Notes under the pieces: model-generated
Databases searched by the model: none
The model's input: the letters and a program-made list of their open reading frames with translations, nothing else
What the model was told of the DNA's origin: nothing
Program-made: the position numbers and the translations under genes
Shown here: positions 1-64,000 of the stretch, one piece after another
Layout of the letters: each line of letters opens with the position of its first letter
Position numbering within the stretch: position 1 is the first letter of the stretch
Virus record (IMG/VR): IMGVR_UViG_3300020042_002824
Length of the DNA: 64,000 bases
Strand: one strand, 5' to 3'
Source: a virus
Taxonomy: Duplodnaviria > Heunggongvirae > Uroviricota > Caudoviricetes

Positions 1-200
1 ATAATTTGTTCACTCATTTTTCTTACTTCCATTGGTACTTGTTTAAACCACCATCTCACTTCCATTTCATACTCACGTCCTTGGTCATCAAGTCCTCTAG
101 GATTGATAAGCCAGAACATGTGTTCTTTGTTTTCATATGTAACAGAACCTTCATGCCATATTTCTGTGAATGAAGGTTTTCTGTTAATAGAAACTGTCAT
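1..200 (-). CDS. hypothetical protein, N-terminal part only (gene continues past window start)
   Basis: Minus-strand ATG at 198-200 opens a stop-free frame to position 1 (MTVSINRKPSFTEIWHEGSVTYENKEHMFWLINPRGLDDQGREYEMEV...). Absent from the ORF track because no stop lies inside the window. Confidence 0.35.
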   Translation of the reverse strand, partial: MTVSINRKPSFTEIWHEGSVTYENKEHMFWLINPRGLDDQGREYEMEVRWWFKQVPMEVRKMSEQI

Positions 201-210
201 AACGTTTTCA

Positions 211-462
211 TTATCCATTTTCTGTTAATTTAGTAGGTGCCCATAAATAAGATAGTAGATGATATGGCTTATCACCATACTTTGGCTCAGCAATGTATTG
301 TCTACCTTTACATTCTGTCTTGAGCTGTTCTGGTGTAAGTATCATCAACTTACCCTTGTACTCAACCTCATAGTTCTCGTTCTTGATAATGCATTCTTTA
401 ACACTGTGGTCAATTAGATCTGCGTACTTCTTGTCATGAAGCTTTAGAATTGTTCTTTTCAT
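211..462 (-). CDS. hypothetical protein (~83 aa)
   Basis: ORF track 211..528. Start trimmed to the internal Met (MKRTILKLHDKKY), which gives a small overlap with the upstream HNH gene stop. No recognisable motif. Confidence 0.4.
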   Translation of the reverse strand: MKRTILKLHDKKYADLIDHSVKECIIKNENYEVEYKGKLMILTPEQLKTECKGRQYIAEPKYGDKPYHLLSYLWAPTKLTENG

Positions 463-859
463 TTTTATCTGTTTTTGTTTTCTTGTCGTGACATTTCTCG
501 CACAGCACCTGTAAATTGTCCACCTCACAGAATAATCTGTCTACAAATCCTGGTAGGTCTTGTGCAGAATTAAGACTTCCTGCTGGGCAAATATGATCTA
601 CATTAATCTTCTTCTCAATAAACCAGTTTTTACACGTATTGCATTGATACTCATACTTTTGTCTCTTGTTTACACCCTTGTACAGTCTGCGTGCTTGTAG
701 CTTACATTCTGTAATAGGCTTCCAAAACCTAGACTTCTGTCTAAGGGCACTGCGTATAAAGCTCCAGAATACTGACTCTGTCATAGTGCCAGCACATCTT
801 GGTTTACTAACTATTTTCCTAGGTATCTTAGAGATTCTCTTTGTTGCGTTCTTTTTCAT
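434..859 (-). CDS. HNH family endonuclease (free-standing, homing-endonuclease-like)
   Basis: Motifs CNTCKNWF...VDHICP...LQVLCEKCHDKK match the HNH/zinc-finger core (C-x2-C ... H ... C-x2-C-H). Start trimmed from the track's 913 to Met at 859 (MKKNATKRISK), because the track's N-terminal extension translates the 874-897 hairpin. Confidence 0.7.
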   Translation of the reverse strand: MKKNATKRISKIPRKIVSKPRCAGTMTESVFWSFIRSALRQKSRFWKPITECKLQARRLYKGVNKRQKYEYQCNTCKNWFIEKKINVDHICPAGSLNSAQDLPGFVDRLFCEVDNLQVLCEKCHDKKTKTDKNEKNNSKAS

Positions 860-873
860 AATTGTTAAATTAA

Positions 874-897
874 TCCCAGGGAACTTAATCCCTGGGA
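874..897. repeat. perfect 9-bp inverted repeat / hairpin (TCCCAGGGA acttaa TCCCTGGGA) between the 500-aa gene stop and the HNH gene start
   Basis: Read directly from the sequence. Sits in the 46-nt intergenic gap on the minus-strand operon. Confidence 0.6.
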
Positions 898-905
898 CTA
901 CAAAT

Positions 906-2408
906 TTAATCAATTTTTACAATTCTCTTTGATATTTCTTGTTTTATTTCATCAAGACTTTTGACAATTGTATACACCTCTACAGCAGATAACGCTGGTA
1001 AGTTGAAATCATGCTTCTTAGCTTCAGCTGTGAATCCTTCTTTAGCTTTCTCAGCCAAGTTTTGCAATTCGCGAATCGCATAAGACTCATCCAACTCTAA
1101 TGTATCAAAGTCAAGGTCATGTAAGATTTCTGTTGCTTCTTCACGAGGCACAGTCATAATTGGTAAATACTCATAGCATCTACCCTTAGACTCACCAATA
1201 CCTACAACTTTCATTGGGTTGATAAGTATAAGAACGCTCGTATCACCACAACCTACATAATGAATCTCATCACTAGTGAAGTGTAATCCTGCATGTGCAC
1301 AGTCTGCTCTTGACCAATTGCATTCCTCCATAGGCATATTCACTGGTCTACCAATTCTGATGTCAAATGTCTTTGTGTGAGCATCTGTGAATCTATTTTC
1401 TGCTCTATTAGGCAAATCAAGATATAGTTCTGTTAAGTTACCAATCTCTTCACCATATTGAGACTCACAATGTTTGTACACTGTACCAGATCCAGAACAC
1501 TCATAACATTCAGAACTATCATCCCATTCTTCATCTTCACAAGGAATAGTTCCTGAACTATCACAGAATGTACATGGCTCTAGTTCTTCAAATACAGATT
1601 TATGAACCATTACATATTCACCATGCTTTAAGAACACAGTGTAATCAGCTGGGTTCTTCTTCCATACAGCCTTAATCTTATTATATGCATTAGACACAAA
1701 CTGTACCAATTCTGTAGATCCATGTAATGTAACTACATTTCTCAAAGCTACAAAGAAGCCTTGTTTAGTGATACTAAAGCTATTCTTCTTTAAGAAGTTA
1801 AATAGATCATTTGCAACTTCAGCTCTTGGATTCAAGCAACACCACATGAAGAATCTATGTAAAGCATTGAATTCATCATTATCTGTGTTACCATGTTTAC
1901 CAACCACTTCTAAGAATTCTTCCACTAATAATGGAGGTAGACTTCTGTTGATACCTTTTAGATACAAAGCATTATTCTTCATTTCAAACTGATCAAGGGT
2001 AGCTAAATACTCAGCACCTCTTTGAATAGCTTTAGCTTTCTCATATTCAGCTTCAGCTTTCCTTCTTTCAGATTGTATCTCTGGAGATCCAACAAGGTTC
2101 AATAAGCAAGCTTCTGTTGTACAAGTTTTAGCTTTGGTAAAATCATCTGCATTAGCAGGAGACTTTGTAATAATATTACCATCATTCAATACAATAGTCA
2201 GTGTATCATTAACCATTTTGATATTCAAATAGGGCTTTGTCACTGCTGTATTGGTATTAGTTGAATACCATGTATTGTTTGAAGAAGGGGTTTGTACCCC
2301 CTCTTCTTGTTGTTTATCTAATTGATCAAACGCTTGTTCAATCTTGTTTTCTACTACCTTTTCAATTGTGCGTTCTATAGCACTTTTAAACCATTTTAAA
2401 CTTAACAT
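906..2408 (-). CDS. 500-aa protein with DnaJ-type zinc-finger repeats (CTFCDSSG ... CYECSGSG); candidate co-chaperone-like partner of the downstream Hsp90-like gene
   Basis: Two CxxCxGxG-type repeats (DnaJ cysteine-rich domain signature) at about nt 1450-1575. No J-domain HPD motif seen. Abuts the Hsp90-like gene with an 11-nt gap in the same orientation. Confidence 0.55.
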   Translation of the reverse strand: MLSLKWFKSAIERTIEKVVENKIEQAFDQLDKQQEEGVQTPSSNNTWYSTNTNTAVTKPYLNIKMVNDTLTIVLNDGNIITKSPANADDFTKAKTCTTEACLLNLVGSPEIQSERRKAEAEYEKAKAIQRGAEYLATLDQFEMKNNALYLKGINRSLPPLLVEEFLEVVGKHGNTDNDEFNALHRFFMWCCLNPRAEVANDLFNFLKKNSFSITKQGFFVALRNVVTLHGSTELVQFVSNAYNKIKAVWKKNPADYTVFLKHGEYVMVHKSVFEELEPCTFCDSSGTIPCEDEEWDDSSECYECSGSGTVYKHCESQYGEEIGNLTELYLDLPNRAENRFTDAHTKTFDIRIGRPVNMPMEECNWSRADCAHAGLHFTSDEIHYVGCGDTSVLILINPMKVVGIGESKGRCYEYLPIMTVPREEATEILHDLDFDTLELDESYAIRELQNLAEKAKEGFTAEAKKHDFNLPALSAVEVYTIVKSLDEIKQEISKRIVKID

Positions 2409-2418
2409 GTTTTTGTTT

Positions 2419-4776
2419 TTAAATTGTTTCTAATTCATCAATTGTGTCTTCTGTCAATGTCTCCTCTAAAGGAGCATCTTCTGTTAATATGAGCTTGTAA
2501 TGCTCTAAGTTCACTTTGTGTTTATAATACTTAAATAGATCAATGATAGCTTTTACAATACCAGAATCTGTATTAGATCTGGTGCTATAAGTTGTTTTAT
2601 CTAGCAATGTATTTAAGAATGGTAGTTTGCTAAACACTTCACAAACTTGTTTATATGTTGTATATATAGGTTCATCATATAACCTATTCTCTGTAGCATG
2701 CAATATGATTGCTTTTATAGTTTCTTGATCTGCATAACTTCTATGGTTTTTATCATCATAGTTTTTCAGCTCTAGCAATTTACTTGCCAGATCAGTAGAG
2801 ATGTCTTCCACTACATGAATTCTTCTAAATGTAGAATCCTTTTTCTCAATAAGATCACGTATTAAGAACTCTGTTGCTATCACCTTAAATGGTTTGTTCT
2901 TACCTTCCATAAATTTATCTAATGTTATCCAGTTATGTAAATCAGCTTTCTGTAAGTTATCATGGGTTGCTTGGGCTACTAGTACAAAATTCACTAGGTG
3001 ATTACCACGTGACCACAACGCATCCATTTTCTTCTTATCAACTTCTTTAGCATAAACATGTAACTTGTTGACTTTATGAGCATCCTCTAGTTTAAATGTT
3101 GTAGGAACAAACTTACAATATTGATCAGATAGATTAATATCCATTGGTGTACCCACCTTACCAGAGAACTCACCTTTCATTCTAACCTTCTTAGGACCCT
3201 TTACAGCTGCAATAGATACCTTCATTCGTTTAGCTTTCTGAGCATCTTTATATGATTGTGGTATTTCAATAGCGTCTGCATCTATAAAATCCTTGGCATA
3301 TAGTCCCACTACATACTGAAACTCTGTAATAAGTTGTCTCCATTGAGACTTTGGATAGCTACTAAGTTCTAAAACAGAATCATAAAACTTGCCATAATCA
3401 ACAGCTCCAGTTTTGCTTCTAAGCTTAAATGGTGCCTTCTTAACAAAATAGATGTGTTTATTACCTGGCAGAATAGTTCTTAGATAGTCTTGCTTACCCT
3501 TAGGAAGTTCATGACTATAAATGTATACACCACCAAAGTTATAACCTACTAAGTCTGACATTCTTAAATGATCATAATAGTAGCTTTTCATGTTCTGAAA
3601 CTTACTATTAACAAATCTATACTTAAACTTATACTCAGCAAGCATGTATTCTTTACCTTTTACAGCAAGTCTTTCTAAGTTCAATAACTTTATATTATCT
3701 AACTTAGGCTGTGCTACAGGTATACGTGAATGTTGTACAAGTCTGTCTATCTCATACTCTGGTTGATTAGGATCATTATACCAAGGTTTCATGTACTTAT
3801 TATTTCTACCATAGAATTCCATGATGGCTTTGATATCACTCTTTGTAGTGATGGCCTCGTTGAACTTCTCCATCCATACATCAGCCACTGTAGCTATCTT
3901 CTTAAGAATAGTTTCCTTAGCTTCCTTAGTATATCTAATAGCTTCTCTATTTGGTGTAGGGAATAATCCATCACTAAGACTGAATCTCAAAGCTAATTTC
4001 ATACCTATTCTATCAATGCCAAGCTTTTCCCAGTCAATAGGATAACTAACATTATCTAGACAAAGATGCATGTCATTGTTAGTGGCTAAGCTAGAATATT
4101 GGAAATGCTCACTTCTATATATTGTAAAGTCATTAGGAACAGTGTAACTGCCCAATGGTTCTACATCAAAATAAACATCATCAAAATAAGCTAGCTGCTC
4201 TTTAATCTTATTGTGGAATGAATGTCTGTCATAATAGTTAACAGGAACAATCACTTTTACACCATTGTCTTCTGTGGTTGGTATTTCATATAGAAGGTCA
4301 ATGCTGTTTGTATCTTCTCCTTCGTACATCATATACTTACGTTCCATACCATCTTTTCTACATACAAAGTAGAAACTAGAACTATAAGCTAATGGAGCCT
4401 TGAAACCAAGACCCATCATGCCTAACTCTGTATTACTGTCTCTTTTGGTTGACTTACCATACTTACTGATGATATTACGTACATCATCTGCATCTAAGCC
4501 AATACCAAAATCCTGAACAGAAAATTCATATGTATCTGCCTGTGTGTTTCTTTTAAATGAAACAATAATAGGCTTGTCACTTCCAGCTCTTCTGTGACTA
4601 TCAAGTGCATTGGATGCACATTCTCTGATAGTAGAGCCTATTGAATCTGAATATAGATTCTTACTTAACATCTGCATAAGGACTTGTGCAGAATCTAAGT
4701 CTAGTGACATTTTCACAGTTTCCTGTGTTTCTCCTTCTTGGAGGATGTGGGCTTCTGTCTGTTTTTCTAAAATCAT
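2419..4776 (-). CDS. Hsp90/HtpG-family GHKL ATPase (785 aa)
   Basis: N-terminus aligns by eye to the HtpG/Hsp90 N-domain: LMQMLSKNLYSDSIGSTIRECASNALDS versus HtpG [27 protein letters not shown] (Bergerat E-x3-N-A-x-D). G1 box DFGIGLDADDVRNIISKYGKSTK versus DNGVGMT..LGTIAKSGTK. G2 box GMMGLGFKAPLAYSSSF versus GQFGVGFYSAF. Confidence 0.75.
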   Translation of the reverse strand: MILEKQTEAHILQEGETQETVKMSLDLDSAQVLMQMLSKNLYSDSIGSTIRECASNALDSHRRAGSDKPIIVSFKRNTQADTYEFSVQDFGIGLDADDVRNIISKYGKSTKRDSNTELGMMGLGFKAPLAYSSSFYFVCRKDGMERKYMMYEGEDTNSIDLLYEIPTTEDNGVKVIVPVNYYDRHSFHNKIKEQLAYFDDVYFDVEPLGSYTVPNDFTIYRSEHFQYSSLATNNDMHLCLDNVSYPIDWEKLGIDRIGMKLALRFSLSDGLFPTPNREAIRYTKEAKETILKKIATVADVWMEKFNEAITTKSDIKAIMEFYGRNNKYMKPWYNDPNQPEYEIDRLVQHSRIPVAQPKLDNIKLLNLERLAVKGKEYMLAEYKFKYRFVNSKFQNMKSYYYDHLRMSDLVGYNFGGVYIYSHELPKGKQDYLRTILPGNKHIYFVKKAPFKLRSKTGAVDYGKFYDSVLELSSYPKSQWRQLITEFQYVVGLYAKDFIDADAIEIPQSYKDAQKAKRMKVSIAAVKGPKKVRMKGEFSGKVGTPMDINLSDQYCKFVPTTFKLEDAHKVNKLHVYAKEVDKKKMDALWSRGNHLVNFVLVAQATHDNLQKADLHNWITLDKFMEGKNKPFKVIATEFLIRDLIEKKDSTFRRIHVVEDISTDLASKLLELKNYDDKNHRSYADQETIKAIILHATENRLYDEPIYTTYKQVCEVFSKLPFLNTLLDKTTYSTRSNTDSGIVKAIIDLFKYYKHKVNLEHYKLILTEDAPLEETLTEDTIDELETI

Positions 4777-4780
4777 TGTA

Positions 4781-5143
4781 TTAGTAGTTTACTGTAATTT
4801 TAAATTCTCTTAGGACTTTTTTGTCTTCTAAGAGTCTTTCTATTGTTTCTTGGTCTGTAATGTTTTCTCTGTTTAATTTTATAATTCTATACTCATCTGG
4901 TGTATTAACATAGCTCTTGCCCATTTGAGGAACAGTAAGTGGTCTCATTGGTTTATCACCTTTCCATTGGTCTAGTTGTATTTTATGCCAATTTTTAGAT
5001 GATGAAGCAGAACCAGGTGATAAATACTGGACTGTTCCTCCTTGTCCTCGTCCAAGATAAATACCAATGCTTATGTAATTATTACTAGCCACAGCTATAA
5101 TATCACCTTTTTGGATTTCTCCTCCATTTTTAACTTTGATCAT
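4781..5143 (-). CDS. hypothetical protein (120 aa)
   Basis: ORF in the tightly packed minus-strand operon; no recognisable motif. Confidence 0.5.
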   Translation of the reverse strand: MIKVKNGGEIQKGDIIAVASNNYISIGIYLGRGQGGTVQYLSPGSASSSKNWHKIQLDQWKGDKPMRPLTVPQMGKSYVNTPDEYRIIKLNRENITDQETIERLLEDKKVLREFKITVNY

Positions 5144-5145
5144 AA

Positions 5146-5445
5146 TTAAATAGTTTTAATAAGTTCTGATTTTCTAATTTCTATTTTCTCTTCTGTACAC
5201 ATAGATAATGCTATGAGTAACTCACGTACTTCAGAGTACATTAGAGCGATGGCTTTTCTATCAGGAAACTTAATACTAAGACCATTTCCATCATCTGTAA
5301 TTGTCAATGCATTTTCTTCTTTACATGCCCACTCTGCATTATTTGAGTAGTTTAACTTTACAAGACAGGCTCCCAGCTCTAAATCATAATCATATTCTAA
5401 GGGCTCATCCTTTGAGTTTTGTACATAAACTTGTAATTGTTCCAT
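5146..5445 (-). CDS. hypothetical protein (99 aa)
   Basis: ORF in the operon, 3-nt gap to its neighbours; no motif. Confidence 0.5.
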   Translation of the reverse strand: MEQLQVYVQNSKDEPLEYDYDLELGACLVKLNYSNNAEWACKEENALTITDDGNGLSIKFPDRKAIALMYSEVRELLIALSMCTEEKIEIRKSELIKTI

Positions 5446-5454
5446 ATTCTGTTT

Positions 5455-6171
5455 TTAAAATGGTGTGTCCAACATCCAATCTATTTCTAGGTTGTTGTTG
5501 TCTTTTAATAGTTTGTTAATCTTTGTAAATGTTCCTTCTGTATCCCATTCTGTTTGCTTGTAAGAAGCACTGGCTGGATGACTTAATGTGAAATGAAATG
5601 TAAATGGTGCTACATACTTTTCATACTTAGCAGCATCTTTACCTAGAAACAATACAGGAGTCATCGTTGTACCTAAGACATCTTCAAATAGATACTTAGT
5701 AAATGGTTCCCACAGGTCTATATGAGAGCCTGCTTTGTTTATTTCTGTTGTAAGAGCAGCGTTGTACATTAGAATGCCTTGTTGTGCCAAGAATGACACA
5801 TCTGATGGTCTTTCACATGTTACACAAAGTCCATTATATAATTCCTTTTCTATGCCATCATAAAACTTCTGTAAGGATGGCTGTAATATACCTGTAGTGG
5901 AACAGCCCATCAATAGGCCATCTGCTACAAATTGTCCCTTCTTTATAGAGTGATATGGACACATACCCACCATGACTAACTTTAAGTCATCATAGGAAGT
6001 CTCCTGAAAGCATCTGAATACGTTAGGAGAAAGAGGGGCAATCTGCCTGCCCCTCTGACTCTCTTTCTTAAGGAATTTATAGATGTTATCACATGCTTCG
6101 CTCTCAATAAAAGGTTGCATAAACCTGTGCCAGGAAGGATGGAACTGATCTTTAAATTTCTCCCACGTCAT
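5455..6171 (-). CDS. ung: uracil-DNA glycosylase (family 1, Ung-like)
   Basis: W..F......IAPLSPNVFRCFQETSYDDLKLVMVGMCPYHS matches the UDG signature (P..vF.af....f.dvKVVILGQDPYH) with the water-activating loop. Start trimmed to MTWEKFKD (ATG at 6169-6171), 2 nt after the upstream gene stop. Confidence 0.75.
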   Translation of the reverse strand: MTWEKFKDQFHPSWHRFMQPFIESEACDNIYKFLKKESQRGRQIAPLSPNVFRCFQETSYDDLKLVMVGMCPYHSIKKGQFVADGLLMGCSTTGILQPSLQKFYDGIEKELYNGLCVTCERPSDVSFLAQQGILMYNAALTTEINKAGSHIDLWEPFTKYLFEDVLGTTMTPVLFLGKDAAKYEKYVAPFTFHFTLSHPASASYKQTEWDTEGTFTKINKLLKDNNNLEIDWMLDTPF

Positions 6172-6173
6172 AA

Positions 6174-6935
6174 TTAAAATATTGATAATTGTGTAAATGC
6201 CTTTTCTTCTGATTCCCATGGTGCTGACTGATCATACGCATATTCATTGAAGAATCTGTGTGCTTTGATATGACTCTCCATCCAGTTAGCAGGATGTGAT
6301 TCTTTCATAGCAAATGTGGTGTAGTTGTACAACTCCCATACGCTATCTTTAGCACCATAATCATGTGTAGGAGCTTTTAACTCTCTACTGATAATATTCA
6401 ATTGTGTAGATGTAATGAATTGTTCTTCTAACATCATTCTACCAATCAACTCAGCTTTGACACGTTTAGTTATTTCTATTTGCTTCATGTCTTCTCTTTG
6501 CTTTTGCATAAGGAAGAATGTATCTCCTGCAGACTTGATATAATCTTCAATTGCATTTGGTGTGAATGATTGTATCTCACCAACATGCTTCTTTTTGAAT
6601 GTACCAAAGTCTCCTGACACACAACCATTTTGACAAATAAATATACGTGTACCAATAGCAAACTTTAATGTAAGTTGCTTGTTGTAGCTGTTCTGCCAAC
6701 CAATTTGTAATTGCATCTCACTATCTGCAACGTTACTAATACTAAATCTACCATTAGCAATCTGACCATCAGCAGCAGCTGAATAGGTTTCTTTGTCTAA
6801 TGTAAATCCTGCTTTCTCAATACTGTTTAATGTTAAGTCAATCAATTGTGAATGACTCACTGGCTTATATGTACGTGTTTGTACAGGAACTGGTGTATTC
6901 ATCATCAGTTCCTTAGTGGTGTTAAAATTCTCCAT
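6174..6935 (-). CDS. hypothetical protein (253 aa)
   Basis: Long ORF in the replication operon; no motif recognised. Confidence 0.55.
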   Translation of the reverse strand: MENFNTTKELMMNTPVPVQTRTYKPVSHSQLIDLTLNSIEKAGFTLDKETYSAAADGQIANGRFSISNVADSEMQLQIGWQNSYNKQLTLKFAIGTRIFICQNGCVSGDFGTFKKKHVGEIQSFTPNAIEDYIKSAGDTFFLMQKQREDMKQIEITKRVKAELIGRMMLEEQFITSTQLNIISRELKAPTHDYGAKDSVWELYNYTTFAMKESHPANWMESHIKAHRFFNEYAYDQSAPWESEEKAFTQLSIF

Positions 6936-7079
6936 CTTCTGTTAATTTAATTTCTGTATTAAAATATTGAGACAAAATACCTTCTAGGTTTTCTATACCT
7001 ATGCATTCCACCTCATCTTCTTCTGTTGTAGACAATATTTCTATATTATCTTTAATAGCTTCTTTTAACTCATGTATTG

Positions 7080-8084
7080 TCATAAGATACTTTTTTGTTT
7101 TAAATACTTTTCTATTGCTTGTAATCCATGGACTTTGGCTAGATCAGCCCAATCCTTAATACCTTCTGCTAGATACTGACGTGGGACGTTAGTATAATCA
7201 AAATCAAACATCTCTGTGATTTGCTTGGAATTCTGTACACCAACATCATCAGCATCAAAGCTTAGTATTTGTCTATCAGAGTTAGCTTTTAGATATTCTA
7301 CATTCTCGTGTGAGAAACATCCAAGACCCTCATTCTGGACAGCACAGCTGCATGGGAATATCTTCTTCATCACCATAAAGTCTTTCTTACTCTTGTTGAT
7401 GAATGCTGTTTTACAGTCTTTGATATTCTCTTTACCATCCATTGCTGTGATAGGAACATTGTTAGGCATCCATTTGTGTTTCTTGTCACCAAATGGCCTA
7501 TAAATCTTCCAAAACTGTCCTTCATAAAGGTAACCAAACCTAAGTTCATTCTCTCCTAATGGGAACCTTTGCTTATTTAGAAATAGTTCCTTAATAGAAT
7601 AGATGTTATTATCTCTCAGATCCTGAATGTCCTGATGATACTGTGCCCAATAGGCCAGCTCTTCTTGTGTAAACTTTCTAACCTTAACTTGGATGAGAGA
7701 ATACCTTTTCTCTATCTCAGGCTGTTTATAATCAGATATAATCTTTTTATACTCTCCTGTTATGATACCTGTAGACAGACCAAGACCAAAGTCTTTATCT
7801 ATCATTTTTAAAACAAGGCTCATGTTAGGAAGATTATGTAATGTCTGAACAAAGTTGAAGCAATCACCACGTCTACTGGTGTCAGCATAGTCTATAAACA
7901 TAAGATAGCCTAGCTTATTACCAATCATAAATGATGGATTGTTTTCATGCCTGAATGGAGAATAAGTCACTCTATTAATCTTCCAATCTTGATTAGGCAT
8001 ATAATACCTAAATATATCATACTCTGATATCCTGCTTAGGATGGCCTCTATAGATAGCTTTGTCTTTCTTTCTCCACTAATCAT
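7080..8084 (-). CDS. putative DnaG-like primase (degenerate zinc-binding domain plus Toprim-like region)
   Basis: SPFRHENNPSFMI...GDCFNFV resembles the DnaG CHC2 zinc-binding domain (CPFHDEKTPSFsV...HCFGCG..aI.F) with the Cys ligands replaced. C-terminal FDADDVG with acidic residues is consistent with a Toprim DxD motif. Confidence 0.45.
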   Translation of the reverse strand: MISGERKTKLSIEAILSRISEYDIFRYYMPNQDWKINRVTYSPFRHENNPSFMIGNKLGYLMFIDYADTSRRGDCFNFVQTLHNLPNMSLVLKMIDKDFGLGLSTGIITGEYKKIISDYKQPEIEKRYSLIQVKVRKFTQEELAYWAQYHQDIQDLRDNNIYSIKELFLNKQRFPLGENELRFGYLYEGQFWKIYRPFGDKKHKWMPNNVPITAMDGKENIKDCKTAFINKSKKDFMVMKKIFPCSCAVQNEGLGCFSHENVEYLKANSDRQILSFDADDVGVQNSKQITEMFDFDYTNVPRQYLAEGIKDWADLAKVHGLQAIEKYLKQKSIL

Positions 8085-8146
8085 AATATAAATTTAATGA
8101 AAAGGCCCCACATAAGTGAGGCCTATTCTTATTTTGGGGGGGCAAA

Positions 8147-9022
8147 CTAAAAATCACTATCATCGTCTGCAATCACCTTGTCAGATGATACTAAGTTATC
8201 ATCAGCATTGTAATCCTTTAACTCCTGGAATGTATAGAAGTCTTTACATCCATACTCACCTGTAACGTTAATTACAAAACGCTCGTGAGGCTTCAAGTCT
8301 TTAGAACTCTTTTGACGTAATGCACTTACAGTTTCAGTTTTATTATAGTCTATCAATCTAAATGCTTTCATGCTATAAGAAGGTATAAACGCTTTGTTGT
8401 AAACAGTTTGGAATTCTTTAGTTCCCTCTTCTGTCTCTTTGCTATTGATTGTAGCTAAGGCAACAATGTTTGTAGCCCACTCACCATTGATTTGCTCCTT
8501 AAGTTCTTTTACATTACCCTTTATTAACTTGTTGAATTCAACTTCTAATGTAGCTGTCTTCTTACTGAAGTCAATTAAGCTTAACCAAGAACGTAAGAAA
8601 TTATATAAGTCTTCTTCTCCTACATATGCTACACGATTCTCTCTTTCTTTGAACCATGATGGCAAGTTGTTAGGACTATCTGCCCAAGTACAACGTCCTA
8701 CATTGTTAATGTACTGCTTCTTTGTACCATCTCTATTTTCTTTCTCTTTTTGCTCTATGAAGAATGTCAACTTGAATTTCTCTGCTGACTTAATTTCTTC
8801 TAACCAAACATCTAAACGTAATCTTGCATTACCATCTTTACTTGTGCCTAGATAATTTGTTGCTTTGCTTTCTTCACTTAGTTGTCTTCCTAAGATGTCT
8901 GAATACTCTTCCCTTGTAGGGTTGATTGCTACCACTCTTGCTTCAAATAGACCAACCTTTTTAGGAAAGTCTTTGTCTTCAAACTGTGGGGTTTCTCTTT
9001 TTTCTCCGCCAATGTTACTCAT
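8147..9022 (-). CDS. putative single-stranded DNA-binding protein (SSB-like, acidic C-terminal tip DDDSDF)
   Basis: C-terminus ...VIADDDSDF mimics the SSB acidic tail (E. coli SSB ends DDDIPF). Lies directly downstream of a Sak4-like ATPase, a common pairing. OB fold not verifiable by eye. Confidence 0.45.
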   Translation of the reverse strand: MSNIGGEKRETPQFEDKDFPKKVGLFEARVVAINPTREEYSDILGRQLSEESKATNYLGTSKDGNARLRLDVWLEEIKSAEKFKLTFFIEQKEKENRDGTKKQYINNVGRCTWADSPNNLPSWFKERENRVAYVGEEDLYNFLRSWLSLIDFSKKTATLEVEFNKLIKGNVKELKEQINGEWATNIVALATINSKETEEGTKEFQTVYNKAFIPSYSMKAFRLIDYNKTETVSALRQKSSKDLKPHERFVINVTGEYGCKDFYTFQELKDYNADDNLVSSDKVIADDDSDF

Positions 9023-9041
9023 TTTTTCTGATTTTAATTGT

Positions 9042-9713
9042 TTATTGATAATAATTGTCTATTGCATTAACTACTTCTTGTAAGTTGTTAGGTATCTTGA
9101 TTTCAGCAAACATACCATCTGGACTCTTTGCTGGATACTTCTTGAACCTGTTAGTTACAAAGTTATATGTGGCTGTGCCATCTTTACCTTCTTCCACGTG
9201 TGTGTACAAGCATATTGTTAACAATCCTTCTAATACAATCTGATTGTCAATCAACTTACCTGCTGTCTTAATTTTGTATCCTATAATCTCACCACCATCT
9301 TCAATAGTTTCAGGGTGTGTGAAATAGAACACTTTAAGATCATTTCTTAACTTCCTTGCTGTTCTAAATAGTTCCACCATGTCTTTAGCCATTAGCGTAA
9401 ACTTGGTAAATCCCACTTGGTCAGCTTTTGATACAATATTGAAACCCATAATGTAATTAGAGTCTTCAATAATGACGTTTTTGATGTGAGGTTGTCCTTC
9501 TGATATCTTTACTAATTGTTGTACAATAGTAATAGCATCATCTATTTCCTTGTAATTCTTGTTCTCAGCATTGTATAGCTTTTCTGCTCCTTTAAAAGGA
9601 AGCTCTTTCTTTGCTACGTTAATGATGAATGTTTCTTTGTGATCTAAATGTTTCACTGATGTTGACTTGCCAGTTCCTGTTGAACCAACAATTCCAATTA
9701 ATTTGCTTGCCAT
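9042..9713 (-). CDS. P-loop NTPase, Sak4/AAA_24-like (RecA-fold recombination ATPase candidate)
   Basis: N-terminal Walker A IGIVGSTGTGKST. A ~220-aa single-domain ATPase is typical of phage AAA_24/Sak4 proteins. Confidence 0.55.
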   Translation of the reverse strand: MASKLIGIVGSTGTGKSTSVKHLDHKETFIINVAKKELPFKGAEKLYNAENKNYKEIDDAITIVQQLVKISEGQPHIKNVIIEDSNYIMGFNIVSKADQVGFTKFTLMAKDMVELFRTARKLRNDLKVFYFTHPETIEDGGEIIGYKIKTAGKLIDNQIVLEGLLTICLYTHVEEGKDGTATYNFVTNRFKKYPAKSPDGMFAEIKIPNNLQEVVNAIDNYYQ

Positions 9714-9718
9714 GTTTT

Positions 9719-9934
9719 TTACTGATTTGTTTCCTCCAAAGGTACATCAACTTCTTGAGATTTCAAAATAATTTCTTTAGTTTTTGTTGAATCTATATTA
9801 TTAATTATATCATTATAAATAGCCTCTGCAACTTCTTTATCTCTACTCCATTTTACTGATGAACCATTCACTCTTACACCATACCAAGGGCTGTCGCTAA
9901 ATGGTTCCATTTGTTCAACTAAATCTACTTTCAT
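9719..9934 (-). CDS. hypothetical protein (71 aa)
   Basis: Small ORF with a 4-nt overlap to the upstream helicase gene. Confidence 0.45.
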   Translation of the reverse strand: MKVDLVEQMEPFSDSPWYGVRVNGSSVKWSRDKEVAEAIYNDIINNIDSTKTKEIILKSQEVDVPLEETNQ

Positions 9935-11019
9935 ACATATTTAATTTTGTCTTTATCAAAAAATTCTAGTGCTTTTCTAAGCCACTTTTTTTCTACATCT
10001 TCTGTAGAGCATACAATGTAAACGTGTGATTTCTTATCAGGTGTATTGTATTCCATAGCCATGCATCTATTAATCTTTTGTGCTAGGTTTTCACCATTGC
10101 TATCAAAGTAATTGATAATCACACGATTAAGTGGTTTATACGTTACACCAGTGTTACCTATCTTCACCACAGCTAAATGGTTTCCCTTACCTGTAGCAAA
10201 GTCATCAAAGATTTGTTTATCTCCTGCTTTGCTATGATAGACAGGAATGCCTAGTGAATCTGCTATCTTCGTCAGACCACAGAACACTAGGACACGATCA
10301 TCTTTATGTGCCTTTAGTAGGGCTTGTGTCTTATGCAGCTTAGCAATGCTATTCTGAATGAGTCTCATTCTAGCTAGACGTAAGAACATTGTGCTCTTGC
10401 CAGTCTTTTCCAGTTGATCTATCACCCAACCATATGCATCAAACTGCTGTTTTTCAGTTTTCCATTTACCTTTGTAGTTGTTCTGTACTGTGTTATCAAG
10501 TGCTACCCCTACCACTGTGATTTCATAGTCTGTTACAACTCCTTCTTTAATGGCCTGATCTATGGAATAAGTAGCTAAGACAGGTAGTTTTAGCTCTGTT
10601 CCTAATGTTTGTTCTGTATGTGATGAGAGTGTACCTGTTAATCCAAGCACACTAATGCATTTTAGCTCCTTTACAGCCTCTATTTGTGCTTCAGAGAGTA
10701 AATGTATCTCATCTAGTATAACAATGTCATAAACACCACCTGTGTGCTTTTTAAGCGACATGTGGGTGGTATAAGTCATATTCCTATTCTTATACTTTCT
10801 AGCCAGGAAATGCTCTTCCCATGCATTCTTAATCTTTATGTCAGGATATGCTATGAGAATGTTGATGTCTTTGTCCAGTTTTTCTAATATATTAATGGAC
10901 ACATTTATCTTACCAAACCTAGGACATAGGTTTAATATACCAAATTCACCATGATCTAAAAACACCTGAGCAAACTCTTGTTGTCTCTTATCTCGTAGCG
11001 AGAGTTCCTTTTTTGCCAT
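9931..11019 (-). CDS. superfamily-2 DExH-box helicase
   Basis: Motif II DIVILDEIHLL, motif III-like LGLTGTLS and a degenerate motif I CPRFGKI. Size and order fit a phage SF2 helicase. Confidence 0.6.
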   Translation of the reverse strand: MAKKELSLRDKRQQEFAQVFLDHGEFGILNLCPRFGKINVSINILEKLDKDINILIAYPDIKIKNAWEEHFLARKYKNRNMTYTTHMSLKKHTGGVYDIVILDEIHLLSEAQIEAVKELKCISVLGLTGTLSSHTEQTLGTELKLPVLATYSIDQAIKEGVVTDYEITVVGVALDNTVQNNYKGKWKTEKQQFDAYGWVIDQLEKTGKSTMFLRLARMRLIQNSIAKLHKTQALLKAHKDDRVLVFCGLTKIADSLGIPVYHSKAGDKQIFDDFATGKGNHLAVVKIGNTGVTYKPLNRVIINYFDSNGENLAQKINRCMAMEYNTPDKKSHVYIVCSTEDVEKKWLRKALEFFDKDKIKYV

Positions 11020-11188
11020 AGCTTAATATTGTTGTAATTGACCAAAATAAATATTCTACATTCACAGCCAAATATGGATCATGCTTCTGTATGTTATTCA
11101 TTAGGCTCACAGTGGGAAATAATACTACCTGCCACCAATGACTCTTGCTTGTAGGTAGTGTATTGTACATTTTTACATTTAATTTCAT
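10988..11188 (-). CDS. hypothetical small protein (66 aa; start uncertain)
   Basis: Small ORF between the DnaB-like and SF2 helicase genes, overlapping the latter by 32 nt. May begin at the internal Met (MYNTLPTSK). Confidence 0.3.
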   Translation of the reverse strand: MKLNVKMYNTLPTSKSHWWQVVLFPTVSLMNNIQKHDPYLAVNVEYLFWSITTILSYGKKGTLATR

Positions 11189-11189
11189 A

Positions 11190-12251
11190 TCATTTATTTA
11201 AAAAGAAAGTTTTATTAATAATTTCATTATACACGTTTTCATTCATGTATTTAACCTTTGGTAGCTCTTTGAACATACCAACGTGACCAAGAAAGCCTAG
11301 TCCTATTCTCACATCATCTTCCCCATAACTATTCTTAATTAGTCTCAATGATCTGAAATACTTTGCACCAAACTCATCTCTTAATTTGTTTACATCATAT
11401 CCACTAGGGTCTGGTACCTTATATCTCATAGGGTCAAACAGTGCTAGGACTACATCAGCATCATTTTGTGTCTGTGAGCTCTCAGCAAAGTCTTCTAGCT
11501 GTGGTTCTACGTCACCATTCTTAATTCTAATAGGATTGGATATGTCTCTATTGAACTGACTGACAATCACAGGAGTATATCCATACATGTCACGAGCATA
11601 TCTAAGCTCATCTGACATCTTATCTATGGATTGCTTCTTTGTGGGATAGTCTTTAGTTGGCTTTAATAGGCCTATATGGTCAACAACAACAATAGTGATT
11701 TCATTCTCATTGTTAGGAATGTACTTCTTGTTGTATTGATCTACATCTTCTATTACACCATTAGCTAATGCGTGGTCTCTTAGATGCTTTGCTATACCAA
11801 TTGGGTTCTCTGGTCCATCAATAATGGTGATTACGTCTTTCATGCTGTCCATATAATCCTCATACATAAGGAACAGATCGTGCTCATCATGACTCATCTT
11901 GTCTGTCCAACCTAATAGCTTGGATACAGGTATGATTATGCCATGGTCTAGAAAGATCTTTCTACTAATCCACTTGGCAAACTTATATGTTCTGCTACGC
12001 TCCATGGATCTATAGATAATCTTTAGCTTAACTCCTGGAGTTTTCTGACTGATAAACCAATCAAATGGATTTAAAACGTAAGCATCATCTACAAAGCTAG
12101 TCTTGCCTGAACCAGTGAGACCACCAATCAGAGTGTACATACCTTTTCTGATACCAATGTATTTGTTCAATCTCTCAAAGCCCATAGGTATACCATTGTT
12201 TCTACCATCTAAGCCAGCTTGAACTTCTCGTTTTAAATCTTCAAAACTCAT
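11190..12251 (-). CDS. DnaB-family replicative helicase (RecA-fold C-terminal domain)
   Basis: Walker A LIGGLTGSGKTSF, Walker B ITIVVVDHIGLL and the DnaB H3-type motif IVSQFNRD. Confidence 0.8.
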   Translation of the reverse strand: MSFEDLKREVQAGLDGRNNGIPMGFERLNKYIGIRKGMYTLIGGLTGSGKTSFVDDAYVLNPFDWFISQKTPGVKLKIIYRSMERSRTYKFAKWISRKIFLDHGIIIPVSKLLGWTDKMSHDEHDLFLMYEDYMDSMKDVITIIDGPENPIGIAKHLRDHALANGVIEDVDQYNKKYIPNNENEITIVVVDHIGLLKPTKDYPTKKQSIDKMSDELRYARDMYGYTPVIVSQFNRDISNPIRIKNGDVEPQLEDFAESSQTQNDADVVLALFDPMRYKVPDPSGYDVNKLRDEFGAKYFRSLRLIKNSYGEDDVRIGLGFLGHVGMFKELPKVKYMNENVYNEIINKTFFLNK

Positions 12252-12868
12252 ATATCCATTCCTTTAATTGGTTCAGCAGATTCTTTGATTGTCTTACCAT
12301 CTCTTATCAACTCAATGAAGGGTTCAAATGACCTCTGGTTGAGATAGGTGAGACTGTTCTGCATAAATGTAAGTCTATTAGTCTTTGTCTTGATTGAATT
12401 CTCTTTCTTCTGTAAGATTTCATATTCCAAAGCTGCCATTAGCTCTTTGGCTGTGTAATCACCTTCTCCAAGTGTACTATTGTATTTCACTTTGCATTCT
12501 TCTTTCTTTGCACGCATGCTGCGTGTACCTGTAAATGACTGTCCTTTGTAAGTGAAGGTGTCTGTACCTGGATACACACTCCACCACTTATCAAAGTCAG
12601 TATCTGTTTTCTTCTTCTTAGGCATCTTTGTTTCCTGTTCTTCATTTAGAAAAGCAAGTAGTTCCTTACCAAGAATAGTAACTTTATTAGTTTCTGACAA
12701 CAGACCCTTTCTGCGTACAGTTTGGTGGAGCATCTTTATCTTTGGTGCTTCACACAGACTGTCTACATCTGATCCATCTTCAACTAACATAATGAAAAAT
12801 AACATGTCTAGGCTATACCCAGACTTAATTAGCTCCTCAAAATGGGAGAACGTCATTTTGATGTTCAT
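12248..12868 (-). CDS. hypothetical protein (206 aa); helicase-loader position
   Basis: Immediately upstream of, and overlapping by 4 nt, the DnaB-like helicase gene. No motif recognised. Confidence 0.45.
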   Translation of the reverse strand: MNIKMTFSHFEELIKSGYSLDMLFFIMLVEDGSDVDSLCEAPKIKMLHQTVRRKGLLSETNKVTILGKELLAFLNEEQETKMPKKKKTDTDFDKWWSVYPGTDTFTYKGQSFTGTRSMRAKKEECKVKYNSTLGEGDYTAKELMAALEYEILQKKENSIKTKTNRLTFMQNSLTYLNQRSFEPFIELIRDGKTIKESAEPIKGMDI

Positions 12869-13034
12869 GTTTTCTGTTTAGTATTTTGTCCCTGTCAATA
12901 ACTTCTATCTTAGCAGGTTGTCTGTTAAGAAATTTGTGCATGTCCTGCTCAATTGTAGCTATTTCCTCCTGCAAATATACTAAATCCTTGAGGGATTCTC
13001 TTTCCCAATCATCATTTATTTTTAGGTTTTTCAT
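12837..13034 (-). CDS. hypothetical small protein (65 aa)
   Basis: Small ORF in the operon. Confidence 0.35.
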   Translation of the reverse strand: MKNLKINDDWERESLKDLVYLQEEIATIEQDMHKFLNRQPAKIEVIDRDKILNRKHEHQNDVLPF

Positions 13035-13236
13035 CTTTATATTCTTTATTGTTCCAAAAATAAGAACAACTTAATGTTGCAACACCAAGACCATTATTAT
13101 TTTCATCAAACATAAAGTCTAATTTATATGGAGGGTCACTAAAATAGGATTGTCCTAGTTCTTCTTTTTTACAAGTGTATCTGTGGCAGTTTAATCTTAA
13201 TAGACAACTACCACCATTGCATGCTGATATATCCAT
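13012..13236 (-). CDS. hypothetical small Cys-rich protein (74 aa)
   Basis: CNGGSCLLRLNCHRYTCKKEE near the N-terminus. Confidence 0.35.
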   Translation of the reverse strand: MDISACNGGSCLLRLNCHRYTCKKEELGQSYFSDPPYKLDFMFDENNNGLGVATLSCSYFWNNKEYKDEKPKNK

Positions 13237-13239
13237 AGT

Positions 13240-13926
13240 TTATAATTTAAATATATTACCAAATGATGTTAATCCATAAGCAAACTTTCCATCTTCTACG
13301 CATGATGCATTAGAAAACGTTGTCTTTGGTAGCCTATGGTAAGTGCTAACTCCTTGATTTTCAATATCCTTAAAGTTATGTATGTGTCCAAATAGCACTA
13401 GCTTTGGCTTCACTCTCATCACAGCTGTTGCAAGAGCTTTATCACCACACATTTCAAGTTTGTTTTCTCTATTGTATGTAAGATCACGCACACCTTTAGG
13501 TGGTCCATGTACAACTAATATATCTGTATCATCTGGAATAGTATCCCATACAAAATGTGTTTTGTCTCTAGCCTTCATAAAAGACCATTCACCAAACGTT
13601 GGTGTGATAGGACTTCCCCATATCTTCAGACCTTCTATCTCAATAGATTCATTCTCTAAGTAGATGATATCTTTTAATATCATATCAGAATATTCTATTT
13701 GTTTTCTATCAATAGCTGTATCATGGTTGCCTGCTACAAATAGCTTATACTTGACAGGCACCTTTTCATACCATTCTAAAAACTCTGTTATCTCTCTTTT
13801 AGAAGATTCTAAGAATGGACTATTAGAGCAATCACCACTATGTATCACCATGTCTATTCCTTCAAATCTTTTTTCAGGGAATTGATCATGCATACAATGG
13901 GTATCACTGATGTGTAATATGTTCAT
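13240..13926 (-). CDS. calcineurin-like metallophosphoesterase
   Basis: Motifs ILHISDTHCMH (DxH), VIHSGDCSN (GDxxD), FVAGNHDT (GNHD), LVVHGPPKG (GH) and VLFGHIHN (GHxH). Start trimmed to MNILHISDTH (track start 13974 is an alternative). Confidence 0.75.
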   Translation of the reverse strand: MNILHISDTHCMHDQFPEKRFEGIDMVIHSGDCSNSPFLESSKREITEFLEWYEKVPVKYKLFVAGNHDTAIDRKQIEYSDMILKDIIYLENESIEIEGLKIWGSPITPTFGEWSFMKARDKTHFVWDTIPDDTDILVVHGPPKGVRDLTYNRENKLEMCGDKALATAVMRVKPKLVLFGHIHNFKDIENQGVSTYHRLPKTTFSNASCVEDGKFAYGLTSFGNIFKL

Positions 13927-13936
13927 ATGTATTGTT

Positions 13937-14497
13937 TTATTCTGCTGCATAACCAAAGAAAACCCACTCTCCATCTCTTTCAGTAGTGGATTTCTTGTAT
14001 GTTATCTTAGCTACTGTCTTATTAGCTTTATCAAGAACCTTCTCCATTGTTATATATGTAGATTCTATTGTCTTTTCTGTATGTGCTCTAGCTTTTGTAA
14101 CAGCTTCGCCTTTAGTAAGATATGCACCAATAAAAGTATCATAACCAGAATATACAAAATACTTAAGTATCCACTTCTTGGTACCAGGTGTAACTATGTG
14201 CTCCACTTGAGACTTAGTCTTATTTTTATTAGGAACAGGTTGTCTAACACATATAGCTGAACAATCACGTTTGTTCATAACATGACTATCAAATCTATTG
14301 TATATGTAAGCAGATACATCTTTAAACTTGCTTTTATTATATGCTTCTGTTTCATCTCTAAATCCACTTGTAGTGCTAATGGTACCATTATATCCTTCTT
14401 GATGACCATATTCTTCTTCAGCTATTTCACAAAGTTTTCTATATACTTCTTGTGCTGTTTTACCAGTTCCTCTTTCTTTAAATTGACATGCTCCCAT
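13937..14497 (-). CDS. hypothetical protein (186 aa)
   Basis: ORF in the operon; no motif. Confidence 0.5.
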   Translation of the reverse strand: MGACQFKERGTGKTAQEVYRKLCEIAEEEYGHQEGYNGTISTTSGFRDETEAYNKSKFKDVSAYIYNRFDSHVMNKRDCSAICVRQPVPNKNKTKSQVEHIVTPGTKKWILKYFVYSGYDTFIGAYLTKGEAVTKARAHTEKTIESTYITMEKVLDKANKTVAKITYKKSTTERDGEWVFFGYAAE

Positions 14498-14509
14498 AAT
14501 TTTGTTTTT

Positions 14510-14764
14510 TTAATCTTTAATACGTAGACCAAACTGCAGATCAAACCAATCAAATGTATTCTCAGCTTTTGATTTATTGCATTTAAACACTTTTTTAATT
14601 AGTGGTAATGCATAAGCTTTGAACACTTCATGTTGTTCTGTTGTCATGGTCCATTTACTATACCATTCTTTTGTCATATATGCTTCTTGCATAGACTTAT
14701 CTATCATACCTAATTGATAATCAATTAAATGTTCAGCTATTGTTTCTCTATTTATCTTTGCCAT
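14510..14764 (-). CDS. hypothetical protein (84 aa)
   Basis: ORF in the operon. Confidence 0.45.
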   Translation of the reverse strand: MAKINRETIAEHLIDYQLGMIDKSMQEAYMTKEWYSKWTMTTEQHEVFKAYALPLIKKVFKCNKSKAENTFDWFDLQFGLRIKD

Positions 14765-14952
14765 TAGAATGTATCTATAAGTTTAACTATTTCATCGTAG
14801 TCATACGTATCTCCTTCTTGTTGTGCTTTCATTAATAGCTTTGCAACTATTTTACCACATTTCTTAGCTACATCTATACCTGTATATGGATCTTGTCCTA
14901 TAATTGGTAGGAATTCCAATACTAATTCTGCTGCTTTATGTTTGTTGTCCAT
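14764..14952 (-). CDS. hypothetical protein (62 aa)
   Basis: ORF with a 1-nt overlap to both neighbours, suggesting translational coupling. Confidence 0.4.
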   Translation of the reverse strand: MDNKHKAAELVLEFLPIIGQDPYTGIDVAKKCGKIVAKLLMKAQQEGDTYDYDEIVKLIDTF

Positions 14953-15161
14953 TATAATACTATTTGAGGTGTTATAAAACTAAATGGGATAGGCTCACCA
15001 AGCTCATATATTTTAATTTTGTCAGCTTGATCTATATATGTCTCAGGACTCTCATCAAAATCATTAATAATGTCCTGTTTGTTACCAATTACCCAAGCTT
15101 CAGTATCCTCATACACTACAATGTATTTCTTTTCTTCTATTTTTGTTTTTCTTGTTGCCAT
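14952..15161 (-). CDS. small conserved protein, paralog A (69 aa) flanking the DNA polymerase gene
   Basis: Paralog of 17116..17334. Shared block WV[IV]G[NT]KQDIINDF...Y....D.[IV]KIYELG...PF....P. Confidence 0.5.
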   Translation of the reverse strand: MATRKTKIEEKKYIVVYEDTEAWVIGNKQDIINDFDESPETYIDQADKIKIYELGEPIPFSFITPQIVL

Positions 15162-17113
15162 TAGAATAAATTTAATTGATTGGGGTTAATAATAATCTTT
15201 CTCTTTCTACCTGCAAACTGTATCTTATTGATGATTGTCTCAGCACGTTCAATATAATATGCATGATTGATGTTTTCTAATGAATGATCTGGTAATAGAT
15301 AATTACATACATGCATCACCCATTCACCTGCCTCCACTTGTATTACATCAGCTGCACCACTATCTGAGTCTTTGTTCTTCACCTTCAATAGCTTCTCACC
15401 AGTGTTAGATACATAATATCTAATCAGTTTGTTGTAGATTGTTTTGTTTTCTTTGCTGTGACCCTCGTAGTGAAAGTCTTTGCTTGCCTTTTGCCTGAGA
15501 CAATAGTCATATATGTTTGTATGATTACGAATGGTATCAGCCACAGGGATATCATGAACATAATAAAGCTCGAGAGCAATAGGTACAATCCTAGCTGACT
15601 TATTCTTGTGAAGCTCAAAGTCAGTGAGGAAATCACCTTTCTTTTTAATTTCTCCATCTGTTTTAATTGCTAAATAGTCATTTACTGTTGAGAATATAAT
15701 CTTCTGATAATCAGTGCGTTCTAGCTCATATTGTGTTATTTCCATCCACCACTTATTAAGCTCATGCATCTTATCAACAAGATCTTTTGTCACCATAACA
15801 GTGACACCATCTGTATTTGCAGATATAACATGTATACCAGCTAGTTCATATGCTTCGATGAGCATGAGAAGACTCAATTCACCTGTAATAGTGGTGAACA
15901 TAGTTAATTGTCTGTCATATATCCAAGACTGCATATCACTGCTTTTGCCATATACAGAGTTAACAGCCAGTTTAAGAGCACCAACAATTCCTTTAATCTT
16001 CTTGTCTTTCTTTGCCAAAGGCTTGAGTTCAAGTCTTTTGTCAAACATGGTTTTGTATCCTCTAAGGAACTCAGAACCCAAATGACCAGGATATCTACCA
16101 TTATTAATGATAATGGCAGGATAATAGCTAGAAACATCCCAATCAATAATAAGGGTATCATCATCAGCTTCAAATACTTTAGGCTTGTTCTCAGTATGAA
16201 GACCACCTTTTGCAAATGTGTATGTGTTTCCATAAAATTCTAATGATTCTTTAAATTCATCCTTCATTGTAAGACGCTCTTTGCTAATTCTCTTTAAGAA
16301 AGCTTGTAGCTCTGGTGTCTGGAATATTACATAATCAGCAATACAGTCTCTTAGCTTTACATCTGTTCTGAATAGTCCTTTTTTTGGAAGATCAGAATAT
16401 TGTATGTTCTTCTGCTCACAATAATATTTCTTAATCATCTCATCACCAATCTTGGAATCAGAGTAGTTTAAGCAATGAATACCAAACTCTTCATATATAT
16501 CTTGTCTAAGCTCCACTTGATTGTTACCCTTATACAATGGATGTTCTGTATCACCAGTGGTTATTTTGTAGAACTCATAAGTTGCTTGTACATCATTGTG
16601 ACAATAGTAGATAGTCTCAATGACTTCTTCTTTCGTCATGTTCTCTTTCAAGTGATGTATAGGCATCTCTTCAATGTTCTCAAAGTCCATCTCAAACTCC
16701 AATCTCTTCAGACTCACACGTCTATTCTTGTTATCATAGTGATTAATCTTGAACAGATCCAATTGTTTTAGGCTCAACCATTCTTCTTTGTATTCAGGGA
16801 ATACATCATAGTTTGCATCATGAATAGTATCTGCAGCTTTCTGTGCTATGATGGCACATATTTCTAACCCACTCATCTCATGCCAGTGTTCATAGTTCCT
16901 GAGCACATGCTCAACCACTTGACTATCAAAGCGTAGATTATTATACCCTACCCAATAATGCTCATCATGTTCTTCTGTGAATCTAATGAATGCATCTAAT
17001 TGATTAGTCCATCTACTCACCTGAAATTCATATGTAACATCTGTGTCTGGCTTGTACACAACTACAAGGAATAACTCCTTGAGTGTTTCTATATCGTAGA
17101 TGAGTACATTCAT
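15161..17113 (-). CDS. family B DNA polymerase with N-terminal 3'-5' exonuclease (650 aa)
   Basis: Exo I YDIET, Exo II GYNNLRFDSQVV and Exo III YCHNDVQATYEFY. Pol motif A DWDVSSYYPAII (DxxSLYPS), motif B KLAVNSVYGKS (KxxxNSxYG) and motif C VISANTDGV (DTDS-like). Confidence 0.75.
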   Translation of the reverse strand: MNVLIYDIETLKELFLVVVYKPDTDVTYEFQVSRWTNQLDAFIRFTEEHDEHYWVGYNNLRFDSQVVEHVLRNYEHWHEMSGLEICAIIAQKAADTIHDANYDVFPEYKEEWLSLKQLDLFKINHYDNKNRRVSLKRLEFEMDFENIEEMPIHHLKENMTKEEVIETIYYCHNDVQATYEFYKITTGDTEHPLYKGNNQVELRQDIYEEFGIHCLNYSDSKIGDEMIKKYYCEQKNIQYSDLPKKGLFRTDVKLRDCIADYVIFQTPELQAFLKRISKERLTMKDEFKESLEFYGNTYTFAKGGLHTENKPKVFEADDDTLIIDWDVSSYYPAIIINNGRYPGHLGSEFLRGYKTMFDKRLELKPLAKKDKKIKGIVGALKLAVNSVYGKSSDMQSWIYDRQLTMFTTITGELSLLMLIEAYELAGIHVISANTDGVTVMVTKDLVDKMHELNKWWMEITQYELERTDYQKIIFSTVNDYLAIKTDGEIKKKGDFLTDFELHKNKSARIVPIALELYYVHDIPVADTIRNHTNIYDYCLRQKASKDFHYEGHSKENKTIYNKLIRYYVSNTGEKLLKVKNKDSDSGAADVIQVEAGEWVMHVCNYLLPDHSLENINHAYYIERAETIINKIQFAGRKRKIIINPNQLNLF

Positions 17114-17115
17114 AA

Positions 17116-17334
17116 TTAAAATGTTAGTTTTGGTTCAACAAGTGTAAATGGTACTTCTTGACCAAGTTCATATATTTTAACATCATTGTTCTCATTCATG
17201 TATGCATCAGGATCTACATTAAAATCATTAATTATATCCTGTTTTGTACCTACAACCCATAAATCATCATTGCACAATACAACGTATTGTTTTTCTTTAG
17301 CTACCACCACTGGAGCGAATGTTTTCTTTTTCAT
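17116..17334 (-). CDS. small conserved protein, paralog B (72 aa) flanking the DNA polymerase gene
   Basis: Paralog of 14952..15161 (see above). Confidence 0.5.
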   Translation of the reverse strand: MKKKTFAPVVVAKEKQYVVLCNDDLWVVGTKQDIINDFNVDPDAYMNENNDVKIYELGQEVPFTLVEPKLTF

Positions 17335-17337
17335 AGG

Positions 17338-17556
17338 TTATTTGTTTTGGTTAAATTCTATTGGCTCAGCTTTTTTCAAAAATTCATTTACTAACAAATC
17401 AAGTCCCATTCTTTTTAATGTTTCTTTTATTTGTTGTTCTGTGTATATGTTTTCATTATCAAGTATCTCAATTGGTGTAATGGAGTTATCATAACTTCCA
17501 AAACTCATTGATTGAGTTGCAATTTTATTTACTTGTTCTTCTGTATATAGTTTCAT
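17338..17556 (-). CDS. hypothetical protein (72 aa)
   Basis: ORF in the operon. Confidence 0.4.
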   Translation of the reverse strand: MKLYTEEQVNKIATQSMSFGSYDNSITPIEILDNENIYTEQQIKETLKRMGLDLLVNEFLKKAEPIEFNQNK

Positions 17557-17780
17557 ATATGTATTGTTTTAGCTACAGTTATCCAACAGTCTTCAAATGC
17601 TGCAGGCATGTCAAAAGCTACTATTCTTTTATATTCTTGTTCTTCAATATACAACTCAAACCATATCATGTGGTCTGTGTCTGTTAGTTTACTAATAACA
17701 CGTGTTGGCCACCAAGCAAACCTGGTTTTGAATCTTACATCACCTAGCTTTGGTGAATCATCAATTATTTCCCATCTCAT
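17553..17780 (-). CDS. hypothetical protein (75 aa)
   Basis: ORF with a 4-nt overlap to the upstream gene. Confidence 0.4.
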   Translation of the reverse strand: MRWEIIDDSPKLGDVRFKTRFAWWPTRVISKLTDTDHMIWFELYIEEQEYKRIVAFDMPAAFEDCWITVAKTIHI

Positions 17781-18144
17781 TGTTATTGTATTTAAGTGTG
17801 TATCTTCTAATTAGATTACCATATGATATAGATAGATAGTATGCTCCATCTTTATATACAATGATACCCATTACACCAATAACACTCTTATCATTCACAC
17901 AATGTGATGCGTATAGATCATATGTAGCTGTAGCTGTATCTCCTATATTATCTACAAGTTTGTATGTGCTGTCTCCAACAGTGACACAAGGATAATCAAA
18001 TACAACAGGAATACTAGTCACCAGTGGTTTGTTGTATTTCCATTGCTTATTGATGTATTTACCATGCTGTAATGTAACAGCTGTTGTTTGAGCACCTGCA
18101 TTCATGGTGAATGCTAGTGCTATGAGGATGAATAATTGTTTCAT
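17761..18144 (-). CDS. secreted protein or lipoprotein candidate with N-terminal signal peptide
   Basis: Start trimmed to MKQLFILIALAFTMNAGAQ (n-region, hydrophobic core, AxA-like cleavage site). Preceded by 24-nt direct repeats. Confidence 0.55.
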   Translation of the reverse strand: MKQLFILIALAFTMNAGAQTTAVTLQHGKYINKQWKYNKPLVTSIPVVFDYPCVTVGDSTYKLVDNIGDTATATYDLYASHCVNDKSVIGVMGIIVYKDGAYYLSISYGNLIRRYTLKYNNNEMGNN

Positions 18145-18166
18145 ATGACATGATTTTATGCAGTAT

Positions 18167-18251
18167 ATTGCACTTTTAGATATATATTTCCAATTTTGCA
18201 TAACTGGAATAGCAAATTGTGCACTTTATTGCACAATTAGAAATATATTTC
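18167..18251. repeat. two 24-nt direct repeats (ATTGCAC-nnT-TAGAnATATATTTC; 21 of 24 identical) at 18167-18190 and 18228-18251
   Basis: Read directly. Occupy the intergenic region upstream (minus strand) of the signal-peptide gene. A third TGCAC lies between them. Confidence 0.5.
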
Positions 18252-18545
18252 TTATTTAGCTTTCTTCTTTCTAGTCTTTACAAATGGTTCTGTGCTCTTT
18301 GCACCATTCATTTGCTTGGGATTAGCTTTCTTCTTGGGAGCAGCTTTTGGTTCTAATTCAGCAGCAGCAACAGCAACAGCTGTACCTAGTATACCTTGGA
18401 GTTGTTTATTTCTCTTATCAACAAAAAGTGTTGCAAATGCTGCAGATAGCATTACATCATCACCTGCGCAAGTTACTTCCACTTCACCATTGGTTATACT
18501 CATGAAGAAAAAACCATCAACCTTATTTGTTTTACTCTTTGCCAT
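18252..18545 (-). CDS. small protein with Ala/Lys-rich basic C-terminal tail (histone-H1-like)
   Basis: C-terminus AVAVAAAELEPKAAPKKKANPKQMNGAKSTEPFVKTRKKKAK. The local sequence is GC-richer than its surroundings. Confidence 0.5.
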   Translation of the reverse strand: MAKSKTNKVDGFFFMSITNGEVEVTCAGDDVMLSAAFATLFVDKRNKQLQGILGTAVAVAAAELEPKAAPKKKANPKQMNGAKSTEPFVKTRKKKAK

Positions 18546-18759
18546 TGTCTTTTGTTTTATTGTTTATAAATCTCTCTAATGAAGGATTATTCTGCATGGA
18601 TATGTCTTTGTTTGTCAAAGCCCATATGTCTCCATTGTCCATCCCACATACAAATAGTATGTAATGTTCTTGGGAATAATCTATTACTAGGAATGCATAT
18701 CCTTTCATACCATCAGACTTCCTGGTTATTGGTATCATTGGATTTAGTTGCAGTATCAT
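18532..18759 (-). CDS. hypothetical protein (75 aa)
   Basis: ORF in the operon. Confidence 0.4.
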   Translation of the reverse strand: MILQLNPMIPITRKSDGMKGYAFLVIDYSQEHYILFVCGMDNGDIWALTNKDISMQNNPSLERFINNKTKDNGKE

Positions 18760-18870
18760 TTGTTTTGTTTATTATGTTACCAAAATCATCCATATATGGT
18801 GCCCTATGAAATTCATAGGACAGCCATATATTGAAGATGAGCAACACAAAGATAATAAAATATATCATCT

Positions 18871-19110
18871 TTAAAAGTTTTTTACTCTGACTAATGTGTA
18901 TTCATCAGAGCTGATGTACATGTATCTACGTCCCTTGATATGTAAACGCTTAGATGGTGTATAATTACATTTAATTGTAAATATAGCATCTATTAGTTTA
19001 GAGCATGCTTTGATGCTTCTCACATATGGAGAATCTTCTCTTGTAGGCTCATAAACTTTAATTGTGTGGGTGCTGTGTGGTTTAGCACTGAAGACTAGAC
19101 TGTAAGACAT
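18871..19110 (-). CDS. hypothetical protein (79 aa)
   Basis: ORF. Confidence 0.4.
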   Translation of the reverse strand: MSYSLVFSAKPHSTHTIKVYEPTREDSPYVRSIKACSKLIDAIFTIKCNYTPSKRLHIKGRRYMYISSDEYTLVRVKNF

Positions 19111-19132
19111 GGTTGTTAGTATTTATTGTTTG

Positions 19133-19423
19133 TTAGAAATAAAATGTCATACCTGCATCAGATATCTCTATCTTAGTAGGTCTACTACTGATTGTGTGAC
19201 TCTTGGTCATGACTGGTGTTTTAACCATAGGAACTTTAACAGTCTTTGGTTCCACCACTACATTCTTACGAATGATTAATAATCTAGCATAAACTCCTGC
19301 ATATGTTCTGTTGAACTGTTTAGCTAACTTTCTAGCTAATTTAGTTGTTGCAACTGGCTGCTTAGCCATTTCTGTCATTGTTGTTAATTCTTCTTTTGAA
19401 TACATTTTCATGTTCTTTTTCAT
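19133..19423 (-). CDS. hypothetical protein (96 aa)
   Basis: ORF; overlaps the next ORF in a different frame. Confidence 0.4.
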   Translation of the reverse strand: MKKNMKMYSKEELTTMTEMAKQPVATTKLARKLAKQFNRTYAGVYARLLIIRKNVVVEPKTVKVPMVKTPVMTKSHTISSRPTKIEISDAGMTFYF

Positions 19424-19730
19424 GTGTGTTTATTTTTTTTTTGTTTTTAAAATGTCTACTTGCTTCTTGTTGTCTAATCACCTGTTTTGGTATATCATTA
19501 ACCCAATCAGGTATACTATCTAGCATTTCTGCTACCTTTGTTGAAACAGGACTCGTTGGTTTTAATGGTAATGGTATTTTGTTAGAACTAAATCTACCTG
19601 TATCAACACCATCTTTAAACCTACCATCTATATACTTACGTTCTCCTGGTTTAGCGTCTATTCTTTTCATACTAACTAATTTAATGAAAGAGCCCCACAT
19701 TTCTGCAGGGCTCTCATCTTTACTAACCAA
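19362..19730 (-). CDS. hypothetical basic protein (122 aa; start uncertain)
   Basis: ORF overlapping 19133..19423 by 62 nt. May start at the internal Met. Confidence 0.35.
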   Translation of the reverse strand: MVSKDESPAEMWGSFIKLVSMKRIDAKPGERKYIDGRFKDGVDTGRFSSNKIPLPLKPTSPVSTKVAEMLDSIPDWVNDIPKQVIRQQEASRHFKNKKKINTHEKEHENVFKRRINNNDRNG

Positions 19731-19910
19731 CCACTATTCCACGTCTAACTTTTTTTGTTATTCATCTCATAAATCAACTGATGCCACTGGTTTATGTCTA
19801 ACTGCTCATCTGGTTTAGCAGTAGACTTAAGCTTTATCTCAAGCTTAATTGGTTGTTCTTGAGGCTCTTTGCCTTTGTATAACAACTCCAACACCTTTTT
19901 AATAGTATCA

Positions 19911-20447
19911 CTACTCATGGCTGTTTATATTATATTCGTCATCATCATTATCATCCATATCATCCCAATCCTCCTCCTCTTCACTATCGTTCTCATCATA
20001 ACCTTCAGTTATACTGTATGAATCTCTGATAACAATCTGACCTTGTACCAATATTGGTTGTCTTGTATAATCATCTACATATAATGCCACTGCTCCATCC
20101 TCACCATCTTCACCATATATGCTTTTGTTTATTGTAACTATAGATAAGTCTTCTAGATCATCTGACTCATCACCATCGTCCCACCATCCTATTTGATTAG
20201 GAAAAGCAAGGATTTCTTCTACATCATCAGCATTGACCATTGGTTGGACAATGTATGCTTCAACAGGTGCTCCATTGACAGCAATGTAGCTGTCCATGTC
20301 CTGAGGAACTATTTGTAGTTCATGTATGTGTAGATATTCATACACCTTACCATAAACCACGTCTTTTTGCTTTGATACAAACCACATACCTGGTTCTAAT
20401 GTCTTAGGCATGTATGATTTGAATACTAGCTTAGCTAAAATGAACAT
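19911..20447 (-). CDS. hypothetical protein with strongly acidic C-terminus
   Basis: C-terminal DSEEEEDWDDMDDNDDDEYNINSHE. Confidence 0.5.
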   Translation of the reverse strand: MFILAKLVFKSYMPKTLEPGMWFVSKQKDVVYGKVYEYLHIHELQIVPQDMDSYIAVNGAPVEAYIVQPMVNADDVEEILAFPNQIGWWDDGDESDDLEDLSIVTINKSIYGEDGEDGAVALYVDDYTRQPILVQGQIVIRDSYSITEGYDENDSEEEEDWDDMDDNDDDEYNINSHE

Positions 20448-20544
20448 ATTTGTATTATTTTAATGTAATTTAATAAAGGACCCTGCTGGGGGGAGCAGAG
20501 TCCTTATTTTCAAACACACATATTAAACAAACACTAACCAATAA

Positions 20545-20970
20545 TTATTTCACAACTCTAAGATATATATTTTCAGGATATCCTCCACCAAATACATACT
20601 CAGTGACAGGACACAACCACAATTGGTGATTATCCAACTGTTCTACAGTGTAATAAGCACCATAATCAACTGGTGCATGTCCTATATTGTCAAGCAATTG
20701 CTTATTCATTCCAATGATTAGTTTGTTCAACTTGTGTGTATAGTCTTGAAATGGTTCATCGCCAAACTCCACCATTACAGAATTACTATGCAAAGATAGT
20801 ATATCTAATAGTGTATCTGCACCATCAACCATTAATAAATTATTCTTGTTACCCAACCCTGCTTCTAGAAATTCTGGCAAATCTATATACCACATTCCAT
20901 TCTCTTTGTAAAATTTCTTCTCTACTCTCATATTACTTACTCTCTTTTGTTTTGTAGCTGAACCATTCAA
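20545..20970 (-). CDS. hypothetical protein (141 aa)
   Basis: ORF. Confidence 0.5.
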   Translation of the reverse strand: MNGSATKQKRVSNMRVEKKFYKENGMWYIDLPEFLEAGLGNKNNLLMVDGADTLLDILSLHSNSVMVEFGDEPFQDYTHKLNKLIIGMNKQLLDNIGHAPVDYGAYYTVEQLDNHQLWLCPVTEYVFGGGYPENIYLRVVK

Positions 20971-21112
20971 GTGCGATTGGTCCTAGGCAAATGTATAAAT
21001 AGGAATCATGATTATTGACAAAACCTAAGATGAATGTCTTAGGTAAGTATGTAATCTTGAATTCTCCTGTCTTAAAATGTTTTGTTGTTAATGTTTTTTC
21101 CATGTGTTTGTT

Positions 21113-21466
21113 TTAAAAGTTTCCTAAATCTATTAAATCTTGATCAACCAAAGCATTCATACTTGGTATAGATGCTTCTTTGTTTGCGTTCTGATAACCT
21201 TCCTTGTAACCATCATGATGTCCCATGTTATATCCATGAGCATGACCTTCTTTCCATGATTTGGCAATGTTCTGTCTCTCTTCTCTTATGATAAGATTAA
21301 CATAATTGTCAAAATACAAATATGCTCCCATATAACCTAATAGATTGAGACAGCATAATATTGTTAGTTTATCCCAACCAAATTCAACAACCATTGGAAA
21401 CAAGATGTTTAAAGCAGTGGTGCATATAAATAGCAACACTGACATAATAATATTTAATCTTTTCAT
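21113..21466 (-). CDS. small membrane protein (2 predicted transmembrane helices) with His-rich cytoplasmic tail
   Basis: N-terminal hydrophobic segments (IIMSVLLFICTTALNILFPMVV and ILCCLNLLGYMGAYLYF), then HAHGYNMGHHDGYKEGY. Confidence 0.5.
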   Translation of the reverse strand: MKRLNIIMSVLLFICTTALNILFPMVVEFGWDKLTILCCLNLLGYMGAYLYFDNYVNLIIREERQNIAKSWKEGHAHGYNMGHHDGYKEGYQNANKEASIPSMNALVDQDLIDLGNF

Positions 21467-21641
21467 AATATGTTATTAACGTTTGTAATAAAAAGGTTTA
21501 GCACCTGCTTGTTTGTAAAAGAACTGTGGATCATTAGAAGGACACAATGTCTCTCTAATAGCTGAGCATGATGACAGCAAGACTAATGCTATCATGGAAA
21601 TAAATAATACTTTTTTCATGTTTTTGTTTTTTTATGTGTGT

Positions 21642-21992
21642 TTATAATAATTCATCAGGTATTTGAGGATACTTATGCCATTCCCACCATTCTGACCCAT
21701 CATATTCACCTCTATCCATCCATACACCATTTGTAAGCCATATATAACCAAATACATATTGAGCACCATAGCCTTCATCATATCCAAAATCTAGCTTGGA
21801 TAGGAATTCATTGTATTCAGCCTCTGTATGTCCTTTTTTCAATGTAATAGCTGGTGTTTCTACATCGTCTTCATCATCAGTAAAATAACTAGCAGGTGTA
21901 GCATATGTAATATTAGCACATATAATGTTAGCACCATATAGACGCTTGAGTGCATCAAGCTTACCTAATAACTCTTGTTTAGCATTTGACAT
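21642..21992 (-). CDS. hypothetical protein (116 aa)
   Basis: ORF. Confidence 0.5.
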   Translation of the reverse strand: MSNAKQELLGKLDALKRLYGANIICANITYATPASYFTDDEDDVETPAITLKKGHTEAEYNEFLSKLDFGYDEGYGAQYVFGYIWLTNGVWMDRGEYDGSEWWEWHKYPQIPDELL

Positions 21993-21994
21993 AA

Positions 21995-22222
21995 CTAATT
22001 AGTTTTTAATAGTGATATGGATTCATCGTTATCTTCTGACAAAACTCCATACATAATAAATGTCATAAGAGAATAGAAAAACTGAACTGCTACAAATACA
22101 CCAGATGTAACAGCTTCTGTATAACTAAATGAGAACCATGTAGTTAGCAAAAAGAATGCTACTAACATGTAAGGAATGCTCCATAGGAACATAATGTTAA
22201 TGAGATGTTTGATTAATTTCAT
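21995..22222 (-). CDS. small membrane protein (2-3 transmembrane helices)
   Basis: IMFLWSIPYMLVAFFLLTTWF and GVFVAVQFFYSLMTFIMYGVL. Last gene of the leftward block. Confidence 0.45.
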   Translation of the reverse strand: MKLIKHLINIMFLWSIPYMLVAFFLLTTWFSFSYTEAVTSGVFVAVQFFYSLMTFIMYGVLSEDNDESISLLKTN

Positions 22223-23040
22223 GTGAATGTATGTTAATTGATTGATTATTAATGTGTTGTGTAAATAAAAATTTGATAGGCTGAGTGTTGACCTTCAATG
22301 TTATCATTTTCACAATGTTACCATTGCTTATACACACCAAGAATTACTTCTTAGTAGATAACAGTACCAGTATTTTACCTCACTCCTGAGGGATCTTTCT
22401 CTAGTTTAAATAAGTATTAATTTCTACCAAGTGGATTGGATAATCCTAAGCTACATCCCTGCAGCTACTTAGATATACTTTTTTTACTTCACAATTTTCC
22501 TTTCAGTACTAATTGTGCTGTCATTTTACATACAGATAAGGTACTTTGAACTAGAGAACTAACAGACTTTGTGAATTATTAATTTAATAATTTACAATAG
22601 CATAGTCCAGAACGTGCCATCAGATTATAGCTTACTCCCTTTTGAGGAATACGTACTATAACGTCCCAGTATAGATTACCAGTCTATGGTAGTTTAAGAT
22701 GCTATTACCACACCTTTGTCTACTGAATAACGCAGTTGTTCTTTTGGTAAAGTACTTCCACATATATTCTACAGGTTTTATCCTATTGCAGTTTCCTGCT
22801 CAATGGTGTATGCTGACACCATAGCTACTCAGAGGTTTCCCCACTATAGCTGTTACCCATTTGCTTACTTGGCCAGCACGAAGCTGTAGATATGCACTTG
22901 TTAATACATACCTTTTATACCTGTCACCAGGTTTATCCTAAAGACTATAAGCAGCCTTATCAAATTAGTTGACAATCAAGTTGTCTTTACGTGTACACCA
23001 TGAGTATTTCAACTCTGAAGGTTTTGATGTCGTACACTTA

Positions 23041-23068
23041 TCATTATAATCAGATTTGATTATAATGA
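23041..23068. repeat. perfect 11-bp inverted repeat (TCATTATAATC agattt GATTATAATGA)
   Basis: Read directly; inside the ORF-free region. Confidence 0.45.
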
Positions 23069-23410
23069 ATATACATTCAGGTATATCAGCCTACACAGTC
23101 TTGTAACTATAACTGGACTGTCCCACGCCAGCAACTTACTGGATACTGCTACATTTACAACGCTAGATTGTTCAACCTAGCCTTCTGTAACAGGAGAAGC
23201 ATAATGTATTAGTATAGGTTTTCAACTAATACTTGTAGCGTTTTCGTCCACTATTATAATACTCTTGTACTCAATGTACGTATGACATATCTTTTTGTCA
23301 GAATATTATATTCGTAGCTACATTATGAATCCCTCTGTACTCAAATGTGAGGTAGGTAGTCATTTAATCCTCATCTCATCTGTCTATCCTTGGGAAATAG
23401 AAATGGTACA

Positions 23411-23683
23411 TTATAACATGTCAGAATTAAATGACTCATTAAACTCATTAGCCATATCACCATTAAGAATTGAACTACTATAAGAAGAAGCAAAATCTAA
23501 CTCATAATAACCATTATGTTTATTAGCCATAAGTTTAGCATCCTCTAATGTATCTGTAAACCCTATATATCTATTACTATTATCATAGATAGAATAGAAA
23601 GCGTCATATCCCATATAAATGTTATTTAATGCTATATATATTGTTTGTATAGCGTAAATGAATGATGTGTCAAAATGTGTCAA
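23411..23683 (-). CDS. hypothetical protein (90 aa)
   Basis: Isolated ORF in the switch region. Confidence 0.4.
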   Translation of the reverse strand: MTHFDTSFIYAIQTIYIALNNIYMGYDAFYSIYDNSNRYIGFTDTLEDAKLMANKHNGYYELDFASSYSSSILNGDMANEFNESFNSDML

Positions 23684-23791
23684 TAAGTGGGGAAAGAGTA
23701 CACACCACCTCTCACAGCCACAGATAAAATGTTGAGAATCAATAGGTTGTCTCTCTTTTTACGCAACAAAGGTTCTATGCAAGTATAGAAA

Positions 23792-23825
23792 ACAAGAGAA
23801 CAGGCTTGTTAGCCCATTCTCTTGT
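23792..23825 (-). terminator. putative rho-independent terminator for gene 23837..24226 (9-bp stem ACAAGAGAA/TTCTCTTGT, then a T-run on the minus strand)
   Basis: Inverted repeat 12 nt downstream of the minus-strand stop, followed on the minus strand by TTTTCTATAC. Confidence 0.45.
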
Positions 23826-23836
23826 TAATGCTTTGA

Positions 23837-24226
23837 TTACAAAGCAAGTAATTCTTCTGGCAAGAACTCTTCGCTTCTCTCGTAAGAGACAACTTTGATG
23901 TCCTTCATTGCAATCTCTTGAACTGCACCTGTTCCTGGCATTGAGACAAAGGTGATTCCTTCTTCATTTTCAAGCAATGACAAGCCTGCAATCTCGTGGA
24001 TTGTAATCTTGCCTGCTCTAATCTCTTTGCTCAATTGCGCAGAGCAAGAAACAACACCTGAATTACCCTTGCTGTCTTTTAACAACAATGCAACACGCTT
24101 TGCAGGGTCATTAAGGTTCTTCCTGATGAAAGAGATAGAACCATTCTTGCCAATTAATTGGGCAATTGTACCATTGTCAGTTAATTCTCCTGACTGTCTT
24201 GTGTAGGCTGATAATTTGAATGCCAT
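23837..24226 (-). CDS. hypothetical protein (129 aa), stand-alone transcription unit
   Basis: ORF with its own downstream hairpin plus T-tract (23792-23825). The G-tract repeat region lies upstream. Confidence 0.5.
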   Translation of the reverse strand: MAFKLSAYTRQSGELTDNGTIAQLIGKNGSISFIRKNLNDPAKRVALLLKDSKGNSGVVSCSAQLSKEIRAGKITIHEIAGLSLLENEEGITFVSMPGTGAVQEIAMKDIKVVSYERSEEFLPEELLAL

Positions 24227-24256
24227 AGTTTTCTGTTTTTGTTTTTAATTAATAAT

Positions 24257-24440
24257 GTCAAGCGATGGGAGGGGTATCCCAACACTCTCAATTCTAGGAG
24301 GGGTATCAATAGGGAGTAGGCTCCCCTCCCATGGATATAATAAGAATGGGGGCTATGTAAAATTTTGGGGTGCTAGGGGGGATAGGTCTGTAAGAACAGG
24401 GGCATATAGAAAATTGTGTATATTATCAAAGCAGGGGATA
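24257..24440. repeat. array of ~8 G-tracts / GGGG-AT-AG-like iterons in divergent intergenic region
   Basis: GGGAGGGGTATCCC, GGAGGGGTATCA, GGGAGTAGGCTCCCCTCCC, TGGGGGCTATG, TTGGGGTGCTAGGGGGGATAGG, CAGGGGCATATAG, CAGGGGATAGTTCC. Highly atypical for the AT-rich context. Confidence 0.5.
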
Positions 24441-24856
24441 GTTCCATAAGGAACATTGCATGAATTTTTCCAAATTCTTCATGCAGGTTGAACTCTCTGG
24501 AAATTCCAGATGGTTCAGACTTCTGGGTTTGGCTGTGTTTCACTTCCTAGATTGTCCAGTTTATTATATAAAAGACTGGACATTTGTTACCTTTATATAT
24601 AGATAGGTAACATCTTTTGTCAAGCTATCCCTTGACTGTTGTCCCCCTGTGGTCAAGCTATGGCTTTACATAATGTGTCTTATAAGGGACAGGCTAGCCT
24701 TTGTAATGTTGCTTTTATGACACATTATGATATGACTTTACATATAATGATGGAATTATCTTACATATTATATGCTTTATAATATAGGGACCAATATTAT
24801 AATATCTTGTTGTATCAAAACTAGAAAATCCTGCAAGTTTTGATAATAGGCAAAAA

Positions 24857-24864
24857 TAAATTTG
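24857..24864 (+). promoter_or_regulatory. candidate Bacteroidota-type -7 promoter element TAAATTTG (TAnnTTTG) upstream of the first plus-strand gene
   Basis: Exact match to the TAnnTTTG consensus ~80 nt upstream of ATG 24943. The nearest upstream TTTG is only 14 nt away (consensus spacing ~19), so support is weak. Confidence 0.25.
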
Positions 24865-24942
24865 GTGGGTAATATATTTTCACACTACCTTTGAGGGTGG
24901 AGGGTGGGGAATAAACTCCATACACCTCGTCAAACAAGCTTA

Positions 24943-25194
24943 GATATGATGATGATAATTTATGGAATTGTACTGATTGTTCTGATTTTGATAACAGCTG
25001 TTGTAGCTTATGGGTTTACATGTTTTGAAGAGTGGGAGATAGGTATAGAATTCCTACCTAAGGATTACAACAACTTTGAGCTAGGAGTGTCTAATAGAAA
25101 CTACACCCTTACAGATGGTGGTCTGGAACAGGAGCTTAGAATAGGGCTTCTTTTGTTTTGCTTTATAGCTGTATTCAGAAGATTTGATGCATAA
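24943..25194 (+). CDS. small membrane protein (83 aa)
   Basis: Track ORF 24904 starts at GTG. Trimmed to the first ATG (MMMIIYGIVLIVLILITAVVAYGF). N-terminal transmembrane helix plus a C-terminal hydrophobic segment. Confidence 0.45.
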   Translation, partial: DMMMIIYGIVLIVLILITAVVAYGFTCFEEWEIGIEFLPKDYNNFELGVSNRNYTLTDGGLEQELRIGLLLFCFIAVFRRFDA

Positions 25195-25259
25195 TATAGC
25201 ATTAACTTTCCTTATAACTAAAATAGTTATTTGTAGATCGTAAAGATATCCATACCTTT

Positions 25260-25634
25260 GTGTGTCAACTAATTATGGAAACCAACTCAACAAAACCTAT
25301 TGTACAGCGACTGAAAACATCAGTGTCAGACAATTATGCTCTGGCAGAGAAGTATTACAGGCTGTTGTCAGCTGTAAACAATCTGAAGCTTACAAATAGG
25401 GAGGTGCAGCTTATAGCCTTTACAGCTATAAAGGGTAACATAAGCTATGCTAATATAAGGAAGGAGTTTTGTGAAAGATACGAGAGTACAGCTCCTGCTA
25501 TAAATAACATCATCTCCAAGCTAAAGAAAATGGGGGTTTTTGTAAAGGATGGAACAAAGGTTAAGGTTAATCCTGTCATATTATTAAACTTTGACAAGGA
25601 TATTGTATTACAAATAACGCTGCTACATGGATAA
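25260..25634 (+). CDS. hypothetical protein, helix-turn-helix-like region (possible regulator)
   Basis: Track start is GTG at 25260; the first ATG is at 25275 (METNSTK). Segment LTNREVQLIAFTAI...APAINNIISKLKKMG is HTH-like. Confidence 0.45.
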   Translation: MCQLIMETNSTKPIVQRLKTSVSDNYALAEKYYRLLSAVNNLKLTNREVQLIAFTAIKGNISYANIRKEFCERYESTAPAINNIISKLKKMGVFVKDGTKVKVNPVILLNFDKDIVLQITLLHG

Positions 25635-25980
25635 GCCTATAAGTATGTCTGTTAAAGACTACCTTATCAGAACCCTGGCAGTGAAGATAATGGTCTCTGA
25701 GAAGGTGATTGAAACCATTGTGAACCACCAGTTCCAATCTGCCAATGAGGCAATGGACCTCCACAATAGTATTGAGGTTTCTGGGTTTGGAAAGTTTTAC
25801 TTCAACAATAAAAAGGCCAAGAAAAAGATATTATCATTGATTGGTAAAAAGCAAACAATGGAGCGTCATTTAGCTAACCCAGATGCAACAGAACAAAAGA
25901 AACATGCAGCTAAGGTGACACTTGATAAGACAGAGACATTAATAAACTTTCTCAAAACCAAGACTACAGATGAAAATTAA
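25627..25980 (+). CDS. HU/IHF-like DNA-binding protein candidate
   Basis: Pattern ...IRTLAVKIMVSEKVIETIVNHQF.....EAMDLHNSIEVSGFGKFYFNNKKAKK parallels HU (..V.LvGFGtFevr.R.aR). Confidence 0.45.
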   Translation: MDKPISMSVKDYLIRTLAVKIMVSEKVIETIVNHQFQSANEAMDLHNSIEVSGFGKFYFNNKKAKKKILSLIGKKQTMERHLANPDATEQKKHAAKVTLDKTETLINFLKTKTTDEN

Positions 25981-26269
25981 CTTCTCCCAAATATATGAAG
26001 GTTGGAAGAATAACCTTTTTCCAGCCAAAGCCCTAAGAACCTATATAAAGGATGTCAGTAATGAAAGAATGTCTATATGTGAAGACTGTGCGTTGATATC
26101 TACAAAACATAAGACAGTAAGACCAGATGTTCATTGTACAGACTGTGGTTGTACACTAGCTGCTAAAACAAAATGTTTATCTTGTGAATGTCCTCTTAAG
26201 AAATGGGAAGCTGTAATGAGCTCTAGAGAAGAAGAGGAATCACTTAAAAAAGAAATCTATGGCAAATAG
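25970..26269 (+). CDS. Cys-rich zinc-finger protein (99 aa)
   Basis: CEDCALIS...HCTDCGCTLAAKTKCLSCECPLKKW. Confidence 0.5.
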   Translation: MKINFSQIYEGWKNNLFPAKALRTYIKDVSNERMSICEDCALISTKHKTVRPDVHCTDCGCTLAAKTKCLSCECPLKKWEAVMSSREEEESLKKEIYGK

Positions 26270-26519
26270 AGAGATAAGGATTCAAAAGATACCATTAGAC
26301 AGGCTAATTGATACGCTTGTTGACCTGTACAATCAGGGGGTAGACTATATTGATATATCAGGGGTACCTGGTGAAGAGTTTGATAGGATGGCTATTGTCT
26401 TCACTAAAGATTATATGACAGAAGAAGGGGCAAAGACTATTGATAAATTTGAGGAGACATTAGACTTACAGATAAAACAACCAAAGCTAACTGACGAGGA
26501 TTTAAACCAATTAATATGA
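26259..26519 (+). CDS. hypothetical protein (86 aa)
   Basis: ORF overlapping its neighbours by 11 and 4 nt. Confidence 0.45.
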   Translation: MANREIRIQKIPLDRLIDTLVDLYNQGVDYIDISGVPGEEFDRMAIVFTKDYMTEEGAKTIDKFEETLDLQIKQPKLTDEDLNQLI

Positions 26520-26800
26520 GTAAAAAGACTCCATATATAGAAGTCATTACTATTCTACAAGAACTAAATAAGAGCTTTCCTACATATAACATTGGAAGAC
26601 ATCTAGCTACAGCTCTTGATGGATATGGTGACATTTGGGGCATAACAGATAAAGAACTTGCATTTGTCCTAAGCAAATATAAGTCTGAGATAGAGATGGA
26701 TGTTCCTCATACAGATGAGTCTGAATTAGAAAAGATCATCAAAGAAGGCATGGATCTTGATAACATTCTAAAAGAAGAGGAAGAAGATGGCAACTATTAA
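26516..26800 (+). CDS. hypothetical acidic protein (94 aa)
   Basis: ORF. Confidence 0.45.
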   Translation: MSKKTPYIEVITILQELNKSFPTYNIGRHLATALDGYGDIWGITDKELAFVLSKYKSEIEMDVPHTDESELEKIIKEGMDLDNILKEEEEDGNY

Positions 26801-27119
26801 AAAAACTACATACATAAATACAGAGCTTGAATGGGCTGAGTCACAACTTATTTCATGGAAAGCTTATGTAAATGCAAACCCACTACATGAACTGAAAGAC
26901 AGGATTGAGTGGAAACCTACAGCTAAAGGAGGACTATTACCTATGGTCATAGCATCTATTGAAGCACAAGGTAAGTTTGTACAAGAGACAATGAAGAACT
27001 ACTTAGCATTAGTAGAGGTGGTAGACAAATTAAGGAATGCTGAAGAAGCTAAGGTGGAGATTAGAGGTAAGGGTGAGTTATCTGGGTCAGCTGAGGAGTT
27101 CCTTAAAAATAGACGATGA
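26787..27119 (+). CDS. hypothetical protein (110 aa); small-terminase position
   Basis: Immediately upstream of, and 4 nt overlapped with, the large terminase gene. No motif support. Confidence 0.4.
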   Translation: MATIKKTTYINTELEWAESQLISWKAYVNANPLHELKDRIEWKPTAKGGLLPMVIASIEAQGKFVQETMKNYLALVEVVDKLRNAEEAKVEIRGKGELSGSAEEFLKNRR

Positions 27120-29155
27120 ACATACAAACTATAGACTATAAGGATTGGTTCATTAACCAGAAAAGAATCCCTGATAGAAATAGTGAAGAGTGTAAACCTT
27201 TTCATGATTTTCATAAGGAGCTTTGTTTGAATGGTGCAATGATGGGTGGGGTTTATATTAACCCCTTTCTTTATTGGCACCTGAACATCTGGCACACTGA
27301 GGTGGATATAATTGATAGTTATGGGAGGATTGCACAGAAATATGCCAATCCCCTATTGAGAGATAATGAATGGCTTGTGACAAGCGAAATTGACAGAGCT
27401 CAAAAAGATAAAAGAGGCTTAGTCATTCTAGGTATTAGACGTTTTGCCAAGTCAGTTTTAGAAGCATCCTATATAGCATGGGGTGCAACCTTTGATGAAA
27501 ACAGTCAAAATATTATTGCAGGCTTAAATGCCCCAGATATTAAACTGATTACTGATAAGATTGATAAAGGATTGAATTTCATTCCTGAGTATTGGAGGTG
27601 GCAGAGAATTGAGGATAATTGGAAGAACCAAGTGACTCTAGGTATAAAGACCAAGTCTGGTGAACGTATCCCTTTCTCTTCCATTCTAATACGTAACCTT
27701 GATGAAGGTAATAATGAAGAAGCAATTGCAGGTACAAAACCACGTAAATTAATTATAGATGAGATTGGTAAAGGAAATTTCCTTAGAGGTTTACAGGCAG
27801 CTATTCCAGGTTTCACTACACCCTTTGGCTGGGGATGTTCTCCAATTCTCACTGGTACTGGTGGGGACATGAAGAAATTCATGGACGCTAAGTCCTTGAT
27901 GTTTGACGTAGATAACTTTAATTTCCTTACATATAACAATGAGAAAGATGACAAACGCATTCATGGCTTGTTCATCCCAGCAAAGTATAGAATGGAGGCA
28001 AAGGAAGATTCTACACTAGGAGCATACTTAAATGAACCACTGAGTTCAGACCTATATCAGGTGAAGATGCTTGTTAGTAATGAAGAGAAAGCTCTTCAAA
28101 TAACCAATGATAATCTAAACAGACTTAAAAAAGCTGGAGATAGAATAGCCTATTTAAAAGAGAAGATGTACTACCCAATGGAAGTGGATGACATCTTTCT
28201 AAATGAGGATACAAACATCTTTGATATTGAGATAGCTAAGAGACAGAAGAGTAGATTGTTACAACAAGAAAGAACAGGTACACCTATTATATTGTTTAAT
28301 GATGAGGGAACTATAAAGCATGAGTTTACAGACAAGCTCCCTATTACAAACTTCCCTCTGAAAAACTCAGATCAGAAAGATGCACCTGTCGTAATATATG
28401 AATTCCCTATAGACAATCCTCCTTATGGATTGTACGTAGCTGGAGTCGATCCATATAGACAAGGTAAGTCTGCATATTCAAGTTCGCTTGGATCTGTATA
28501 CATATATAAAAGGATGCATGAAATTAGTGGAGAGAAGTATCAGGATATGTTCGTAGCTTCGTATTGTGCAAGACCTGATAAGAAAGAAATATGGGAAGAA
28601 CAAGCTAGACTTCTTATCAAGTATTACAATGCTAGAACCCTATGTGAGAATGATGATATATCCTTTATTGAATATATGAAAGCTAAGGGAGATGCTCACT
28701 ATTTAGAGAAACAACCTGAATGGCTAAAAGAGATTGTACCAAACACCACTGTAAAAAGAGATTATGGTATACATCGTTCAAGTGATAAGATAATTGAGTA
28801 CCTTCACACTTGCTTAAAGAAGTATATGGAGAATGCCATATTCAAAGAGAAGAATGATGCTGGTGAAGTGATTAGAGAAGTATTAGGTGTGAGTAAGATA
28901 TTTGATCCTGTATTGCTAGAAGAGATTATACAATACAATGATTCAGGTAACTTTGATAGAATTATTGCTGCTGAATTAGCCATAGCACAAGCTTTGAAGA
29001 TGGACCCAATAATGGGTAAGATAGGAGGTACATCAGATGAGAGAGTGGCATCTATGTTTAACAAGAGGAAGAATAATATACTTTTCACTGAGGCTAGAGG
29101 AAATATGTTTGGGAGATCAAAAAATAAATATAAACGCAATAAATTGTTTTCATAA
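27116..29155 (+). CDS. terL: terminase large subunit (T4 gp17-like ATPase plus nuclease)
   Basis: Deviant Walker A region LVILGIRRFAKSV, Walker B KLIIDEIGKG, coupling-like TGTGGD, and nuclease-domain acidic residues (LYVAGVDPYRQGKS, CENDDIS). 679 aa, directly precedes the portal-sized gene. Confidence 0.7.
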   Translation: MNIQTIDYKDWFINQKRIPDRNSEECKPFHDFHKELCLNGAMMGGVYINPFLYWHLNIWHTEVDIIDSYGRIAQKYANPLLRDNEWLVTSEIDRAQKDKRGLVILGIRRFAKSVLEASYIAWGATFDENSQNIIAGLNAPDIKLITDKIDKGLNFIPEYWRWQRIEDNWKNQVTLGIKTKSGERIPFSSILIRNLDEGNNEEAIAGTKPRKLIIDEIGKGNFLRGLQAAIPGFTTPFGWGCSPILTGTGGDMKKFMDAKSLMFDVDNFNFLTYNNEKDDKRIHGLFIPAKYRMEAKEDSTLGAYLNEPLSSDLYQVKMLVSNEEKALQITNDNLNRLKKAGDRIAYLKEKMYYPMEVDDIFLNEDTNIFDIEIAKRQKSRLLQQERTGTPIILFNDEGTIKHEFTDKLPITNFPLKNSDQKDAPVVIYEFPIDNPPYGLYVAGVDPYRQGKSAYSSSLGSVYIYKRMHEISGEKYQDMFVASYCARPDKKEIWEEQARLLIKYYNARTLCENDDISFIEYMKAKGDAHYLEKQPEWLKEIVPNTTVKRDYGIHRSSDKIIEYLHTCLKKYMENAIFKEKNDAGEVIREVLGVSKIFDPVLLEEIIQYNDSGNFDRIIAAELAIAQALKMDPIMGKIGGTSDERVASMFNKRKNNILFTEARGNMFGRSKNKYKRNKLFS

Positions 29156-31737
29156 TGGCAATTATAAGATATACGAAAGACGCTACCATAAGGTATGCCT
29201 ATTTAAACATATTCCCAGATCAGTTCAAAACTGATAAGGAAAAACAGGATGAGAGTTGGGTGAAGAACACAATGGATTATTTTGCAAACAAAGCCTATGC
29301 TGAATATGTTAAGAGCAGGGATACGTTTGTAAAGAACTATGATCTTATTAAAGGTATTTTAAGAAGAGAGGATTTTTATCAAGAACCAGAAGTTAGAAGT
29401 TTTACAGATGTACTTACATCAGACTTAGAACTACCTGCCTATGTAAAACACTATTCTATAATGACCACTCCTATCAATGAACTAGTAGGAGAGATCAGCA
29501 AACGACCAGATGCATTTCGTGTCAAAGCATTTGATGATGATAGTAAAGCTGAGGAGTTAGAGTTTAAAACTGAGATGTTAAATAACTACATCATCAGTCA
29601 AGCTAAGATGAAGATACAGGAAAAAGCTATGGCTGAAGGTCAAGAGATTGAAGATGAGGAACTAACTCAAATGACTCTTGAAGAAGTGAAAGATGAATTA
29701 GACTCTTATACATCTACAGCAGAAAAGTGGGCAAACCATATCCTTACATCACAAAAGGTTGAGTTTAATATAAAGGAGAAAGGAGAAGATTCATTCAGAG
29801 ACTTATTAATCTCTGCTAGAGAGTTCTTCCATATATATGAGGACAATTCAAAGCTTGGCTTTAATATAGAAGTGGCTAACCCCAAGAACACTTGGTTCTT
29901 AACCACTCCTGATAGAAAGTGGATTTCTGATCCTACAGGTCGTGCACAAGGAGCGTATGCTGCTGGTATTGTACAAGTTATGGAACTTTCAGAAATCATT
30001 GAAGCCATCCCTGACTTAACTAAAGAAGAGATAGATCACTTACGTAGTTCATTACAAGACTATGGATTGATCAACGTACGTGAATCAAACTTAGGTAATC
30101 CTAATGCAATTCCAGGTAATGACTCTGTACAATATGATACATATGATCCTCTTGTTCTACAAACTAGAATGATCATTGAATCTGAAATGAAAGAGAATAA
30201 TGATGGACTTAAAGACTTCTTGGGACTAACATCAAACGTTAGCTCATTTGGTTATAAGTATGTTGTTGTTAGAGCCTATTGGATCTCCAAGAAAAAGATT
30301 GGTAAGGTTATCTTTTTAGATGAGATGGGCAATGAGCAATCTATGCTTGTTGATGAAAACTATAAGTCTGGAACTATTCCTACACAAGAATCATTAGAGT
30401 GGGGTTGGATCAATCAATGGTATCAAGGTATTAAGATTGGACCAGACATCTACCACATTAAACCATATAAGTTATTACCTTACTGTCCTATCATTGGTCA
30501 AACCTTTGAGGTGAAGAACACAGAAGCTAAGAGCTTAGTGGATATGATGAAACCTTTCCAAGTGATATACAATGTTTGTATGAACCAGCTGTATAAGTTA
30601 CTTGAGAAGGAAGTGGGTAAGGTACAGTTAATGTCTATCAGACATATTCCTATTCCTAAAGATGGAGATGCTCAAGATGCTCTTGATATTTGGGAAATGG
30701 AAGCTCGTAATAGAGGAGTGGTATTTATTGATGATAGTCCAGAGAACTTAAAGAGTCCATCTAGCTTTAACCAATTTACAAGTCTTGACCTCACACGTAC
30801 ACAGGAGATCCAAGCAAGATATACTCTAGCACAACAGATAAAGAATGAGTGTTGGGAACTAATAGGTATGTCAAGACAAAGACTTGGATCTATAACTGCT
30901 AGCGAATCAGCTACAGGTACTAACGCAGCTATTACACAATCTTATGCTCAGACAGAACCTTTGTTTGTGGCACATGAATATATTATGGGTCAGCTTTACC
31001 AAGCCATCATTGATGCAGCTTTGTATGTAGAAGCTAAGAAGCCACAATCAACTATATCTTATATTACTAACGAAGGTGAATCTGCATTTGTATCTGTAAA
31101 TGGTACAGACCTTAGATTCAGAGATTTGAAAGTTTACTTAACTAACAGACCTGAAGATAGAGAAGCATTTAATGAAATCAGAGGATTGTCTCAAGCTGTT
31201 ATTCAGAATGGTGGATCTTTACATGATGTAATTGAGCTTTACAGTACCAACTCAATCAGACAGATGAAGAAGGTATTCAAGACGCTTAAAGAAAGACAAG
31301 AAGAAATACAAAATCAGCAAATACAACAAAAGCAACAAGAACTTGAGCAACAACAACAACTTGGTCAAGCTCAGTTACAATTGCAACAACAACAACAAGC
31401 AGAGAGGATTGCTAATGAAAACTACAATGCTGAGATGGATAGAATCAATAAGAAAGAAATTGCTCTTATTGCAGCAGAGTCTAAAGGTGGTCCATTATCA
31501 GACATTGATGCATCAGGAACACCTGATGTATTGGAAATCAGCAAGTTAGCTCTAGCACAAACCAAAGCCCAAAAAGATTATCAGACTAAGTTGTCTGATA
31601 TTCAAAACAAACATACAATGGCAATGGAAAAACTTAACGTAGAAAAAGAGAAGATTAAAGTGAGCAGAGAGAATCAAGCAAACGATCTGGCCATTGCCAA
31701 GGAAAATGCTAAGGGAAGATCTAAGAAAACTAAATAA
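29155..31737 (+). CDS. portal protein candidate (860 aa) with C-terminal Gln-rich coiled coil
   Basis: Position immediately after terL with a 1-nt overlap (TAATG), and size. C-terminal QQIQQKQQELEQQQQLGQAQLQLQQQQQAER. No motif-level confirmation. Confidence 0.55.
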   Translation: MAIIRYTKDATIRYAYLNIFPDQFKTDKEKQDESWVKNTMDYFANKAYAEYVKSRDTFVKNYDLIKGILRREDFYQEPEVRSFTDVLTSDLELPAYVKHYSIMTTPINELVGEISKRPDAFRVKAFDDDSKAEELEFKTEMLNNYIISQAKMKIQEKAMAEGQEIEDEELTQMTLEEVKDELDSYTSTAEKWANHILTSQKVEFNIKEKGEDSFRDLLISAREFFHIYEDNSKLGFNIEVANPKNTWFLTTPDRKWISDPTGRAQGAYAAGIVQVMELSEIIEAIPDLTKEEIDHLRSSLQDYGLINVRESNLGNPNAIPGNDSVQYDTYDPLVLQTRMIIESEMKENNDGLKDFLGLTSNVSSFGYKYVVVRAYWISKKKIGKVIFLDEMGNEQSMLVDENYKSGTIPTQESLEWGWINQWYQGIKIGPDIYHIKPYKLLPYCPIIGQTFEVKNTEAKSLVDMMKPFQVIYNVCMNQLYKLLEKEVGKVQLMSIRHIPIPKDGDAQDALDIWEMEARNRGVVFIDDSPENLKSPSSFNQFTSLDLTRTQEIQARYTLAQQIKNECWELIGMSRQRLGSITASESATGTNAAITQSYAQTEPLFVAHEYIMGQLYQAIIDAALYVEAKKPQSTISYITNEGESAFVSVNGTDLRFRDLKVYLTNRPEDREAFNEIRGLSQAVIQNGGSLHDVIELYSTNSIRQMKKVFKTLKERQEEIQNQQIQQKQQELEQQQQLGQAQLQLQQQQQAERIANENYNAEMDRINKKEIALIAAESKGGPLSDIDASGTPDVLEISKLALAQTKAQKDYQTKLSDIQNKHTMAMEKLNVEKEKIKVSRENQANDLAIAKENAKGRSKKTK

Positions 31738-31739
31738 TT

Positions 31740-32270
31740 ATGTTTGATAAACTGATTGAAATCCTGTCAAACTGGTGGTACCAGATAATACCTTTTATTA
31801 TAATCAGAGATTATGAAGAGGCTGTGTTGCTTAGGTTTGGTAGATTTCATTCAGTTCTTAAGCCAGGGATACATTTAAAACTTCCCTTCTTTGACGAGGT
31901 GATAGATCAACACGTGGTAGTTACCACCCTAAGTCTAGATGCTCAGTCTTTATATACAAAGGACAAACAGAATATTGTGGTGAAGGGACTTATCAAATAT
32001 AAGATAGCAGACGTCAAGACATTTCTTCTTGAAGTGTATGATGCCCAAGATGCTCTATCAGATATGTCTCAAAGCATAATCAAAAACGTTATTATGTCTA
32101 TGACCTTGGAAGAATGTACAGATACAGAACTTGACAACACTCTTACTAAGAAGGTGAGGGTGGAAGCAAAGAAGTGGGGTGTTGAGGTTCAGCAAGTTAC
32201 ACTTACAGATCTTGCCCCAATTAGAAGCTATAGACTAATAAATGATAATTTTACTAACAAATTAGATTAG
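31740..32270 (+). CDS. SPFH/band-7 (stomatin/prohibitin-like) domain protein
   Basis: EEAVLLRFGRFHSVLKPGIHLKLPFFDEV...TTLSLDAQSLYTKDKQNIVVKGLIKYKIADVKTFL matches the SPFH core (v..rfG.....l.pGlhf..Pf.d.v..vd.r......q...TkD...v.vd..v.y.i.d). Confidence 0.6.
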   Translation: MFDKLIEILSNWWYQIIPFIIIRDYEEAVLLRFGRFHSVLKPGIHLKLPFFDEVIDQHVVVTTLSLDAQSLYTKDKQNIVVKGLIKYKIADVKTFLLEVYDAQDALSDMSQSIIKNVIMSMTLEECTDTELDNTLTKKVRVEAKKWGVEVQQVTLTDLAPIRSYRLINDNFTNKLD

Positions 32271-32390
32271 AGTAAAAAATATTAATGCTATATTATGCTG
32301 AATAATAGCCTATATAGAGCCTTGTCTCTTTGCTATTACATTAACTTAATATACTTTTACACCTTGAAAACCAAATAAATACAACTACAT

Positions 32391-33662
32391 ATGGCTGAAA
32401 ATCTAGATACTCCCCAAATGGGTAACTTTAGTATTCAAGATACTATGGACATGGGTATGGGTAACCAAGAGTTATTAAATGACTTATTGAGCCCTGATAG
32501 TGCAACATCTAATCCTGATGATATTCAGGATATTAAAAATGATCCTGCTCCTATTCCAACTAAGAAAACTACTTCTAAACAACCAGCTGCTTCAGAGCCT
32601 GCTCCAGATGAAGATAAGAAAGATGAACCTGTTAAAGGAATTCAAGACTTCTTATATGGAGAAGATGATGAAGAAGAAGGTGATGAAGATGAACCAGCAC
32701 CAGCAACAGCTAAAAAAACTGCTGCACAAGGTACTGATAATCAAGAAGATAGTGATGAAGAAGGTGAAGAAGAAGGTGCAAACCAATTCACTGCTTTGTC
32801 AAGAGACCTTTTTAAACTAGGTGTTTTCTCTAAAGAAGATGATGAAGAAGAAGATGCAGCAATAGAAACCCCAGAAGCTTTCTTGGAAAAGTTCCAAGCA
32901 GAGAAGAAGAAAGGAGCTATTGAAATTGTAAACAACTTCATTGGTCAATTTGGAGATGATTACCAACAAGCATTTGATGCCATATTTGTAAAAGGTGTAG
33001 ATCCTAAAGACTACTTTGGCACCTACAATCAGATTCAATCTTTTACTGAGATGGATCTTAGCCAAGAAAGTAACCAAGTATCTGTTATAAGACAAGCTCT
33101 TACAGATCAAGGTTTTGAAAAAGAAGATGTAGATACAGAAGTTGAAAGACTTAAAAACTATGGTGACCTTGAGAACGTTGCTACCAAGCACCACAAAGTA
33201 TTAGTAAAGAAAGAATCTGCAAAGCTCCAACAAATGGAGCAACAAAAAGAATCTCAATTACAACAGCAACAGGCTATCAAACAGCAGTATTATCAAAATG
33301 TAAACAATGTTTTACAGGAGAAGATCAAAGCTAAAGAGTTTGATGGCATACCAATTAACCCTAAACTAGCTGGTGAACTACAAGATTTCCTAGTAACAGA
33401 CAAGTACAAAACAAATTCAGGTGAGACTCTCACAGACTTTGATAAAACTATTCTGGAGCTGAAACGTCCTGAGAATCATGCAACAAAAGTAAAGCTTGCG
33501 TTGATCATGAAGATAATGGAGAAAGATCCTACATTATCTACTATTCAAAAGACAGGTATTACCAAAAAGTCAAATGAATTATTTGGTGAGGTTGCCAGAC
33601 AAGCCCAGAAGAGTTCAGTGAAATCTAAACCATCAACTAAACCCAATTCTTGGTTTCAATAA
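32391..33662 (+). CDS. scaffolding-protein candidate (acidic, low complexity, coiled-coil C-terminus)
   Basis: Runs of D/E (DEDKKDEP, EDDEEEGDEDE, DSDEEGEEEG, EDDEEEDAAIE) and a Q-rich helical C-terminal half. Lies between the portal/SPFH genes and the capsid gene. Confidence 0.5.
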   Translation: MAENLDTPQMGNFSIQDTMDMGMGNQELLNDLLSPDSATSNPDDIQDIKNDPAPIPTKKTTSKQPAASEPAPDEDKKDEPVKGIQDFLYGEDDEEEGDEDEPAPATAKKTAAQGTDNQEDSDEEGEEEGANQFTALSRDLFKLGVFSKEDDEEEDAAIETPEAFLEKFQAEKKKGAIEIVNNFIGQFGDDYQQAFDAIFVKGVDPKDYFGTYNQIQSFTEMDLSQESNQVSVIRQALTDQGFEKEDVDTEVERLKNYGDLENVATKHHKVLVKKESAKLQQMEQQKESQLQQQQAIKQQYYQNVNNVLQEKIKAKEFDGIPINPKLAGELQDFLVTDKYKTNSGETLTDFDKTILELKRPENHATKVKLALIMKIMEKDPTLSTIQKTGITKKSNELFGEVARQAQKSSVKSKPSTKPNSWFQ

Positions 33663-33698
33663 CAATTTTATATAACAAAAATTAAAAAAGAATAACAA

Positions 33699-35252
33699 AT
33701 GGCAATTCAAACAATCCCAGGTTTAACTGGTTTTACCTATGCTAGAGTAGCTTCTATGGACAAGCGTGCAGTAGGTAAATTGACTGATGCGAACCACTTG
33801 GAAAGCTTTCACTCAACTGAGCCTGCTGATTATGATAAAAAAATCATCAGTTTGTATACTCAGAGCTCTTTGTACAGTAATGATTTCTTAGACATGATTA
33901 ACAAGTCTACTCCTTACTACATTGACAATAACAGTGATGCTTGGAAGTGGCAAGTACAAGTACCTTACAAGTTTCCAAAAATCATTGACGTTCCAAGTTC
34001 AACACAGGAATTAAACAAGCCTGGTATTGATGGTCAAGAATTTCAATTAGTGATTGACACTAATGAGTTCTCTAAGAACGCAATCATCTCTGTAGGTACT
34101 CGTCAATATGGTCCACGTTTTTACGTAGTAAAAGATCCAGTTCCTTGGAACGTAGGTTTCTTGTACAGTTTCACATTAGTAAGTGACAATCCAACTGTAG
34201 ATTTCGTAAGCTCTACCTTCTTACAAGTTGGTATTGAATTAGAATTAGTTGACGCTGCTATTGGTGAATTTGACCAAGACTTATTAGGTCTTCCTCGTTT
34301 AGGTGAGCAAATCACAATGTTTGAATCTTTGGGTTCTGCATATGGTTATGAGCACAAAATCACTGAGTGGGCTGATGATAAGATGATGAGAGATACTAAA
34401 GGTAATCCATTGGATATCTTAGTATATGCTCCTCAAAGACGTAACCAATTACCTTTAACTCGTAATGATGTTAAGTGGGAACCATTTATTGAGTTCTGGA
34501 TGCGTAAGTCTATGTTAGAATTAAAAGTTAAGCGTATGATCTGGGCTCGTCCTGGAACTGTGAAGACTAATGGCTCTAAGCAAGAATTAAAGCGTACTTC
34601 TGCTGGTGTATATCACAGAATGCGTAACAATGGTAACTTAGTACAATACAATCGTGGTGAGTTTACAGCTAACTTGATTCGTGCTGTATTTGGTGACTTA
34701 TTCTACAGACGTGTGGATGTTAAAGACAGACGTGTTAAAATGTACACTAATGAAGCTGGCTTTGATGTATTCCAACAAGCTTTGAAAACAGATGCTTTAA
34801 ATTCTGGTCTTACTTTTATGGCTGATTCTGGTAATCGCTATTTACAAGGAGAAGGTCAACACATCACTTACAACTTTGCATTCGATGCAATGGTTACACG
34901 TGAAACAGGTCGTGTTGAACTAATTCACTTAAAAGAATTAGACCTTCCTCAAACAAACCTAGAATTTGGACAAAACAAGAAAAGCACACCTGTATTCATG
35001 GTGTTTGATGTATCTCCAATGTCTGATGGTTCTTTAATCAACAACATTCGTGAAGTACGTATGAAGGGTGCTCCTTCTATGACTTGGGGTTATATCGATG
35101 GTACTCGTCACCACTTAGGCTTTGCTAAGTCTCAAGGTATGAGTTCTGCGAACAAATTCCCTGGTTATGAATTATGGATGAAAGATCGTTGTGATGTATT
35201 CATTGAAGATTTGTCTCGTACAGTCTTGATTGAAGAAATACCACAATTCTAA
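33699..35252 (+). CDS. major capsid protein candidate (517 aa)
   Basis: Position after the scaffold-like gene. Marked shift to cgt/ggt/gct/gta codons, a highly-expressed-gene signature. Followed by GC-rich stem-loops. Confidence 0.6.
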   Translation: MAIQTIPGLTGFTYARVASMDKRAVGKLTDANHLESFHSTEPADYDKKIISLYTQSSLYSNDFLDMINKSTPYYIDNNSDAWKWQVQVPYKFPKIIDVPSSTQELNKPGIDGQEFQLVIDTNEFSKNAIISVGTRQYGPRFYVVKDPVPWNVGFLYSFTLVSDNPTVDFVSSTFLQVGIELELVDAAIGEFDQDLLGLPRLGEQITMFESLGSAYGYEHKITEWADDKMMRDTKGNPLDILVYAPQRRNQLPLTRNDVKWEPFIEFWMRKSMLELKVKRMIWARPGTVKTNGSKQELKRTSAGVYHRMRNNGNLVQYNRGEFTANLIRAVFGDLFYRRVDVKDRRVKMYTNEAGFDVFQQALKTDALNSGLTFMADSGNRYLQGEGQHITYNFAFDAMVTRETGRVELIHLKELDLPQTNLEFGQNKKSTPVFMVFDVSPMSDGSLINNIREVRMKGAPSMTWGYIDGTRHHLGFAKSQGMSSANKFPGYELWMKDRCDVFIEDLSRTVLIEEIPQF

Positions 35253-35301
35253 AAATCTAGAGCAAGGTTAGAACTGCGCTCTACAAATACAGAGAAGAAT
35301 T

Positions 35302-35325
35302 CCCCCCCACTCCTCCCAGTGGGGG
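35302..35325 (+). other. GC-rich stem-loop (CCCCCACT cctccc AGTGGGGG) downstream of the capsid gene
   Basis: Read directly. One of three hairpins in the 171-nt intergenic region between the capsid gene and the next structural gene. No T-run follows. Confidence 0.4.
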
Positions 35326-35423
35326 AGTCTTCTCACACAGATGGATGGGTTTGGGCTACATGCCTTACCGCATACCCTTCAATGGGGACCATCTGCAAAT
35401 AAACCAAAAAAAAACAACTACAT

Positions 35424-36389
35424 ATGGGTAAGATAGGAAAAATCTCTACTATTAAGAAAGAGTACAATAATTCACAATTGCAGACAATGCAAGGTGGACT
35501 TGCAATAAAAGGATACACTAGAATTCCTGGTACAGGAGTTTTTAAATATCCTTACAAAGAGTTAGATGGTCAGTACAGAACAGGGTTAGATCCTAAAGCT
35601 GCTTACATCAGAAGAATCTCTGATCCTCTTGAAAGAGAGATGGAGATTGAAAGAGTAACAGAATTAAAACAAAAGCTTGAAGAGGCTTTGAACGTTGATT
35701 TAAATCCTCGTGCTCAATTCTGGAACTATGGCTTATCAACTTCTGTTGATGACTCTCTGCACGTTCAACCAGTTAAATTGTCAGATGGTGATAATTATTA
35801 TGACTTAAGTATGCCATTGCAAGAATTAGCATTCTCATGGTTAAGAGTTCATCCAACAATTGCTTCTAGCTATCAAGCTTGGGAGCGTGGTGAATATCCA
35901 GCAGACGTTCAATATTATGTTGCTGATGATGAGATTGAAAGTAAGGTGATCTTTAAAAAGAAACAACTTATTAATAAAGCAATCATTAAGTTTGATGATA
36001 TGACTCCTGACAAGAAGAAAAAGGTAGCTCGTCTACTTGGTCTTCCAATATCAGATGATTCAAAAGAAGAATCTATATACAATCAGGTGGATAACCTATT
36101 AAAACAAACAGAATTCAAGAATGGCAAATATCAAGGGTTAAGTCCAATTGAGGTGTTTAACAGATTTGCAGACATGAAGGAAAACTTACTCCATATTAAA
36201 GACTTGGTTAAACAAGCAATTGCTCACTCAGTATATAGAGCTAAACCAAATGGTAAGATCTATGAAGGTGAGTTTGAAATAGCTAAGGATGAAGATGATT
36301 TAGTTAAATTCTTAGCAGATGATGATAATCAAGATCAATTATTGATTTTAGAAGGTAAATTAAAAGGTAAAAAAATAGCTGCATTATGA
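35424..36389 (+). CDS. structural-module protein (321 aa)
   Basis: ORF. Shares the conserved 5' leader with the scaffold gene. Confidence 0.5.
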   Translation: MGKIGKISTIKKEYNNSQLQTMQGGLAIKGYTRIPGTGVFKYPYKELDGQYRTGLDPKAAYIRRISDPLEREMEIERVTELKQKLEEALNVDLNPRAQFWNYGLSTSVDDSLHVQPVKLSDGDNYYDLSMPLQELAFSWLRVHPTIASSYQAWERGEYPADVQYYVADDEIESKVIFKKKQLINKAIIKFDDMTPDKKKKVARLLGLPISDDSKEESIYNQVDNLLKQTEFKNGKYQGLSPIEVFNRFADMKENLLHIKDLVKQAIAHSVYRAKPNGKIYEGEFEIAKDEDDLVKFLADDDNQDQLLILEGKLKGKKIAAL

Positions 36390-37117
36390 TCCCTGTAGAT
36401 AGTTTATTATACAAAATTGATCAGAAACTAAATAAACTATCAACAAATGAACATCAACAAATCAACCTAGAAGATAAAATTCTAGCGTTGAATGAAGCTC
36501 AGATAAAACTTATAAAGCAAAAGGTTGATGGTTTTAGTACTGTATCAGGAATGGGTCTAGACTCTTTTAAAAAGCGTTATGAAGACCTACAAAGTCTGGT
36601 GTTGACCTATAACCATCAGCCTCTTAACTTAACTATTAAGAACGCTGAATTAAATCAATGGTCTGCAAACATCCATTTGCTCACTCCTAAATACATGTTC
36701 TACATTGATAGTTATGTATTGGCAGACAAAGGAGTGTGTACAGATAGAAAGATTTGGATCAATAGAGATCTTGCTAAACATGGCGATCTACAGTTTTTTT
36801 TAACTAACACTCACTATAGACCATCCTTTGAATATCAAGAAACGTTCAATTCCTTATCTTCTGATGAAATCTCTATATTTACAGATGGTACTTTTACACC
36901 AACTAATATATATGTTTCATATATGCGTTACCCACAATATATAGATAAAGTTGGGTACGTTAGATTTGATGGCACAAATTCAATAGATTCTCCTTGTGAA
37001 CTAGAAACCTATCTTGAAGATGAGTTACTAGATCTTACAGTACAAAACTTAGCAATGTACACAGAAAATCAATCTGCTGTTCAAAGCTCCATATATAGAA
37101 TACAAACAAACGAGTAA
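36386..37117 (+). CDS. structural-module protein (243 aa)
   Basis: ORF with a 4-nt overlap to the upstream gene. Confidence 0.5.
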   Translation: MIPVDSLLYKIDQKLNKLSTNEHQQINLEDKILALNEAQIKLIKQKVDGFSTVSGMGLDSFKKRYEDLQSLVLTYNHQPLNLTIKNAELNQWSANIHLLTPKYMFYIDSYVLADKGVCTDRKIWINRDLAKHGDLQFFLTNTHYRPSFEYQETFNSLSSDEISIFTDGTFTPTNIYVSYMRYPQYIDKVGYVRFDGTNSIDSPCELETYLEDELLDLTVQNLAMYTENQSAVQSSIYRIQTNE

Positions 37118-37143
37118 TTTTTTACAATTTAAAATAAAACAAA

Positions 37144-38304
37144 ATGGCAGATTTTTCCCTAACCACGCTCTTTGTTGTACCAGTAGGCAATACTTTACCT
37201 AGCTCTGGCTCAACACAAGATTTAACAGCTGGTCAATTTGGATTGTTTCGTAGTGATTACACAGTGGCTAACGCTGGTAACATTGCAGCATCCCCCTATT
37301 TTTATGCAGCTCAAGGTAGAGTAAACACTTATTTACAAGGATCTAAGCGTTCAGATAAAATTTCTGGATGCCCTTCAGGTTCTTCTTGCAAATCTAACGT
37401 AACAGAATGGTACAAAGTTACAGGATGTGCTACAGTAGCTAACCAAGTAACTGAAGTTGGTGATTGGACAGTAAAATGTGGTGAGATCGTAACATTAACG
37501 TTACGTGGTCACTCTTCTTACGTTGACACCTTATACTTCAATGGTTTCACTCGTAGTGTAACTGTACAAGCTCCATGTTGTGATTGTGGTGGTGATCCTT
37601 GCACTGACGTAGACGTTCCTGCATTAATTGATCAATTTATCATCAAGTTGACACAACAAGCTCCTGGTGATAACCCAGACAACATTAGCTTTAACACTTT
37701 CTATCAATTCCAAAGAGTTGGTAACAATGCTAGTGCTAAATTAGTTATCTCTGGTAAGCCTTTAACTCAGTATGGTCAACCATGTGACGTTGCTGCATTC
37801 CCTTGGGAGTATGACAGATTTTACTTCCGCACATTTGTGTATTCTGGTCCTGCAACTACTGCTGACTTTATTGTGGCTGACAGATGTAACTTTGTTGCTG
37901 AACCTGTTATCACTCAACGCTCTAGCTACCCTCTAGGTACTTCTGCAGAAATTCAACAATTAGAAAAGAATTTCTATAGCTACCAAGCTGGTTACTTAAA
38001 GCATCTTTACAGAATGGCTGGTTATAATGAAAACTTTGAAAGTTGGGTAACAGATGGTACTACCTATGATACCTACTACATCAAGTTTAATGAGTATGAC
38101 AAGTCAGCTTATCAATGGGGTGATTACATTATGGAAGATAGCACTGTAATTATAGCTAGTCCTCAGAGCTTAAGTGCTGCAATTGAAGCTATATTAGAAG
38201 CTGCTTTAGGAACTGTTGCTAGTGATAACGCTTGTATTACAACAACGTCTACCACTACAACTGTATGGCCTAGTACTTCAACAACAACTACTTTAATTCC
38301 TTAA
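37144..38304 (+). CDS. abundant structural protein (386 aa) with Cys cluster and C-terminal poly-Thr/Ser tail
   Basis: Codon usage like the capsid gene (cgt/ggt-rich). CCDCGGDPCTD. Ends TTTSTTTTVWPSTSTTTTLIP. Followed by a terminator. Confidence 0.5.
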   Translation: MADFSLTTLFVVPVGNTLPSSGSTQDLTAGQFGLFRSDYTVANAGNIAASPYFYAAQGRVNTYLQGSKRSDKISGCPSGSSCKSNVTEWYKVTGCATVANQVTEVGDWTVKCGEIVTLTLRGHSSYVDTLYFNGFTRSVTVQAPCCDCGGDPCTDVDVPALIDQFIIKLTQQAPGDNPDNISFNTFYQFQRVGNNASAKLVISGKPLTQYGQPCDVAAFPWEYDRFYFRTFVYSGPATTADFIVADRCNFVAEPVITQRSSYPLGTSAEIQQLEKNFYSYQAGYLKHLYRMAGYNENFESWVTDGTTYDTYYIKFNEYDKSAYQWGDYIMEDSTVIIASPQSLSAAIEAILEAALGTVASDNACITTTSTTTTVWPSTSTTTTLIP

Positions 38305-38332
38305 TAGTAAGGTAGTTATCATATTAACCTAT

Positions 38333-38380
38333 GCCAGAGGGTGAGAGGATATTCTCAAATCCTCTGGCATTTTTATTTTA
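38333..38380 (+). terminator. rho-independent terminator (GCCAGAGG ... CCTCTGGC, then ATTTTTATTTT)
   Basis: 8-bp GC-rich stem, 20-nt loop and T-tract, 29 nt after the stop of 37144..38304. Confidence 0.6.
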
Positions 38381-38386
38381 AATAAC

Positions 38387-38944
38387 ATGGTCTTAGATAT
38401 ATTGGTAATACCAACTTACAATACCTTAACACTAGGTATTGCTGACGCTTCAACATATGACACAGATCCTCCTGTTGTGAGCTCTCCTACAATAGAAATA
38501 ACAGTACCCAATTTTGGAGTGGTATCTTTACCATTTGTTCCAAATGACTTTAATATATTCAATTCTACATCTTTAGGACTTAGCCCTGTAGGTGCCCCAT
38601 TAATTCCTCTACCAGATGGTATATACTATCTAAGGTATACAGTGGCACCTGCTATTACATATCATGTAGAAAAAAACATTATGCGTACTGAGCTTATACA
38701 AGAGAAGTTTGATAATGCTTTTATGAAACTTGATTTAATGGAATGTGACCTTGCTATCAAAACACAATCAAAAGTGGCATTGACTAGTATCTATTATATG
38801 ATATCAGGTTCAATAGCTGCTGCAAACAACTGTGCTATAGACACTGCTAACAAGCTTTATATACAGGCAGACAATATGTTAAACAATTTTATTAGGAGCA
38901 ACTGTGGTTGTTCTGGAAATAATTACATTATTAACTTTTATTAA
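38387..38944 (+). CDS. structural-module protein (185 aa)
   Basis: ORF. Confidence 0.5.
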   Translation: MVLDILVIPTYNTLTLGIADASTYDTDPPVVSSPTIEITVPNFGVVSLPFVPNDFNIFNSTSLGLSPVGAPLIPLPDGIYYLRYTVAPAITYHVEKNIMRTELIQEKFDNAFMKLDLMECDLAIKTQSKVALTSIYYMISGSIAAANNCAIDTANKLYIQADNMLNNFIRSNCGCSGNNYIINFY

Positions 38945-38945
38945 T

Positions 38946-39080
38946 ATGGCAAACTGTAGAAACTGTGGAGCTAAATTTGGTTGTGGATGTCAATTGATTA
39001 ATGGCTTGTGCTCAGCATGCAATGCTGCTGTTAAACAAGCTACAAACCTTATTAAATATGTTGCAGCCAAGATTAACTAA
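38946..39080 (+). CDS. unannotated 44-aa Cys-rich (zinc-ribbon-like) small protein
   Basis: ATG 1 nt after the upstream stop: MANCRNCGAKFGCGCQLINGLCSACNAAVKQATNLIKYVAAKIN. Not in the ORF track (under 60 aa). Overlaps the 5' part of track ORF 39001..39324 in another frame. Confidence 0.35.
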   Translation: MANCRNCGAKFGCGCQLINGLCSACNAAVKQATNLIKYVAAKIN

Positions 39081-39324
39081 CTGTATAGAATGTGCAAGCA
39101 TCCCTGTCTTGCTTCAAGATATTGACTATAAGCTAACTGAGTTAGCTAGGATTCAATATAACAATATCATATTCTCTATGAACTATAGCCTTGCGTGTAG
39201 TCCAATTGGTGAGTTGTTGAATTACAAAAGAATACTAACATACAAGTATTGTAATCCAGACTATGCCAGCCACTTCTCTGTACAAAGAATAGCCAGTAGA
39301 GTTAAAATTTTAATTCATAAATAA
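39058..39324 (+). CDS. hypothetical protein (88 aa if started at internal Met; track ORF 39001..39324)
   Basis: Track ORF trimmed to MLQPRLTNCIECAS so that it overlaps the small Cys-rich ORF by only 23 nt. Uncertain which reading is real. Confidence 0.35.
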   Translation: MLQPRLTNCIECASIPVLLQDIDYKLTELARIQYNNIIFSMNYSLACSPIGELLNYKRILTYKYCNPDYASHFSVQRIASRVKILIHK

Positions 39325-39332
39325 ATTATAAA

Positions 39333-40532
39333 ATGCCAGAAGATACAACCACTTCTACTACTACAAGTACCACTTCTACTACTACAAGTACCACTTCTAC
39401 TACTACAACAATAAGACCTTGTGATGCTTGTTATAATGGATGTGTAGATATCACAGCAGATGCTTGTGTAAGATACACAGGTATTGGCTCTGAAGCATTG
39501 GGTATTACAACAGGAGACTCATTGCTCACTGTAGAGAATATATTAATTGATACTGTTGTTTCTTTCTTAGATGGAACAGGTATTGACATAACTATTAATC
39601 CTGCTTATTATTGTACACTTGTAAGTCAATACTTACCAGTAGGAACACCTAACTTAGTTGAGGTGTTGTCTGCTTTGGTAAGAGCTGCTTGTGATTTACA
39701 AGTACAAGTTGATGCTGTAGAAGCTGAACTTGCTATATTGAATGCTAATTATGATGTAGACTGTTTAACTGGTGTAACAGACTCTAGTGATACACATGCT
39801 GTATTACAAGCTGTTATAACAAAGCTTTGCATAGTTGAAGCTAACTTGGCTGCTCTTACTTTAGACTTAGATACAAACTACGTTAAGCTTGCAGACCTAG
39901 ATGCTTTGATTGCTGCTTATTTAGCTAGTCAAGCAGGTGGTTCTACCCAACAGTCTTCAAAGATGGTTCCTTTTGTAGCATATGAATATTATGGGTCATT
40001 AACTGACTTTGATGGAACAGGTGCTGGTATTCCAGCAAATGGCTTCAACAAGGTGTATCTATGCAATGGTTTAAATGGCACTCCTGATAAAAGAGGACGT
40101 GTTGCTGTAGGAGCTATTGCTAGTGTACCTCCTGTAGGGATTGGTCTTGATCCTGCAGTTAACCCTGCTTTTGCTGGCAACCCTAACTATGCCTTATCTG
40201 GTACAGCAGGAGCAAATACAATAGTGCTTATTCCTTCACAACTGCCAGCCCACTCACACAATGCTTTAGGTACAGCAACTGTTACATTGAATGACCCTGG
40301 TCATAGTCACTATCTTGGCAATTCGCCAGAAGGTTGGGATAGTGCTGGTAACATTGGTATTGTAAACAGAAGCCCTTTTAATGTTCAAACAACAACAGCT
40401 ACCACTGGAATTACAGTGACTTCCAATGCTCCTAATAATGTGGCTATAACAGTTGACACTACAGGTAATGATGGAGCTCATTTAAACATACAACCTGTAA
40501 TTGCTGCATATTATATAATGTACATCCCTTAA
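39333..40532 (+). CDS. tail fibre / receptor-binding-like protein with N-terminal poly-Thr/Ser tract
   Basis: Starts MPEDTTTSTTTSTTSTTTSTTSTTTTIRPCDACYNGC. Gly/Asn/Thr-rich C-terminal half. Confidence 0.5.
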   Translation: MPEDTTTSTTTSTTSTTTSTTSTTTTIRPCDACYNGCVDITADACVRYTGIGSEALGITTGDSLLTVENILIDTVVSFLDGTGIDITINPAYYCTLVSQYLPVGTPNLVEVLSALVRAACDLQVQVDAVEAELAILNANYDVDCLTGVTDSSDTHAVLQAVITKLCIVEANLAALTLDLDTNYVKLADLDALIAAYLASQAGGSTQQSSKMVPFVAYEYYGSLTDFDGTGAGIPANGFNKVYLCNGLNGTPDKRGRVAVGAIASVPPVGIGLDPAVNPAFAGNPNYALSGTAGANTIVLIPSQLPAHSHNALGTATVTLNDPGHSHYLGNSPEGWDSAGNIGIVNRSPFNVQTTTATTGITVTSNAPNNVAITVDTTGNDGAHLNIQPVIAAYYIMYIP

Positions 40533-40543
40533 TAGAAAAAATA

Positions 40544-40807
40544 ATGGTTAATATTTATAATCCATGTTATACCCCAGAAGGACAAACTGCAGGTCCTGTA
40601 TATTGTATTGGTACAAACAATATAAAATACACAGGCCCTAATCTTCCTAATACAGGTATAGACACAAATGATAACTTAACAGTGGCTCTCCAAAAGATAG
40701 ACGCTGATTTAGATCCAACACTATTAGCCCAAACAATCTTAACTGCTATTGGAAATAGTGTACAATTACAAACTGCTCTTTGTAATTTATTGAGTCAGTG
40801 TCCATAA
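40544..40807 (+). CDS. hypothetical structural-module protein (87 aa)
   Basis: ORF. Confidence 0.45.
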   Translation: MVNIYNPCYTPEGQTAGPVYCIGTNNIKYTGPNLPNTGIDTNDNLTVALQKIDADLDPTLLAQTILTAIGNSVQLQTALCNLLSQCP

Positions 40808-40829
40808 CCAATTAAAATCAATTTAAAAA

Positions 40830-41378
40830 ATGACAGTCTTAGTAACATTAACCCTAGCTGGGGCAGATACAGGCCCATTTGACATCTATTCAGATGCAGA
40901 TGGATACACTACACCCTTAGCTTCTGGTATATCAAAAGCAGCATTACAAGCAGGATACACCCTAACAGGTGTACCTAATGGAGCTACTATTATTAGAGTG
41001 ACCTCTTTATCAACATGCACCAACTCTGTTAACATGCTTATTTCTGGAGGAACCACCACAACAACTACATCTACCACATCTACTAGTACTAGTACAACAA
41101 CTACAACTACTACTGTAGCAGGACCTGTGGAATATACAATTGATAACTCAGCTACAGGTAGTTCTGCTAGTGCTTGTAGTGGTTCAACTACAACAAGTCT
41201 TGTTTATGCTTTACCTGGATATACTGTTCCTATTGTAACAATGATTTTCTATGATAGTCCAAGTTTGACAACACCATTTGTTGGTTCATCAGGATGGAGA
41301 AAATTAACCAGAAGTGGTACTGATTATGCAGTGGAAGTAGATGTTAACGGAGAACTTACAAACTATGTAAGCTGTTAA
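40830..41378 (+). CDS. tail-associated protein with internal poly-Thr/Ser linker; N-domain paralogous to 50007..50873
   Basis: TTTTTTSTTSTSTSTTTTTTTV linker. N-terminal ~70 aa homologous to the product of 50007..50873. Followed by a terminator. Confidence 0.5.
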   Translation: MTVLVTLTLAGADTGPFDIYSDADGYTTPLASGISKAALQAGYTLTGVPNGATIIRVTSLSTCTNSVNMLISGGTTTTTTSTTSTSTSTTTTTTTVAGPVEYTIDNSATGSSASACSGSTTTSLVYALPGYTVPIVTMIFYDSPSLTTPFVGSSGWRKLTRSGTDYAVEVDVNGELTNYVSC

Positions 41379-41429
41379 TAGATAAACACTTAATATATCA
41401 AAAACCCTGTTTGTTGGTTTACAGAGTAT

Positions 41430-41463
41430 CCCCTGGCCTTTCTAGGCTGGGGGTTTTTGTTTT
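41430..41463 (+). terminator. rho-independent terminator (CCCCTGGCC tttcta GGCTGGGGG, then TTTTTGTTTT)
   Basis: 9-bp stem (two G-T wobbles) and T-tract, 50 nt after the stop of 40830..41378. An AT-rich promoter-like spacer follows before 41573. Confidence 0.6.
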
Positions 41464-41572
41464 AACTCTAACAAAAAAAGTTATTCTATATAATTAAATT
41501 AGTTAGTAAATTTTTGGGTATATCAGAAATAGTTCCTATCTTTACGCTAATTTTAATTAAACTTAGCTACAT

Positions 41573-42823
41573 ATGCCTGAAAACCAACCCTTACTACAAC
41601 AGTTAGAAGATATTCTACATTGGAAAAAGAGCAAGAAGTTCTACGCTGATAAGCTTGGAATTACAGAATTAGAAGTTGATGATTTACTAAAAGAACTAAG
41701 AAGTGAAGAGATAGCTCAAGAAAGTGCAGAGATTGGAAACTATATAACAGACTTAGAAGATAGGGTTGTTAAGTTTACAGAAGACCTTGTAAAGGGCACA
41801 GGAGAGGTGGTTGCTAATTTTAGCGAAGAAGTAAAGAGCTTAGATGAGTTAATTGATAAGTGTAAGATAGATACAGAGAAATGGGAAATAACTAAATATG
41901 TACAGAACTTCTGGGGGAATGGTGGAAATCCTCATTGGCAAGTCAAAGCATGGTTAGGAAAGAAGTCTACAGAGCAAGTTTTTCAAGATAGTTTTGTAGA
42001 CTTTTTAGCTTCATATCAGCCTGTTAGTCAGGAAGTTATGGGTCCTAAGTTTGTAGATGGTAAGACTAACGCTATGTTAGTTATCAATAAACAAGACTCT
42101 CATTTAAACAAATATGACATAGATGGTGATAATAGTATATTAGACAGACTTTCTACTATTATGTACAAGGTGGAGGTGATTGCTAACCAAGCACAGCTCT
42201 CAAATAACTTGGAGCAAATTACATACATTATTGGTTCTGATGAGTTCAATAGTGAATATACCAATGCAACTACAAAAGGAACTCCTCAACAGAATACACA
42301 TACATATCATAATTCTTTTGAGTTTATCTGTGACCATGAAGTGTTAATGATTACAATGTTATTACAATATGCAGAGCGTGTGAACGTTGTGTACGTAGCT
42401 GGTAATCATGATGAGTTTGTAGGATGGCATATGGTTAATTGGTTACAAACATATTTTAGAAACACAGAAAGATTAACCTTTGATTGTTCTCCTAAGTATA
42501 GAAAGTATATCAGTTATGGAGAATCAGCATTAATGTTTAATCATGGAGATGCTATTAAGCCTGCTAAGTTAGCAGCTTTGTTTCCAATAGAATTTAGAGA
42601 AACATGGTCTTTCCATAACAACTTCTACATATTCACAGGAGACAAACACCATGAAGTAAGTCAAGATTTCAATGGTATTAAATTTTACCAAATTCCAGCG
42701 TTCTCTAACGCAAAGAGTCTTTGGGATGATAAGATGGGTCACACAATGTCTAAAGCTGAAGTGACTGGATTCTTAATAGACCAATACTCAGGAATGACAA
42801 ATATATTCAAACAGTATTTATAA
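41573..42823 (+). CDS. hypothetical protein (416 aa) with metallophosphoesterase-like motifs
   Basis: VVYVAGNHDEF, IIGSDEF and FTGDKHHEV resemble calcineurin-like phosphoesterase motifs III, II and VI. Weak. Confidence 0.45.
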   Translation: MPENQPLLQQLEDILHWKKSKKFYADKLGITELEVDDLLKELRSEEIAQESAEIGNYITDLEDRVVKFTEDLVKGTGEVVANFSEEVKSLDELIDKCKIDTEKWEITKYVQNFWGNGGNPHWQVKAWLGKKSTEQVFQDSFVDFLASYQPVSQEVMGPKFVDGKTNAMLVINKQDSHLNKYDIDGDNSILDRLSTIMYKVEVIANQAQLSNNLEQITYIIGSDEFNSEYTNATTKGTPQQNTHTYHNSFEFICDHEVLMITMLLQYAERVNVVYVAGNHDEFVGWHMVNWLQTYFRNTERLTFDCSPKYRKYISYGESALMFNHGDAIKPAKLAALFPIEFRETWSFHNNFYIFTGDKHHEVSQDFNGIKFYQIPAFSNAKSLWDDKMGHTMSKAEVTGFLIDQYSGMTNIFKQYL

Positions 42824-43557
42824 TGGCAACATTAAGGAAATTAGTTTCAGATGTACGTGGAATGCACAAGTTGCTATCCACAGATAACCTTATCACTGAT
42901 AGGGTGGTAGCATCTGAGATTAAAAACAACACACAGTTATTAGTAAAACGTGAAACAAATCTTAGAAAGCTTTGGGCCACTGATACTTTATTTACTACCA
43001 TTCCTTGTTTAGAGATGGTAGAGGTTCCTATTTCTGAATGTTGTGAATTTGTAGATCCATGCAATGTAGCAAGAAGCAGATATAAACTTCCTCGCATATC
43101 TGAAGGAAACTATCAATATGTAATTCAGGGTGTATATTCTATCAATGCTATGGGTGGTCAAGGTAAAAGATTTAAAGAGATTACAATCAATAGGTATTTA
43201 AACTTATTGAAACTTCCCATTATAAAGAATGAACAATACTATTGGATAGCTAATGGTGGCTATTTATATATCAACAATCCATTATTAAAGGCAACAAGAA
43301 TATCTGCTTTCTTTGAAGAAGATGTACCTAATGAAATAATGTTTCCTGAATGTGGCTGTGGCAGTATAATATATCCTGTAGAAGAAATCTGTATGAATCC
43401 TTTAGATAAGGAATATGGATGTCCTGGATATTTAGAGAAGCAAGTATTAGAGCTCACTTCTCAAAAGTTGTTATCTACTTACTTCAGACTTAAAACAGAT
43501 ATATCTGACGATGGTGCAGATGGACAGGCACCAAATGCTGTAAAACCAAGCAACTAA
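42823..43557 (+). CDS. structural-module protein (244 aa)
   Basis: ORF with a 1-nt overlap to the upstream gene. Confidence 0.5.
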   Translation: MATLRKLVSDVRGMHKLLSTDNLITDRVVASEIKNNTQLLVKRETNLRKLWATDTLFTTIPCLEMVEVPISECCEFVDPCNVARSRYKLPRISEGNYQYVIQGVYSINAMGGQGKRFKEITINRYLNLLKLPIIKNEQYYWIANGGYLYINNPLLKATRISAFFEEDVPNEIMFPECGCGSIIYPVEEICMNPLDKEYGCPGYLEKQVLELTSQKLLSTYFRLKTDISDDGADGQAPNAVKPSN

Positions 43558-44033
43558 TGCGTACAAAGATAGATTGGAGAAGTTCTAGTAAAGAAAACTA
43601 CAATAATTTTTGCAATAAGAATCCCACTATAAGAATTACATTTGACCAGTGGAAGAACATTATATATTCATATAATGAGTATTTTAAAAACTACATTCTA
43701 GAAACAGGAGAGAAAGCAAGACTTCCTTTTGGATTTGGTGAGTTCTCTATCAATAAAAAGAAGAGAAAGAAACTAAAAACTGTTGATGGTAAAGTAGTGG
43801 TTAACTTACCCATAGATTGGAAAAAGACTAAAGAGAAAGGTAAACACATATATAATTTCAACTATCATACAGAAGGGTTTTTCTTTGGTTGGATGTGGTT
43901 TAAAGAATCTACAAGAATAAGAAACATAGACCTTTGGTATTTCAAGCCTTCTCGTACAACATCTAGATTACTATCCCATTACATAAAAACTGACAATAAA
44001 TACCAAAATATTTATTGTGAGTGGAAAAAATAA
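43557..44033 (+). CDS. basic protein (158 aa)
   Basis: ORF; Lys/Arg/Trp-rich. Confidence 0.5.
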   Translation: MRTKIDWRSSSKENYNNFCNKNPTIRITFDQWKNIIYSYNEYFKNYILETGEKARLPFGFGEFSINKKKRKKLKTVDGKVVVNLPIDWKKTKEKGKHIYNFNYHTEGFFFGWMWFKESTRIRNIDLWYFKPSRTTSRLLSHYIKTDNKYQNIYCEWKK

Positions 44034-44039
44034 AACAAC

Positions 44040-45026
44040 ATGTCATATTATTACAAGTATAACTTTGTCTCTCCTGATCCAGTTTATTCAACTGTTAAGG
44101 AAGAGTTAAAGTCTTATTTTGACACAGGAGCAGTTGATGATTTATTGTTCCCCACCTACTTAGACAAATGTCTTAAGAAGTTAGGTAGGGCAACTTATGT
44201 TATTAGTGAAGAGGTGTTATATGTAGAAGACTTTGAAGCTAGACTCCCAGATAACTTTTACGCTGTAAGAGAAGCTTGGATGTGTACAACAGTTGCTGGC
44301 TATCCATATCAAACAGCCAATTCATTCTACTCTCAAGCAGTTTCACAAACCACAATACAGGTAACTCCTGTAACAGTGGGTGGTACTCCTTGTGTTGATT
44401 GTCAACATGACAATGCTTGTGTCAATCCTGAATGTGATGGTAGTTGTTTACCTGTAGTTATTCCTGCTGTATACAAAACAAATCAACAAGGAACCAGAGC
44501 ATACTCACATGAGTATTTACTCAAACCAGGTAATATATCTGCTAGACAGAATTGTGACGTAACGTATACAAATGCTTGGGAGTTTTATCAAACTGCTCCT
44601 CCTATTAGAGAGTTCACTCCAGGATCTGCTGGTTATGATAGCTTTGATATTAGAGATAATAAGTTTGTTACCAACTTCAGAAATGGAATAGTGCATTTGA
44701 TATTCTATGCTACAGAGTATGATTGTGTTGGTAATCAAATGATTCCAGACAACTATCGTATTAGAGAGTTTGTTGAGGCATTCCTTAAATATAAAGTGTT
44801 TGAAACATTGTCTAATCAACTAACTGATGAAACATTCCAACAAATACAACAGAAGCTAATTTACTATAAAGCATTACATGATGAGGCTTTTATAATGGCA
44901 ATGATTGAGATTAAGAAACAGGATGCATGGACTAAGCAAAGACGTGTAAGAAATGACTTACAACGTTTTGCACAATATGAATTACCAAACAGAAGCTCAA
45001 GATATGGACATGGATGGAACAGATAA
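44040..45026 (+). CDS. structural-module protein (328 aa) with Cys cluster
   Basis: GGTPCVDCQHDNACVNPECDGSCLP. Confidence 0.5.
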   Translation: MSYYYKYNFVSPDPVYSTVKEELKSYFDTGAVDDLLFPTYLDKCLKKLGRATYVISEEVLYVEDFEARLPDNFYAVREAWMCTTVAGYPYQTANSFYSQAVSQTTIQVTPVTVGGTPCVDCQHDNACVNPECDGSCLPVVIPAVYKTNQQGTRAYSHEYLLKPGNISARQNCDVTYTNAWEFYQTAPPIREFTPGSAGYDSFDIRDNKFVTNFRNGIVHLIFYATEYDCVGNQMIPDNYRIREFVEAFLKYKVFETLSNQLTDETFQQIQQKLIYYKALHDEAFIMAMIEIKKQDAWTKQRRVRNDLQRFAQYELPNRSSRYGHGWNR

Positions 45027-48000
45027 TCAAGGAACCTCTAGTGTAAGACAAGAATTTAATCTTGGTAGAGTAGGACTAGACATGGACTCTTCTGTAAATC
45101 AAATACAGAAGGGGAAACTTTCTTATGCCCTAAACGCAGCATTAGAGAACTTTGACTCTAATTCTGTAAACTATCAGAACGAACCTTCAAATGAAGCTTG
45201 TTTAGATTTCCCTGAAGGCTACCAACTTATTGGTACACACTTCATCCAAGAGAAAAATAAACATATATTCTTCTTAGCTAATCCTGAAACAGGAGGAAGT
45301 GAGATAGGATATATGAATAACAATGACTGTGTATATCATTTATTGTGTACTCCAATCCCTGATACAGAATTAACAGTTTGTGCAAATTCAACTTGTTTGA
45401 ACTTTGACATCAACTATCCTATTCATAAAGCTGTACATAAGATTACCAACTGTACCACTGAGGTTTACTGGACAGATGGTCTTAATCCAAGAAGATATAT
45501 TAATATTGATTCAATTCCATACATCACCACATTTACAGGTGATCAAAATTGTGATCCAATCATCACTCCTGTCCTTGACTGTAATAAGTTAAAGGTGCAA
45601 CCTAACTTCACAATCCCTAACTTAGATGTTACTGATGTTGTTGTAGGTGGAGATTTAAAAGCAGGAGCTTATCAATTTGCTATTCAATATTGTAATGCAT
45701 CAGGAGATGCATATACATCATACTACTCAATTACTAATCCTGTATCTATTGCAAACACAGAGATAACAACACCTGACTTTCAATACTCTGTAGGAAAGTC
45801 TATTGTGTTGAGTATCAGTGATATAGATATTACAGGATACTTCCAATACTTTAACTTGGCTGTTATTAAAACAATTAATAATGGCACCACTGTAGAACTT
45901 GTAGGAACTTACAATATACAAGATAAGTCTAGAACCATCACTTATACAGGTCAGAACATAACTCAAATTCCTTTGAGTCTTAATGACATACTTGAGAAGT
46001 TTGCTTATTATGATATTGCTCAAGATGTTACAAATGTACAGGATGTTATTGTATGGGATAACCTTACATCTATTGATAGAATTAACTATCAAGGTATTGC
46101 TAATCAAATTCAACTTCAATGGGAGACATATAAGCTACCAGCTAACAATACGTATGCTGATGGCTTCTACACTGCCAATCTTAGAGGTTATTTAAGAGAT
46201 GAGGTATATGCATTTGAGATAGTCTTTTTATTAGACAATGGTAAACAAACAGATGGTTTCCATATTCCTGGTAGAGCATCAACATCTAATGATTTAATTG
46301 TTGTACCAAATACTAACGATGACTTTGTTGGAGAAGGAACTAGTGCTCCTTATTGGAAAATATATAACACAGCTAGTGTAACAGCTACATATCCTGTTCC
46401 TACAACAGATGCTGAAAAGATAGGAGATGCATATCCATACCAATCTGGAGACTTTGCATATTGGGAATCTACAGATACATATCCATGTAATGTGGATGTA
46501 TGGGGAGACCTTGCTGATGAACCAATTAGACATCATAAATTTCCTGATGTACTTGTAAGTCCTCACTTTGAGAGTGCTCCTATTATATATTCTGGTGGAC
46601 AGATACAACCAACAATGCAATCAGCTAGTGCTGTATATCCAATTGGTGTAAAGATAGATGTACAACAAGTAGCATTTCTCATCCAAGCATCTAGTTTAAC
46701 AGCTGCAGAGAAAGCCTCTATTGTTGGATTTAAGATAGTAAGAGGTAATAGAAGTACAAACAAATCTATTATTGCTAAGGGCATCCTTAGAAACGTGGGT
46801 AAATATGATAGAGAAGGAACTCCTTACTACTATCCTAACTACCCTTATAATGATCTTAATGAAGATCCATTTTTACTTGAGAAGAGCAACGCATACAATT
46901 CTCAATGTGACACGTTCAAAGTGACAGCAACTATTAATGGTAATTTTCAATATACAGATTGTAACACTGGACAAACAGCAATTTTTGCTTTTACAACAGC
47001 AACAACTCAGATATGTTCTATTACACTTCCTGTTGTAAATAGTGGAGCTGCTACATTTACAAATGTTACAGCTACAGCTTACACAATCACTGTTCCACTT
47101 GCTTGTGCTGGTGGTCCACCTGCATTTAGCTATACAGATCCTATCACTCAATCTTTAACAAACATCACTGTACAAAAAGGTACTTCAGTTACAGTAAATT
47201 CTTCTACTGTTCCTGTACGTATTAGTGGTTGCACAGGATACACAATAGTTGCTAACAATAACAATAAAAATACTGAATGTTATCCTGCTCAGTTAGATGG
47301 GTTTAACAATAATGAATCACCATACAGACAGGTGTTTAATTCACCAGAAACTTCTTTTGGACAACCTACATTAGGTAATGTTCTTAAGTTGGAGAGTGTA
47401 TTATTTGGAGCTGGTAGAGCTCACTTTGTACAAGTGAAGGAGCACGCAATGTACAAGCTTCTTACTAAACAAGCACAGATAGATGCTTTGAATTCTAGTA
47501 GAGCAATAGCTGATCTAGGTGGATTCAATGCAACTGCTATGTTCACAGCATATCAATCTTACTTACAGATATACATTAATGGAGTTAGTAGAAGAAACTT
47601 TGCATATTCTTTTAATTCTATATCTAGTTATGACTATAGCGAAGATATTCCTAATAATCAAGGAGTTAAACAAAGACAACTTGATAGATCTCAATATGTC
47701 TTCCCAGGTGTGCAATCTGTGGGAGATGATTATGATCTTAATAACTGGAACAGAGAATCATCAGTATATACCAAAAGTATTGAAACAAGAACTGGAGTGG
47801 GACCTGTACCAGCTTTACCATATCCTAATAAAACACCAAATCTTGTTGTAGCAGGTGTAAGTCAAATTAGTGATAATTCTAGATTTACACTTGGAGAATC
47901 AGGAAACTGTGGAACTCCTGAATTTCAACAAGATATAAAGGTTGTTTCATATTATGGTTCAATCAAGACAATTAACAATGGACAGTGGGGACAGATATAT

Positions 48001-50004
48001 TCCTATCAAACAATTGATACAGGATTCCAAAGAATATTTAATTCTCTACCAGCAAGTGGTGTTGAAGTGGTATTTGGTGGTGACACATTTATTAGTAAGT
48101 TTGGTTTCAAAACTAAGCTTCCATTCTTTATTGATAATAGAGTTAAGGCTCCTGATGATAGTGATATTTATTATGATGAGATAGGTAATATAGCCTATCC
48201 AGAATACTGGTACTCAGCAAGATCTGTATTGTATGACTATTATGTAGGATCTACATTAATGAAGAATATTATATCAGTGAAGGCTCATTACCTTGACTGT
48301 CCTAATGATGACATTGTAGATAATACATCAACTAGTACAACCACTACATCTACTACTCCTCCTATTGGCACCACTGCACCAGGAACATTTAATTATGTTT
48401 ATGATGGTAAGATGTATCTATTTGCTTATGGAGTTCCTTATTACTATGTAGAATCTTCTATTAATGTAGACTTGCGTCAAGCGTTCAATAACTTAGAAGG
48501 TGACTTCTACCCACATGTAAGTTCAGGTATTCCTGACCAATGGTTCCAAGAGAATAGAGTACCTATTGCGTTTGATAATACGTACTACTACAATACAACA
48601 TTCACTAAGCAAAACGTAGAGAACTTCTTCTCTCATTTGCCTACAGATTGGGTACAACAATTATGTTACACATATTTTCCATTTAGAGCAATATACTCTG
48701 ACAGACAAGAAAGTTATTCTGACAATAGAATAAATAGCTGGTTGATATATCGTCCAGCAAGCTTCTTTGACTTCCCTCAAAACTATGGTAACTTAGTATC
48801 ATTAGATGGTATACAGAACAGAGCAACCTTAGCTAGATTTGAGAATAAGACATTGTTATACAATAACTTGTTAACAATAGATACAAGTAATCCTCAATCT
48901 GCATATTTAGGAGGTGGTGAGTTATTTGGTAATGCACCCCCTATTGACTTTGCTGAAACAGATCTTGGTTATGTAGGATGTCAGAATAAAATGTTGCTTA
49001 GAATACCACAAGGTCAGGTGACTGTGGATGCCAAGAGAGGACAAATATTCTTAATTACTGGTACCCAAGCAACAGATATATCAGGATTTGGTTCTGGTCT
49101 AAACAGATTCTTTACAGACCATTTATCATTTGAAATATTAAGATACTTCCCAAATGTTGATATAGATAACAATTTCAAGAATATTGGTTTACATGGTGTG
49201 TTTGATAGCAAGTTTGATAGAGTTATTATTACTAAGTTAGACTACATCCCTCAACCAGGTAAGGAAATATTCTACGATGATGTGGCTAAAGAGTTTTATG
49301 TAAATCAACCAACTGCTGGTAATACATCAGTAAAAAGATTTGTAGCTGTAACAGACTTAGAATACTTCTGTAACAAATCATGGACTGCTTCATTTAACTT
49401 TAATACTAAAAGCTGGGTGAGTTTCCATACATACCTTCCTAACTTTTACATAGGAGAAAACAACTTCTTCTATTCTGGATTAAATGAAAGTTGTGATATC
49501 TCAGCAATAGCTGTTACAGAGATTCCTTCTCCTACCACTACAACCACTACAACAGTAATATACTATTGTAACTTGTCTGGTACAGCAGAGTGTACAGATT
49601 GTATAAGTACAACTACTACAACATCTAGTTCTACTTCAACAACTACTAGTACATCAACATCTACTACTACGTCTACTAGTACATCCACTAGTACAACCAC
49701 AACTACAACTACTGCTACACCAGAACCCACAACAACCACAACAACCACAACTTCAGAACCAACAACCACTACAACTACCACAACTATAACACCAGAACCA
49801 ACTACTACAACAACCAGCACTAGCACTAGCACAACAACCAGTACTTCTACTAGTACTACAACAACAACCACAACTGCTCCACCAGCACCAGGATGTGAAT
49901 TAGATGGAACAGCTGTAGAAGATTATCCAACTGGTGATTTCATAACAACAGAGGGTGGGGATCCAATTATAACAGAAGGCAGCAATAATTTAATTATAGA
50001 ATAA
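44953..50004 (+). CDS. giant virion protein (~1680 aa) with ~130-aa C-terminal poly-Thr/Ser/Pro mucin-like tract
   Basis: Long ORF; start uncertain (Met candidates at 44953, 44977, 45004 and 45010). Internal TSTTTTSTTPPIGTT and C-terminal TTTTSSSTSTTTSTSTSTTT...PEPTTTTTTTT repeats. Confidence 0.55.
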   Translation: MTYNVLHNMNYQTEAQDMDMDGTDNQGTSSVRQEFNLGRVGLDMDSSVNQIQKGKLSYALNAALENFDSNSVNYQNEPSNEACLDFPEGYQLIGTHFIQEKNKHIFFLANPETGGSEIGYMNNNDCVYHLLCTPIPDTELTVCANSTCLNFDINYPIHKAVHKITNCTTEVYWTDGLNPRRYINIDSIPYITTFTGDQNCDPIITPVLDCNKLKVQPNFTIPNLDVTDVVVGGDLKAGAYQFAIQYCNASGDAYTSYYSITNPVSIANTEITTPDFQYSVGKSIVLSISDIDITGYFQYFNLAVIKTINNGTTVELVGTYNIQDKSRTITYTGQNITQIPLSLNDILEKFAYYDIAQDVTNVQDVIVWDNLTSIDRINYQGIANQIQLQWETYKLPANNTYADGFYTANLRGYLRDEVYAFEIVFLLDNGKQTDGFHIPGRASTSNDLIVVPNTNDDFVGEGTSAPYWKIYNTASVTATYPVPTTDAEKIGDAYPYQSGDFAYWESTDTYPCNVDVWGDLADEPIRHHKFPDVLVSPHFESAPIIYSGGQIQPTMQSASAVYPIGVKIDVQQVAFLIQASSLTAAEKASIVGFKIVRGNRSTNKSIIAKGILRNVGKYDREGTPYYYPNYPYNDLNEDPFLLEKSNAYNSQCDTFKVTATINGNFQYTDCNTGQTAIFAFTTATTQICSITLPVVNSGAATFTNVTATAYTITVPLACAGGPPAFSYTDPITQSLTNITVQKGTSVTVNSSTVPVRISGCTGYTIVANNNNKNTECYPAQLDGFNNNESPYRQVFNSPETSFGQPTLGNVLKLESVLFGAGRAHFVQVKEHAMYKLLTKQAQIDALNSSRAIADLGGFNATAMFTAYQSYLQIYINGVSRRNFAYSFNSISSYDYSEDIPNNQGVKQRQLDRSQYVFPGVQSVGDDYDLNNWNRESSVYTKSIETRTGVGPVPALPYPNKTPNLVVAGVSQISDNSRFTLGESGNCGTPEFQQDIKVVSYYGSIKTINNGQWGQIYSYQTIDTGFQRIFNSLPASGVEVVFGGDTFISKFGFKTKLPFFIDNRVKAPDDSDIYYDEIGNIAYPEYWYSARSVLYDYYVGSTLMKNIISVKAHYLDCPNDDIVDNTSTSTTTTSTTPPIGTTAPGTFNYVYDGKMYLFAYGVPYYYVESSINVDLRQAFNNLEGDFYPHVSSGIPDQWFQENRVPIAFDNTYYYNTTFTKQNVENFFSHLPTDWVQQLCYTYFPFRAIYSDRQESYSDNRINSWLIYRPASFFDFPQNYGNLVSLDGIQNRATLARFENKTLLYNNLLTIDTSNPQSAYLGGGELFGNAPPIDFAETDLGYVGCQNKMLLRIPQGQVTVDAKRGQIFLITGTQATDISGFGSGLNRFFTDHLSFEILRYFPNVDIDNNFKNIGLHGVFDSKFDRVIITKLDYIPQPGKEIFYDDVAKEFYVNQPTAGNTSVKRFVAVTDLEYFCNKSWTASFNFNTKSWVSFHTYLPNFYIGENNFFYSGLNESCDISAIAVTEIPSPTTTTTTTVIYYCNLSGTAECTDCISTTTTTSSSTSTTTSTSTSTTTSTSTSTSTTTTTTTATPEPTTTTTTTTSEPTTTTTTTTITPEPTTTTTSTSTSTTTSTSTSTTTTTTTAPPAPGCELDGTAVEDYPTGDFITTEGGDPIITEGSNNLIIE

Positions 50005-50006
50005 AC

Positions 50007-50873
50007 ATGTCTAAAATAGTAATAATAAGATTAACATGCTCAGGTGGTAGAACTGGCCCCTTCAATATCTCTGATAGTGAAGGTAATGTTCTAGGCACCA
50101 ATATAACCAAACAAAACTTAATTGATGGTTATACTGTTAGTGTTGATGATGCTATTACTACAATAATTATACAATCTCAAGGTAAGTGTTCTACTAGTAT
50201 AAATGTTACAATTGGCACTGCCACTATAGAAGAACTTGCAGCTTTGACATATACAGTTTGTAATACAGGATCTATATGGAGACACTTAACAGACACATTA
50301 AACTATAATAAGTTCTATGGTAATATAGAACCATACATAATTGAATATCCTTTTAGCTACCAAAGCTATGATGAGATTCTTCAAAACATAAAAGACTACA
50401 GTAAGGTATATAACTATCTACCTCTTGTAGATGGTGTATTTAATGACAACGCTCAGATACAGGTTGATAATCAATGGTTTAACAAAGCTGTTCTATACAA
50501 TGGACAACAGTCTACAGGTGTATTAGAATTGGTACCAAAACCTATCAACAACCTAAGTGCATACTTAACATACCCTATGTACAATACTAATAGTAAAACC
50601 ATTATGTATACAAAGAGTGACAACTTTTATCAGTATAATACATTCTGGAGCTTAGTTAAAAATAAATCCATACCTTTATTCATGACGAGTTGTGACTCTT
50701 TATCAATAGATAAAGTTGTAAATCAAACAAATATGGATTATGGAAAAAGATCATTTAAGAAAGAACCATTAAGAGCTAAAGACCTTAAAGTGAGGCACAT
50801 ACTTGATAACAGCTCTGAAGCTCATATAGTTTCTCAATTCATTGTTGCACCTGCTCAAATCTCTTATAAGTAA
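50007..50873 (+). CDS. tail-associated protein (288 aa), N-domain paralogous to 40830..41378
   Basis: RLTCSGGRTGPFNISDSEGN...GYTVSVDDAITTIIIQSQGKCSTSINV versus TLTLAGADTGPFDIYSDADGY...GYTLTGVPNGATIIRVTSLSTCTNSVNM. Confidence 0.5.
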   Translation: MSKIVIIRLTCSGGRTGPFNISDSEGNVLGTNITKQNLIDGYTVSVDDAITTIIIQSQGKCSTSINVTIGTATIEELAALTYTVCNTGSIWRHLTDTLNYNKFYGNIEPYIIEYPFSYQSYDEILQNIKDYSKVYNYLPLVDGVFNDNAQIQVDNQWFNKAVLYNGQQSTGVLELVPKPINNLSAYLTYPMYNTNSKTIMYTKSDNFYQYNTFWSLVKNKSIPLFMTSCDSLSIDKVVNQTNMDYGKRSFKKEPLRAKDLKVRHILDNSSEAHIVSQFIVAPAQISYK

Positions 50874-53305
50874 TGAATAATAATATTAAATGCACATGTG
50901 GACATTCCTGGAGTAAAGCAAGCTCTAGTGGAAAAGACATGAATGTGTGTCACATATGTGGAAAGGATAACACCATGAAAAATGGAGGATGGTTAAATAA
51001 GTATGAGCAAGGAGGAATGGTTTTAGACCAACAGCCTGATGACAACTATGGTAAGAAACCTAATCCTAATGATGTCCAAGCATCTGTAGGTCCTGACTTT
51101 GTAGGACTTGGTTATGATACAACAGGTAGAAACTATTCTCCTGCATGGGGTGGACAGTTTGCAATGGGTGGTGCTTTACCAGGTGCTGTAGGATTCACAT
51201 ACGCACGTACACAGAATCCTGCTCCTTCTAATGGTAAGTATGCTAAGAAGACAAAAGCTTCTGCACAAGATGGTTTGTTAATGAACTTTGAACCAGAGAA
51301 GATGCGTTCAGATGCTACACGAGTGGCTCCTGCTGTAAGACCTCTTACAAAGAAAGAACAAGAAGAAAATGCTAGGATAAACAAAGAAAACCAGAAAAAG
51401 ACAGAAGAACGTGATAAGAAGATAGTAGCTGAAAGACAAGCTAATAAAAATACAAAGGGAGATCTAAGCACTCCTGGTAGCTGGCATACAGCAGATAAAC
51501 TTAGACTATTTCCTGGCAGTGTTGGTGGAGTGGGAGAAATGTTTGATGAGTATGTAAACCCAGCTTACGTAGTTGGATCTTTAACAGATCAACTTGGAGA
51601 ATCTGTAGCTAGAAGAGATGTTGGTGGTGCTGCTGCAACATTAGCTATGACTGCAGGATTAGGTGCGTTAGGAGTTGATCCATTAGGAGATGTTATGAAA
51701 GCTCAGCGTTGGTCTCAAGGGGCAGTAGATCGTCTTGGTTATAATGTACAAACTGCAGGTCCAAGATTAGGTAGTTCTACAAGAAGTCTTGAATCAGCAA
51801 CTGCTGCAGAAAGATCTCAACAACAATTAGATCTTATACGTCAACAAAGACGTTCAGAAGCAGTGTCACGAGGAAGTCAAAGCACAAGAGCTCCTTATCA
51901 GTTTCCTACAGATGAAGAACTTGCTATAATGAATGCACGTGAGGCTGAAAGATATGCTCCTAGAGTTAGTCGTCAGTCTACAGGAACTCCTGAGGATATG
52001 ACTGCGTTAGATAGATTTGAGAGAATACAACAAGTAGACCCTGGTCCATCATATGCTGAATTAATGGAATATCCATCAGCTAGAAGAGTTGATTCTCAAG
52101 CAGAATCAGCACAGCAAGCAGCAATGAATGATATAAGAAGAGAAACTAATTTTCCTGTTGATGCTACTAATCCAAACTCTGTAGTGCATTCTAATAACCC
52201 AACGTTAACTTATGAAAGGTTAAATAGAAGAATAGATGCATTAAGAACTTCTGGTATTTCAGATGACATTATTGCACAAGATGTACAATATCTTCGTGAG
52301 GGACGTCCTATGAGATCTTTATCTCAACTAAGAGGAGCACCAGGTTCTGTACCACGTCCTCCAGAAGTAAGAACTGGACCCACTGAAAAACAATGGAGTC
52401 CTGAAAACTTTCGTATTGGTGAAGGTAATGATGCAGGTAAGTTTAGAACAGCACATCCTGAAGGACATAATATATATGAAGATATAGATATATCACCTAT
52501 AAATAATTCAATAGATAGAAGATATAAAATAGTAGACAAAGATAAGTCTATGAATTATGTAGAAGTTAAAACTTCACAAGACGCAGGAGATCCATATGTT
52601 GATGTAAATGATATAAGTTTCTTTAACAGAGACCCTAACAGTAGCTCTAAGCAAATGAATATAGTATTTAGTCATTTGCCTAAACAAGCACGTATATCAC
52701 CAATAAGTACAAGCGTTCACTCTCAGCCATTGTTAAATACACGTATTGCTAAATTAACTAGTGGTCAACCAGGTAGAATAAAAATTGAGCCAAATGAATA
52801 CATGGGTACTTTAAATAAGATTACTCGTAATGAGGGCTTTAGTCCTCTTGCTTGGTATGATGAAACAGTTGAGCAATTTCCAAAACTTGAAAGAACATAT
52901 GAAACTCTTAATAAATATACAGGATCAAATTTACAAATGCCTTATATAAAGTTTCAAGGACAAAAGTTACCATTTGAAGAATTTAATACACCTGAATTTA
53001 GAAGACTTGTTGAAAACAACCCTTCACTTTTAGGAGATGCAGATGTAATGGTTAATAAATACAAGACAATTAAAAACTGGAAGAATGGTGGACAGATTGT
53101 AGACTCAATGGGACAATGGGCACACCCAGGAAAAACAACTACTATTCCAGGTAATGATATTACTATGAAAGGTGTTAACTATGATGTACTAGGTGTAAGT
53201 AACACTGGTGACAAAAAGTTGATGAAACCAGGAAAGAATTATAAATTTGATGGAGATTATGTCACTGAATATCCAAAAGGTGGCTGGCTAAATAAATATA
53301 AATAA
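50873..53305 (+). CDS. large virion protein (810 aa) with N-terminal zinc-ribbon-like motif and GGWLNKY motif at both termini
   Basis: CTCGHSWSK...CHICGK, then NGGWLNKYEQGG, then a C-terminus ending KGGWLNKYK. Confidence 0.5.
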   Translation: MNNNIKCTCGHSWSKASSSGKDMNVCHICGKDNTMKNGGWLNKYEQGGMVLDQQPDDNYGKKPNPNDVQASVGPDFVGLGYDTTGRNYSPAWGGQFAMGGALPGAVGFTYARTQNPAPSNGKYAKKTKASAQDGLLMNFEPEKMRSDATRVAPAVRPLTKKEQEENARINKENQKKTEERDKKIVAERQANKNTKGDLSTPGSWHTADKLRLFPGSVGGVGEMFDEYVNPAYVVGSLTDQLGESVARRDVGGAAATLAMTAGLGALGVDPLGDVMKAQRWSQGAVDRLGYNVQTAGPRLGSSTRSLESATAAERSQQQLDLIRQQRRSEAVSRGSQSTRAPYQFPTDEELAIMNAREAERYAPRVSRQSTGTPEDMTALDRFERIQQVDPGPSYAELMEYPSARRVDSQAESAQQAAMNDIRRETNFPVDATNPNSVVHSNNPTLTYERLNRRIDALRTSGISDDIIAQDVQYLREGRPMRSLSQLRGAPGSVPRPPEVRTGPTEKQWSPENFRIGEGNDAGKFRTAHPEGHNIYEDIDISPINNSIDRRYKIVDKDKSMNYVEVKTSQDAGDPYVDVNDISFFNRDPNSSSKQMNIVFSHLPKQARISPISTSVHSQPLLNTRIAKLTSGQPGRIKIEPNEYMGTLNKITRNEGFSPLAWYDETVEQFPKLERTYETLNKYTGSNLQMPYIKFQGQKLPFEEFNTPEFRRLVENNPSLLGDADVMVNKYKTIKNWKNGGQIVDSMGQWAHPGKTTTIPGNDITMKGVNYDVLGVSNTGDKKLMKPGKNYKFDGDYVTEYPKGGWLNKYK

Positions 53306-53325
53306 ACCACATATAAACGTTTGAT

Positions 53326-56112
53326 ATGAAAGATCAAATCTTAAAGATTGCAGGAGTTAAGTCTGAAAAGGAATTTTACAAAAAGTACCCAACAGAAGAA
53401 GCATTTATGAAAGCTCATAAGAAAGAGTTTAAAAAAGCTGCTATGGGTAGTAAGATGGTTAATGACCAATTACACCAACTAACTGACTTTGGTAATCCTC
53501 CTATTGCTAATGCTGGAGCTACTACACCACCTGAGTTTGGATTTACTAAATTTGGTGCCACTGCAAAAAATCCTGAAGGAAGTTTTGGTGGTGGAGCTGC
53601 AGCTGCTGGTATGAGTGCTCTTCAAAACTTAGATAAGATTGCTGGTGGTATTAGTGCTATTGGTGAGCAAAAGAAAAACATTAAGAAAGCAGATCAAACT
53701 GCTCAATTATCAGGACTTGCTTTACAGGCTAATCAGACTATGGAAGATCCTCAACGTAAGTATGCTAGACCAGAAGATAATCTTATTCAACCAGGACAAT
53801 TAAGTAATCCTTATGGATCAGGTACAAACTACCTAGCTCAGAATGGTAGAATGATTGGTGGTAACCCCACTGAGATTCAGAATACATATGCTCCTACAAA
53901 TGACATATATGATGATCTTGGATTTGAACCATTAGAAGAAACATACAAACAATTCAGACATGGTGGTCATATGCCTAAAGCAGAGTTTGGTGAGTACTTC
54001 CAAGACTCAGGTCAAGCTCAAGTTGGTAGTGCTGTAGGAGAATCTATTGGTTCTGCCTTTGGTCCTGCAGGAGCTGCTGTTGGTAAGTTCTTAGGTAAGG
54101 TGGCAGGTAATGCATTAGGTGGTGCTAAAGATGCTAGAGCATTACAAGCACAGAAAGATAAAACTGCTTTGAGCCAAAACCAATTAGCCTTCCAACAAGC
54201 TAGATCACAAGGTCCTCTTAATGCATACATGGAAAATGGTGGATGGGTAAGTCATGATTGGCAACCACAAACTATCACTAAGTTTGGAGAATATAATATT
54301 AAAGATCTTTTAAGACCTCCACATGATGCAGATATGTTAAGAAGTGGTGGTCATCTTGCTCAGGTTGATTATACTCCTCCTAGTGCAGAAGCGTTATACA
54401 CTGGTAGACCAGGTATGCCTAGAGCTCAATATGGAGCACAGATGGCTATGGGTGGTGAATTAGAAGTAGGAGATGGTGGTCGCTTTGAAACAATGTCATA
54501 CAATCCTAATTTACCTGGTGGTGAAATAGGAATGTTTAGAGGTGCGTCTCATGACAATGGTGGCATCCAAACTAAATATGGTGAGAATGAAGTGGAAGTA
54601 GAAGGTGGTGAACCAGCTGTTAAACTACAAGATGGTGGATCTAGTGATAACCTTGTTGTATTTGGTAACATGAAAATTAATAAAGAAGTAGCAGATCTTA
54701 TGGGAGATCCAAAAGCAAAAGGAATGAAATTTAAAACATATGTAGCTGATATTGCTAAGAATGATGCTAAACAATTAAAGAGAATAAACAAAGGTCTTAA
54801 GTTAATTGAAAACGCTGATGAGAATAGTGCATTTGATCATTTGTCTTTGAACACAGGAGGACTTATGGTTAAAGGTGCTCAGGCTTGGCAAAAGATTAAT
54901 GCTGACAAGATTAAAGAAGCAGGTATTGTACAAGACTCTATTCATCAGACAGCCAAGGAGTTAGGTGTTAAGAATGACAAATTAGCTGAAGGTAAATTAG
55001 AAAGAGAAACAGATCCAAGTATGGTTGCTCAAAAAGGTATAAGCACTTCACCTTATAAATTTGATATAAACACTATTGTTCCACAGTTTGGACCAAAGCA
55101 ACCTAATGTAACAATTCCATATCAAGCAGGATATTCAAACAGTAATTTACCAGAAGTAACAGTTTCATCTAGTCCTAGATTTTATCCTCCTAGCATTGAA
55201 GATATGCCAGGTGATCCTACATCAAAGAAGAGTGGTAGATTAATGAATGCATTGAAATCAACAGGTAAGTTTTTAGGAAAAGGAATTGAAAAATATGGTC
55301 CTACTGCTTTATCTAATTTAGAATCATTCTTAAGACCAACTAACGCTGACGAAGACTTACCTGCAGATCAGTTATATCCTGAGTTTTATGCATTGGCTAC
55401 CAATCAGTTAGAACCTGTACAGGCTCAAACATTCCAACCAATGTTGGATAGTCCTATAGACATTTCTTTAAATGATCAACTTGCTGCAGTTGATTCTCAG
55501 TCAAGAGCTGCTATTAGAGCTGCTGGTTCTAATCCTGCTGCACAGGCAATGATTATGTCTCAGACATTACAGGCTAAGAATCAAATCTTAGGAGAGCAAA
55601 CTAGAATCAATCAAGCAAATAAGATGCAGGTTTATGATAAGAACAGAGCTGCATTAAATGATGCTCAACTTAGAAACTTACAAATCCTTGATCAACAATA
55701 CGTTAGACAAGCAGGAGCTAAGTCTAATACTAAAGAACAAACCCAAGCTGCTTTAAGTTCTATTGCTGCTAAGACTGCACAACAAAGAGCTGCTAATAGA
55801 AAACTAGCTGTTATGGAGAATTTGTATAACTTCAGATTTGATCCTAAAGGCAGAGCAATTAATGCTAACGCACTACAATCTTTTAATACTTCAGGTAATC
55901 CATTTGCTACATCAACTAAAGGAAGTGGAGGATTAGCTCCTGATACAGCATTTACATATGATGAATTAGGACGTATCATTGGAACTAGAAAGACTAAAGA
56001 CAGTGCTACTACTCTTCCATCATTGGGTGAACTAGACAATTATATGCAGAAGAATGGTGGAAAAACAAAGGCTAGAAATAGCTCAGTTGTTAAAGCTCTA
56101 AAGAATCTCTAA
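53326..56112 (+). CDS. large Gly/Ala/Gln-rich virion protein (928 aa)
   Basis: Long ORF. Repeated GG-containing motifs (ENGGWVSHDW, RHGGHMPKAEFG, RSGGHLAQVDY). Confidence 0.5.
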   Translation: MKDQILKIAGVKSEKEFYKKYPTEEAFMKAHKKEFKKAAMGSKMVNDQLHQLTDFGNPPIANAGATTPPEFGFTKFGATAKNPEGSFGGGAAAAGMSALQNLDKIAGGISAIGEQKKNIKKADQTAQLSGLALQANQTMEDPQRKYARPEDNLIQPGQLSNPYGSGTNYLAQNGRMIGGNPTEIQNTYAPTNDIYDDLGFEPLEETYKQFRHGGHMPKAEFGEYFQDSGQAQVGSAVGESIGSAFGPAGAAVGKFLGKVAGNALGGAKDARALQAQKDKTALSQNQLAFQQARSQGPLNAYMENGGWVSHDWQPQTITKFGEYNIKDLLRPPHDADMLRSGGHLAQVDYTPPSAEALYTGRPGMPRAQYGAQMAMGGELEVGDGGRFETMSYNPNLPGGEIGMFRGASHDNGGIQTKYGENEVEVEGGEPAVKLQDGGSSDNLVVFGNMKINKEVADLMGDPKAKGMKFKTYVADIAKNDAKQLKRINKGLKLIENADENSAFDHLSLNTGGLMVKGAQAWQKINADKIKEAGIVQDSIHQTAKELGVKNDKLAEGKLERETDPSMVAQKGISTSPYKFDINTIVPQFGPKQPNVTIPYQAGYSNSNLPEVTVSSSPRFYPPSIEDMPGDPTSKKSGRLMNALKSTGKFLGKGIEKYGPTALSNLESFLRPTNADEDLPADQLYPEFYALATNQLEPVQAQTFQPMLDSPIDISLNDQLAAVDSQSRAAIRAAGSNPAAQAMIMSQTLQAKNQILGEQTRINQANKMQVYDKNRAALNDAQLRNLQILDQQYVRQAGAKSNTKEQTQAALSSIAAKTAQQRAANRKLAVMENLYNFRFDPKGRAINANALQSFNTSGNPFATSTKGSGGLAPDTAFTYDELGRIIGTRKTKDSATTLPSLGELDNYMQKNGGKTKARNSSVVKALKNL

Positions 56113-56188
56113 CTAATTCAGTTATAGTGAATTACTAAAATTTGTTATAGCTCTTGGTAATTCTAATATTTTAAATTAATTTTGTATT

Positions 56189-59029
56189 ATGGCATCTTTT
56201 ACTGACAAACTATCACAATTTAACCCATACATCCAGGAACTGCCAGTTCAGGAGATGTACCAGGTTGGTATGGCCAAACAGGCCCAATACAACCAAGGTG
56301 TGCAAAAAATCCAGAACTACATTGATAGGGTGGCTGGGGTAGACGTGTATAGAGATGTAGATAAACAATATCTTCAGTCAAAGCTAGGTGAATTAGGTAA
56401 CAACTTAAAGACAGTGGCAGCAGGTGATTTCTCCAACCAACAGTTGGTTAATTCTGTTACTGGTATGACAGCACAAATATCTAAGGATAAATTGATTACA
56501 AATGCTATATCATCTACAGCTTCTTATAGAACTGGATTAACTAAAATTCAAAAAGACACAGAAGAGGGTAAATCTAATCCAGCCAATATATATAACTTCA
56601 ATAAACAAGCTCAACCTTGGTTAACTTCTACAAAGCCAGGAGAATCATTTAATGGTTCATACTCTCCTCACTTTGATATCATGAAGTTTGCTAAAGAGCA
56701 ATTTGATGCTATTAAACCAGGCAAGTGGTCATTTGATCAATTGTATGAAACAGATGCTCAAGGCAATTATAAGTTTGATATTGTAAAAGATAAGAAGGGT
56801 AACATTATAAAACAAACTCCTGTTGTTTCTCCTTACATGGTAAGAATGGAACAAGAGGGTAGACTACCTGCAGAGGTTAAAGCTACACTTGGTCAGATCT
56901 TTTCTGATCCTAGAGTGGCTAAACAACTTAATATTACAGGAGAGTATAACTATGCAAACATAGATGAAAGAGGTCTTGTAGATATGGTGTATGCTCAAAG
57001 AGATGAAAAGACAGCAGGATATAATGATAAGATAGCTGAACTTACATTGAAGAAAACATTAGAAAAAACTGATGAAGGTAAGAAGTTTATTCAAGGAGAA
57101 ATAGATCAGCTTCAAAGCAAAGCTGATGGTGTTAAATCTTCATATGACCAAATAGCACAAGCAGCTTATAAGAACCCAGATTATGTAAGAGGATTTGTTT
57201 ATAAAGAACATTCTTTAGATAACTTACAAGGTATGTTTGGTTCAGTGAAAGTAAGCAAGCAAGCTATGGATAGTCCTCTTTGGCAAGCTAACTTTAAGGA
57301 GTATCAAGAGGCTAATGATATGAAAGAAGCAGCTGCTGAACTTGCTTTTAAATATACTAACTTAAAAGAACAATCTAGACAAAAAGATTTAGATCGTGAG
57401 AATGCTCTTAGAATAGCAGCAATGAAAGGTCCAGGTGGTACAAAGAAACCTGGAACTGGTCCTGATGATGAAAGAGGACTTGAGTTTGCTGAGAACCCAT
57501 CTAGTATGGATGTAATTGTAAACAGTGAGCAGATAAAAACAAATGCTGCCACTGACATGCTAACTACAGGAAATGAACTTGTATGGTCAGGTTTCTTTGC
57601 TAACAATCCAAAAAACATCCAGTCATTAAATAAACAAATGGCATTGGGTAAAACAAGAGAGCAGGGTATTGAAACCATTTTAAAAAATACTGCTAATGCT
57701 AATAAAGAACCATATACAGACTTTATAACAAGATGGTCTGATAAAGTGGTAACTGAATTAAAAACAAAACCAGGTGGAGTACCCCCTGCTTTAGGTGATG
57801 CATATAACTTGTTTAAAAAGAAGCAAAAGACATTTCAATCTATATCACAAGAATCAGCAGATGTTAATGAACAAGTGGCTAAAGAAGTTGGTACTGATTT
57901 AGCAAACATTATCAATAATGTAGAAATTAAAGATACACCAATGAAGTTTCAAGGTAAGGATGTTATAGTTACCAAAGAAGACTTTTATGACTTAGCTTTG
58001 TATGCCAAAGGTAATGTCACTGTAGGTGGGTATTTTGATGATAAGATTCATAAAGAAAACGCTAAAGCTGCTGAAGCTAGATTAACTAGCAGAGGCAAAT
58101 CTTTTTTAATTCCTACTGTTCTAGATAAGTTTGCTACTAGCTACCTTAGTCCTTCAGGAGTTTTAAGAGATTTTAAAACTACAGCAAGACAAGCAGTAGA
58201 GTTACTACCATTTACAGATGATGTTTATTTAAGAAATCCTAAAGGATGGCAAGTAAACGTAGATACTAGAGGTGACTTTGAAAACAATTTAAAAAGGGTT
58301 TATAAGGTAATAGATACTGAAGCTTCAGCAAAAGCATTGACTAGAAAAGCTGAACTTCTTCAAAGTAAGAGCTTCTTCAAACCTGATGTTAAGATGCCTA
58401 TCCTTACAGGTGATACTGAAACAGATAAGCAAACACTTAATAACATTAGAAGATGGACACTTGACTATGGAAAATCTGGAAAGAATTTATCAGTCTCAGG
58501 TGAACTAGATGGAATGTTAGAAGCTATTAGAGGAGACCTATCAGATATTTCATTAGAAGCAAAGACAATGACAGGTCCTGGTGGAAAGAAAGTTATACAA
58601 ATATTAGGAACTGATTTAAAGACTAATAAGTCTGGGTCTATTGTGATTGCAGATGATGAAGCAAAAGGTCTTGGTATTGATGTAAGTGGATTGTATGAAT
58701 CAGATGAAGTTACTAATGTAAGACGTGCTCTAAGAAGAAGTCCAATAGGTTCTACATCTAAATTAGATCCAGGAGATGTTTCTACATATACCAAAGCAGA
58801 TTCATACTTTGAGAAGTTTGAATTCCCAAGAATGGTAGGTAATGGTAACTATGACATGCAAGCTAATGTGGTGAAAGCCAATGATTTATATTATGCATAT
58901 GTTTATACATCTACAGCAGATGGTGGTAAGAGAACTGTAAAAGCATTACCAGGAGATCCAAATTTAGAGGTTGTTATAAATAAATTGAAATCACTAGGTC
59001 CAGAATTTGCACAAGCTGCTTTAAAATAA
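56189..59029 (+). CDS. large virion protein (946 aa)
   Basis: Long ORF. Confidence 0.5.
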   Translation: MASFTDKLSQFNPYIQELPVQEMYQVGMAKQAQYNQGVQKIQNYIDRVAGVDVYRDVDKQYLQSKLGELGNNLKTVAAGDFSNQQLVNSVTGMTAQISKDKLITNAISSTASYRTGLTKIQKDTEEGKSNPANIYNFNKQAQPWLTSTKPGESFNGSYSPHFDIMKFAKEQFDAIKPGKWSFDQLYETDAQGNYKFDIVKDKKGNIIKQTPVVSPYMVRMEQEGRLPAEVKATLGQIFSDPRVAKQLNITGEYNYANIDERGLVDMVYAQRDEKTAGYNDKIAELTLKKTLEKTDEGKKFIQGEIDQLQSKADGVKSSYDQIAQAAYKNPDYVRGFVYKEHSLDNLQGMFGSVKVSKQAMDSPLWQANFKEYQEANDMKEAAAELAFKYTNLKEQSRQKDLDRENALRIAAMKGPGGTKKPGTGPDDERGLEFAENPSSMDVIVNSEQIKTNAATDMLTTGNELVWSGFFANNPKNIQSLNKQMALGKTREQGIETILKNTANANKEPYTDFITRWSDKVVTELKTKPGGVPPALGDAYNLFKKKQKTFQSISQESADVNEQVAKEVGTDLANIINNVEIKDTPMKFQGKDVIVTKEDFYDLALYAKGNVTVGGYFDDKIHKENAKAAEARLTSRGKSFLIPTVLDKFATSYLSPSGVLRDFKTTARQAVELLPFTDDVYLRNPKGWQVNVDTRGDFENNLKRVYKVIDTEASAKALTRKAELLQSKSFFKPDVKMPILTGDTETDKQTLNNIRRWTLDYGKSGKNLSVSGELDGMLEAIRGDLSDISLEAKTMTGPGGKKVIQILGTDLKTNKSGSIVIADDEAKGLGIDVSGLYESDEVTNVRRALRRSPIGSTSKLDPGDVSTYTKADSYFEKFEFPRMVGNGNYDMQANVVKANDLYYAYVYTSTADGGKRTVKALPGDPNLEVVINKLKSLGPEFAQAALK

Positions 59030-59034
59030 TAAAG

Positions 59035-62000
59035 AATGCCAGAAGAAAAAGTAATTAATTTAGGGACAGGTGATGCTACACAACCTACCTCTGAACCAAA
59101 AGTTGTTAACTTAGGTGGTCAGGCAAAGTTTCAAGACGTTAGTTTTGATGTTCCTTCAATTGATAGCAAGACAGGAATTGCAGGTGGTAATATGTCTGCT
59201 GAAGATATATGGAATAATATTACTCCAGAGAAAACTCGTGTCCCTCAACTTCCCACTTCTTCAATATATATTGGCAATAGATATAAAAGCAGTAGACCAT
59301 ATGAAACTGATCTAGAGGAGAAGTATGCACAACAACAAAGTGCATTAGATCAATGGAAAAATGGTGCATTAAAGTTTGTAGGTACAGCTACCAATAGTTT
59401 TATTTCTGGTACAGCTGGTACTGTTTATGGCTTAGGTGCTATGTGGAGAGATGGTAGATTCTCTTCTTTATTTGATAATGAAATTAATAGGAAGTTGGAT
59501 GATTCATACAAGGCATTAGAAGATGCACTTCCTAACTATATGACCCAGAAGCAAACTGATGCTAACTGGTATTCCCCTGATTATTTATTAACAGCTAACT
59601 TCTTTTCTGATGGTATCCTTAAAAACTTAGGATATTCATTAGGTACAATAGGAGGTGGTTTTGCATGGAGTAAAGCCATTAAAGCATTAGGCATAACAAG
59701 TAAGTTAGTCAAAGCAGGTCAAGGTCTAGAAGCAATGACAGCTGTAGAAGAATCTATGTCTGCAGTTCCTAGACTACAAAAGTTTGCTGCTTTTGATGGT
59801 GCACTTAACTCTGTAGCACAGAAGTATTTGAAGTCACCAGCAGCTTCTATATTAAGAAACTCAGACAGAATCATTACATCTGCTACAGGTACATTTGGTG
59901 AAGCAGGATTGGAAGGTCTTCATAATATGAATGTTTTTAGAGAGAACGCTATTGAAGAATATAGAAATAAATATGGTGAAACTCCTACAGGCAAAGACTT
60001 AGATTCTATTAATGAGTACACAGACAAAGTGGGTAACTTCACATGGGGAATGAACTCATTGTTACTTACAGCAACAAACTATATTCAACTTCCAAAGATA
60101 TTGGGTTCTTCTAAGAAAGCAGATGCTGCAATCATCAATGATATTGAGCAATCAGTAGTTGGTGGAGAGTGGGCTAAATACTTACCAAAGACAAGAATTG
60201 GTAAAATAGGTAGTGGTATTAGAAATGTTGGTGGTCTTATTGTATCTCCTTCAGAAGGATTTGAAGAGGGTTCACAATTTGCTATTCAAACTGGTGTTAA
60301 TGATTATTTCAATAGAGCATACAGAAACAGAAAAGATGTTTCTAGTTTCCTAAATAACATGAATGATGTTATGGGAAACATAACTAGCTATGGTATAGAT
60401 CAAACATTGTATACTAAAGAGGGTATGTCAAACGTACTTATAGGTGCGTTGTCTGGTGGTTTACAACAAGCTGGATATGCAGGGTCTTACCAAGATGAGC
60501 AAGGTAAAACTAAATTTGGATTTGGTAAGTCTGGTGAACTAGGAGAAAGAGGATTTTTTGGATATGGTGGTGAGAGAGGTAGAAATACAGACATAGCAAT
60601 AGAAGCGTTAAATAAAACAAACTCTTCAGCTGTTCTAAAAGATCTAGCTAACTATATTGGTATTGGTATTGGTTCTCAGAAAGCAAGACAAGCTGCTATC
60701 GTAGCTAATGATAAAGTGACTGAGAAAGATATGGAGCATGACTTCACTCTATCATATCTAATGCCTAGAGTTAAGTATGGTAAGATAGATGCTGTTGCCC
60801 AAGAACTATCCTATTACAAATCTCAAGCTATGGATAACGTAGGCTTTGAGGAATTAGTAGCTGATGGTGTAGTTAATGCTAATGAAACTAAAGAACAATT
60901 TGTTCAAAGACTTGATAACTTATCAGCGTTAGCTAAGCAGGTAGAAGATACCTATTCTATGGTTAGAGAAAGATATTCTAACCTTGTTGATAAGGAAGGT
61001 AACAAGTTGTATAATGATAAGGTGATAGACAAACTTGTATACGCTACAGCCAAAGTGGGTAACTATGATGTGCGTATTCCACAAGTGAATTCTATTTTAA
61101 ATGAGGCAGGTATTAACACTGGTCAAATACTACAAAGTATCATTGCAGGCAATGAGCCTAACAAACAAGCTACACAGGATGTATTAGATCAAATCAACAG
61201 CATGGATGTTATATCTGATGTTAAAGAAGATCTTAAAACTGCGTTGGCTGATGTTGTTGACCTTTCATTAAACAGAAGAAAATACATTCAAGAATATGAT
61301 GCTATCAAACAAGATCCCAAGGGGTATGAGGAGATGGACGAAGAGTTTGGTGCGGAGGAAGAGGTACCAGTTACTGTTGAACAAAAGATTGCAGCAGCAA
61401 AGAAGAAAGGCAAAGCTAAGATTGTTGAGAAGAAGTTAGAGATTGGTAAAGTGTATTCTCTTAAAGAGCCAGTCTTGGTACAAGATGGTAAATTAATATT
61501 TAAGCCAACGCTAAGTGTATTATCACAAACTTTAGGAGGAGAACTAGAAGTTCAACTTCCTACAGGTGATATAGCATTTATGACTCCACAACAGTTTAGA
61601 GACTACAATATTAGCGAAGATGAAACAGCTGAAGAGTTAGGATATATATTAGATAAGGCAATTGATAAAGTATTAAATAAGAAGAAGTATAGTGACATTG
61701 CTAAGCCTGAGGAAGGACAAAGCAAGATGGACTATGTAAACTCTTTAGACAATCCTGAATTAGTTAATGATATAGTTAAAGAGTTTGATGAACAATCAGC
61801 AGACTTTTTAAAGAACAGAGAGGCTGAAATAAAGAATCAAAAAGGTAATGCTCAAGTCCTTTCTACATCAGATACTGAATCAGTTCCAACAGATGTTCCT
61901 GTTCCAACAATATATGTAACTGATACAGATAATAGAAAAGATACCAATGTAGTTCCTAGAGCTACAGTTGCTACACAACAACTTCCTGGTTATAAGAACT

Positions 62001-64000
62001 CTGTTGCATTTGGTGCAAACCTATACAACTTTCCTAACAGAGAGAAGATACGTGGTGTATATGTTACATTAGCTAATGAAGAAATATTAGGACTTGGTGG
62101 ATTAATGAATCACATCAAGGGAACTAGTGATGTAGATCCTGCTAAGACTATTGCATTAGTAATGGTTGAGCAATCAGGAAATGGTGTAAAGCTTGTAGGT
62201 GTTGATGGACAATCAATAATAGGAAGCAACTTTGATAAGATTGTGTTCCAAGTAATGCCTGACCCTAAACTCCAATGGAGTGAAAAGTATGGTGGTAAGA
62301 GCATGTTCAGAGAGGGAACTCCTGATAATGTAATAAAAGCCATTACTAAAGAGTATACAAAGTTTGTAGAAGATACATTAGAAAATAAAGAACTTGAACC
62401 TCATAAGATAGAAGCATCTTTTGGTATACCTCAACCAGTGGTAGACACTGAAGGTAAACTTGTAGAGAATGCTAGAACAGGTGTAACAGAAGCTGGATTG
62501 ATCAAACAATCTGATTTAGCTGAGAAGCCTGTAATCTATGTTCCAACATTGGGAGACGGTGTAATATCAAGAGGATCAACACGTTATACCAAAGCATTAG
62601 GAAAACCATTCCTAATTGGAGCTAATGGTTATGTTGCTTTACAAAACAAACAACATAGTTTACAAGAAGCTACATTAATATATGATGCTATTTACAGACT
62701 ATCACAAATCAAATACACAGATGGTGATCTTAGTTCTGCTGAAGCCACTCGTTTATTAGAATGGTTAAGAAGTGTTGTATACTGGGGTAATCCAAAGAAC
62801 CAAGCTGGTGTTAATAGTATATGGTTTGACAAAGCAGGATTGATAGGATTGAAATTAAATATTTCTAATGAAGGTATGAACGTACCATTCAGTCCTATTG
62901 GTATTGAATCAAACAAAGATAAGATAGTTGAGCAAGTACAAAAGATGTATGGTAATATAAGATCTGCTTATGTTGCTAAAGATTTGTCTAATTGGAATAA
63001 ACCATATGAGCAAATTACATCTGTAACTGCTGATGGTGTTATTAAATCTAAGACTTGGAAGAACTATCAATCATATTTATTATCTACAGAAGGTAGAACT
63101 GGACAAGAGACTCCTCTCACTGTACCTATCAGACCAACAAAAGGTGTGGGTGATACAAACAGAGAAGGTATCTACTTTGTAGTTACAGACACTGCTGATA
63201 GATATGCAGGTGTAGTAGATAAAGTTGGTAAAGAAAAACCAACTCTATTAACTCCTGGTGCTGTAAGAACAGGTGAGTTAGCTGAGACAGCTACAGCTAG
63301 ATATATTCTTGATAATCAAACACCTAATGTAATTGACAATCCTCAATTAGGAAAGATTACATTTGTAGCTGATGCTAAAGAACTTGAGACTAGTGGTGGT
63401 AAGAAAGGTATTAGTTTAGTTCAAGATGATCCAGGTAATACTAAAGCTATTGAAGCATTAGCTAAGAGTAGAAACATTGACAAGAAGAAAGCTACAGATC
63501 TTTTAGTAGCATCTATATATCAAAAGGTTGCTCCTCAACAAGCAGCACAATCTATTGCTCCTATTTCTGCTGAAGAAGCTGATATAGAAAAAAGAAGAAA
63601 AGAAGAGTTAGATAAGTATAAATCAGGAGACATTACAGTAGCTGGAGTTAAAGCTATTAATGCTAAATATAATGCAGAATTAAAAGCTTTAAATGTAAAA
63701 CCTACTACTAAAGCTGAAGAGAAGCAAGCTGCACAGATTGTTACAACTACTCTTGACGCAGAAGAGTTAATCAGAAAACAATTAAATAGCATGGGTGATG
63801 ATGCTCCTTTTCGTATTAAGACTAAGGATCAAATCACTAAGTTTGAAAAAGAAGACTGGCCTAAGATAGAAGCTTTCTTTAAAGCAAACTTCCCTAACAT
63901 TCCTTTATACAGAGTTAAGAATATAATCAGAGGAACTAATGGATTAGAAGCTTGGGGTATGTTAAAGAATGGTGGTGTATATGTATATGCCAACGCAGAA
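59035..64000 (+). CDS. giant virion protein, N-terminal 1655 aa only (runs off window end)
   Basis: ATG at 59035 (MPEEKVINLGTGD...), 6 nt after the previous stop. Stop-free to the window end. Not in the ORF track because no stop lies inside the window. Confidence 0.5.

What the first reader, a model, noticed from the sequence alone, without database searches (positions are those of the whole stretch)
14952..17334. Family B DNA polymerase gene bracketed by two paralogous ~70-aa genes
ORFs 14952..15161 and 17116..17334 flank the polB gene directly (1-nt and 3-nt junctions). They share a clear homologous core (W-V-[IV]-G-[NT]-K-Q-D-I-I-N-D-F ... [IV]-K-I-Y-E-L-G ... P-F). Duplicated small genes framing a replication-gene cassette could be the recombination scaffold through which polymerase modules are swapped between related phages. 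Alternatively they could encode polymerase-associated factors such as a processivity or primer-handling subunit present in two copies.
Basis: partly seen in the sequence, partly recalled or inferred. Interest (0 to 1): 0.55.

Follow-up and report, generated by a model that had tools for sequence, protein, structure and literature searches.

The report
Small paralogous gene cassettes flanking polB
Two real but dispensable small paralogous genes sit on either side of the DNA polymerase gene of a crAss-like phage. The bracket looks like the product of a crossover inside the polymerase gene joining two phage lineages, so it is an example of ordinary phage mosaicism and not a polymerase-swapping device.

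Summary
ORFs 17116..17334 (S_up, 72 aa) and 14952..15161 (S_dn, 69 aa) abut a divergent family-B polymerase gene (15161..17113) and are clear paralogues: 44% identity, E 5e-22, z=27 against shuffles.

S is a narrow family with no assignable function. It has 71 clusters among 5.8 billion proteins, a basic tail and an acidic beta-beta-alpha-alpha-beta core, and no sequence or fold relatives.

Of the 80 closest polymerase loci, 20 carry S upstream only, 5 downstream only and 55 none. Both copies occur only in this genotype, which was assembled independently elsewhere (L152), so it is not an assembly chimera.

S always lies within about 1 kb of this polB. It behaves as an exact one-gene cassette that stays about 94-99% identical in genomes whose pol is only about 75-85% identical.

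The window's pol is chimeric. Its 5' ~610 nt (with S_up) match L007 and the rest (with S_dn) match L005 (271 informative sites, p=3.5e-47). So pol is the recombination substrate and the S genes are cargo.

Homing endonucleases of three families sit in or beside pol in relatives.

The scaffold idea is contradicted. An essential polymerase subunit is contradicted by the distribution. An optional polymerase-linked role is not excluded.

The parts
17116..17334 (-). S_up: 72-aa small acidic protein, the upstream-lineage paralogue. Its C-terminus ends ...LTF. It stops 2 nt before the pol ATG.
   Evidence: ORF; junction; paralogy. AF2 model pLDDT 77.5 with beta-beta-alpha-alpha-beta topology. An identical protein occurs in many different backgrounds.
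15161..17113 (-). polB: 650-aa divergent family-B DNA polymerase with a 3'-5' exonuclease domain. It is the conserved anchor of the region and the substrate of the crossover.
   Evidence: phrog_1252 at 1e-139. Profile versus PDB: all significant hits are PolBs. About 30% identity to the Sashavirus, 7-7-1 and Maribacter phage polymerases. More than 4700 related clusters.
14952..15161 (-). S_dn: 69-aa small acidic protein, the downstream-lineage paralogue. It starts MA.. and ends ..PQIVL. Its start overlaps the pol stop (TAATG).
   Evidence: ORF; junction. AF2 model pLDDT 83.3 with the same topology as S_up. The downstream copies group together in the NJ tree, with weak support.
16463..16529 (.). 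Recombination breakpoint interval inside polB, at about pol nt 585-651.
   Evidence: Three-way informative sites: the window matches L007 at 71/78 sites on the 5' side and L005 at 183/191 sites on the 3' side. Fisher p = 3.5e-47.
16504..17700 (-). L007-like segment: the 3' end of u75, u72, S_up and the first ~610 nt of pol. It is 98-100% identical to L007 from about 17700 to about 16900 and 93-98% from there to the breakpoint. L007 has no downstream S.
   Evidence: Sliding identity; gene order.
14460..16502 (-). L005-like segment: the 3' two-thirds of pol, S_dn, c62 and c84. It is mostly 99-100% identical to L005, with a dip to 95-97% near the 3' end of pol. L005 has no upstream S, and its homology to the window stops at the pol start codon.
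15158..15163 (-). TAATGG stop/start overlap forming the left junction of the S_dn cassette.
   Evidence: Empty sites in L003, L009 and L014 read ...ttattcTAATGGACAA, running straight into c62.
14949..14954 (-). The second TAATGG, forming the right junction of the S_dn cassette (S_dn stop / c62 start). Occupied and empty sites differ by exactly one gene unit between the two TAATGG copies.
17335..17348 (-). A-rich ~14-nt leader (AAAACAAATAACCT) that travels with the S_up cassette and also encodes the last codons (..NK*) of whichever gene lies upstream.
   Evidence: The same leader precedes S in L016, L090 and L014, although the upstream gene differs in each.
17338..17556 (-). u72: a rare 72-aa accessory gene upstream of S_up. 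It is context only. In L139 it lies downstream of S instead.
14510..14952 (-). c62 (14764..14952, variable) and c84 (14510..14764, near-universal core gene), which bound the downstream variable slot.
   Evidence: Gene-order table.

Best explanation
Shown:
- S_up and S_dn belong to one small, fast-evolving, phage-restricted gene family.
- The family exists as precise single-gene cassettes in the variable slots on either side of polB, in a clade of environmental crAss-like phages.
- There are two positional lineages. The upstream one is common and ends in ..F. The downstream one is rarer and ends in ..IVL.
- Each lineage is present in only a minority of genomes, and each moves between diverged genomes as a gene-sized island of high identity.
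- This genome carries both copies, and its polB is a chimera. A crossover about 610 nt into pol joins a left arm (u72, S_up, the pol 5' third) that is nearly identical to L007, an upstream-only relative, to a right arm (the pol 3' two-thirds, S_dn, c62, c84) that is nearly identical to L005, a downstream-only relative.
- polB is the longest conserved stretch in a hypervariable early region. In relatives it is visited by LAGLIDADG, HNH and GIY-YIG endonuclease genes.

Inferred about the architecture:
- polB is the recombination anchor and the S genes are cargo that hitch-hikes with it.
- That hitch-hiking accounts for the persistent linkage of S to pol.

Inferred about the protein:
- S is a non-essential early accessory protein translated from the polymerase operon through stop/start coupling.
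- Its short basic disordered tail and strongly acidic ~58-aa globular core (pI about 4) suggest a stoichiometric binder or inhibitor of a host or replication-associated factor, of the anti-defence or host-takeover type.
- On that view, two diverged paralogues would broaden specificity. They would not form a required polymerase complex.
For: Paralogy.

Family size and lack of relatives:
- 71 clusters at 90% identity in 5.8e9 proteins.
- Only 12 representatives in an exhaustive HMMER scan of 1.84e9 proteins.
- No Pfam, PHROG, NCBIfam or PADLOC family.
- No PDB sequence hit.

Distribution among the 80 pol-anchored loci: 20 upstream only, 5 downstream only, 55 none, and both only in the window genotype.

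Linkage to pol in searches made with S itself:
- 29/29 viral loci have pol within 3-818 nt.
- 17/20 metagenome loci have pol detectably nearby.

Cassette behaviour:
- Empty and occupied sites differ by exactly one gene, flanked by TAATGG..TAATGG downstream or TAATTATGAA..TAATTATGAA upstream.
- S_up is about 98.6% nt identical in L090, while the sequence to its left is unrelated and pol is 71-87% identical.
- S_dn is 93-95% identical in L085 and L086, while pol averages about 76%.

Chimeric pol: 271 informative sites, p = 3.5e-47; sliding identity.

Real genotype: L152 is 99.95% identical over 6.1 kb.

Other small families also occur on either side of pol: #22, and #16 on both sides in L019.

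Endonuclease genes in relatives:
- GIY-YIG inside pol in L103.
- LAGLIDADG directly upstream of pol in L155, and HNH two genes downstream in L154 and L157.

Protein properties:
- Charge pattern: tail +2 to +6 in most members, core -4 to -9 across the family.
- Both AF2 models share one topology.
- dN/dS 0.12-0.74.

Background: crAss-like phages are known to replace polymerase genes in situ by homologous recombination (PMC7886860).
Against: - The direction of the recombination is not resolved. L005 and L007 could instead be derivatives of a double-S parent.
- If the downstream lineage arose by duplication, an ancestral bracket must once have existed, so retention cannot be fully excluded.
- The tight S-pol linkage on both sides is also what a functional partnership with the polymerase would produce.
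- No biochemical function is demonstrated. The binder/inhibitor idea rests only on charge, size, dispensability and the rate of evolution.
- No homing endonuclease gene is present next to pol in the window itself, so the endonuclease-driven part of the model is circumstantial.
- The monophyly of the downstream copies has bootstrap support below 50%.
Confidence: 0.72

Rival explanations
1. S proteins are optional accessory subunits or modulators of this PolB, for example affecting processivity, strand displacement or primer handling, or shielding the enzyme. Their genes stay beside pol for co-expression and co-inheritance. The double-S genome makes two variants that bind pol.
For: - Wherever a polymerase was detected next to S, it was this PolB family and no other.
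- The genes are translationally coupled to pol on either side.
- There is precedent for small acidic PolB partners: Sulfolobus PBP1 and PBP2 (PMC5418573).
Against: - S is absent from 55 of the 80 closest pol loci, including one whose pol is 94% identical.
- Identical S_up accompanies pol alleles of 86-100% identity, and S_dn at 94% identity accompanies pol of about 79-82% protein identity, so there is no sign of co-adaptation.
- One to three unrelated genes can separate S from pol.
- There is no sequence or fold similarity to any known polymerase accessory protein.
Confidence: 0.15
2. The two direct-repeat paralogues provide homology arms, so the intervening polymerase module can be excised or exchanged between phages.
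For: - The copies are in direct orientation and flank pol exactly.
- crAss-like phages do exchange polymerases in situ (PMC7886860).
Against: - The copies share only 66% nt identity, and the longest exact match is 13 nt.
- The observed crossover is inside pol, and the other breaks are at gene borders, not inside S.
- The bracket occurs in only one genotype among roughly 110 distinct loci.
- S never flanks another polymerase type or an empty site.
- Recombination between the repeats would delete an essential gene.
Confidence: 0.03
3. S is itself a selfish mobile cassette that targets the borders of polB. It would be a homing-type element whose spread explains its sporadic, pol-linked distribution and its high-identity islands.
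For: - Its distribution is sporadic and it sits next to a conserved essential gene.
- Gene-sized islands of 94-99% identity occur in backgrounds of about 75-85% identity.
- Insertions are precise and flanked by short repeats.
- Genuine homing endonuclease genes use the same neighbourhood.
Against: - The protein has only ~70 aa and no nuclease motif, metal-binding residues or nuclease-like fold.
- Other small families that are not nucleases (#22, #16) behave similarly.
- Hitch-hiking on crossovers anchored in pol, or on endonuclease-induced repair, explains the same pattern without any intrinsic mobility.
Confidence: 0.08

Closest known systems
Mosaic accessory gene cassettes ('moron'-like genes and hyperplastic early regions) of tailed phages (own knowledge: Hendrix/Hatfull mosaicism model, Juhala et al. 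2000)
   Same: - Single-gene presence/absence polymorphism between conserved neighbours.
- Sharp identity breaks at gene borders.
- Dispensable, fast-evolving small ORFs of unknown function.
- Exchange between diverged relatives.
   Different: - Classic morons carry their own promoter and terminator. Here the junctions are only 1-3 nt or overlapping stop/start codons, so the cassettes depend on operon read-through and translational coupling.
- The family is confined to the two sides of one anchor gene.
In-situ DNA polymerase displacement in crAss-like phages (Yutin et al. 2021, PMC7886860)
   Same: - The same virus group: crAss capsid and muzzle proteins are present.
- Homologous recombination at the polymerase locus between co-infecting relatives.
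- Mobile endonucleases and introns in PolB.
   Different: - Here only part of a PolB is exchanged between close alleles, an intragenic crossover. There is no PolA/PolB switch.
- The published work does not describe flanking paralogous small genes.
Free-standing homing endonuclease genes next to conserved phage genes, with co-conversion of flanking markers (own knowledge: T4 seg and mob genes)
   Same: - A sporadic gene beside a conserved essential gene.
- High-identity tracts around it.
- Genuine LAGLIDADG, HNH and GIY-YIG genes occupy the same neighbourhood in relatives.
   Different: S has no nuclease domain or fold. At most it is a passenger of such events.
Small PolB-binding subunits PBP1 and PBP2 of Sulfolobus PolB1 (PMC5418573)
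   Same: Two small proteins associated with a family-B polymerase, one of which uses an acidic segment to modulate strand displacement.
   Different: - PBP1 and PBP2 were found as stable subunits of the PolB1 holoenzyme and are not described as paralogues of each other.
- S is dispensable and usually single-copy.
- No PDB sequence or fold match points to them.
- No binding data exist for S.
Small acidic phage inhibitors encoded near replication genes (own knowledge: T7 gp5.9 RecBCD inhibitor beside gene 5; phi29-family p56 UDG inhibitor)
   Same: - 50-70 aa, with an acidic globular core (pI about 4).
- Early expression and dispensability.
- Location next to the polymerase gene.
   Different: - No target is known.
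- S carries a basic N-terminal tail.

Membership tests
Family B DNA polymerase (the bracketed gene) | Exo I/II/III motifs and polymerase motifs A (DxxSLYPS), B (KxxxNSxYG) and C (DTD) | tested here: met
   Read directly in the translation: YDIETL, NNLRFDSQV, YCHNDVQATYEF, DWDVSSYYPAII, KLAVNSVYGK and SANTDGV. Motif C reads NTD, so the second Asp is kept.
Family B DNA polymerase (the bracketed gene) | Profile similarity to solved PolB structures and to no other polymerase family | tested here: met
   Profile A3 against the PDB. All 28 hits with E < 1e-3 are PolBs (archaeal PolB, Pol alpha, E. coli Pol II), with a best E of 6e-6 over the palm domain. No other polymerase family appears.
Family B DNA polymerase (the bracketed gene) | Match to curated Pfam or NCBIfam PolB models | tested here: not met
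   No Pfam or NCBIfam hit at E <= 0.1. Only phrog_1252 'DNA polymerase' hits, at 1e-139. This is a divergent phage clade that the curated models do not cover.
Crassvirales (crAss-like phages) | crAss-type major capsid protein and muzzle protein | tested here: met
   PF23898 Crass_capsid at 1.7e-26 for 33699..35252. PF25731 crAss_MUZ at 5.5e-26 for 44953..50004.
Obligate polymerase accessory subunit | Co-occurs with the polymerase throughout the clade | tested here: not met
   55 of the 80 closest pol loci lack S. There are 71 S clusters against more than 4700 pol clusters.
Obligate polymerase accessory subunit | Sequence or fold similarity to a known accessory factor (clamp, thioredoxin, PBP1/2, terminal protein) | tested here: not met
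   No significant hit in Pfam, the PDB (by sequence or fold) or BFVD.
Obligate polymerase accessory subunit | Physical binding to the polymerase | not testable with these tools
   No multimer prediction or experiment was available.
Free-standing homing endonuclease gene | Nuclease catalytic domain (LAGLIDADG, HNH, GIY-YIG, PD-(D/E)xK) | tested here: not met
   No Pfam domain and no nuclease-like fold. The protein is ~70 aa and has no conserved His/Cys or catalytic acidic triad.
Free-standing homing endonuclease gene | Sporadic presence beside a conserved target gene, with high-identity flanks | tested here: met
Moron / accessory gene cassette | Single-gene indel between conserved neighbours in otherwise collinear relatives | tested here: met
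   Empty versus occupied sites: L030 versus L001 upstream, and L003/L009 versus the window/L005 downstream.
Moron / accessory gene cassette | Own promoter and terminator | tested here: not met
   The junctions are 2-3 nt or 1-nt overlaps, which leaves no room for such signals. No promoter or terminator scan was run.
Recombination scaffold (homology arms) | Enough uninterrupted nucleotide identity between the repeats, and breakpoints that map inside them | tested here: not met
   The longest exact match is 13 nt and overall identity is 66%. The breakpoints lie inside pol and at gene borders.
Acidic DNA-mimic / anti-defence small proteins | Strongly acidic compact protein, early expression, dispensable | tested here: met
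   Core pI about 4 and net charge -4 to -9 across the family. Dispensability is shown. Early expression is inferred only from the location in the replication operon.
Acidic DNA-mimic / anti-defence small proteins | Homology or fold match to a known inhibitor, or a known target | tested here: not met
   [not shown]

The most novel reading that the evidence does not exclude
The most novel reading the evidence does not exclude has two parts.

First, polB of this crAss-like clade may be an endonuclease-driven recombination hub.

Second, the S proteins may be optional, allele-independent partners of the polymerase, for example decoys or shields against a host defence that senses or attacks the phage PolB. 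In that case selection for co-inheritance with pol, and not mere hitch-hiking, would keep S glued to either end of the gene, and the double-S genotype would carry two specificities.
Probability: 0.12. Interest if true: 0.6.

Novelty: new member of a known kind. Interest (0 to 1): 0.3.

Why it matters
The locus is a clean natural record of how the replication modules of crAss-like phages are reshuffled:
- an intragenic crossover in polB that can be mapped to about 70 nt;
- single-gene cassettes exchanged with base-pair precision at stop/start overlaps;
- three kinds of homing endonuclease using the same neighbourhood.

This bears on the published but mechanistically open observation that these phages replace their polymerases in situ. 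It suggests that the polymerase gene itself, and not flanking repeats, supplies the homology.

The S family is a new, uncharacterised small-protein family whose strict linkage to polB makes it a reasonable candidate for a replication-linked or anti-defence factor. Nothing here requires a new kind of mechanism.

Tried and rejected
- DNA search of the region against 50,697 phage records found no match. tblastn with S found none either.
- Searches with S against Pfam, PHROGs, NCBIfam and PADLOC gave only isolated sub-threshold hits: DUF5495 at 0.049 in 1 of 42 members, and CARF at 0.013. I treat these as chance.
- The profile of S against PDB sequences found nothing below E 0.19.
- The exhaustive HMMER scan found no larger protein containing an S domain. 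The one long hit, P0072, is a repetitive 1170-aa protein that matches only a 23-residue stretch 11 times. This makes it unlikely that S is a split-off polymerase domain.
- Rfam found nothing in the window or in L103 at gathering thresholds, so the L103 insertion could not be confirmed as a group I intron.
- My single-linkage clustering suggested that the 186-aa and 178-aa window proteins (13937..14497 and 19911..20447) were paralogues, and that family '#19' occurred on both sides of pol. Direct BLASTP showed both to be clustering artefacts, and I dropped them.
- I looked for a specific recombination signal at the cassette borders. Only short stop/start repeats and an A-rich leader are present, and the A-rich leader resembles the general A/C-rich start context seen at many genes in this region.
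Full report
**Observation**

All genes between window positions 1 and about 24000 are on the minus strand.
- S_up, 17116..17334, 72 aa
- a 650-aa polymerase gene, 15161..17113
- S_dn, 14952..15161, 69 aa

The junctions are compact: S_up TAA-tt-ATG pol, pol TAATG S_dn, and S_dn TAATG next gene.

The two small proteins are clearly homologous:
- They align at 44% identity over 61 residues, E 5e-22.
- The local alignment score lies 27 standard deviations above shuffled controls.
- No third copy exists in the window.
- Their DNA is only 66% identical, with a longest exact match of 13 nt, so the duplication is old.

**The polymerase**

- It has no Pfam or NCBIfam hit.
- It matches phrog_1252 'DNA polymerase' at 1e-139.
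- It is about 30% identical to the polymerases of Sashavirus, Agrobacterium phage 7-7-1, Maribacter phage Panino and others.
- A profile built with those homologues hits almost only family-B polymerases in the PDB. All 28 matches below E 1e-3 are PolB, with a best E of 6e-6.
- The Exo I-III and A/B/C motifs are readable in the sequence.

'Family B' is therefore correct, for a divergent phage clade.

**The genome**

The window is from a crAss-like phage:
- crAss major capsid protein, PF23898, 1.7e-26
- crAss muzzle protein, PF25731
- a replication module with DnaB, an SNF2-like helicase, UDG and a metallophosphatase on the minus strand

**What the S family is**

- Searching 5.8 billion proteins with a family profile found 71 clusters. 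All are 49-103 aa, without Pfam domains and almost all unnamed.
- An exhaustive HMMER scan of 1.84 billion representatives found only 12.
- By contrast, the polymerase has more than 4700 related clusters.
- AlphaFold models of both paralogues give the same topology (pLDDT 77.5 and 83.3). There is a disordered basic N-terminal tail, a beta-hairpin, two short helices, a third strand and an extended C-terminus.
- Across the family the tail carries +2 to +6 in most members, and the ~58-residue core carries -4 to -9, pI about 4.
- Pairwise dN/dS is 0.12-0.74. These are real coding genes that evolve quickly.

**Distribution in relatives**

I fetched the 80 viral contigs with the closest polymerases (73-98% identity) and tabulated gene order.
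- pol and an 84-aa downstream gene (c84) are core.
- The slots on either side of pol are filled from a shuffling pool of small genes.
- S is upstream only in 20 loci, either adjacent to pol or separated from it by one or two small ORFs.
- S is downstream only in 5 loci (L005, L045, L073, L082, L083).
- S is absent in 55 loci, including L006, whose polymerase is 94% identical. A few of these 55 lack upstream flank.
- No fetched relative other than the window genotype has both copies.

Searches made with S itself avoid the bias of starting from pol:
- 29/29 viral loci have this same PolB within 3-818 nt.
- 17/20 metagenome loci have it detectably nearby. Two of the other three are too short to tell. 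In the third, L139, other genes intervene.
- S never neighbours another polymerase type.

All downstream copies share the C-terminal ..IVL signature, with one exception, and group together in an NJ tree, though support is below 50%. The exception is L073, which ends ..IVLDL.

There therefore appear to be two old positional lineages, each sporadically present.

S is not unique in occurring on both sides of pol. Family #22 is found upstream in L005 and L016 and downstream in L001 and L007, at 35-39% identity. Family #16 lies on both sides of pol in L019.

**Cassette behaviour**

Occupied and empty sites differ by exactly one gene unit.
- Downstream, the empty site reads ...ttattcTAATGGACAA(c62). 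The occupied site reads TAATGG-[S_dn]-TAATGGACAA.
- Upstream, L030 reads ...cTAATTATGAA(pol). L001 reads cTAATTATGAA-[S]-tTAATTATGAA(pol).
- A ~14-nt A-rich leader travels with S_up and supplies the last codons of whichever gene lies upstream. That composition resembles the general A/C-rich start context seen at many genes in this region.

The identical S_up protein occurs beside different upstream genes, with or without an extra 46-aa ORF before pol, and with pol alleles of 86-100% identity.

At nucleotide level S forms a gene-sized island of high identity.
- S_up is about 98.6% identical between the window and L090. The sequence to its left is unrelated, and pol is 71-87% identical.
- S_dn is 93-95% identical in L085 and L086, where pol averages about 76% and the downstream gene is unrelated.

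**Origin of the bracket**

- L007 has u75-u72-S_up-pol-#22 and no S_dn. L005 has #22-pol-S_dn-c62-c84 and no S_up.
- The window is 98-100% identical to L007 from inside u75 through S_up into the first ~200 nt of pol. It is 93-98% identical from there up to about nt 610, and about 80-90% beyond.
- The window is mostly 99-100% identical to L005 from about pol nt 610 through S_dn, c62 and c84. Homology to L005 stops exactly at the pol start codon.
- Of 271 sites in pol where L007 and L005 differ, the window follows L007 at 71/78 sites on the 5' side. It follows L005 at 183/191 sites on the 3' side. The best breakpoint is between nt 610 and 612, and the interval is window 16463..16529. Fisher p = 3.5e-47.
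- The genotype is genuine. An independent ENA contig, L152, is 99.95% identical over 6.1 kb spanning both S genes.

The three genotypes are thus related by a crossover inside pol. The direction is not resolved. The simplest reading is that an upstream-S haplotype and a downstream-S haplotype were joined.

**Why pol?**

- It is the longest conserved stretch in a hypervariable region.
- Relatives carry homing endonuclease genes in and around it:
  - L103 has a GIY-YIG ORF in a ~1-kb insertion that splits pol at motif A.
  - L155 has a LAGLIDADG gene immediately upstream of pol.
  - L154 and L157 have an HNH/NUMOD4 gene two genes downstream.
- Double-strand-break repair with co-conversion would move neighbouring cassettes along. 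This step is inferred and not shown, and no such gene is present in the window.
- It fits the published conclusion that crAss-like phages replace their polymerases in situ by homologous recombination and often carry introns in PolB (PMC7886860).

- The scaffold idea is contradicted. The repeats are too diverged, the breakpoints are elsewhere, and the bracket is confined to a single genotype.
- An obligatory two-copy polymerase factor is contradicted by the distribution and by the lack of co-variation with pol.
- An optional polymerase-linked role remains possible. The Sulfolobus PBP1/PBP2 precedent (PMC5418573) is the nearest analogue, but no PDB sequence or fold match supports it.

**My best functional guess**

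This is inference only. S is a dispensable early protein, translated by coupling within the pol operon. Its acidic core would bind or inhibit a host or replication-associated factor, as several small acidic phage proteins encoded near polymerase genes do (own knowledge: T7 gp5.9, phi29-family p56).

**Verdict**

The architecture is explained as mosaic cassette exchange anchored on polB. This is a new member of a known kind of phenomenon, involving a new and uncharacterised small-protein family. Interest is modest.

Noticed in passing
window 33699..35252 (+) and 44953..50004 (+): The window belongs to a crAss-like phage. It encodes a crAss major capsid protein (PF23898, 1.7e-26) and a 1683-aa muzzle protein (PF25731, 5.5e-26). 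The replication genes are on the minus strand (1..~24000) and the structural genes on the plus strand, with a GC-skew sign change near 24000.
   Followed up: partly
L103:6001-9081 (GIY-YIG ORF at L103:7241-7900): In a relative, polB is split at motif A (..DWDVS|) by a ~1-kb insertion encoding a GIY-YIG endonuclease (PF01541, 2.7e-11). This is probably an intron or a free-standing homing gene. Rfam found no group I intron at gathering threshold.
   Followed up: partly
L155:944-1552; L154:3992-4600; L157:749-1357: Free-standing homing endonuclease genes occupy the same variable slots around polB in close relatives (pol 97% identical, identical S_dn). A LAGLIDADG gene lies directly upstream of pol in L155. 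An HNH/NUMOD4 gene lies between the 69-aa gene and c84 in L154 and L157.
   Followed up: partly
L154:1372-3501, L159:101-2230, L137:4404-6530: Some relatives have a 709-aa polB with an in-frame insertion of about 59 aa between residues 551 and 554 of the window protein. L137 shows a ~180-nt gap in its tblastn match at the same site. The nature of the insertion (mini-intein remnant or extra domain) was not examined. L078 (708 aa) and L081 (pol in two ORFs) are also atypical.
   Followed up: no
L005:287-628, L016:5387-5764, L007:4078-4452, L001:10171-10521, L006:8828-9223: Another small-gene family (#22, 113-131 aa, 35-39% identity between members, no Pfam hit) also occurs immediately upstream of pol in some relatives. 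In others it occurs immediately downstream or further downstream. Family #16 flanks pol on both sides in L019. Paralogues on both sides of pol are therefore a recurring feature of the clade.
   Followed up: partly
window 17335..17348 (-); L016, L090, L014 upstream of S: A ~14-nt leader AAAACAAATAAC[CT]T precedes the S_up start in several backgrounds. It also encodes the C-terminal ..NK* of unrelated upstream genes (u72 in the window, #22 in L016). The left recombination junction therefore lies inside the 3' end of the preceding gene.
   Followed up: partly
L103:~215-475 and proteins P0073, P0075, P0076: Very distant S-like proteins exist (about 34% identity, some with a C-terminal extension). 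One lies 5.5 kb upstream of pol in L103, which also has a regular S. That makes L103 a second kind of two-copy genome, but not a bracket.
   Followed up: no
L139:1194-1925: Here S lies upstream of a homologue of the window's u72 gene, in the order S - 45 aa - u72 - 63 aa. This is the opposite order to the window, and no pol is found within 770 nt. The S-pol adjacency is therefore not absolute.
   Followed up: no
window 15161..17113 (-): This abundant phage PolB clade (more than 4700 clusters at 90% identity) is invisible to Pfam-A and NCBIfam at E <= 0.1. JGI names only a few members 'family B'.
   Followed up: yes
L144:3613-3984; L085:3196-3462; L146:1-85: Relatives carry unexpected accessory genes in the variable region around pol: a SET-domain protein, a thioredoxin and an NAD-dependent epimerase/dehydratase-like gene (precomputed Pfam hits).
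   Followed up: no

Follow-up and report, generated by a model that had tools for sequence, protein, structure and literature searches.

The window, by which we mean the whole 64,000-nt stretch of DNA analysed here, belongs to the genome of an uncultured tailed phage. PHROG matches identify RIIA, RIIB, DNA polymerase, terminase, portal, major head protein and large virion proteins. Cultured phages are only remotely related, with terminase identities of 40% to a Leptolyngbya phage and ~31% to Cellulophaga phages; close relatives number in the hundreds in IMG/VR, where their contigs reach ~117 kb. Genes lie on the minus strand left of ~24.2 kb and on the plus strand right of ~25.0 kb, and the cumulative GC-skew minimum coincides with this divergent strand switch (~24.0-25.0 kb). 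Within the leftward gene block we describe a large RNA, together with two short modules on its upstream side; the features to which we refer are listed below.

27116-29155: large terminase subunit (PHROG match)
21995-22222, minus strand: gene for a 75-aa hydrophobic protein, directly downstream of the RNA; context, outside the RNA
22272-23201, minus strand: the whole candidate GOLLD-type RNA gene, ~930 nt (the RNA runs from 23201 to 22272)
22278-22669, minus strand: conserved 3' domain (392 nt), matched end to end by the Rfam GOLLD model RF02032
22398-22407, minus strand: 3' strand of a long-range helix, pairing with 22549-22558; marked by [[ ]] in the Rfam consensus
22549-22558, minus strand: 5' strand of the same long-range helix, pairing with 22398-22407
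22449-22468, minus strand: two AGCTAC copies, forming opposite strands of an AGCUGCA-GGGA-UGUAGCU hairpin (GGGA cap)
22670-22965, minus strand: conserved part of the 5' domain, common to the distant homologues L102, L105, L108 and L111
22823-22828, minus strand: AGCTAC copy (GUAGCU in the RNA), 3' strand of helix 8
22966-23201, minus strand: lineage-specific 5' extension, held in common only with L081
23041-23068, minus strand: 28-nt hairpin, a helix of the variable 5' extension
23202-23325, minus strand: module B, a portable 124-nt non-coding block upstream of the RNA, with a TATAAT box and the GTAGCTAC palindrome
23377-23414, minus strand: module A, the 38-nt TATAATGTACCATTTCTATTTCCCAAGGATAGACAGATG, a -10-like box followed by an imperfect hairpin

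A sequence-only reading of the window had drawn attention to ~1.2 kb without ORFs (22223-23410) and had placed this region at the strand switch. The ORF-free stretch is real, and only its right limit had been set a little too far: the final 116 nt of that interval are overlapped by a plus-strand TTG ORF of 62 aa (23295-23483). When ORFs of at least 50 aa were masked, 22223-23294 (1,072 nt) proved to be the longest ORF-free stretch in the 64-kb window. The placement was mistaken: the stretch is flanked by two minus-strand genes, and the switch lies ~1 kb rightward. The cumulative-skew check that had been proposed gave the same picture, as the inflection falls ~1 kb right of the region and tracks the transcription switch and gene orientation. 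The second-longest ORF-free stretch, 24544-24903, sits at the true divergent strand switch together with the GC-skew minimum, and probably holds divergent promoters. We also observed, between the ORFs 23411-23683 and 23837-24226, a hairpin at 23791-23826 (AACAAGAGAACAGGCT-TGTT-AGCCCATTCTCTTGTT; 16-nt arms, 88% complementary) with fold z-scores of about -4 on both strands. The segment beside it, 23612-23743, is conserved in many relatives, and the hairpin may be a terminator or a regulatory site.

We asked whether the longest ORF-free stretch could have a coding history, and found that all three stop codons are abundant in all six of its frames and that no frame opens when TAG, TGA or TAA is read as sense. 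The longest minus-strand mini-ORF (35 aa, 22656-22763) is interrupted in a relative, L081, by a CAA to TAA change. With no recoverable frame, a mini-ORF that is stopped in L081, and a stretch more conserved than the genes that flank it, the decayed gene that had been offered as one explanation was abandoned. The suggested tRNA cluster fared no better: ARAGORN found no tRNA or tmRNA gene in the 64-kb window, and Rfam reports no tRNA there either.

To define the extent of the conserved element, we compared the locus with metagenomic relatives. The element is 95-100% identical in four other metagenomic lineages with differing flanks. One of these, L081, was found by an exact 24-mer scan of IMG/VR (the 16- to 24-mer scans otherwise returned the chance matches L082-L085); it is 95.2% identical across 22272-23201, and outside this interval identity is at most 73% or undetectable, such that the flanks are essentially unrelated. 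A metagenome 20-mer scan, which returned near-identical copies only, showed the element to be 100% identical in L094, L095 and L096, and L088 retains its last 87 nt. Among 80 TerL relatives searched by blastn (21900-24300) and nhmmer, 22270-23200 was unmatched and the element is thus absent; the only blocks that blastn recovered there were 22206-22267, 23201-23325, 23377-23419 and 23612-23743. A blastn search in distant mode gave no match among 50,697 phage records.

The relatives that lack the RNA carry other content in its place. L086 is 93-99% identical to the window on either side and bears, in place of 22265-23327, a 338-nt segment with a 71-aa ORF and no RNA. At this position, small ORFs or a GIY-YIG homing endonuclease are present in other relatives, and the relatives found through the 75-aa neighbour protein are mostly without the RNA. 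From the alternative content of L086 and these other relatives, we conclude that the locus is a cassette hotspot and that the element is optional. The region that contains the RNA in the window is occupied, in some relatives, by a GIY-YIG/NUMOD3 homing endonuclease gene placed upstream of the 75-aa gene (L089 743-1309 and L092 51-617); the presence of such genes in the same variable stretch supports the view of the locus as a hotspot for mobile cassettes. Comparison with L095 revealed 0 substitutions in 22232-23468 (1,237 nt) versus 49 in 1,381 flanking nt. Because this block of identity is larger than the RNA, it indicates recent cassette exchange and not purifying selection alone. In the genome, the RNA behaves as an optional cassette, sited within a hypervariable part of the leftward block of genes. 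A further observation comes from L094 (1-334), in which the identical RNA is followed by ~245 nt of unrelated sequence and then by a second copy, 79% identical, of the 22217-22269 linker; this arrangement suggests cassette insertion by recombination at repeated linkers.

On the right flank of the RNA (23202-23414) lie promoter-like modules that are conserved in relatives. Module B is 96% identical in L005, L007 and L008, all of which are without the RNA, and it looks like a portable regulatory module. In these three sequences, module B lies directly upstream of a homologue of a 116-aa gene, and both the RNA and the 75-aa gene are absent. The TATAAT box of L081 lies ~50 nt upstream of its RNA, a distance similar to that in the window. 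Module A occurs once in the 64-kb window. More than 20 relatives carry it at 93-100% identity within otherwise unalignable sequence; in L005, L007 and L008, a cassette of ~200 nt has a half-copy of it on either side. Modules A and B probably act both as sources of transcription or processing signals and as joints for recombination.

We then assessed whether the element behaves as a structured RNA. Between the window and L081, all nine changed base pairs stay paired (9/9), two of them through double compensatory changes; a further 25 differences fall at unpaired positions, and none breaks a pair. For example, CCUG-GUGA-CAGG in the window corresponds to CCUG-GCAA-CAGG in L081, and CAGC-UUCGU-GCUG to CGGU-AUUA-ACCG. 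A three-motif gapped scan (TCAAAAG...AAAGUCU...CUCAGCCU), of which 7 of 13 matches were chance occurrences inside ORFs, added two further diverged lineages, L102/L105 and L108/L111/L107. These have a ~690-nt core in common and are ~72% identical to the window over the whole alignment; nhmmer aligns the distant homologues over profile positions 245-950. We combined six sequences in an alignment (A4) whose covariation rests on about four independent lineages. Of the 212 pairs in its RNAalifold consensus fold, 38 show double compensatory changes, and 98.5% of cells are paired. When the 3' partners were slid by 1-3 columns as a control, 34-45% of cells were paired and 0-6 pairs were compensatory, and none of 500 shuffles reached the observed values.

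The same data reveal the strand. G·U pairs make up 17.7% of the A4 cells, and hence just 81% of cells would remain paired if the complementary strand were read. All six GNRA-capped hairpins that we found lie on the minus strand, the plus strand having none (shuffles: mean 0.84, maximum 5 in 2,000), and the loops are either retained or exchanged for another GNRA loop (GUGA/GCAA, GAAA/GUAA). Fold z-scores are -4.2 for the minus and -4.7 for the plus strand, such that energies alone do not separate the two; it is the GNRA loops and the G·U-compatible changes that place the RNA on the minus strand. Together, these results make it almost certain that 22272-23201 encodes a large structured RNA on the minus strand. 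Such an RNA had been among the candidates of the sequence-only reading, and it is borne out by covariation, by the GNRA loops and by a full-length match to the GOLLD covariance model.

The RNA has a two-part layout: a 3' domain of ~390 nt that fits the GOLLD model and a 5' domain of ~530 nt whose conservation is partial, even when its nearest homologues are compared. The two halves evolve separately. The 5' domain (532 nt) consists of 296 nt common to the distant homologues and 236 nt that are lineage-specific. Helices 1-14 of A4 fall within the common part, 22670-22965, and carry many compensatory changes. The extension, 22966-23201, is ~93% alignable with L081, where changed pairs stay paired, and is represented by unrelated sequence at the corresponding position in L102 and L108. 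The 3' domain holds helices 15-33 (A4 columns 321-716), with 15 compensatory pairs and essentially no broken cells, a covariation that is within-subfamily.

Several motifs that had first marked the region could be assigned to this structure. The perfect 28-nt hairpin is present, although its arms are 12 nt (TCATTATAATCA / TGATTATAATGA) with a 4-nt loop and do not form an 11-bp repeat as had been stated; L081 has an identical 12-bp stem, and its loop is 15 nt rather than 4. The 8-bp palindrome, GTAGCTAC, is found exactly where it was reported (23314-23321), outside the RNA and in module B. The four AGCTAC copies also exist, at 22449, 22463, 22823 and 23316 on the plus strand; two of the positions given earlier, 22464 and 22834, were off by 1 and 11. 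Across the window the motif has 66 matches on both strands (~1 per kb) versus 32 in shuffles. Locally there are 5 in 1.2 kb, compared with ~1.2 expected at the window-wide rate, a mild excess that is explained by the motif forming strands of RNA helices. In helix 8, A4 columns 160-165 pair with 137-142 and covary to AAUUGC / GCAAUU in L102 and L108. The AGCUGCA-GGGA-UGUAGCU hairpin is helix 26 of A4 and lies within a 32-nt insertion relative to the Rfam model. We considered AGCTAC and the palindromes as iterons or protein-binding repeats and rejected this idea: the motif is common genome-wide, and three of its copies and the hairpin are strands of RNA helices.

Rfam had been proposed as a check on the region, and a default search was negative: nothing reached the gathering thresholds over the whole window, and E-value mode on 2.4 kb returned only noise. 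A match to GOLLD surfaced when the search was restricted to 961 nt with relaxed filters. Thus, the default scans missed the RNA because its score lies below the curated cut-off and because the speed filters dropped the match on 2.4 kb. With cmscan, the window sequence aligns to model positions 1-416 of 416 (64.7 bits, E 2.6e-16), and L081 (67.3 bits, E 4.3e-17) and L102 (87.4 bits, E 4e-23) likewise match the whole RF02032 model. An equal-size control region scored at most 22 bits (E at least 0.35). Scores of 65-87 bits fall below the Rfam curated gathering score of 150, a value that was not attained at any of the 12 motif-scan loci; four accepted phage GOLLDs from PMC12286853 reach 150.7-216.4 bits.

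The match carries specific features of the family. On the 3' side it stops where the conserved block had independently been found to end, and the UCAAAAG loop, AAAGUCU, the long-range helix and the terminal CUCAGCCU are all present. The long-range helix (22398-22407 with 22549-22558) corresponds to inverted repeat I16 and to helix 20 of A4, and contains one compensatory pair. Compared with the RF02032 model, the window RNA lacks one hairpin, has an additional one of 32 nt, and shows non-canonical bases at several of the model's pairs. In the reciprocal direction, two covariance models built from the last 137-139 nt of the RNAs of this subfamily (R1 and R2) gave 7.7 and 10.1 bits (E 2.5 and 0.73) with the GOLLD of Vibrio phage PG07; these matches are in exact register with the PG07 GOLLD 3' end and are not significant. 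Sequence-only nhmmer profiles of the accepted GOLLDs found no match in the window.

The genomic neighbourhood differs among the lineages. A tRNA starts 5 nt after the RNA in both L108 and L107. ARAGORN calls this gene (L108 3450-3520; L107 622-692) a tRNA-Asn with anticodon ATT, an unusual anticodon, and the call could reflect a miscall or a modified decoder. No tRNA was found in the parts examined of L081, L094-L096, L102 and L105. The window itself, 64 kb of a ~115-kb phage genome with a GOLLD-type RNA, likewise has no tRNA by ARAGORN or Rfam. All four accepted GOLLD loci, for their part, are embedded in tRNA/tmRNA clusters, and in phiCbK a tRNA lies inside the GOLLD span. On this evidence, we consider the RNA to be probably a member of the GOLLD family by homology. 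We file it as a divergent member on account of its sub-threshold scores, the non-significant reciprocal models, the altered hairpins and the lack of a tRNA in the window.

The most serious competitor to GOLLD membership is that the RNA represents a separate, undescribed class of large structured RNA whose resemblance to GOLLD is convergent or reflects a generic architecture. This would account for scores under half the curated threshold when accepted phage GOLLDs reach 150-216, for the absence of sequence-level similarity and the non-significant reciprocal models, and for the one model hairpin that is missing and the one that is added. We nevertheless regard it as unlikely: three diverged sequences fit all 416 positions with E-values of 1e-16 to 1e-23 when the control stays at or below 22 bits, and the match stops exactly at the independent 3' boundary, on the strand that covariation had established. 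Moreover, the weak reciprocal match is in register with the accepted GOLLD 3' end, and one lineage has the typical adjoining tRNA. Could the RNA, rather than stand on its own, regulate the 75-aa membrane-protein gene as an exceptionally long, structured 5' leader? The two are directly adjacent, with the RNA upstream on the same strand and the gene adjoining its 3' side, in the window, L081, L088, L095 and L096, and no strong intrinsic terminator separates them. However, no 75-aa gene follows the RNA in L094, where the downstream sequence differs, or in the L102/L108 lineages; in L108 and L107 the RNA precedes a tRNA and unrelated ORFs, and many relatives have the 75-aa gene without the RNA. 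We therefore give the leader hardly any credence.

A DNA-level element, such as a replication origin or recombination hotspot with hairpins acting in DNA, would suit a position within 1-2 kb of the transcription switch and skew minimum, the presence of palindromes, and the 1,237 nt of complete identity with L095/L096, which exceeds the RNA and points to exchange by recombination. In the covariation, though, G·U is tolerated only on the minus strand, the GNRA loops are conserved, and there are no iterons or tandem repeats. The nearest relatives do without the RNA region, which rules it out as an essential origin. An origin, as the sequence-only reading had entertained, is likewise contradicted by this absence from the closest relatives, by the lack of iteron-like repeats and by a skew inflection that follows the transcription switch ~1 kb off. 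We regard a DNA-level element as largely refuted and extremely improbable. Slightly less remote, and still very improbable, is a protein gene in decay or what is left of a mobile element, for instance an intron that has no ORF. A cassette hotspot that in relatives contains small ORFs or a GIY-YIG homing endonuclease, and a presence/absence polymorphism with sharp borders, are what such a remnant might leave behind. Yet stops occur in all six frames, the element has 0 substitutions relative to L095 when its flanks have 49, and the changes seen among the homologues are compensatory and not codon-like. Rfam, including searches with lax filters, finds no group I or group II intron family in the region. 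The flanks of the element are not two halves of one gene, and no host gene is interrupted, as the downstream 75-aa gene begins at its own conserved MKLIKH.

We thus return to a divergent GOLLD as the preferred reading of the RNA. It would be transcribed leftward with the neighbouring small genes, probably from the promoter-like modules at 23202-23414. By homology with other members of the family, it would fold without protein and self-assemble into a multi-subunit RNA cage during infection. Our tentative proposal, which we hold to be possible and somewhat short of an even chance, is that the six aligned RNAs form a deeply divergent, sub-threshold GOLLD clade, a self-contained promoter-plus-RNA cassette that moves through the leftward hypervariable stretch of uncultured ~115-kb phages, often with no tRNA neighbour. 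If the family assignment is right, GOLLD members exist at under half the Rfam cut-off and are dropped by default speed filters, an annotation blind spot, and a GOLLD gene can stand away from tRNA islands, among the small genes of a leftward block, which would broaden the family. Close phage relatives that differ by the presence or absence of the RNA cassette would then offer comparative material on GOLLD function. Should the proposal of a divergent, mobile clade be true, GOLLD function would be independent of tRNA islands, and near-isogenic phages with and without the RNA, such as the window phage and L086, would provide a direct way to probe the role of the cage.

Three known systems invite comparison. 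The promoter-early stem-loop (PeSL) bounds hyperplastic regions in T4-type phages and is repeated before many early genes. Module A resembles it in combining a -10-like box with a hairpin, in being nearly invariant amid differing cassettes, and in the half-copies that flank the L005 cassette. Unlike PeSL, module A, a putative promoter, occurs only once in the window. ROOL (RF03087) is a large, ornate phage and prophage RNA that forms RNA-only cages (PMC12286853). The window RNA is likewise large, ornate and phage-borne; however, a search for RF03087 with lax filters gave no match at E-values up to 10, and whereas the 5' and 3' halves of ROOL are intertwined, those of the window RNA evolve separately, as in GOLLD.

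Few non-coding RNAs of bacteria and phages are larger than the GOLLD RNAs; the members that have been solved have a protein-free fold and self-assemble into RNA cages of 10 to 14 subunits during phage infection. The family is characterized by a universally conserved 3' region, a variable 5' region, a length of more than 800 nt and carriage by phages or prophages, and its members often, though not obligatorily, lie beside tRNA genes (PMC12286853, PMC12990946). Examples include env-38 (833 nt, a 14-mer cage) and the Streptococcus agalactiae GOLLD, and copies are found in Caulobacter phage phiCbK, Vibrio phage PG07 and Mycobacterium phage PegLeg (PMC12286853, PMC12990946). The window RNA shares with them its carriage by a phage, a length of more than 800 nt, a conserved 3' domain of ~400 nt, a variable 5' domain and many GNRA loops; it also shares the full-length model fit, the UCAAAAG loop, AAAGUCU, the long-range helix and CUCAGCCU, and in a sister lineage the abutting tRNA. 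It differs in residing among the small genes of a hypervariable leftward block and not in a tRNA island, and in a window that has no tRNA or tmRNA, genes that are present at all four reference loci. On this comparison, the RNA is best described as a divergent new member of a known RNA family, and not as a new kind of system.

Follow-up and report, generated by a model that had tools for sequence, protein, structure and literature searches.

A divergent intergenic region of a crAss-like phage is probably a mosaic of separate transcription-control signals

A 720-nt gap separates the start of a minus-strand gene (24226) from the first plus-strand gene (ATG at 24946) in the 64,000-nt stretch of viral DNA analysed here, hereafter the window. 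We regard this gap, with modest confidence, as a non-coding transcription-control mosaic of separate signals, placed between a leftward early/replication block and a rightward packaging/structural block, and not as an iteron array. The feature that a first-pass annotation had described as an iteron-like array appears to resolve into a promoter-attached block prone to G-quadruplex (G4) formation, a pair of operator-like dyads, a clade-specific hairpin element and recent duplications. The same annotation had taken the gap to be a divergent promoter or control region, and this is supported; the two gene blocks face outward from it.

The leftward (minus-strand) block begins with small genes of unassigned function and continues with DNA polymerase, primase, helicases and rIIA/rIIB; the rightward (plus-strand) block contains small genes, an HU-like protein, the large terminase (TerL), portal, capsid and a protein with a crAss muzzle domain. 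TerL is 25-40% identical to its counterparts in Cellulophaga, Flavobacterium and Bacteroides phages and in crAss-like phages, and this kinship, together with the terminase, portal and capsid matches and the muzzle domain, identifies the source genome as that of a crAss-like phage of ~114 kb with a Bacteroidota host. The GC content of the genome is 35%. The first leftward gene (23837-24226, minus strand) encodes a 129-aa protein that has no family match and that returned no matches when used as a search query, and its position is occupied by non-homologous or poorly conserved genes among relatives. The first rightward gene (24946-25194, plus strand) encodes 82 aa from its ATG, with a hydrophobic N-terminus, and the rightward genes are kept in 77 of 80 relatives.

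Because a DNA similarity search against 50,697 phage records gave no matches, relatives were collected by means of the terminase, which yielded 342 related viral contigs, 80 of which were retrieved for comparison. The comparisons rest on ~50 non-redundant relatives, with TerL proteins 83-96% identical and full-length contigs of 111-118 kb. Across this set the gap is itself a mosaic, its blocks being present or absent from relative to relative. A conservation map shows widely kept non-coding blocks at 24250-24345, 24650-24725, 24850-24910 and 25175-25270, and poor conservation at 24350-24440, the interval that holds G-tracts 3-7. Leptolyngbya phage Lbo-JY46, the closest cultured phage by TerL, carries a tRNA array in the corresponding place and lacks any similar element. 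An Rfam search of positions 23000-26000 gave no match at E<=1, and when five relative loci were searched whole, the only matches were two weak ones of snoRNA type (E 0.21 and 0.51), both outside the region. A tRNA scan found nothing relevant, a scan for sigma-70-type promoters and terminators gave matches at no more than chance level, and the motifs of the region do not recur elsewhere in the window, with the exception of an A-rich translation leader.

The G-tract cluster that had first drawn attention to the region is real. Seven runs of four or more Gs, where about eight had been counted, fall within 167 nt (24271-74, 24300-03, 24348-52, 24367-70, 24376-81, 24399-402 and 24434-37), a density far above chance given the 44 such runs in the whole window and an expectation of 0.13 per 185-nt stretch; no other 200-nt stretch of the window holds more than a few. 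Scoring by G4Hunter in 25-nt windows, for which the usual threshold is 1.2-1.5 (PMC4770238), places three of the five top-scoring windows of the 64 kb in the region, with 24366-90 (1.76) ranked first, 24891-915 (1.56) third and 24296-320 (1.32) joint fourth. Within the cluster, GGAGGGGTATC forms an exact 11-nt direct repeat (24268-78 and 24297-307), and the inverted pair reported earlier, ATGGGAGGGG (24265-74) and CCCCTCCCAT (24323-32), is perfect over 10 nt. The proposal that the tracts constitute one iteron family was not supported, as their contexts share only a G-run followed by TA-like bases, and the only widely conserved members, tracts 1-2 and the C-tract, are part of a larger non-repetitive element. 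Iterons would require at least three direct repeats of a single 17-22-bp unit, all in one orientation, and neither the G-tracts nor the dyads described below include such a set.

The remaining tracts have a more local history. G-tracts 4-7 (24367-24437, plus strand) are a lineage-specific insertion or partial duplication of a 'GGGGG-CTAT-N-AAAATTTTG' unit and are missing from five relatives (L006, L010, L012, L015 and L024), in which GGGGGCTATATAAAATTTTGG runs straight into AAGCAGGGGATAGTTCC; the window and its closest relatives have an extra ~60 nt containing a second, diverged unit of G-run and A/T tract. Tracts 3-7, found only in close relatives, appear to be lineage-specific local duplications, presumably recent copies of the G-run plus A/T-tract unit. 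Other palindromes of the gap include GTTCC-ATAA-GGAAC (24441-24454), a hairpin TGCATGAA...TTCATGCA (24457-24485), three long AT-centred palindromes (24489-517, 24553-82 and 24585-612) that behave as insert/delete cassettes between relatives, and an inverted repeat CATAATGTGTC...GACACATTATG (24669-24729) that is conserved among relatives. In many relatives GTTCCAYRTGGAAC recurs 3' of the A/T tract.

Upstream of the first rightward gene is a Bacteroidota sigma-A-type promoter (24852-24893, plus strand) composed of an A-rich upstream tract, a -33 TTTG (24861-64), a 21-nt AT-rich spacer and a -7 box, TACCTTTG (24886-93). The Bacteroides promoter motif consists of TTG at -33, a 19-21-bp AT-rich spacer and TAnnTTTG at -7 (PMC12068327), and TTTG-N21-TACCTTTG (24861-24893) matches it exactly, in the sense orientation and 53 nt 5' of the ATG at 24946. 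Another exact match, TTTG-N19-TACCTTTG (25230-25260, plus strand), forms a second sigma-A-type promoter upstream of the winged-helix gene considered below. We propose that host RNA polymerase carrying the primary sigma factor binds the first of these promoters.

Directly abutting its -7 box is a G-rich block, AGGGTGGAGGGTGGGG (24894-24909, plus strand), the predicted start of the rightward transcript. The earlier suggestion of a G4-capable motif just before the first plus-strand gene stands in substance, the motif being present, conserved and G4-prone, with a correction of 2 nt in its position: GGGTGGAGGGTGGGG lies at 24895-24909 within the block. About 45 unique relatives keep promoter and G block together; the sequence takes three forms, all of them G4-prone, and the block in relatives is 16-25 nt long and reads GAGGGTGGAGGGTGGG(G), GGGGnnnnnGGGTGGGG or G7-ATTTA-G7. 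Its G4Hunter score is 1.56 in the window; in 41 of 43 unique relatives it lies between 1.5 and 2.5, the two values below 0.5 having come from mis-anchored matches. The window's version, GGG-T-GG-A-GGG-T-GGGG, departs from the canonical four-G3 rule in that one tract is GG, and the canonical motif occurs in ten unique relatives, for example as G7-ATTTA-G7; the candidate quadruplex sequences are GAGGGTGGAGGGTGGGG and G7ATTTAG7.

Since the G block follows the -7 box without a gap, its bases are expected to be the first transcribed, on the non-template strand. The block would then be the 5' end of the rightward transcript, with transcription starting inside 24894-24909, and a G-quadruplex or R-loop formed there may influence initiation, promoter escape or RNA stability. 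Instead of forming a quadruplex, the block could act as a protein site or as plain sequence. A conserved leader hairpin at the 5' end, formed by the G block with a C/U tract 3' of it, was considered and rejected, as many relatives are without the C/U-rich partner; because that partner is present in some relatives only, the conserved feature is the G block and not a leader hairpin.

A second set of signals centres on GTCAAGCTAT, which occurs twice in the window (24619-28 and 24652-61). Two direct repeats had been reported here, the first embedded in a palindrome; both are present and the palindrome GTCAAG-N6-CTTGAC is confirmed, but the first copy had been placed ~3 nt away from its actual position. 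The consensus of the repeat is an 18-bp dyad, GTMAAG-N6-CTTKAC, of which unit 1 (24619-24636) is GTCAAGCTATCCCTTGAC, with the arms GTCAAG-N6-CTTGAC, and unit 2 (24652-24669) is GTCAAGCTATGGCTTTAC, 33 nt from unit 1 start to start. In 52 unique relatives the dyad was counted 46 times inside the region and not once in 610 kb outside it, with at most two copies per region; a pair spaced by 32-33 nt is present in 18 of the 52, and 24 have none. Being conserved, region-specific, dyad-symmetric and in helical phase, the repeats agree with the earlier suggestion of putative protein-binding sites, and a dimeric DNA-binding protein would fit their pattern.

The two dyads, three helical turns apart, may be operators for a phage DNA-binding protein, and the winged-helix and HU-like proteins encoded nearby would be the obvious candidates to bind them. 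The winged-helix protein (R124; 25275-25634, plus strand; 119 aa) is conserved in 77 of 80 relatives and has >2,000 homologues in public data and no Pfam domain. Its predicted structure is a winged helix with a core pLDDT of ~80-87, and its best structural matches, the N-domain of T4 MotA and MarR-family proteins, have a weak E value (~0.01) and a high probability. The HU/IHF-like DNA-binding protein (25627-25980, plus strand) matches Pfam PF00216 (E 2e-7) and phrog_379.

Several of these features have also to be weighed as parts of a replication origin, a reading that we consider rather unlikely, in which the hairpin element described below, the A/T tract and the dyads would be initiator sites and an unwinding element. 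In a variant of this proposal, the strong promoter with its G-rich non-template strand would give rise to a persistent R-loop that primes DNA synthesis; priming of the R-loop type occurs in ColE1, at T4 oriF/oriG and at mitochondrial CSBII. The cumulative GC skew has its minimum at ~24 kb, within the gap, and replication genes lie in the adjoining block. The hairpin element is single-copy and clade-specific, the dyads are in helical phase, G clusters stand directly 3' of a strong promoter, and in ~15 relatives a perfect DnaA-box 9-mer, TTATCCACA, lies just upstream of the promoter. However, gene orientation changes at exactly the point where the skew does, so that the skew is not independent evidence for an origin, and the window's own region contains no DnaA-box-like site even when one mismatch is allowed. 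Moreover, the G-tracts are not a repeated unit, the dyads amount to two copies and are absent from nearly half of the unique relatives, and in place of a long AT-rich unwinding region there is just an A/T tract of 8-15 nt.

In the transcription-control mosaic that we favour, the hairpin element is a third, separate signal. G-tracts 1-2 and the C-tract belong to this single-copy, clade-specific element of ~100 nt (24257-24366), which is the most widely conserved non-coding block of the region. It begins with G-run1, a 3-10-nt loop, a C-run, AAC, a variable stretch and a CAA box, and continues with an invariant GGGGT, GGRAGTAG, a 10-nt pyrimidine tract, CAT (in most relatives), ATAYAAT, G-run3 and an A/T tract. 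The exact core pattern was found in 48 viral contigs, once in each, and in none of 185,579 bacterial and archaeal genomes. In the relatives read, the element stands 34-50 nt from the start of the first leftward gene, whichever gene occupies that position.

The first part of the element is the hairpin IR1 (24257-24291), made up of G-run1 (24271-74), the loop TAT and CCC (24278-80), followed by AAC, with a weak outer stem TGGGA/TCTCA; a GTCAAG half-site (24257-62) lies within it. The core of G-run, loop and C-run is present in 38 of 41 aligned relatives, with a G4-6/C4-5 stem and a 3-5-nt loop in many, loops of 9-10 nt in others, and GGG(G)-TAT-CCC in the window. The outer-stem flanks pair better within than across sequences (z 3.3-4.9, 0/1000 permutations), mainly through Watson-Crick pairs, and the minus strand gives the hairpin a slightly better fold. 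The idea that the outer stem covaries universally did not survive a shuffle test (Fisher p = 0.19). The first hairpin appears to be real, with a covariation signal that is modest and that concerns this hairpin alone.

The second half of the element (24297-24332, plus strand) comprises GGA-GGGG-T, GGGAGTAG (24312-19) and the pyrimidine-only CTCCCCTCCC (24321-30), followed by AT. G-run2 and the T after it are invariant in relatives, and each position of the tract is at least 93% pyrimidine, with C and T at ~50:50 and never G at three of them. The four Gs can pair with the tract in several registers as a second inverted repeat whose changes are GC to GU only; no flank covariation and no true compensatory changes were found for it among relatives, and RNAalifold run on a plain MAFFT alignment recovered four G-C/G-U pairs only. 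On both strands the element as a whole is predicted to fold more stably than shuffled controls (mean z ~-1.4 for plus and ~-1.9 for minus, in ten relatives). It ends in an ATATAAT box (24335-41), G-run3 (24348-52) and the A/T tract AAAATTTT (24359-66), together spanning 24335-24366 on the plus strand, whose order and spacing are kept in relatives. Relatives of the L033 group have a -7 box, TATATTTG, and a 72-aa gene after the A/T tract, so that in them this tract is the upstream half of a promoter.

This architecture could be read as a structured non-coding RNA or attenuator-like leader on the plus strand, in which G-runs 1-3 compete for one C/U-rich tract and form alternative hairpins, an explanation that we hold to be quite unlikely. 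The exchange of C and T in the pyrimidine tract, to the exclusion of G, is what would be expected if the tract paired with the G-runs by G-C and G-U pairs; it would fit pairing with plus-strand G-runs but is not proof of it. In 29 of 40 relatives the plus strand gives the better fold of the second hairpin, in several relatives the tract pairs upstream or downstream with comparable probability, and long intergenic regions of the crAss-like phage phi14:2 are a source of abundant early non-coding RNAs. Against such an RNA, no plus-strand promoter is conserved 5' of the element (weak matches in 4 of 39 relatives), no canonical terminator lies downstream and no Rfam match was obtained. Furthermore, the second hairpin is without true compensatory changes, and both the Watson-Crick character of the covariation in the first hairpin and its slight preference for the minus strand run counter to a plus-strand RNA.

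The transcription-control reading places the element instead at the head of the leftward genes. A conserved minus-strand TTG-N17-23-TAnnTTTG was found nowhere in the region in any of 42 unique relatives, and because there is no such host-type leftward promoter, we infer that the element carries the start signal and/or a leader for early leftward transcription by a route other than sigma-A; it is the best candidate for this role. In phi14:2, early genes are transcribed by an injected phage polymerase that works on denatured DNA in vitro, and no early-promoter motif is known for this polymerase or for crAss-like phages. A more specific proposal, which we put forward tentatively and judge decidedly unlikely, is that the GC hairpin element (24257-24332) is an early promoter for a crAss-type injected RNA polymerase that would recognise it as an extruded DNA hairpin, in the manner of coliphage N4. 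If true, it would be the first conserved early-promoter signal in the crAss-like lineage and would account for the absence of a host-type promoter facing the early genes. The large ORFs of the window gave no sign of a virion RNA polymerase, that is, no DFDxD-type motif and no Pfam or PDB match; one ORF, 1654 aa or longer, is cut by the end of the window.

A packaging signal or genome end, such as a pac or cos site or the edge of a terminal repeat, at which the winged-helix and HU-like proteins would act as in lambda cosB/IHF, is in our view very improbable. The region is 2.2-2.9 kb upstream of TerL, a DNA-bending and a winged-helix protein are encoded between the two, and the contigs of 41 of 80 relatives end within 6 kb upstream of TerL, against three within 6 kb downstream. 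These ends, however, fall at different positions, several of them in or beside poly-G runs, which points to breaks in sequencing or assembly, and at least 13 contigs of 111-118 kb read through the region at arbitrary internal positions; a genome terminus was rejected on these grounds. Finally, chance composition or a small protein gene (a 64-aa ORF at 24255-24449) has next to no likelihood: although the ORF is present in the window and gives tblastn matches in nine close relatives, G-run density is far above expectation, the elements are conserved across relatives with 83-96% identical TerL, protein identity (40-63%) falls below DNA identity (76-86%), and relatives do not keep any frame open through the element (L036, for example, allows no more than 37 aa), so that the ORF is not a gene but, as had been suspected, an artefact.

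Few known viruses are as abundant as crAss-like phages. The clade considered here is large, a search with the winged-helix protein having returned >2,000 related proteins in public data. Its control region would present a compact set of signals in an AT-rich genome, namely a host promoter joined directly to a start region that is conserved and quadruplex-prone, a region-restricted operator-like pair beside its likely binders, and a single-copy hairpin where an early promoter must lie. If the G block does work as a switch through a quadruplex or an R-loop, it would, as far as we know, be one of few conserved cases from bacterial viruses; if it does not, the region would still provide a useful map of control signals for genome annotation.

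Compared with iteron origins such as lambda ori and plasmid oriV, the region has direct repeats and an A/T tract in non-coding DNA, beside replication genes and at a skew minimum. It differs from them in that its G-tracts share no common 17-22-bp unit, the dyads number only two, no extended AT-rich unwinding region is present and no initiator gene was found. The early promoters of the coliphage N4 virion RNA polymerase are hairpins with a 5-7-bp stem and a 3-nt loop. The early genes here likewise have a short GC hairpin immediately 5' of them, with a loop that is often 3-5 nt long, and the phage is of a type known to inject its own RNA polymerase; the hairpin is, however, present in one copy instead of three, its loop varies from 3 to 10 nt, and no virion RNA polymerase was found within this window. 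The long intergenic regions of phi14:2, which are highly transcribed, offer a further parallel, as the gap is likewise long, free of genes and situated in the early section of the genome of a crAss-like phage; the two have no sequence similarity, and nothing here is comparable to the tmRNA gene that lies in one of the phi14:2 regions.

The dyads resemble the operator pairs of phage and MarR-type winged-helix repressors in being 18-bp dyads, in two copies 32-33 bp apart on the same helix face, confined to the control region and with a winged-helix gene nearby. Unlike such operators, they lie ~230-270 bp upstream of the promoter motif, not over it, and nearly half of the relatives lack them. The G block can be set beside the promoter-proximal parallel G-quadruplex motif of human c-MYC, Pu27 (TGGGGAGGGTGGGGAGGGTGGGGAAGG). 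In contrast to Pu27, the block belongs to a bacterial virus with a 35% GC genome, has one GG tract and is a predicted quadruplex former with a putative regulatory role; the two are similar in sequence style (GAGGGTGGAGGGTGGGGAA here, GGGGAGTGTGGGTGGGGAAGG or G7-ATTTA-G7 in relatives), and the block also lies on the non-template strand beside a predicted start site and has a high G4Hunter score. With the primary-sigma promoters of Bacteroides and Flavobacteria, the rightward promoters share the same motif, placed on the sense strand before genes and conserved in relatives. Relative to these, the first promoter is distinguished by the conserved 16-25-nt G-rich block that adjoins it, a feature directly after the -7 box that, to our knowledge, is an addition to the described Bacteroidota promoter motif.

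An exact match to the host-type promoter (TTTG-N19-TACCTTTG) lies on the minus strand at window positions 9737-9770, a short way upstream of gene 9042-9713 on that strand. Host promoters are therefore predicted to serve the leftward block internally, but not its head. Directly upstream of minus-strand start codons, a further sequence, TGTTTTTGTTTTTAA, is repeated at 2408-2422, 19438-19450, 21619-21631 and 24234-24248; read on the minus strand as AAAAACAAAAACA, it is probably an A-rich translation-initiation leader, typical of Bacteroidota.

The non-coding region between the leftward and rightward blocks carries palindromes of 28-60 nt arranged in series, at 24489-24612 and 24669-24729 in the window and also in related loci (L004-L010, L019 and L036). 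Most of these palindromes start with TGT and end with ACA, and among close relatives they come and go as entire cassettes; the mosaic look of the region results from this gain and loss of whole palindromes. In one group of relatives an additional 72-aa gene, on the plus strand and with a promoter of its own (L046 3360-3578; L033 about 1990-2230), is inserted between the conserved hairpin element (window 24257-24366) and the 18-bp dyad repeats (24619-24669). Some of the relatives (L033 2320-2328; L036 3931-3939; L044 and L046-L052, about 3743-3757; also L064, L074 and L075) carry a perfect DnaA-box 9-mer, TTATCCACA, roughly 25 nt upstream of the rightward promoter's -33 element. This site is absent from the region in the window, even with one mismatch allowed.

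The relatives' contigs frequently start within or beside the poly-G runs of the region, as do L011, L017, L074, L002, L072 and L014. Contig ends fall no more than 6 kb upstream of the large terminase gene (TerL) in 41 of the 80 relatives, compared with 3 downstream, a pattern that looks like failure of sequencing or assembly at G-runs rather than genome ends.

The muzzle-protein gene is followed downstream by an ORF (59036-64000) that continues past the window end and is at least 1654 aa long. Pfam and PDB sequence searches returned no match for this ORF, which may encode a cargo protein or part of a virion RNA polymerase.

Among the relatives, Cellulophaga phage phi14:2 (L081; NC_021806) has a tmRNA gene inside 4031-4502, a segment that the phi14:2 preprint describes as one of two 'long non-coding RNA' regions of unknown function. 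The gene scores 46 bits against Rfam RF00023 (gathering score 47; E 7e-16), and ARAGORN predicts GSSVQKLAMVA as its tag peptide.

The conserved 119-aa protein encoded at window 25275-25634 has no match in Pfam and is predicted to adopt a winged-helix fold. In structural comparison its top hit is the N-terminal domain of MotA, the activator of T4 middle promoters (1bja; TM 0.65 normalised to target; E 0.011).
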